Shown here: positions 1 to 7,110 of the stretch, one piece after another
Layout: each line of letters begins with the position of its first letter
How positions within the stretch are numbered: the stretch's first letter is position 1
IMG/VR virus record: IMGVR_UViG_3300002523_000001
DNA: 7,110 bases
Reading direction: 5' to 3' (one strand)
DNA from: a virus
Translations under genes and position numbers: made by a program
The notes under the pieces: generated by a model
Told to the model about the DNA's origin: nothing
Database searches by the model: none
The model's input: only the letters and a program-made list of their open reading frames with translations

Positions 1-101
1 CGCCACCCTCCTAGCGCTGGTGGTGCTGGGAAGCGAGCAGCAGCCCGCACAAGCGGCAGAAATCGGCGTCGAGGCCGACTCGGTGTACATTATGCGAAAT
101 C
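1..101. repeat. Terminal direct repeat, copy 1 (identical to 7010-7110)
   Basis: A base-by-base reading shows that cgccaccctcctagcgctgg...gtgtacattatgcgaaatc is identical at both ends. The repeat is bounded by the window edges, so its true extent is unknown. Confidence 0.97.
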
Positions 102-220
102 GCGGGGGCCTCGGTAAAGCACTGCGCTACCTCGGCCGAATCCTGCGGGACTGGTTCGGCTTCGCCCTAGGACGCGCCCGCAAGCCAGAAGGAAGCATCG
201 AGGCCTTCACATGGATTTGA
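2..220 (+). CDS. 3' part of the same repressor ORF. The track's ORF 20-220 is its tail, and 2-101 duplicates 7011-7110.
   Basis: It is in frame with 6753-7110 across the 7009-bp circle and ends at TGA 218-220. The tail reads ...SVYIMRNRGGLGKALRYLGRILRDWFGFALGRARKPEGSIEAFTWI. Third codon positions are GC-rich. Confidence 0.65.
   Translation, partial: ATLLALVVLGSEQQPAQAAEIGVEADSVYIMRNRGGLGKALRYLGRILRDWFGFALGRARKPEGSIEAFTWI
73..100. other. dif-like XerC/XerD recombination site, a putative attP. A second copy at 7082-7109 lies inside the terminal repeat.
   Basis: The site reads ggccgactcgg-TGTACA-TTATGCGAAAT. The right arm plus central region resembles the bacterial dif layout (GGTGCGCATAA-TGTATA-TTATGTTAAAT in E. 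coli). From memory, it also resembles the TATACATTATGCGAA attP core of Xanthomonas Cf/Lf/XacF1-type inoviruses. The left arm is degenerate, which is usual for phage attP sites. No integrase gene is present. Confidence 0.55.
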
Positions 221-534
221 CCGACTACAACAACAGGACGCCGTGCTGGCCAATGGGCCAGCCATGCCCGAACAAGTGCGCTGCGCAAGTGCACGACTTG
301 ATAACGCGGAACCATGTGCACTTGCACGGCCCGTGGGCCGGCTGGCGACTCGCCGGCCGCGACCTGGTCAGCCCAGACGGCATCAGATTCAGCCCCGAGC
401 GACTCCGAGGGCTGGCATGGCGGCAAGAAGCAGAAACCCGCTTGGCCCACATCCGGGCCAAGCACCAGCAGCAAGAACCGCTGGTGACCGTGATCCGCGT
501 CCGCCAGAACGAAATCGGACCCCTCGCCAGCTAA
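211..534 (+). CDS. Hypothetical phage protein, 107 aa. From memory it may belong to the DUF3653-type family seen in Xanthomonadaceae-type inoviruses and prophages.
   Basis: ATG 211 overlaps the repressor stop by 10 nt. A GAGG lies 8 nt upstream. GC3 is high throughout. The motif GPWAGWRLAGRDLVSPDGIRFSPERLRGLAWRQ looks like a conserved small phage protein family, but I cannot confirm this without an HMM search. Confidence 0.6.
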   Translation: MDLTDYNNRTPCWPMGQPCPNKCAAQVHDLITRNHVHLHGPWAGWRLAGRDLVSPDGIRFSPERLRGLAWRQEAETRLAHIRAKHQQQEPLVTVIRVRQNEIGPLAS

Positions 535-706
535 CGGACACACAACAAGCGCGCACGCGCCGAAGGAATGGGTCACCGGTGGGTGGGTGGTGAGCACGCC
601 TAGACACACATCAACACCTGAGCCCGGAACCGGATCGCAAACGTGGCACCGCAGGTGCACCGAGATGATCGCCCGGGAGCGGCCACAAACTCATCATTGC
701 CCGTGC

Positions 707-727
707 GTAGGGGGCTTTGCCCCCTAC
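707..727. other. GC-rich hairpin (gtagggggc-ttt-gccccctac) in the 535-769 intergenic region
   Basis: The arms are 9 nt and perfectly inverted around a 3-nt loop. There is no T-tract on either side, so it is not a canonical intrinsic terminator. It could be a structural element of the ssDNA, such as an origin or packaging signal, or a processing site. Confidence 0.35.
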
Positions 728-769
728 ACCCCCAGCCTGTAACCTGCCGGCACGATCAAGGGGGACCGC

Positions 770-1159
770 ATGGACCGAGAGCGACCGCCCTACCTGGGCG
801 ACCTACCGCGCGACCGACGCGGCAACTGGCCGATGTACCTGCTGGCCGTCAGCCTACTGGCCGCACTGATCGGCGCTTGGAAGGTCTACACGGGCACCGT
901 GGTGGCATGGCATGAGCGCTTCCAGGCTCCGAAGCCCACCGCCACAGCGCCAGCACCGCCAAGCCCCGCCGAGCTAGAACGACGCCGCGCAGCACGGCAA
1001 GAGGCGCTTGTCGCAGAGGCCGCGCGCCAGATCATGCAGCAGGCCGAGAAACAGGACCGGTCAGGCTGGAAATGCATCGACGGCACGCCGTTCCGGCCTG
1101 TTCCAGGTGGCGGCTGGGAGAACGTGCCAGGCGAGAGATGCGCTACGTCGAGGCAATAG
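770..1159 (+). CDS. Hypothetical membrane-anchored protein, 129 aa. ATG 833 is an alternative start.
   Basis: AAGGGGGA lies 5 nt upstream of ATG 770. GC3 is roughly three quarters by eye. The protein has an N-terminal TM helix (WPMYLLAVSLLAALIGAWKVY), a Pro/Ala-rich linker, a charged helix and a C-terminal WKCIDG...GERC pair of cysteines. I recognise no family. Confidence 0.55.
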   Translation: MDRERPPYLGDLPRDRRGNWPMYLLAVSLLAALIGAWKVYTGTVVAWHERFQAPKPTATAPAPPSPAELERRRAARQEALVAEAARQIMQQAEKQDRSGWKCIDGTPFRPVPGGGWENVPGERCATSRQ

Positions 1160-1778
1160 CAGACAACAAGATGAGATGAGCAACGTAATACCCGAGGAAA
1201 ACCCATCGAACGCGCGGCAAGCGCACATCCAGACGCCCCAGCACCCACAGCACCGGCACCGATAACAACGCCCAGCCGTTGCCGTTGTAGAAGCACAGAG
1301 CGCCGTATGCAGCACCCAGTGCTACGGCAGCGACGACATGACCCGTCCACGTCCTGGCACCGAACCACAGACGCGCACCGAGCATCAGCGCCGGGCCGGT
1401 CCACTGATAATCAACAAACAAGCCGAGGACCGCCCACGCGACGAGCGCAGCCCATGCGCTCCGCGCAGTGCAAACGTACAGCCCAAGCGCAAGCGAGAAC
1501 AACACGTTCACCGGCAGCCAGTAACCGAACGCCAGCGCGTGGAACGGCTGAACGATCGCCCCAGCCAACAGCAAGCGGCGAATCGCCCGGCCAGCAGTCC
1601 CAGAGCGCGTATCCACCGCGGCGTTGTAGGCCAGCACAACGGCAAACACCGGGAACGCGACGCGCCCCACTTCCGATAGCCACTGTAGCGAACCAGCGAA
1701 CATGACCTTGTTCACGTGGTCGCCGGTCATCAAAACCAGCGCCAACCATTTCAACAGTTCACGGCCGCCAGACGTCAT
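1143..1778 (-). CDS. TraX-family integral membrane protein (F-pilin N-acetylase family), 211 aa
   Basis: The protein is polytopic and hydrophobic. Its N-terminal block ELLKWLALVLMTGDHVNKVMF....GRVAFPVFAVVLAYN closely parallels my recollection of F-plasmid TraX (..IIKTVALVLMVLDHINRIL....GRGAFPLFALVWGLN). The C-terminal YYVAHLILL parallels FYACHLAVL. Its ATG (1778-1776) overlaps the zot stop (1777-1775) as ATGA. Confidence 0.75.
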   Translation of the reverse strand: MTSGGRELLKWLALVLMTGDHVNKVMFAGSLQWLSEVGRVAFPVFAVVLAYNAAVDTRSGTAGRAIRRLLLAGAIVQPFHALAFGYWLPVNVLFSLALGLYVCTARSAWAALVAWAVLGLFVDYQWTGPALMLGARLWFGARTWTGHVVAAVALGAAYGALCFYNGNGWALLSVPVLWVLGRLDVRLPRVRWVFLGYYVAHLILLSAIAST

Positions 1779-2902
1779 TGCACCAGCCCCGCACCATCAA
1801 TAATGACTCCCGCCCCGCTCGTAGACGCTGCCACGGCCTGCGGCACCTGGCCAACCTGATGCACCTGATCGCGCTGACGCTCACGGTACGGGTTATAAGG
1901 CGCACCATGACGCGCCACCGTGCGGCACTCGGCCTGACTCAATTCATAGCGCGTGCCCTGCTCCGTCAAACATGTGCAAGACGGTTCCCTCTTCTGCCCG
2001 TTGGCATCTTCGCCGGAAAGCGAAGACATGCAATACAACTGAGGATCGGCAGTGATGCGCCGCTCATCGAAAACCGGAGCCGTCCACGGCATAGTGGCAA
2101 ACCGCGGCAAATGCGCAGTCGCATAATCCGAGAGACTGGCCCACGCCCCGCGCCCGCCGCCGCCCTGCCCCACAGAAACGGCAGCATGCGGCGGCGCGGC
2201 TGACGCCGCGCTCGCCGCCTCCTCCGAAACACTGCTAGACACAGCATCCGGACGCAAGAAGCTAAACGCAATCCACCCAGATACCACGGCTCCGACAATC
2301 ACCGCAGGAATTGCCAACACCTTGAGCGGAATACGCGGCCTGATCGTATGAACCTCTGCGGACTTGTAAGAGCCAAACACATGCGAAGGCAACAGCCGCG
2401 TGGTCCGCTGAGCCAACTCACGCTTCGCGGTGGACTTGATATCTTCGTTCAACTCGCCCCACGTGAACACGTCAACCATGTGCGTTCCGAACCGGCGCAC
2501 AACGTGATGATGCGTTCCGATCAGACCCCGCACAAACGGATAAAGCTGATTCGGCTGCTGAGTAGTCCACACAAAATCCAGACCGCGGTGCCGATGTTCT
2601 GCGAGATCGAGAACATGCTTAGGCGTAGCTTGCCGTGTCGCATCGTGAAGATGACCAAACCATTTCCAGGCCTCATCGACAAAGACGAGCGAACCGTCAG
2701 GGACAATGTACTGTCCTGTGTGAGGATCACGGCGGTTCCAATCCCGCGCATCGTCCAACGGCGTAGCCAAACCCGGCTGCAAACCATCAATGCCAACCGC
2801 AAAAATCGGGCGCTCGGCTTTCTTCGCTTCTTCAATGAGACGCTCAACCATGAGCGCCGTCTTACCATTGCCGGGCTGACCGGTAAAAAGTTCGATAGGC
2901 AC
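1775..2902 (-). CDS. zot: Zot / pI-family phage assembly ATPase, 375 aa from GTG 2902. The longest ORF starts at ATG 2947.
   Basis: Walker A is GQPGNGKT and Walker B is SLVFVDEAW. The Zot signature LAEHRHRGLDFVWTTQ is present. A single TM helix (VLAIPAVIVGAVVSGWIAFSFL) is followed by a periplasmic Cys-containing C-domain. The GTG start gives MPIELFTGQPGNGKT, which aligns with the Ff pI N-terminus pattern MAVYFVTGKLGSGKT. It sits 1 nt after the pVI-like stop, with GGGGG upstream. Confidence 0.9.
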   Translation of the reverse strand: MPIELFTGQPGNGKTALMVERLIEEAKKAERPIFAVGIDGLQPGLATPLDDARDWNRRDPHTGQYIVPDGSLVFVDEAWKWFGHLHDATRQATPKHVLDLAEHRHRGLDFVWTTQQPNQLYPFVRGLIGTHHHVVRRFGTHMVDVFTWGELNEDIKSTAKRELAQRTTRLLPSHVFGSYKSAEVHTIRPRIPLKVLAIPAVIVGAVVSGWIAFSFLRPDAVSSSVSEEAASAASAAPPHAAVSVGQGGGGRGAWASLSDYATAHLPRFATMPWTAPVFDERRITADPQLYCMSSLSGEDANGQKREPSCTCLTEQGTRYELSQAECRTVARHGAPYNPYRERQRDQVHQVGQVPQAVAASTSGAGVIIDGAGLVQ

Positions 2903-2903
2903 T

Positions 2904-3236
2904 TCAAGCCCCCGTTGCCGCCTTGCGGAAGAACACCCGGCCAGCATTCATTGCGTGCCTGGCCGCCACCGCGGAAATGATCATAGTCAACGCCTTGTCG
3001 AAATTGAGGAGGCCCATCCATTGCAGCGCCACGACAGCATAATCTCCACCGCCCATGCCAGAGGTTGCGAGGCTTTCGAGATGATCGATGAACGGCTCCA
3101 CGCCGAACTTGTAGCTCGCCAACGAAACGCCGAACCAGCCAAGAATAGCCGTGAGCATCTGCCCGATGCGATTCTTAAACAGCCACAGGACGGCAGACGT
3201 AATGCCAGAAATGATCCAACCGAGAATTGCAGGCAT
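2904..3236 (-). CDS. pVI-like minor coat / membrane protein, 110 aa (DUF2523-like position and topology)
   Basis: It lies between the pIII-like gene and zot, as gVI does in Ff. It has two or three hydrophobic helices (ILGWIISGITSAVLWLF, LTAILGWFGVSLA, LTMIISAVAA). Its ATG overlaps the pIII-like stop as TAATG, and a GGGGGGA Shine-Dalgarno is present. Confidence 0.75.
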   Translation of the reverse strand: MPAILGWIISGITSAVLWLFKNRIGQMLTAILGWFGVSLASYKFGVEPFIDHLESLATSGMGGGDYAVVALQWMGLLNFDKALTMIISAVAARHAMNAGRVFFRKAATGA

Positions 3237-4558
3237 TACGCAATCCCCCCGCTAACGATTCGCAAACTCACCAGTCCAGCCAGAATCAACACGAGAGAAC
3301 CCGCCAGACTCACCCACTGGCACAACGGCGCAAGATCGAAATTAACCACCACGCCGTTCGGCAACGTCACACTCGGCGGCGTCGGACACGTCCGCGAGTA
3401 GCCGTAACCGCTCGAATCAGGCTCGGGAATGTCAAATTCATCATCGCCGGGGCCGGCATCGGTCAGCGTATCGCCACCAACAACATTCGAATCGTGCGTG
3501 CCTGGACCACCAAGGAACTCGATCAGGTCCGAATTGTCACCGCCGCCGCCACCGCTACCACCACCGGCTGCGATCTTTTCCAGCGCGCACGCTGCCTTCC
3601 ACTGCTGCACCAGCATCGAATACTCCAGCGCATCGCATTTTTCACCGACACAAACCGGCGGAGACCCGCACGTGCCGCCGCTAATGCTGCGATTCTTGCG
3701 AGTGTTGCAATCAATGCGCCATTGAATGCGCGCTTGGCCGCACAAGATCGGGCTGCCGCTGCACTGGGGAGGCGTGCTGCAATCATCGCCGCCAGAGAAA
3801 AACTCTTCATCGGCGTCATCTTCGTTGCCATCCCCGTCATCGTCCCGCTTACACGTACCGTCCGGACCCCGCACCTGGCCAGCAGGGCACTCGTTATCAA
3901 CACAGCTTCCGTCCGGACCGCGCACCTGACCAGCCGGGCATTCGTTCTCGCGCTTGCGACACGTGCCATCCGGACCAAGAACTTTACCCGCAGGGCACGG
4001 CTCCGGAGCACATTGACCGAGACTGTTGACAATCTGACCAGCAGGGCATTCCGGCTCGTTGGGTTCACAAACGTTCAATAAAGCATTCCACGTTCTGCCG
4101 GATGCAACACATCCGTCCGGATCAAGCCCCTCACACGGCAAAGAATTAGCAAACGTAGCGGTACTAGTACCGTCACCGTTCCTGTAAAAATGAACCACAC
4201 AGCCAGCATTGCAAGAATACGAACCCGACAGCGGATAAAACTCCGTCACAAAATCGGGGCGCTTGTCACAAGTCTTGTCGCGGTCGAAGCCAAACAAACC
4301 GAACAAATAGCAGGGGCCAGACTCTGTTACACACCGCTGGCCACGATACGCTTGTGGAACAGAGCCCTCCAGAACACAACGAGAAAATGGCAACTCAGGA
4401 CGATTAATCGCGCGAGTAGCAGCCATGCACTCGAGGTATGCCTCGCCCTGATCACGAGCATATGCCTTTTCAGCGCCGAAAAATGCCAGCGCGATCAAAA
4501 CGAACGCGCACGCAACAAGACGCGAAATCGCACTAGCGAACATGCGCGAGAAACTCAT
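3236..4558 (-). CDS. pIII-like adsorption / minor coat protein, 440 aa from ATG 4558. The track starts it 1 codon earlier, at GTG 4561.
   Basis: A signal peptide (MSFSRMFASAISRLVACAFVLIALAFFGAEKAYA) leads into a cysteine-rich N-terminal region. Four CPAG(Q/K)-x4-7-C repeats follow, three of them containing GPDG. Next come an acidic stretch (KRDDDGDGNEDDADEE) and a Gly-rich linker (AAGGGSGGGGGD). A C-terminal membrane anchor (WVSLAGSLVLILAGLVSL) completes the protein. It is the largest gene between the major coat gene and the gVI-like gene, which is the Ff gIII position. Confidence 0.8.
   Translation of the reverse strand: MSFSRMFASAISRLVACAFVLIALAFFGAEKAYARDQGEAYLECMAATRAINRPELPFSRCVLEGSVPQAYRGQRCVTESGPCYLFGLFGFDRDKTCDKRPDFVTEFYPLSGSYSCNAGCVVHFYRNGDGTSTATFANSLPCEGLDPDGCVASGRTWNALLNVCEPNEPECPAGQIVNSLGQCAPEPCPAGKVLGPDGTCRKRENECPAGQVRGPDGSCVDNECPAGQVRGPDGTCKRDDDGDGNEDDADEEFFSGGDDCSTPPQCSGSPILCGQARIQWRIDCNTRKNRSISGGTCGSPPVCVGEKCDALEYSMLVQQWKAACALEKIAAGGGSGGGGGDNSDLIEFLGGPGTHDSNVVGGDTLTDAGPGDDEFDIPEPDSSGYGYSRTCPTPPSVTLPNGVVVNFDLAPLCQWVSLAGSLVLILAGLVSLRIVSGGIA
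3851..4054 (-). repeat. In-frame tandem coding repeats inside the pIII-like gene. The two best copies have a 51-nt (17-aa) period.
   Basis: The protein units are ECPAGQIVNSLGQC, PCPAGKVLGPDGTC, ECPAGQVRGPDGSCVDN and ECPAGQVRGPDGTCKRD. DNA units 3851-3895 and 3902-3946 align with differences concentrated at synonymous positions (CGG/CGC, GGC/GGT, CCT/CCG, GAG/GAA). Confidence 0.85.
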
Positions 4559-4623
4559 CACTCACCATCGAAGAGGATGTACAGAGCCACAAGCCACGCA
4601 ACAAGCCAAATCCAACCTTCCAT
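4558..4623 (-). CDS. Candidate 21-aa hydrophobic micro-protein (MEGWIWLVAWLVALYILFDGE), possibly a pVII/pIX-like small coat or assembly protein
   Basis: I translated this by hand; it falls below the track's length cutoff. It runs from ATG 4623 to TGA 4560-4558, which shares its A with the pIII-like ATG (TGATG). GGGGA lies about 8 nt upstream. It forms a single TM-length hydrophobic helix, as the Ff pVII/pIX proteins (32-33 aa) do. Confidence 0.4.
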   Translation of the reverse strand: MEGWIWLVAWLVALYILFDGE

Positions 4624-4636
4624 GACATCATCCCCA

Positions 4637-4669
4637 GAAAAAAGGCCGGAAGGTTCTCCCTTCCGGCCT
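4637..4669 (-). terminator. Rho-independent terminator downstream of the major coat gene
   Basis: The minus strand reads AGGCCGGAAGG-gagaa-CCTTCCGGCCT followed by TTTTTTC. That is an 11-bp perfect GC-rich stem, a 5-nt loop and a T-tract, located 12 nt after the coat gene stop. Ff phages have a terminator at the equivalent place after gVIII. Confidence 0.9.
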
Positions 4670-4680
4670 ACCGCGGCACA

Positions 4681-4899
4681 TTACATCGCGCGACGCACCC
4701 ACTTATAGACCTTGATGCCCACCAGCACCAGGAGCACCGCAGAACCAATCGCCGCAATCGGAGCCGCAGCACCCTCGATGGCGCTAACGACACCGGACAC
4801 ATCGACACCACCACCGCTGGCGAACGCGGCCGGAGCGACCAGAACCAGCGACGCGGCCGGAACGATGGCGTGCAGCTTGCTCTTGAACTTGCTCAGCAT
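4681..4899 (-). CDS. pVIII-like major coat protein precursor, 72 aa
   Basis: The signal peptide is MLSKFKSKLHAIVPAASLVLVAPAAFA, with an A-x-A cleavage motif. The mature peptide is about 45 aa, with an acidic N-terminus (SGGGVDVSGVVSAIEG), a hydrophobic core and a basic C-terminus (KVYKWVRRAM). A strong AGGAG Shine-Dalgarno lies 9 nt upstream, and the terminator follows immediately downstream. Confidence 0.92.
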   Translation of the reverse strand: MLSKFKSKLHAIVPAASLVLVAPAAFASGGGVDVSGVVSAIEGAAAPIAAIGSAVLLVLVGIKVYKWVRRAM

Positions 4900-4911
4900 T
4901 GCTTTTTCTCC

Positions 4912-5115
4912 TCACGATTGATCAACGAACTTGCGAATCCGGCGAAAAACCCACGCGCTGCCCCAGAGCAACGCGCACGCAAGGCCGATAGCCTGCGCTT
5001 CCTCGATGCTCAGCGCCGGAAGACTGGACATCTGAGGAACCCAAACCTCATGCGCGCACGTGCCCGTCGAAGCGTCGAAATCACGATCCAGACAACCGCG
5101 GACCACGTACGCCAT
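4912..5115 (-). CDS. Small membrane protein, a candidate minor coat protein in the gVII/gIX position. It is 67 aa from ATG 5115; the track starts it at GTG 5124.
   Basis: It lies between the ssDNA-binding and major coat genes. The sequence is MAYVVRGCLDRDFDASTGTCAHEVWVPQ...AIGLACALLWGSAWVFRRIRKFVDQS, which is acidic and Cys-containing at the N-terminus, has one TM helix, and has a basic tail. AAGGGG lies 8 nt upstream of ATG 5115, whereas the GTG at 5124 has no usable spacing. Confidence 0.6.
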   Translation of the reverse strand: MAYVVRGCLDRDFDASTGTCAHEVWVPQMSSLPALSIEEAQAIGLACALLWGSAWVFRRIRKFVDQS

Positions 5116-5120
5116 CACAA

Positions 5121-5408
5121 TCACCCCTTCACCGCGCTAGCGGTAGTATTCGGAATCGGAATCAGGTGGATGCGGCGGCCGACCTTCAACGAGTCGAAAT
5201 CGCCGACCTCCAGAGAAGACACGTCCAGCAGGTACTTGCCCGGCGGATACGGCGGCTGATCATCGCCAAGATTGATAGTGAACGGCTTCGGGAAATCTTC
5301 GCCGGTTTCGATAGCCGCCCTCTGCTCCTTGAAAACAACCTGCGTACCGTCCTTGCGCTTGATGACGCGCGGCGTGACAGTGCCCGACTTGATGATGATG
5401 CAGTTCAT
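5121..5408 (-). CDS. gV-like single-stranded DNA-binding protein, 95 aa
   Basis: It lies immediately after Rep, and its ATG (5408-5406) overlaps the Rep stop (5407-5405) as ATGA. GGAG lies 8 nt upstream. The size and the beta-rich sequence ([47 protein letters not shown]...) are typical of inovirus G5P-type OB-fold proteins. The longer track ORF (to 5465) would overlap Rep by 60 nt and has no Shine-Dalgarno. Confidence 0.75.
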
Positions 5409-6244
5409 GCGATTCGCTCCAGTTTCCATGCAAACACCCGGCCCCGAACAAACGAAACCCGCCACGGCGAGGGCCAGAATTCGCCGGTGAGTTTGTCAAC
5501 GTAGCCGCCCAAAACCTTTCGAATATCGGCCAACGGGCCGAGTACTTCACGCGCTTCTTTCGGCGCTTTCCACCAGCGCAGTTCGCGCCTCGACTCTTCA
5601 TTGAGGCCGCCAACACCATGAGTGCGAAAGCCCTTCGGAAACGCCTCAGCCATCGCGCCGCAAAACTTCGACGCGTACTTCGCAAGATAGCCGACAGCGT
5701 TCCGGGCTTTCTCGATCTTGGTCATACCATGCGGCCACCAGCCACGCGCGTCAGGTTTACCCAGGTAGTACCCGCGCGGAATCCAGATCAAGAGGTGATA
5801 GTGGGGCCGCAATCGCTTGGTGAGTTCTCCGACCCAGAGATAACGCAAGCGCGAACGCCCGCGCCCCTTTCGTCGGTTAACGCGATCGAAATAGCCCCGG
5901 ATTCGTTTAACCAATTCGCTAACGTCACGAGGGCTTGCGTCACTTCCCTCTCGGTAGGTCGCGGTGAGCATGTACCACGCGCCACGGACCGAACCTTTCC
6001 GCGCTTCTTCGTCATGGAGCCTCGCTCCGGTGATGATGGATTTCCGAAGGCGCATCGCCCTGATGCGATGCCGGTCAAGTTCAACCGACACGCGGCAGAG
6101 GCGCGTGTCACTTGTTGAAGAAGGGACAAGCCCAAGGCTCGCTGCGCTCGCCTTCGGAAACTTCGCGGCGCAGAGAACCGGCGCGACCTCGGCAGTACGA
6201 AGCGCAGCAGCGGCCAGGAGCGCGTCACGATTGATGCAACTCAT
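5405..6244 (-). CDS. Rolling-circle replication initiator (HUH endonuclease, two-tyrosine phiX174 gpA-like type), 279 aa
   Basis: RCR motif 1 is WYMLTATY. Motif 2 (HUH) is RPHYHLLIW. Motif 3 is [10 protein letters not shown], compared with the phiX174 gpA active site YVAKYVNK. I chose the start at ATG 6244 because it overlaps the upstream stop as ATGA and has GAGGG 6 nt upstream. The track's 301-aa version starts at 6310, inside the zinc-ribbon gene. Confidence 0.88.
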
Positions 6245-6423
6245 GCGATGCCCTCTTCGCACCACAAGCAGCGGCCGTCCTCGCTCAGAACCTCGTGGCA
6301 GACCGGGCACTCGTCAAAGTCAGCCACCGGCTCGCCGTTGTACGGGTCCTCAACGCCGCACTCCGGGCACTCGTCAAGCTCGGGGTCAAGTTCGGCCCCG
6401 CAGTAGTCGCACTCAGGAATCAT
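6241..6423 (-). CDS. Small, highly acidic zinc-ribbon protein, 60 aa, with four CxxC motifs
   Basis: The sequence is [60 protein letters not shown]. It contains CxxC at four places (two predicted Zn knuckle pairs), about 19 Asp/Glu and only 1 Arg plus 1 His. Its ATG shares a base with the upstream stop (TGATG), and its stop overlaps the Rep ATG (ATGA). An AGAGGAAGG Shine-Dalgarno is present. The upstream part of the 166-aa track ORF is R/G/P/C-rich off-frame junk. Confidence 0.65.
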
Positions 6424-6617
6424 CAAACCTTCCTCTGCTCGCGATGTTGTGCAGCGCGCACCTCGCGCCTGGCGTTGCACACCAGCGCAGCGGCGCGATA
6501 GTCCGCGTCCAAGCGCTGGAAGCGGCGGAGACGGACGAAGCGGACGACCCCGGCAATACCGCCCACAACCAACGCAACAGCGATGATCAGCAGGACGACT
6601 GCAATAACGCTGCCCAT
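6423..6617 (-). CDS. Small membrane protein with a basic cytoplasmic tail, 64 aa. It is the first gene of the replication operon.
   Basis: The sequence is MGSVIAVVLLIIAVALVVGGIAGVV (TM helix) followed by RFVRLRRFQRLDADYRAAALVCNARREVRAAQHREQRKV. GC3 is about 70 percent by eye. It is translationally coupled to the zinc-ribbon ORF. A G-rich Shine-Dalgarno-like sequence lies upstream. Confidence 0.55.
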   Translation of the reverse strand: MGSVIAVVLLIIAVALVVGGIAGVVRFVRLRRFQRLDADYRAAALVCNARREVRAAQHREQRKV

Positions 6618-6618
6618 G

Positions 6619-6684
6619 CCCTACCCCTGCCCCCCCGCACCCCGAAGACCCGCCCCGGCCGGGGGGGGAAGAGCCGGGGGCGGG
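6619..6684 (-). other. GC-rich structured leader / intergenic element, combining a G-quadruplex motif with an imperfect hairpin and a palindrome
   Basis: The minus strand at 6643-6619 reads GGGG-TGC-GGGGGGG-CA-GGGG-TA-GGG, which is four G-runs with short loops, directly 5' of ATG 6617. On the plus strand, 6649-6659 (cccgccccggc) pairs with 6673-6684 (gccgggggcggg) with one bulge. Positions 6653-6664 (ccccggccgggg) form a perfect 12-nt palindrome. A run of eight G lies at 6661-6668. Confidence 0.5.
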
Positions 6685-6685
6685 A

Positions 6686-6704
6686 TGACCAAGGCCATTG
6701 GTCA
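6686..6704. promoter_or_regulatory. Inverted-repeat operator candidate TGACCAA-ggcca-TTGGTCA
   Basis: The arms are 7 bp and perfectly inverted, separated by 5 bp. The site lies just downstream of the predicted minus-strand -10, at roughly +2 to +20. The same TTGGTCA half-site recurs twice more within the next 50 bp. Confidence 0.55.
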
Positions 6705-6712
6705 CGAGGCAC

Positions 6713-6741
6713 TGTATAAAGGGCTTGGTCACCTCAGTCAA
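6713..6741 (-). promoter_or_regulatory. Sigma-70-like promoter for the replication/structural operon
   Basis: The minus strand carries TTGACT (6741-6736), a 17-bp spacer and TATACA (6718-6713). It lies about 95 nt upstream of the first minus-strand ATG and is flanked and overlapped by the TTGGTCA repeats. Confidence 0.5.
6715..6720 (+). promoter_or_regulatory. Possible -10 element (TATAAA, preceded by TG) for the repressor gene, overlapping the minus-strand -10 face to face
   Basis: TATAAA lies 33 nt upstream of ATG 6753. I found no convincing -35 at 16-18 bp spacing, which would suit an activator-dependent promoter but also means the call is weak. Confidence 0.3.
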
Positions 6742-6753
6742 GGGGCTTGGTCA
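6721..6753. promoter_or_regulatory. Two direct copies of GGGCTTGGTCA (6721-6731 and 6743-6753), 22 bp apart, as operator candidates
   Basis: This is an exact 11-bp repeat. One copy fills the spacer of the minus-strand promoter. The other sits just upstream of its -35 and ends on the A of the repressor ATG. The 22-bp spacing places both on the same face of the helix. Confidence 0.5.
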
Positions 6754-7110
6754 TGGAAATCGGAGAAATCATCGACCGCGCGAAAGCAGCCATCGGAGCC
6801 GAGAGCGACAGCGCGCTATCCCGCCACCTCGGACTCAGCCGAACCGCGGTAGGCAACTGGCGGTCAGGCGTCAGCCTGCCGGACCCGGTTTCCTGCGAGC
6901 GCTTGGCAGGACTGACCGGAATCCCGCTGGCACGGGTACTGGGAATCGTAGGAGAGGCCCGCGCTCACTCGCGCGAGGAAAAGGCCGTATGGCGCAAGCT
7001 GGCGGCCTCCGCCACCCTCCTAGCGCTGGTGGTGCTGGGAAGCGAGCAGCAGCCCGCACAAGCGGCAGAAATCGGCGTCGAGGCCGACTCGGTGTACATT
7101 ATGCGAAATC
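6753..7110 (+). CDS. CI-type helix-turn-helix phage repressor, 5' part. The ORF runs off the window end and continues at 102-220 after the overlap is collapsed, giving 158 aa in total.
   Basis: This ORF is not in the supplied track because it has no stop inside the window. My translation from ATG 6753 reads MEIGEIIDRAKAAIGAESDSALSRHLGLSRTAVGNWRSGVSLPDPVSCERLAGLTGIPLARVLGIVGEARAHSREEKAVWRKLAASATLLALVVLGSEQQPAQAAEIGVEADSVYIMRN... Position 6753 and position 20+7009 are in the same frame. The HTH pattern (LSRHLGLSRTAVGNWRSG..P......A..TG) is typical of phage CI-like repressors. An AAGGGG Shine-Dalgarno lies 7 nt upstream of the ATG. The gene is divergent from the replication operon, and operator-like repeats overlap its start. 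Confidence 0.7.
   Translation, partial: MEIGEIIDRAKAAIGAESDSALSRHLGLSRTAVGNWRSGVSLPDPVSCERLAGLTGIPLARVLGIVGEARAHSREEKAVWRKLAASATLLALVVLGSEQQPAQAAEIGVEADSVYIMRN
7010..7110. repeat. Terminal direct repeat, copy 2 (identical to 1-101)
   Basis: Same as copy 1. It implies a 7009-bp unit length. Confidence 0.97.

What the first reader, a model, noticed from the sequence alone, without database searches (positions are those of the whole stretch)
1143..1778. TraX-family (pilin N-acetylase family) membrane protein translationally coupled to zot, in the slot where inoviruses normally carry the gIV secretin
**What the sequence shows:**
- The last gene of the morphogenesis operon is a 211-aa polytopic membrane protein.
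- Its conserved blocks (LKWLALVLMTGDHVNK, GRVAFPVFAVVLAYN, YYVAHLILL) match my recollection of F-plasmid TraX.
- Its ATG overlaps the zot stop codon (ATGA), so it is co-translated with the assembly ATPase rather than being a loosely attached moron.

**Why it matters:**
- In F, TraX N-acetylates mature F-pilin. That substrate is a small, signal-peptide-processed, helical inner-membrane protein, which is also what the pVIII-like coat protein here is (mature N-terminus SGGGVDV...).
- One hypothesis is a phage-encoded coat-protein modification step, such as N-terminal acylation of the major coat protein.
- The alternative is modification of a host pilin receptor to give superinfection exclusion.
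- I am not aware of a characterised role for TraX-like enzymes in filamentous phage assembly.
Basis: partly seen in the sequence, partly recalled or inferred. Interest (0 to 1): 0.75.

Follow-up and report, generated by a model that had tools for sequence, protein, structure and literature searches.

The report
Phage acetylase paired with coat tag
A filamentous phage of Xanthomonas-type bacteria carries, fused onto the end of its assembly operon, a membrane enzyme of the family that acetylates the F-pilus subunit. The gene was already annotated in related phages, but here it turns out to travel together with a short Ser/Gly-Gly tag at the start of the phage's own coat protein, which points to that coat protein as its target.

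Summary
**Observation: confirmed.** Window 1143-1778 (- strand) encodes a 211-aa polytopic protein. It hits Pfam TraX at E=4e-37, and its ATG overlaps the zot stop codon (ATGA).

**Closest relatives.**
- It is nearer to IncP TrbP (201.5 bits; cutoff 206) than to F TraX (47.9 bits; cutoff 149).
- It keeps the ExxK-x10-H motif and the polar residues shared with F TraX.
- It folds confidently as about 9 TM helices (pLDDT 97).

**Not a new sighting.** The same gene follows zot in Xf109, Xf409, XaF13, Cf1c, XacF1 and SMA6, where it is annotated TrbP-like (PHROG 5529). It also occurs in 216 IMG/VR contigs. I found no functional study.

**New here.**
- 128 of 134 non-redundant zot/traX junctions are ATGA/GTGA, TGATG or TGAnATG.
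- All 77 readable window-type zot loci carry the gene.
- 84 of 85 unique coat proteins from TraX+ phages have a predicted mature N-terminus of [S/G/A/T]-G-[G/S/T/A].
- Homologous coats of TraX- relatives lack this tag, and many start with Gln. Leaderless-coat phages are all TraX-.
- F-pilin (AGSSG) fits the same pattern.

**Best reading (about 0.45).** The protein is a periplasm-facing acyltransferase that modifies the leader-peptidase-processed coat N-terminus. This is untested biochemically. Direct Edman sequencing of the Xf coat, if that is how it was done, would argue against it.

The parts
1143..1778 (-). TraX/TrbP-family gene. It encodes a 211-aa, roughly 9-TM predicted transmembrane acyltransferase.
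   Evidence: - Pfam TraX E=4e-37.
- NCBIfam TrbP 201.5 bits against a cutoff of 206.
- PHROG 5529 E=9e-61.
- AF2 model: pLDDT 97, pTM 0.91, 10 helical segments.
1716..1760 (-). Codons 7-21, carrying the TMH1 motif E7-x-x-K10-x10-H21 (with D20). This is the TraX version of the AT3/TmAT DxxRx10H acyl-CoA/catalytic motif.
   Evidence: - K10, D20 and H21 are invariant in 50 homologues.
- They are also conserved in IncP TrbP, F TraX and archaeal homologues.
- The motif, and the Arg-to-Lys replacement in TraX, are described in PMC12423673.
1775..1778 (-). ATGA overlap: the traX start codon overlaps the zot stop codon.
   Evidence: - Read directly from the sequence.
- The same junction class (-4, -1 or +1) occurs in 128 of 134 non-redundant zot/traX junctions.
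1775..2947 (-). zot / pI-like assembly ATPase, immediately upstream. The true start may be the GTG at 2902-2900.
   Evidence: - Pfam Zot E=4e-16.
- PHROG 197 E=9e-88.
- 64-67% identical to the Zot of Xf109, SMA6 and XaF13.
4681..4899 (-). Major coat protein precursor (72 aa) and proposed substrate.
- Signal peptide: residues 1-27 (nt 4819-4899).
- Mature protein: 45 aa, starting SGGGVDV.
   Evidence: - Phage_Coat_B E=1e-16.
- The mature part aligns end to end with the Xf coat protein 2IFO at E=5e-17.
4807..4818 (-). Codons 28-31, S-G-G-G. This is the N-terminal tag of the mature coat protein, and it co-varies with the presence of TraX.
   Evidence: - 84 of 85 unique TraX+ coats start [SGAT]-G-[GSTA].
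- Only 2 of 14 TraX- coats do, and one of those two comes from a truncated prophage.
- 77 of 77 window-type zot loci are TraX+ with xGG coats.

Best explanation
The gene encodes an active member of the TraX/TrbP family of polytopic inner-membrane acyltransferases. It is a fixed, translationally coupled last gene of the morphogenesis operon in one large lineage of Xanthomonadales inoviruses.

**Proposed mechanism**
1. The enzyme binds acetyl- (or another acyl-) CoA from the cytoplasm through the E7xxK10 / R64xxR67R68 / R189 face.
2. It passes the acyl group to a periplasm-facing site formed by D20, H21, R39, N91, D123, Y124, N165, Y198 and H201.
3. It transfers the group to the alpha-amino group of the major coat protein. 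This happens just after leader peptidase has exposed the coat's [S/G/A/T]-G-[G/S/T/A] N-terminus, while the protein waits in the inner membrane for Zot-driven assembly.

This would give a blocked, uncharged N-terminus on every virion subunit, as TraX does for F-pilin.

**What is shown:** family membership, conserved residues, fold and topology, conserved coupling, and the co-variation with the coat tag.

**What is inferred:** the acyl donor, the coat protein as acceptor, and the consequence for the virion.
For: **1. Family**
- Pfam TraX E=4e-37.
- TrbP 201.5 bits.

**2. Catalytic-type residues**
- K10, D20, H21, R39, R68, N91, Y198 and H201 are conserved from F TraX through IncP TrbP and archaeal homologues to all 64 phage and chromosomal copies.
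- ExxKx10H matches the AT3 DxxRx10H motif, with the Lys substitution reported for TraX.

**3. Fold**
- The 9-TM-type model is confident (pLDDT 97).
- With the N-terminus inside (R6, K10; four Arg in loop 181-192), the invariant polar residues split between a cytoplasmic and a periplasmic face. That is the pattern expected for acyl transfer across the membrane (my inference).

**4. Precedent**
- F TraX N-acetylates pilin after LepB cleavage (PMC7690428).
- The F propilin reads AMA|AGSSG and fits the same N-terminal pattern.

**5. Co-variation with the coat N-terminus**
- 84 of 85 unique TraX+ coats start [SGAT]G[GSTA], across five coat families.
- In three families that contain both states, the TraX- homologues lack the tag:
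  - SGGGGDFDG versus ADFDG, QSGDFDG or QGADFDG.
  - SG(G/S)xSPGAAIA versus SPGAAIA or TGAGSAIA.
  - SGGPAEAIT versus QAAGPGEAIT.
- Cf1c/L171 and L172 share a 69-79% identical backbone. They differ in TraX and in the tag.
- About half of the TraX- coats start with Gln, which can self-block as pyroglutamate.
- All leaderless 42-45-aa coats (phiLf-UK, Cf2 and SHP2 types) are TraX-.

**6. Retention**
- In a sample drawn by Zot rather than by TraX, 77 of 77 loci of the window's zot type carry the gene.
- The coupled junction is kept in 128 of 134 cases, down to about 45% amino-acid identity.
Against: - There is no biochemical evidence for any phage homologue.
- The nearest characterised relative by score is IncP TrbP. 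Its pilin is cyclised, it is not needed for transfer, and its function is unknown.
- The Xf coat protein is identical to that of a locus of this lineage (L261; 2IFO). As far as I remember it was sequenced by protein chemistry in 1978. If that was direct Edman degradation from Ser-1, a stoichiometric N-alpha block is contradicted. I could not obtain the paper.
- Cleavage sites are predicted by the AxA rule. Only the Xf type is anchored by experiment.
- The unique sequences are not phylogenetically independent. Only about three independent contrasts exist.
- Most TraX+ loci were fetched through TraX.
- A monophyletic chromosomal copy, with no phage genes around it, is conserved across Stenotrophomonas species. 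That hints at a target that need not be a coat protein of its own phage.
- Related phages without the gene make virions at high titre, so any role is not universally essential.
- Foldseek found no solved structure resembling the model.
Confidence: 0.45

Rival explanations
1. The enzyme modifies a host envelope protein rather than the coat. The target could be a pilus subunit or another leader-peptidase-processed periplasm-exposed protein. The result would be superinfection exclusion or another lysogenic-conversion phenotype. The coat tag would then be unrelated or only indirectly linked.
For: - A single clade of stand-alone chromosomal copies (bootstrap 95) sits in an ordinary syntenic chromosomal neighbourhood in more than 20 Stenotrophomonas species. 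All key residues are intact. This suggests a benefit to the host that does not depend on linked phage genes.
- IncP TrbP cannot act on a free pilin N-terminus in the mature cyclic pilin, and it alters a T4SS-dependent phenotype when expressed.
- The gene is absent from several related, fully viable phages.
Against: - It does not explain why the phage's own coat N-terminus changes with TraX presence in three coat families.
- It does not explain why all 77 window-type zot loci keep the gene coupled to zot.
- From established knowledge, type IV pilins, the usual receptors of these phages, have an N-methylated Phe N-terminus and so offer no free alpha-amine.
- Many Stenotrophomonas genomes carry inovirus prophages, so the chromosomal copy could act on phage coats in trans.
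Confidence: 0.2
2. The protein acylates a glycan or lipid (LPS O-antigen, osmoregulated periplasmic glucans, peptidoglycan or EPS). Most acyltransferase-3/TmAT enzymes do this, including the O-antigen acetylases of temperate phages. On this reading it is a serotype-converting moron.
For: - TraX belongs, as a borderline member, to the TmAT/Acyl_transf_3 clan, whose usual acceptors are carbohydrates.
- Phage-borne AT3 O-antigen acetylases are a known kind of lysogenic conversion (established knowledge).
- The gene sits at the operon end, where inoviruses often carry accessory genes.
Against: - The only characterised TraX-family enzyme acts on a protein N-terminus.
- No AT3, SGNH or other partner domain was detected.
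- There is no Pfam AT3 hit at E<=0.1.
- The coat-tag co-variation and the strict coupling are left unexplained.
Confidence: 0.12
3. The protein has a non-catalytic or regulatory role in the assembly machine. It would be a membrane partner of Zot/pI that stabilises or tempers the export complex and reduces envelope damage, by analogy with TrbP dampening T4SS-mediated killing.
For: - Translational coupling to zot is conserved.
- TrbP expression abolished T4SS lethality in a reconstituted RP4 system.
- These phages lack gIV, gVII and gIX homologues, so their assembly differs from that of Ff.
Against: - Residues that match an acyl-CoA-binding and catalytic motif are conserved all the way to F TraX and archaeal homologues. 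That argues for retained enzymology.
- The stand-alone chromosomal copies lack any Zot partner.
- Overlapping stop/start codons are the general style of this operon, not specific evidence of a complex.
Confidence: 0.1

Closest known systems
TrbP-like ORFs of Xanthomonas/Stenotrophomonas inoviruses: Xf109 ORF8, Xf409, XaF13 ORF8, Cf1c Cf1cp5, XacF1, phiSMA6 ORF192 (PHROG 5529 'transfer protein')
   Same: - Same family, size and position directly after zot.
- Same junction style and same genome architecture.
- 44-54% amino-acid identity.
- These are the same kind of gene.
   Different: - The window phage is a separate lineage, nearest to Pseudoxanthomonas prophages and metagenomic contigs.
- It has no megablast-level DNA similarity to any GenBank phage.
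- None of the known ORFs has a tested function.
IncP (RP4/R751-type) TrbP, the TraX-family gene of the trb mating-pair-formation operon
   Same: - Best-scoring curated subfamily: NF010454, 201.5 bits over the full length.
- 41-44% identity.
- In both cases the gene lies at the distal end of an operon that builds a helical filament of small membrane-derived subunits.
   Different: - The score falls just under the curated cutoff of 206.
- The context is a phage assembly operon, not a T4SS.
- The IncP pilin starts SEGTGG. From established knowledge it is cyclised, so it has no free N-terminus.
- TrbP is dispensable for transfer and has no known function.
F-plasmid TraX, the F-pilin N-acetylase
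   Same: - Same Pfam family.
- Shared residues: K10, D20, H21, R39, R68, N91, Y198, H201.
- The proposed substrate is of the same type: a small helical inner-membrane protein processed by leader peptidase, with a small-residue-Gly-small-residue N-terminus (AGSSG versus SGGGV).
   Different: - Only 36-37% identity, over the N-terminal half.
- It fails the F-type equivalog models: 47.9 bits against a cutoff of 149, and 44.8 against 419.
- No TraQ-like chaperone is evident.
- The host structure is a virion, not a pilus.
Acyltransferase-3 / TmAT superfamily enzymes (OafA/OafB, Oac of phage Sf6, OatA, HGSNAT)
   Same: - A TMH1 acidic-xx-basic-x10-His motif and a TMH3 RxxR-like motif (R64xxR67R68).
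- The same logic of moving an acyl group from cytoplasmic acyl-CoA to an acceptor outside the cytoplasm.
   Different: - About 9 TM helices rather than 10-11.
- No detectable sequence hit to AT3 and no Foldseek hit to solved TmAT structures.
- The literature calls TraX a borderline member.
- The acceptor is probably a protein, not a glycan.

Membership tests
TraX family (Pfam PF05857) | Full-length match to the family HMM above the gathering threshold | tested here: met
   128.6 bits against a cutoff of 25, E=4.2e-37; residues 6-207 match profile positions 2-215 of 217.
TraX family (Pfam PF05857) | Polytopic inner-membrane protein of about 9 TM helices with conserved TMH1 Lys and His | tested here: met
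   The AF2 model has pLDDT 97 and 10 helical segments, about 9 of them membrane-spanning. K10 and H21 are invariant and shared with F TraX. The 9-TM count and the Lys feature come from PMC12423673.
IncP-type TrbP subfamily (NCBIfam NF010454) | Score at or above the curated subfamily cutoff | tested here: not met
   201.5 bits against a cutoff of 206, a narrow miss, over residues 1-210.
IncP-type TrbP subfamily (NCBIfam NF010454) | Encoded within a trb/T4SS mating-pair-formation operon | tested here: not met
   Here the gene follows zot in an inovirus genome. In pTB30 it follows trbL-trbM-trbN.
F-type TraX pilin acetylase (TIGR02755 / NF010260 equivalogs) | Score at or above the equivalog cutoff | tested here: not met
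   47.9 bits against 149.35, and 44.8 against 419.
F-type TraX pilin acetylase (TIGR02755 / NF010260 equivalogs) | N-acetylation of the leader-peptidase-processed N-terminus of a filament subunit | not testable with these tools
   Only indirect support: TraX presence co-varies with an xGG coat N-terminus, and F propilin AMA|AGSSG fits that pattern.
Inovirus zot-linked TrbP-like genes (PHROG 5529) | Match to the PHROG profile | tested here: met
   E=9.3e-61; residues 1-210 match profile positions 1-209 of 213.
Inovirus zot-linked TrbP-like genes (PHROG 5529) | Position directly downstream of zot/pI on the same strand, with an overlapping or abutting stop/start | tested here: met
   The window has an ATGA overlap. 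128 of 134 non-redundant junctions are -4, -1 or +1. The GenBank phages show the same adjacency.
TmAT / Acyl_transf_3 clan (CL0316) | TMH1 DxxR(K)x10H and TMH3 RxxR motifs | tested here: met
   E7-L-L-K10-x10-H21 and R64-A-I-R67-R68 were read from the sequence. K10, H21 and R68 are invariant.
TmAT / Acyl_transf_3 clan (CL0316) | Structural similarity to solved TmAT folds (HGSNAT, GWT1 and others) | tested here: inconclusive
   Foldseek against the PDB gave no match with E<=0.001; the best was E=0.31 with TM about 0.12-0.2. A profile search of PDB sequences found nothing relevant. The literature calls TraX the most divergent, borderline member.

The most novel reading that the evidence does not exclude
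An inovirus lineage carries a matched enzyme/tag pair. One part is a TraX/TrbP-type transmembrane acyltransferase, translationally coupled to the assembly ATPase. The other is a short [S/G/A/T]-G-[G/S/T/A] tag at the processed N-terminus of the major coat protein. Every one of the several thousand subunits of the virion would then be N-acylated in the periplasmic leaflet before extrusion.

This would be the first enzymatic post-translational modification of a filamentous-phage major coat protein encoded by the phage itself. TraX- relatives may reach a similar end state with an N-terminal Gln (pyroglutamate). One copy of the enzyme appears to have been domesticated by Stenotrophomonas.
Probability: 0.4. 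Interest if true: 0.65.

Novelty: new member of a known kind. Interest (0 to 1): 0.5.

Why it matters
If the coat protein is the substrate, this would be a phage-encoded chemical modification of the whole virion surface of a filamentous phage. It would affect:
- surface charge,
- bundling and liquid-crystal behaviour in biofilms,
- protease and aminopeptidase resistance,
- antigenicity.

It would also give TrbP-type proteins of conjugative plasmids, which have had no function for 30 years, a tractable model substrate. On the practical side, it would offer a compact enzyme/tag pair for periplasmic N-terminal acylation, which could be useful for phage display.

The hosts are plant pathogens (Xanthomonas) and an opportunistic human pathogen (Stenotrophomonas), in which these phages alter virulence. 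If instead the target is a host structure, the gene is a conversion or exclusion factor that is very widespread in these bacteria.

Either way, a single mass measurement now tests the question.

Tried and rejected
- **Structure search:** Foldseek of the confident AF2 model against the PDB gave no significant match. A profile search of PDB sequences found only a chance hit at E=0.41. The TmAT relationship therefore rests on motifs and on the literature.
- **Whole-genome megablast against GenBank phages:** only a 47-nt hit, so there is no close sequenced relative there.
- **Literature:**
  - No paper tests a phage TrbP/TraX.
  - Two searches for the N-terminal state of the Xf/Xanthomonas coat protein found nothing useful, and one query was malformed.
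  - The original F traX papers are not held.
- **Terminator/promoter scan around the gene:** no more than chance.
- **GC profile:** only a mild rise, 0.64 against 0.55-0.60 in the structural genes. This is not evidence of recent acquisition.
- **Rejected, 'takes the place of the secretin' as a functional claim:** the protein has no resemblance to a secretin, and sister phages end the operon at zot.
- **Rejected, apparent TraX- exceptions with an SGG coat:**
  - L086 and L104 were artefacts of split Zot hits.
  - L224 is a truncated Zot within a tandem prophage array that also holds a TraX copy.
- **Rejected, hidden divergent TraX downstream of TraX- zot genes:** hmmsearch found none on the same strand.
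- **Sister-group relations of the phage clade to IncP TrbP:** unresolved (bootstrap 21), so no claim is made about the donor.
Full report
**1. What the window is**

Bases 1-100 repeat at 7011-7110, so the window is a circular genome of about 7,010 bp. It has the standard layout of an integrative inovirus.

On the - strand:
- rep (5405-6310 as listed; the ATG at 6244 is the more likely start)
- ssDNA-binding protein (5121-5465)
- a 70-aa membrane protein (4912-5124)
- major coat protein (4681-4899, Phage_Coat_B)
- a 441-aa pIII-like protein (3236-4561)
- DUF2523/pVI-like protein (2904-3236)
- Zot/pI (1775-2947)
- the gene in question (1143-1778)

On the + strand there is a repressor-like gene that runs across the window ends, and a DUF3653 protein (211-534). 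There is no secretin.

**2.

- Its ATG overlaps the zot TGA as ATGA.
- It matches Pfam TraX over its full length (E=4.2e-37) and PHROG 5529 'transfer protein' (E=9e-61).
- Among curated NCBI models it scores 201.5 bits on IncP TrbP (cutoff 206). It scores only 47.9 and 44.8 bits on the F-type TraX equivalogs (cutoffs 149 and 419).
- So it is a TraX-family protein of the TrbP type, not an orthologue of the F acetylase.
- Stop/start overlaps also join rep/ssb, ssb/p70 and pIII/pVI (read). The ATGA shows integration into the operon, not a special relationship with Zot.

**3. It is not a new sighting**

- tblastn finds the gene, 37-54% identical, in Xanthomonas phages XaF13, Xf109, Xf409, Cf1c, XacF1 and fSU1, and in Stenotrophomonas phage SMA6.
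- In the four records I opened (Xf109, SMA6, Cf1c, XaF13) it lies directly after zot. It is annotated 'conjugal transfer protein TrbP', 'trbP-related' or 'transfer protein'.
- IMG/VR holds 216 viral contigs with a relative. All 79 that I fetched have zot directly upstream.
- The species-representative genomes gave 64 loci, nearly all from Stenotrophomonas, Xanthomonas or Pseudoxanthomonas.
- The window's copy groups with Pseudoxanthomonas prophages.
- I found no paper that tests the function.
- For plasmid TrbP, a 2024 study states that virtually nothing is known. It reports that TrbP is not needed for RP4 transfer and that expressing it abolished T4SS-mediated killing.
- Most integrative inoviruses lack gIV. 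Sister phages (PSH1, SHP2, phiLf-UK, Cf2) simply end the operon at zot. The 'gIV slot' is therefore only a positional analogy with Ff.

**4. Is it likely to be an enzyme?**

- In an alignment of 50 homologues, 25 positions are invariant.
- Of these, K10, D20, H21, R39, R68, N91, Y198 and H201 are also conserved in IncP TrbP, F TraX and archaeal homologues.
- E7-x-x-K10-x10-H21 is the TraX form of the AT3 DxxRx10H motif. R64xxR67R68 resembles the TMH3 RxxR motif.
- A 2025 structural survey places TraX as a borderline, 9-TM member of the transmembrane acyltransferase (TmAT) superfamily. It notes the Arg-to-Lys replacement.
- The AF2 model is very confident (pLDDT 97, pTM 0.91) and consists of helices throughout.
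- With the N-terminus inside, the conserved basic residues fall on the cytoplasmic side. D20/H21, N91, D123/Y124 and N165 fall on the periplasmic side. This is my inference from the helix boundaries and the positive-inside rule.
- Foldseek found no similar solved structure, so the fold-level link to TmAT is not confirmed here.

**5. How tightly is it tied to assembly?**

- There are 134 non-redundant zot/traX junctions, spanning copies only about 45% identical in protein.
  - 92 overlap by 4 nt (ATGA 80, GTGA 12).
  - 24 read TGATG.
  - 12 have a single base between stop and start (TGAnATG; 11 of them TGAcATG).
- I drew 80 IMG/VR loci with the window's Zot, so the sample was not selected for TraX. 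All 77 with readable downstream sequence carry the gene.
- In other zot lineages the gene is present or absent.

**6. The main new result: co-variation with the coat protein**

For every zot gene in the fetched loci I located the leader-bearing coat gene upstream. I then took the last AxA site that leaves a mature protein of 38-56 aa.

- **TraX+ phages:** 85 unique mature coats in five sequence families. Of these, 84 start [S/G/A/T]-G-[G/S/T/A], for example SGGGG, AGGGG, SGSTS, SGGPA and GGGSG. The one exception is a spurious ORF.
- **TraX- phages:** 14 unique leader-bearing coats, of which 2 fit the pattern.
  - L224 is a truncated zot in a tandem array that also holds a TraX copy.
  - L010b starts TGAGS.

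Three coat families contain both states:

| Coat family | TraX+ N-terminus | TraX- N-terminus |
|---|---|---|
| Cf1c type | SGGGGDFDG | ADFDG, ADGADFDG, AGDFDG, QSGDFDG, QGADFDG |
| 'SPGAAIAGE' type | SG(G/S)xSPGAAIA | SPGAAIA, TGAGSAIA, QDGLGSAIA |
| 'AEAIT' type | SGGPAEAIT | QAAGPGEAIT |

- L172 (TraX-) and Cf1c/L171 (TraX+) share a 69-79% identical backbone. The similarity ends near the 3' end of zot.
- Phages with leaderless 42-45-aa coats (phiLf-UK, Cf2 and SHP2 types) are all TraX-.
- About half of the TraX- leader-bearing coats start with Gln. From general protein chemistry, Gln can cyclise to pyroglutamate, which is another way to reach a blocked, uncharged N-terminus.
- The verified F propilin reads ...QLAMA|AGSSGQDL and fits the same pattern. 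F TraX acetylates that N-terminus after LepB cleavage.
- The window's coat reads AFA|SGGGVDV. Its mature part aligns end to end with the Xf coat protein of PDB 2IFO, which anchors the cleavage site for that family.

**7. Caveats on this result**

- A Fisher test on unique sequences gives p of about 1e-12. The sequences are related, though, so the real evidence is about three independent contrasts plus the universal pattern.
- Cleavage sites outside the Xf type are predictions.
- Most TraX+ loci were fetched through TraX.
- Some TraX- prophages sit beside TraX+ prophages, where the enzyme could act in trans.
- The Xf coat protein was sequenced chemically in 1978 (my recollection; the paper is not held). 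If that was direct Edman from Ser-1, a complete N-alpha block cannot be right for Xf.

**8. A complication: a chromosomal copy**

- About half of the genome loci have the gene without zot.
- In Stenotrophomonas these copies lie in one syntenic chromosomal neighbourhood: an MgtA/MgtC-type transporter, a hydrolase and an AlkZ-like glycosylase, with no phage genes.
- They form one clade (bootstrap 95) that branches inside the diversity of the phage genes (bootstrap 90). They keep all key residues.
- This looks like a domesticated phage gene. It shows that the enzyme is useful without a linked coat gene, which gives some weight to a host target or to action in trans on resident phages.

**9. Verdict**

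- **Near certain:** the gene is a TraX/TrbP-family membrane protein, very probably an active acyltransferase. It is a stable, coupled part of the morphogenesis operon in this inovirus lineage.
- **Best-supported function (about 0.45):** acylation of the newly processed N-terminus of the major coat protein.
- **Rivals:** a host envelope protein target (0.2), a glycan or lipid target (0.12) and a non-catalytic role with Zot (0.1).
- **Novelty:** as a sequence feature it is a new member of a kind already annotated. The enzyme/tag co-variation appears to be new, and one mass measurement would test it.

Noticed in passing
L009, L012, L014, L020 and about 20 other genome loci (match at about 10001-10610); L151-L153 8001-8672: A stand-alone chromosomal TraX-family gene sits in one syntenic, phage-free neighbourhood across many Stenotrophomonas species. 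The copies form a single clade (bootstrap 95) nested within the inovirus genes (bootstrap 90), with all key residues intact. It looks like a domesticated inovirus gene.
   Followed up: partly
window 770-1159 (+): A 129-aa ORF converges on the traX gene and overlaps its 3' end by 17 nt. It has one TM segment, a Pro-rich stretch and a C-terminal domain, and no Pfam or PHROG family. tblastn finds homologues (34-62% identity) at the same place and orientation in SMA6 (unannotated there), L039, L005, L015, L017, L018, L027, L031 and L035.
   Followed up: partly
window 1-100 and 7011-7110: The first 100 bases are repeated at the end, so the window is a complete circular genome of about 7,010 bp with an assembly overlap.
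   Followed up: yes
window about 86-100 (+), inside the repressor-like gene that runs from about 6753 across the ends to 220: The sequence gTACATTATGCGAAat shares its core TACATTATGCGAA with the annotated attP of Xf109. This is a dif-like XerC/D attachment site, so the phage is probably integrative.
   Followed up: partly
window 211-534 (+): A DUF3653 protein (PHROG 25084, E=6e-31). It belongs to the family of PSB15, the packaging-signal-binding assembly checkpoint protein described for phiLf-UK in bioRxiv 10.1101/2024.03.19.585677. Its ATG overlaps the stop of the upstream repressor-like gene.
   Followed up: partly
window 6241-6423 (-) and 6423-6617 (-): Two small ORFs lie upstream of rep. 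One is a 60-aa protein with four CxxC-type pairs (MIPECDYCG...CPECG...CPVCH...CLWCE), a likely zinc ribbon. Its TGA overlaps a rep ATG at 6244 as ATGA. The other is a 64-aa single-TM protein.
   Followed up: no
TraX- loci such as L160, L161, L234, L237, L097, L101, L036 and L010 (directly downstream of zot): In many TraX- relatives the position after zot is taken by a small secreted protein of about 128-148 aa, with a signal peptide ending ...A(Q)QQ(I/V)H(S/K).... This is a different accessory gene occupying the same slot.
   Followed up: no
L016, L018, L019, L021, L112, L115, L116, L134, L145, L149, L150: Two or more inovirus prophages lie side by side, often one TraX+ and one TraX- or two TraX+ copies. 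These are tandem or convergent arrays, as expected for integration at dif. Some are interrupted by IS elements (L121).
   Followed up: partly
L023 (Nocardiopsis), L035 (Lactobacillus), L048 (Rickettsia endosymbiont MAG), L049 (Rhodopseudomonas): Loci typical of Stenotrophomonas or Xanthomonas appear in assemblies labelled as unrelated taxa. L035 and L049 are inovirus loci with zot directly before traX, on short contigs of 1.8 and 7.7 kb. L023 and L048 carry the stand-alone chromosomal copy, without zot, on contigs of 343 and 20 kb. All four are most likely contamination of those assemblies.
   Followed up: no
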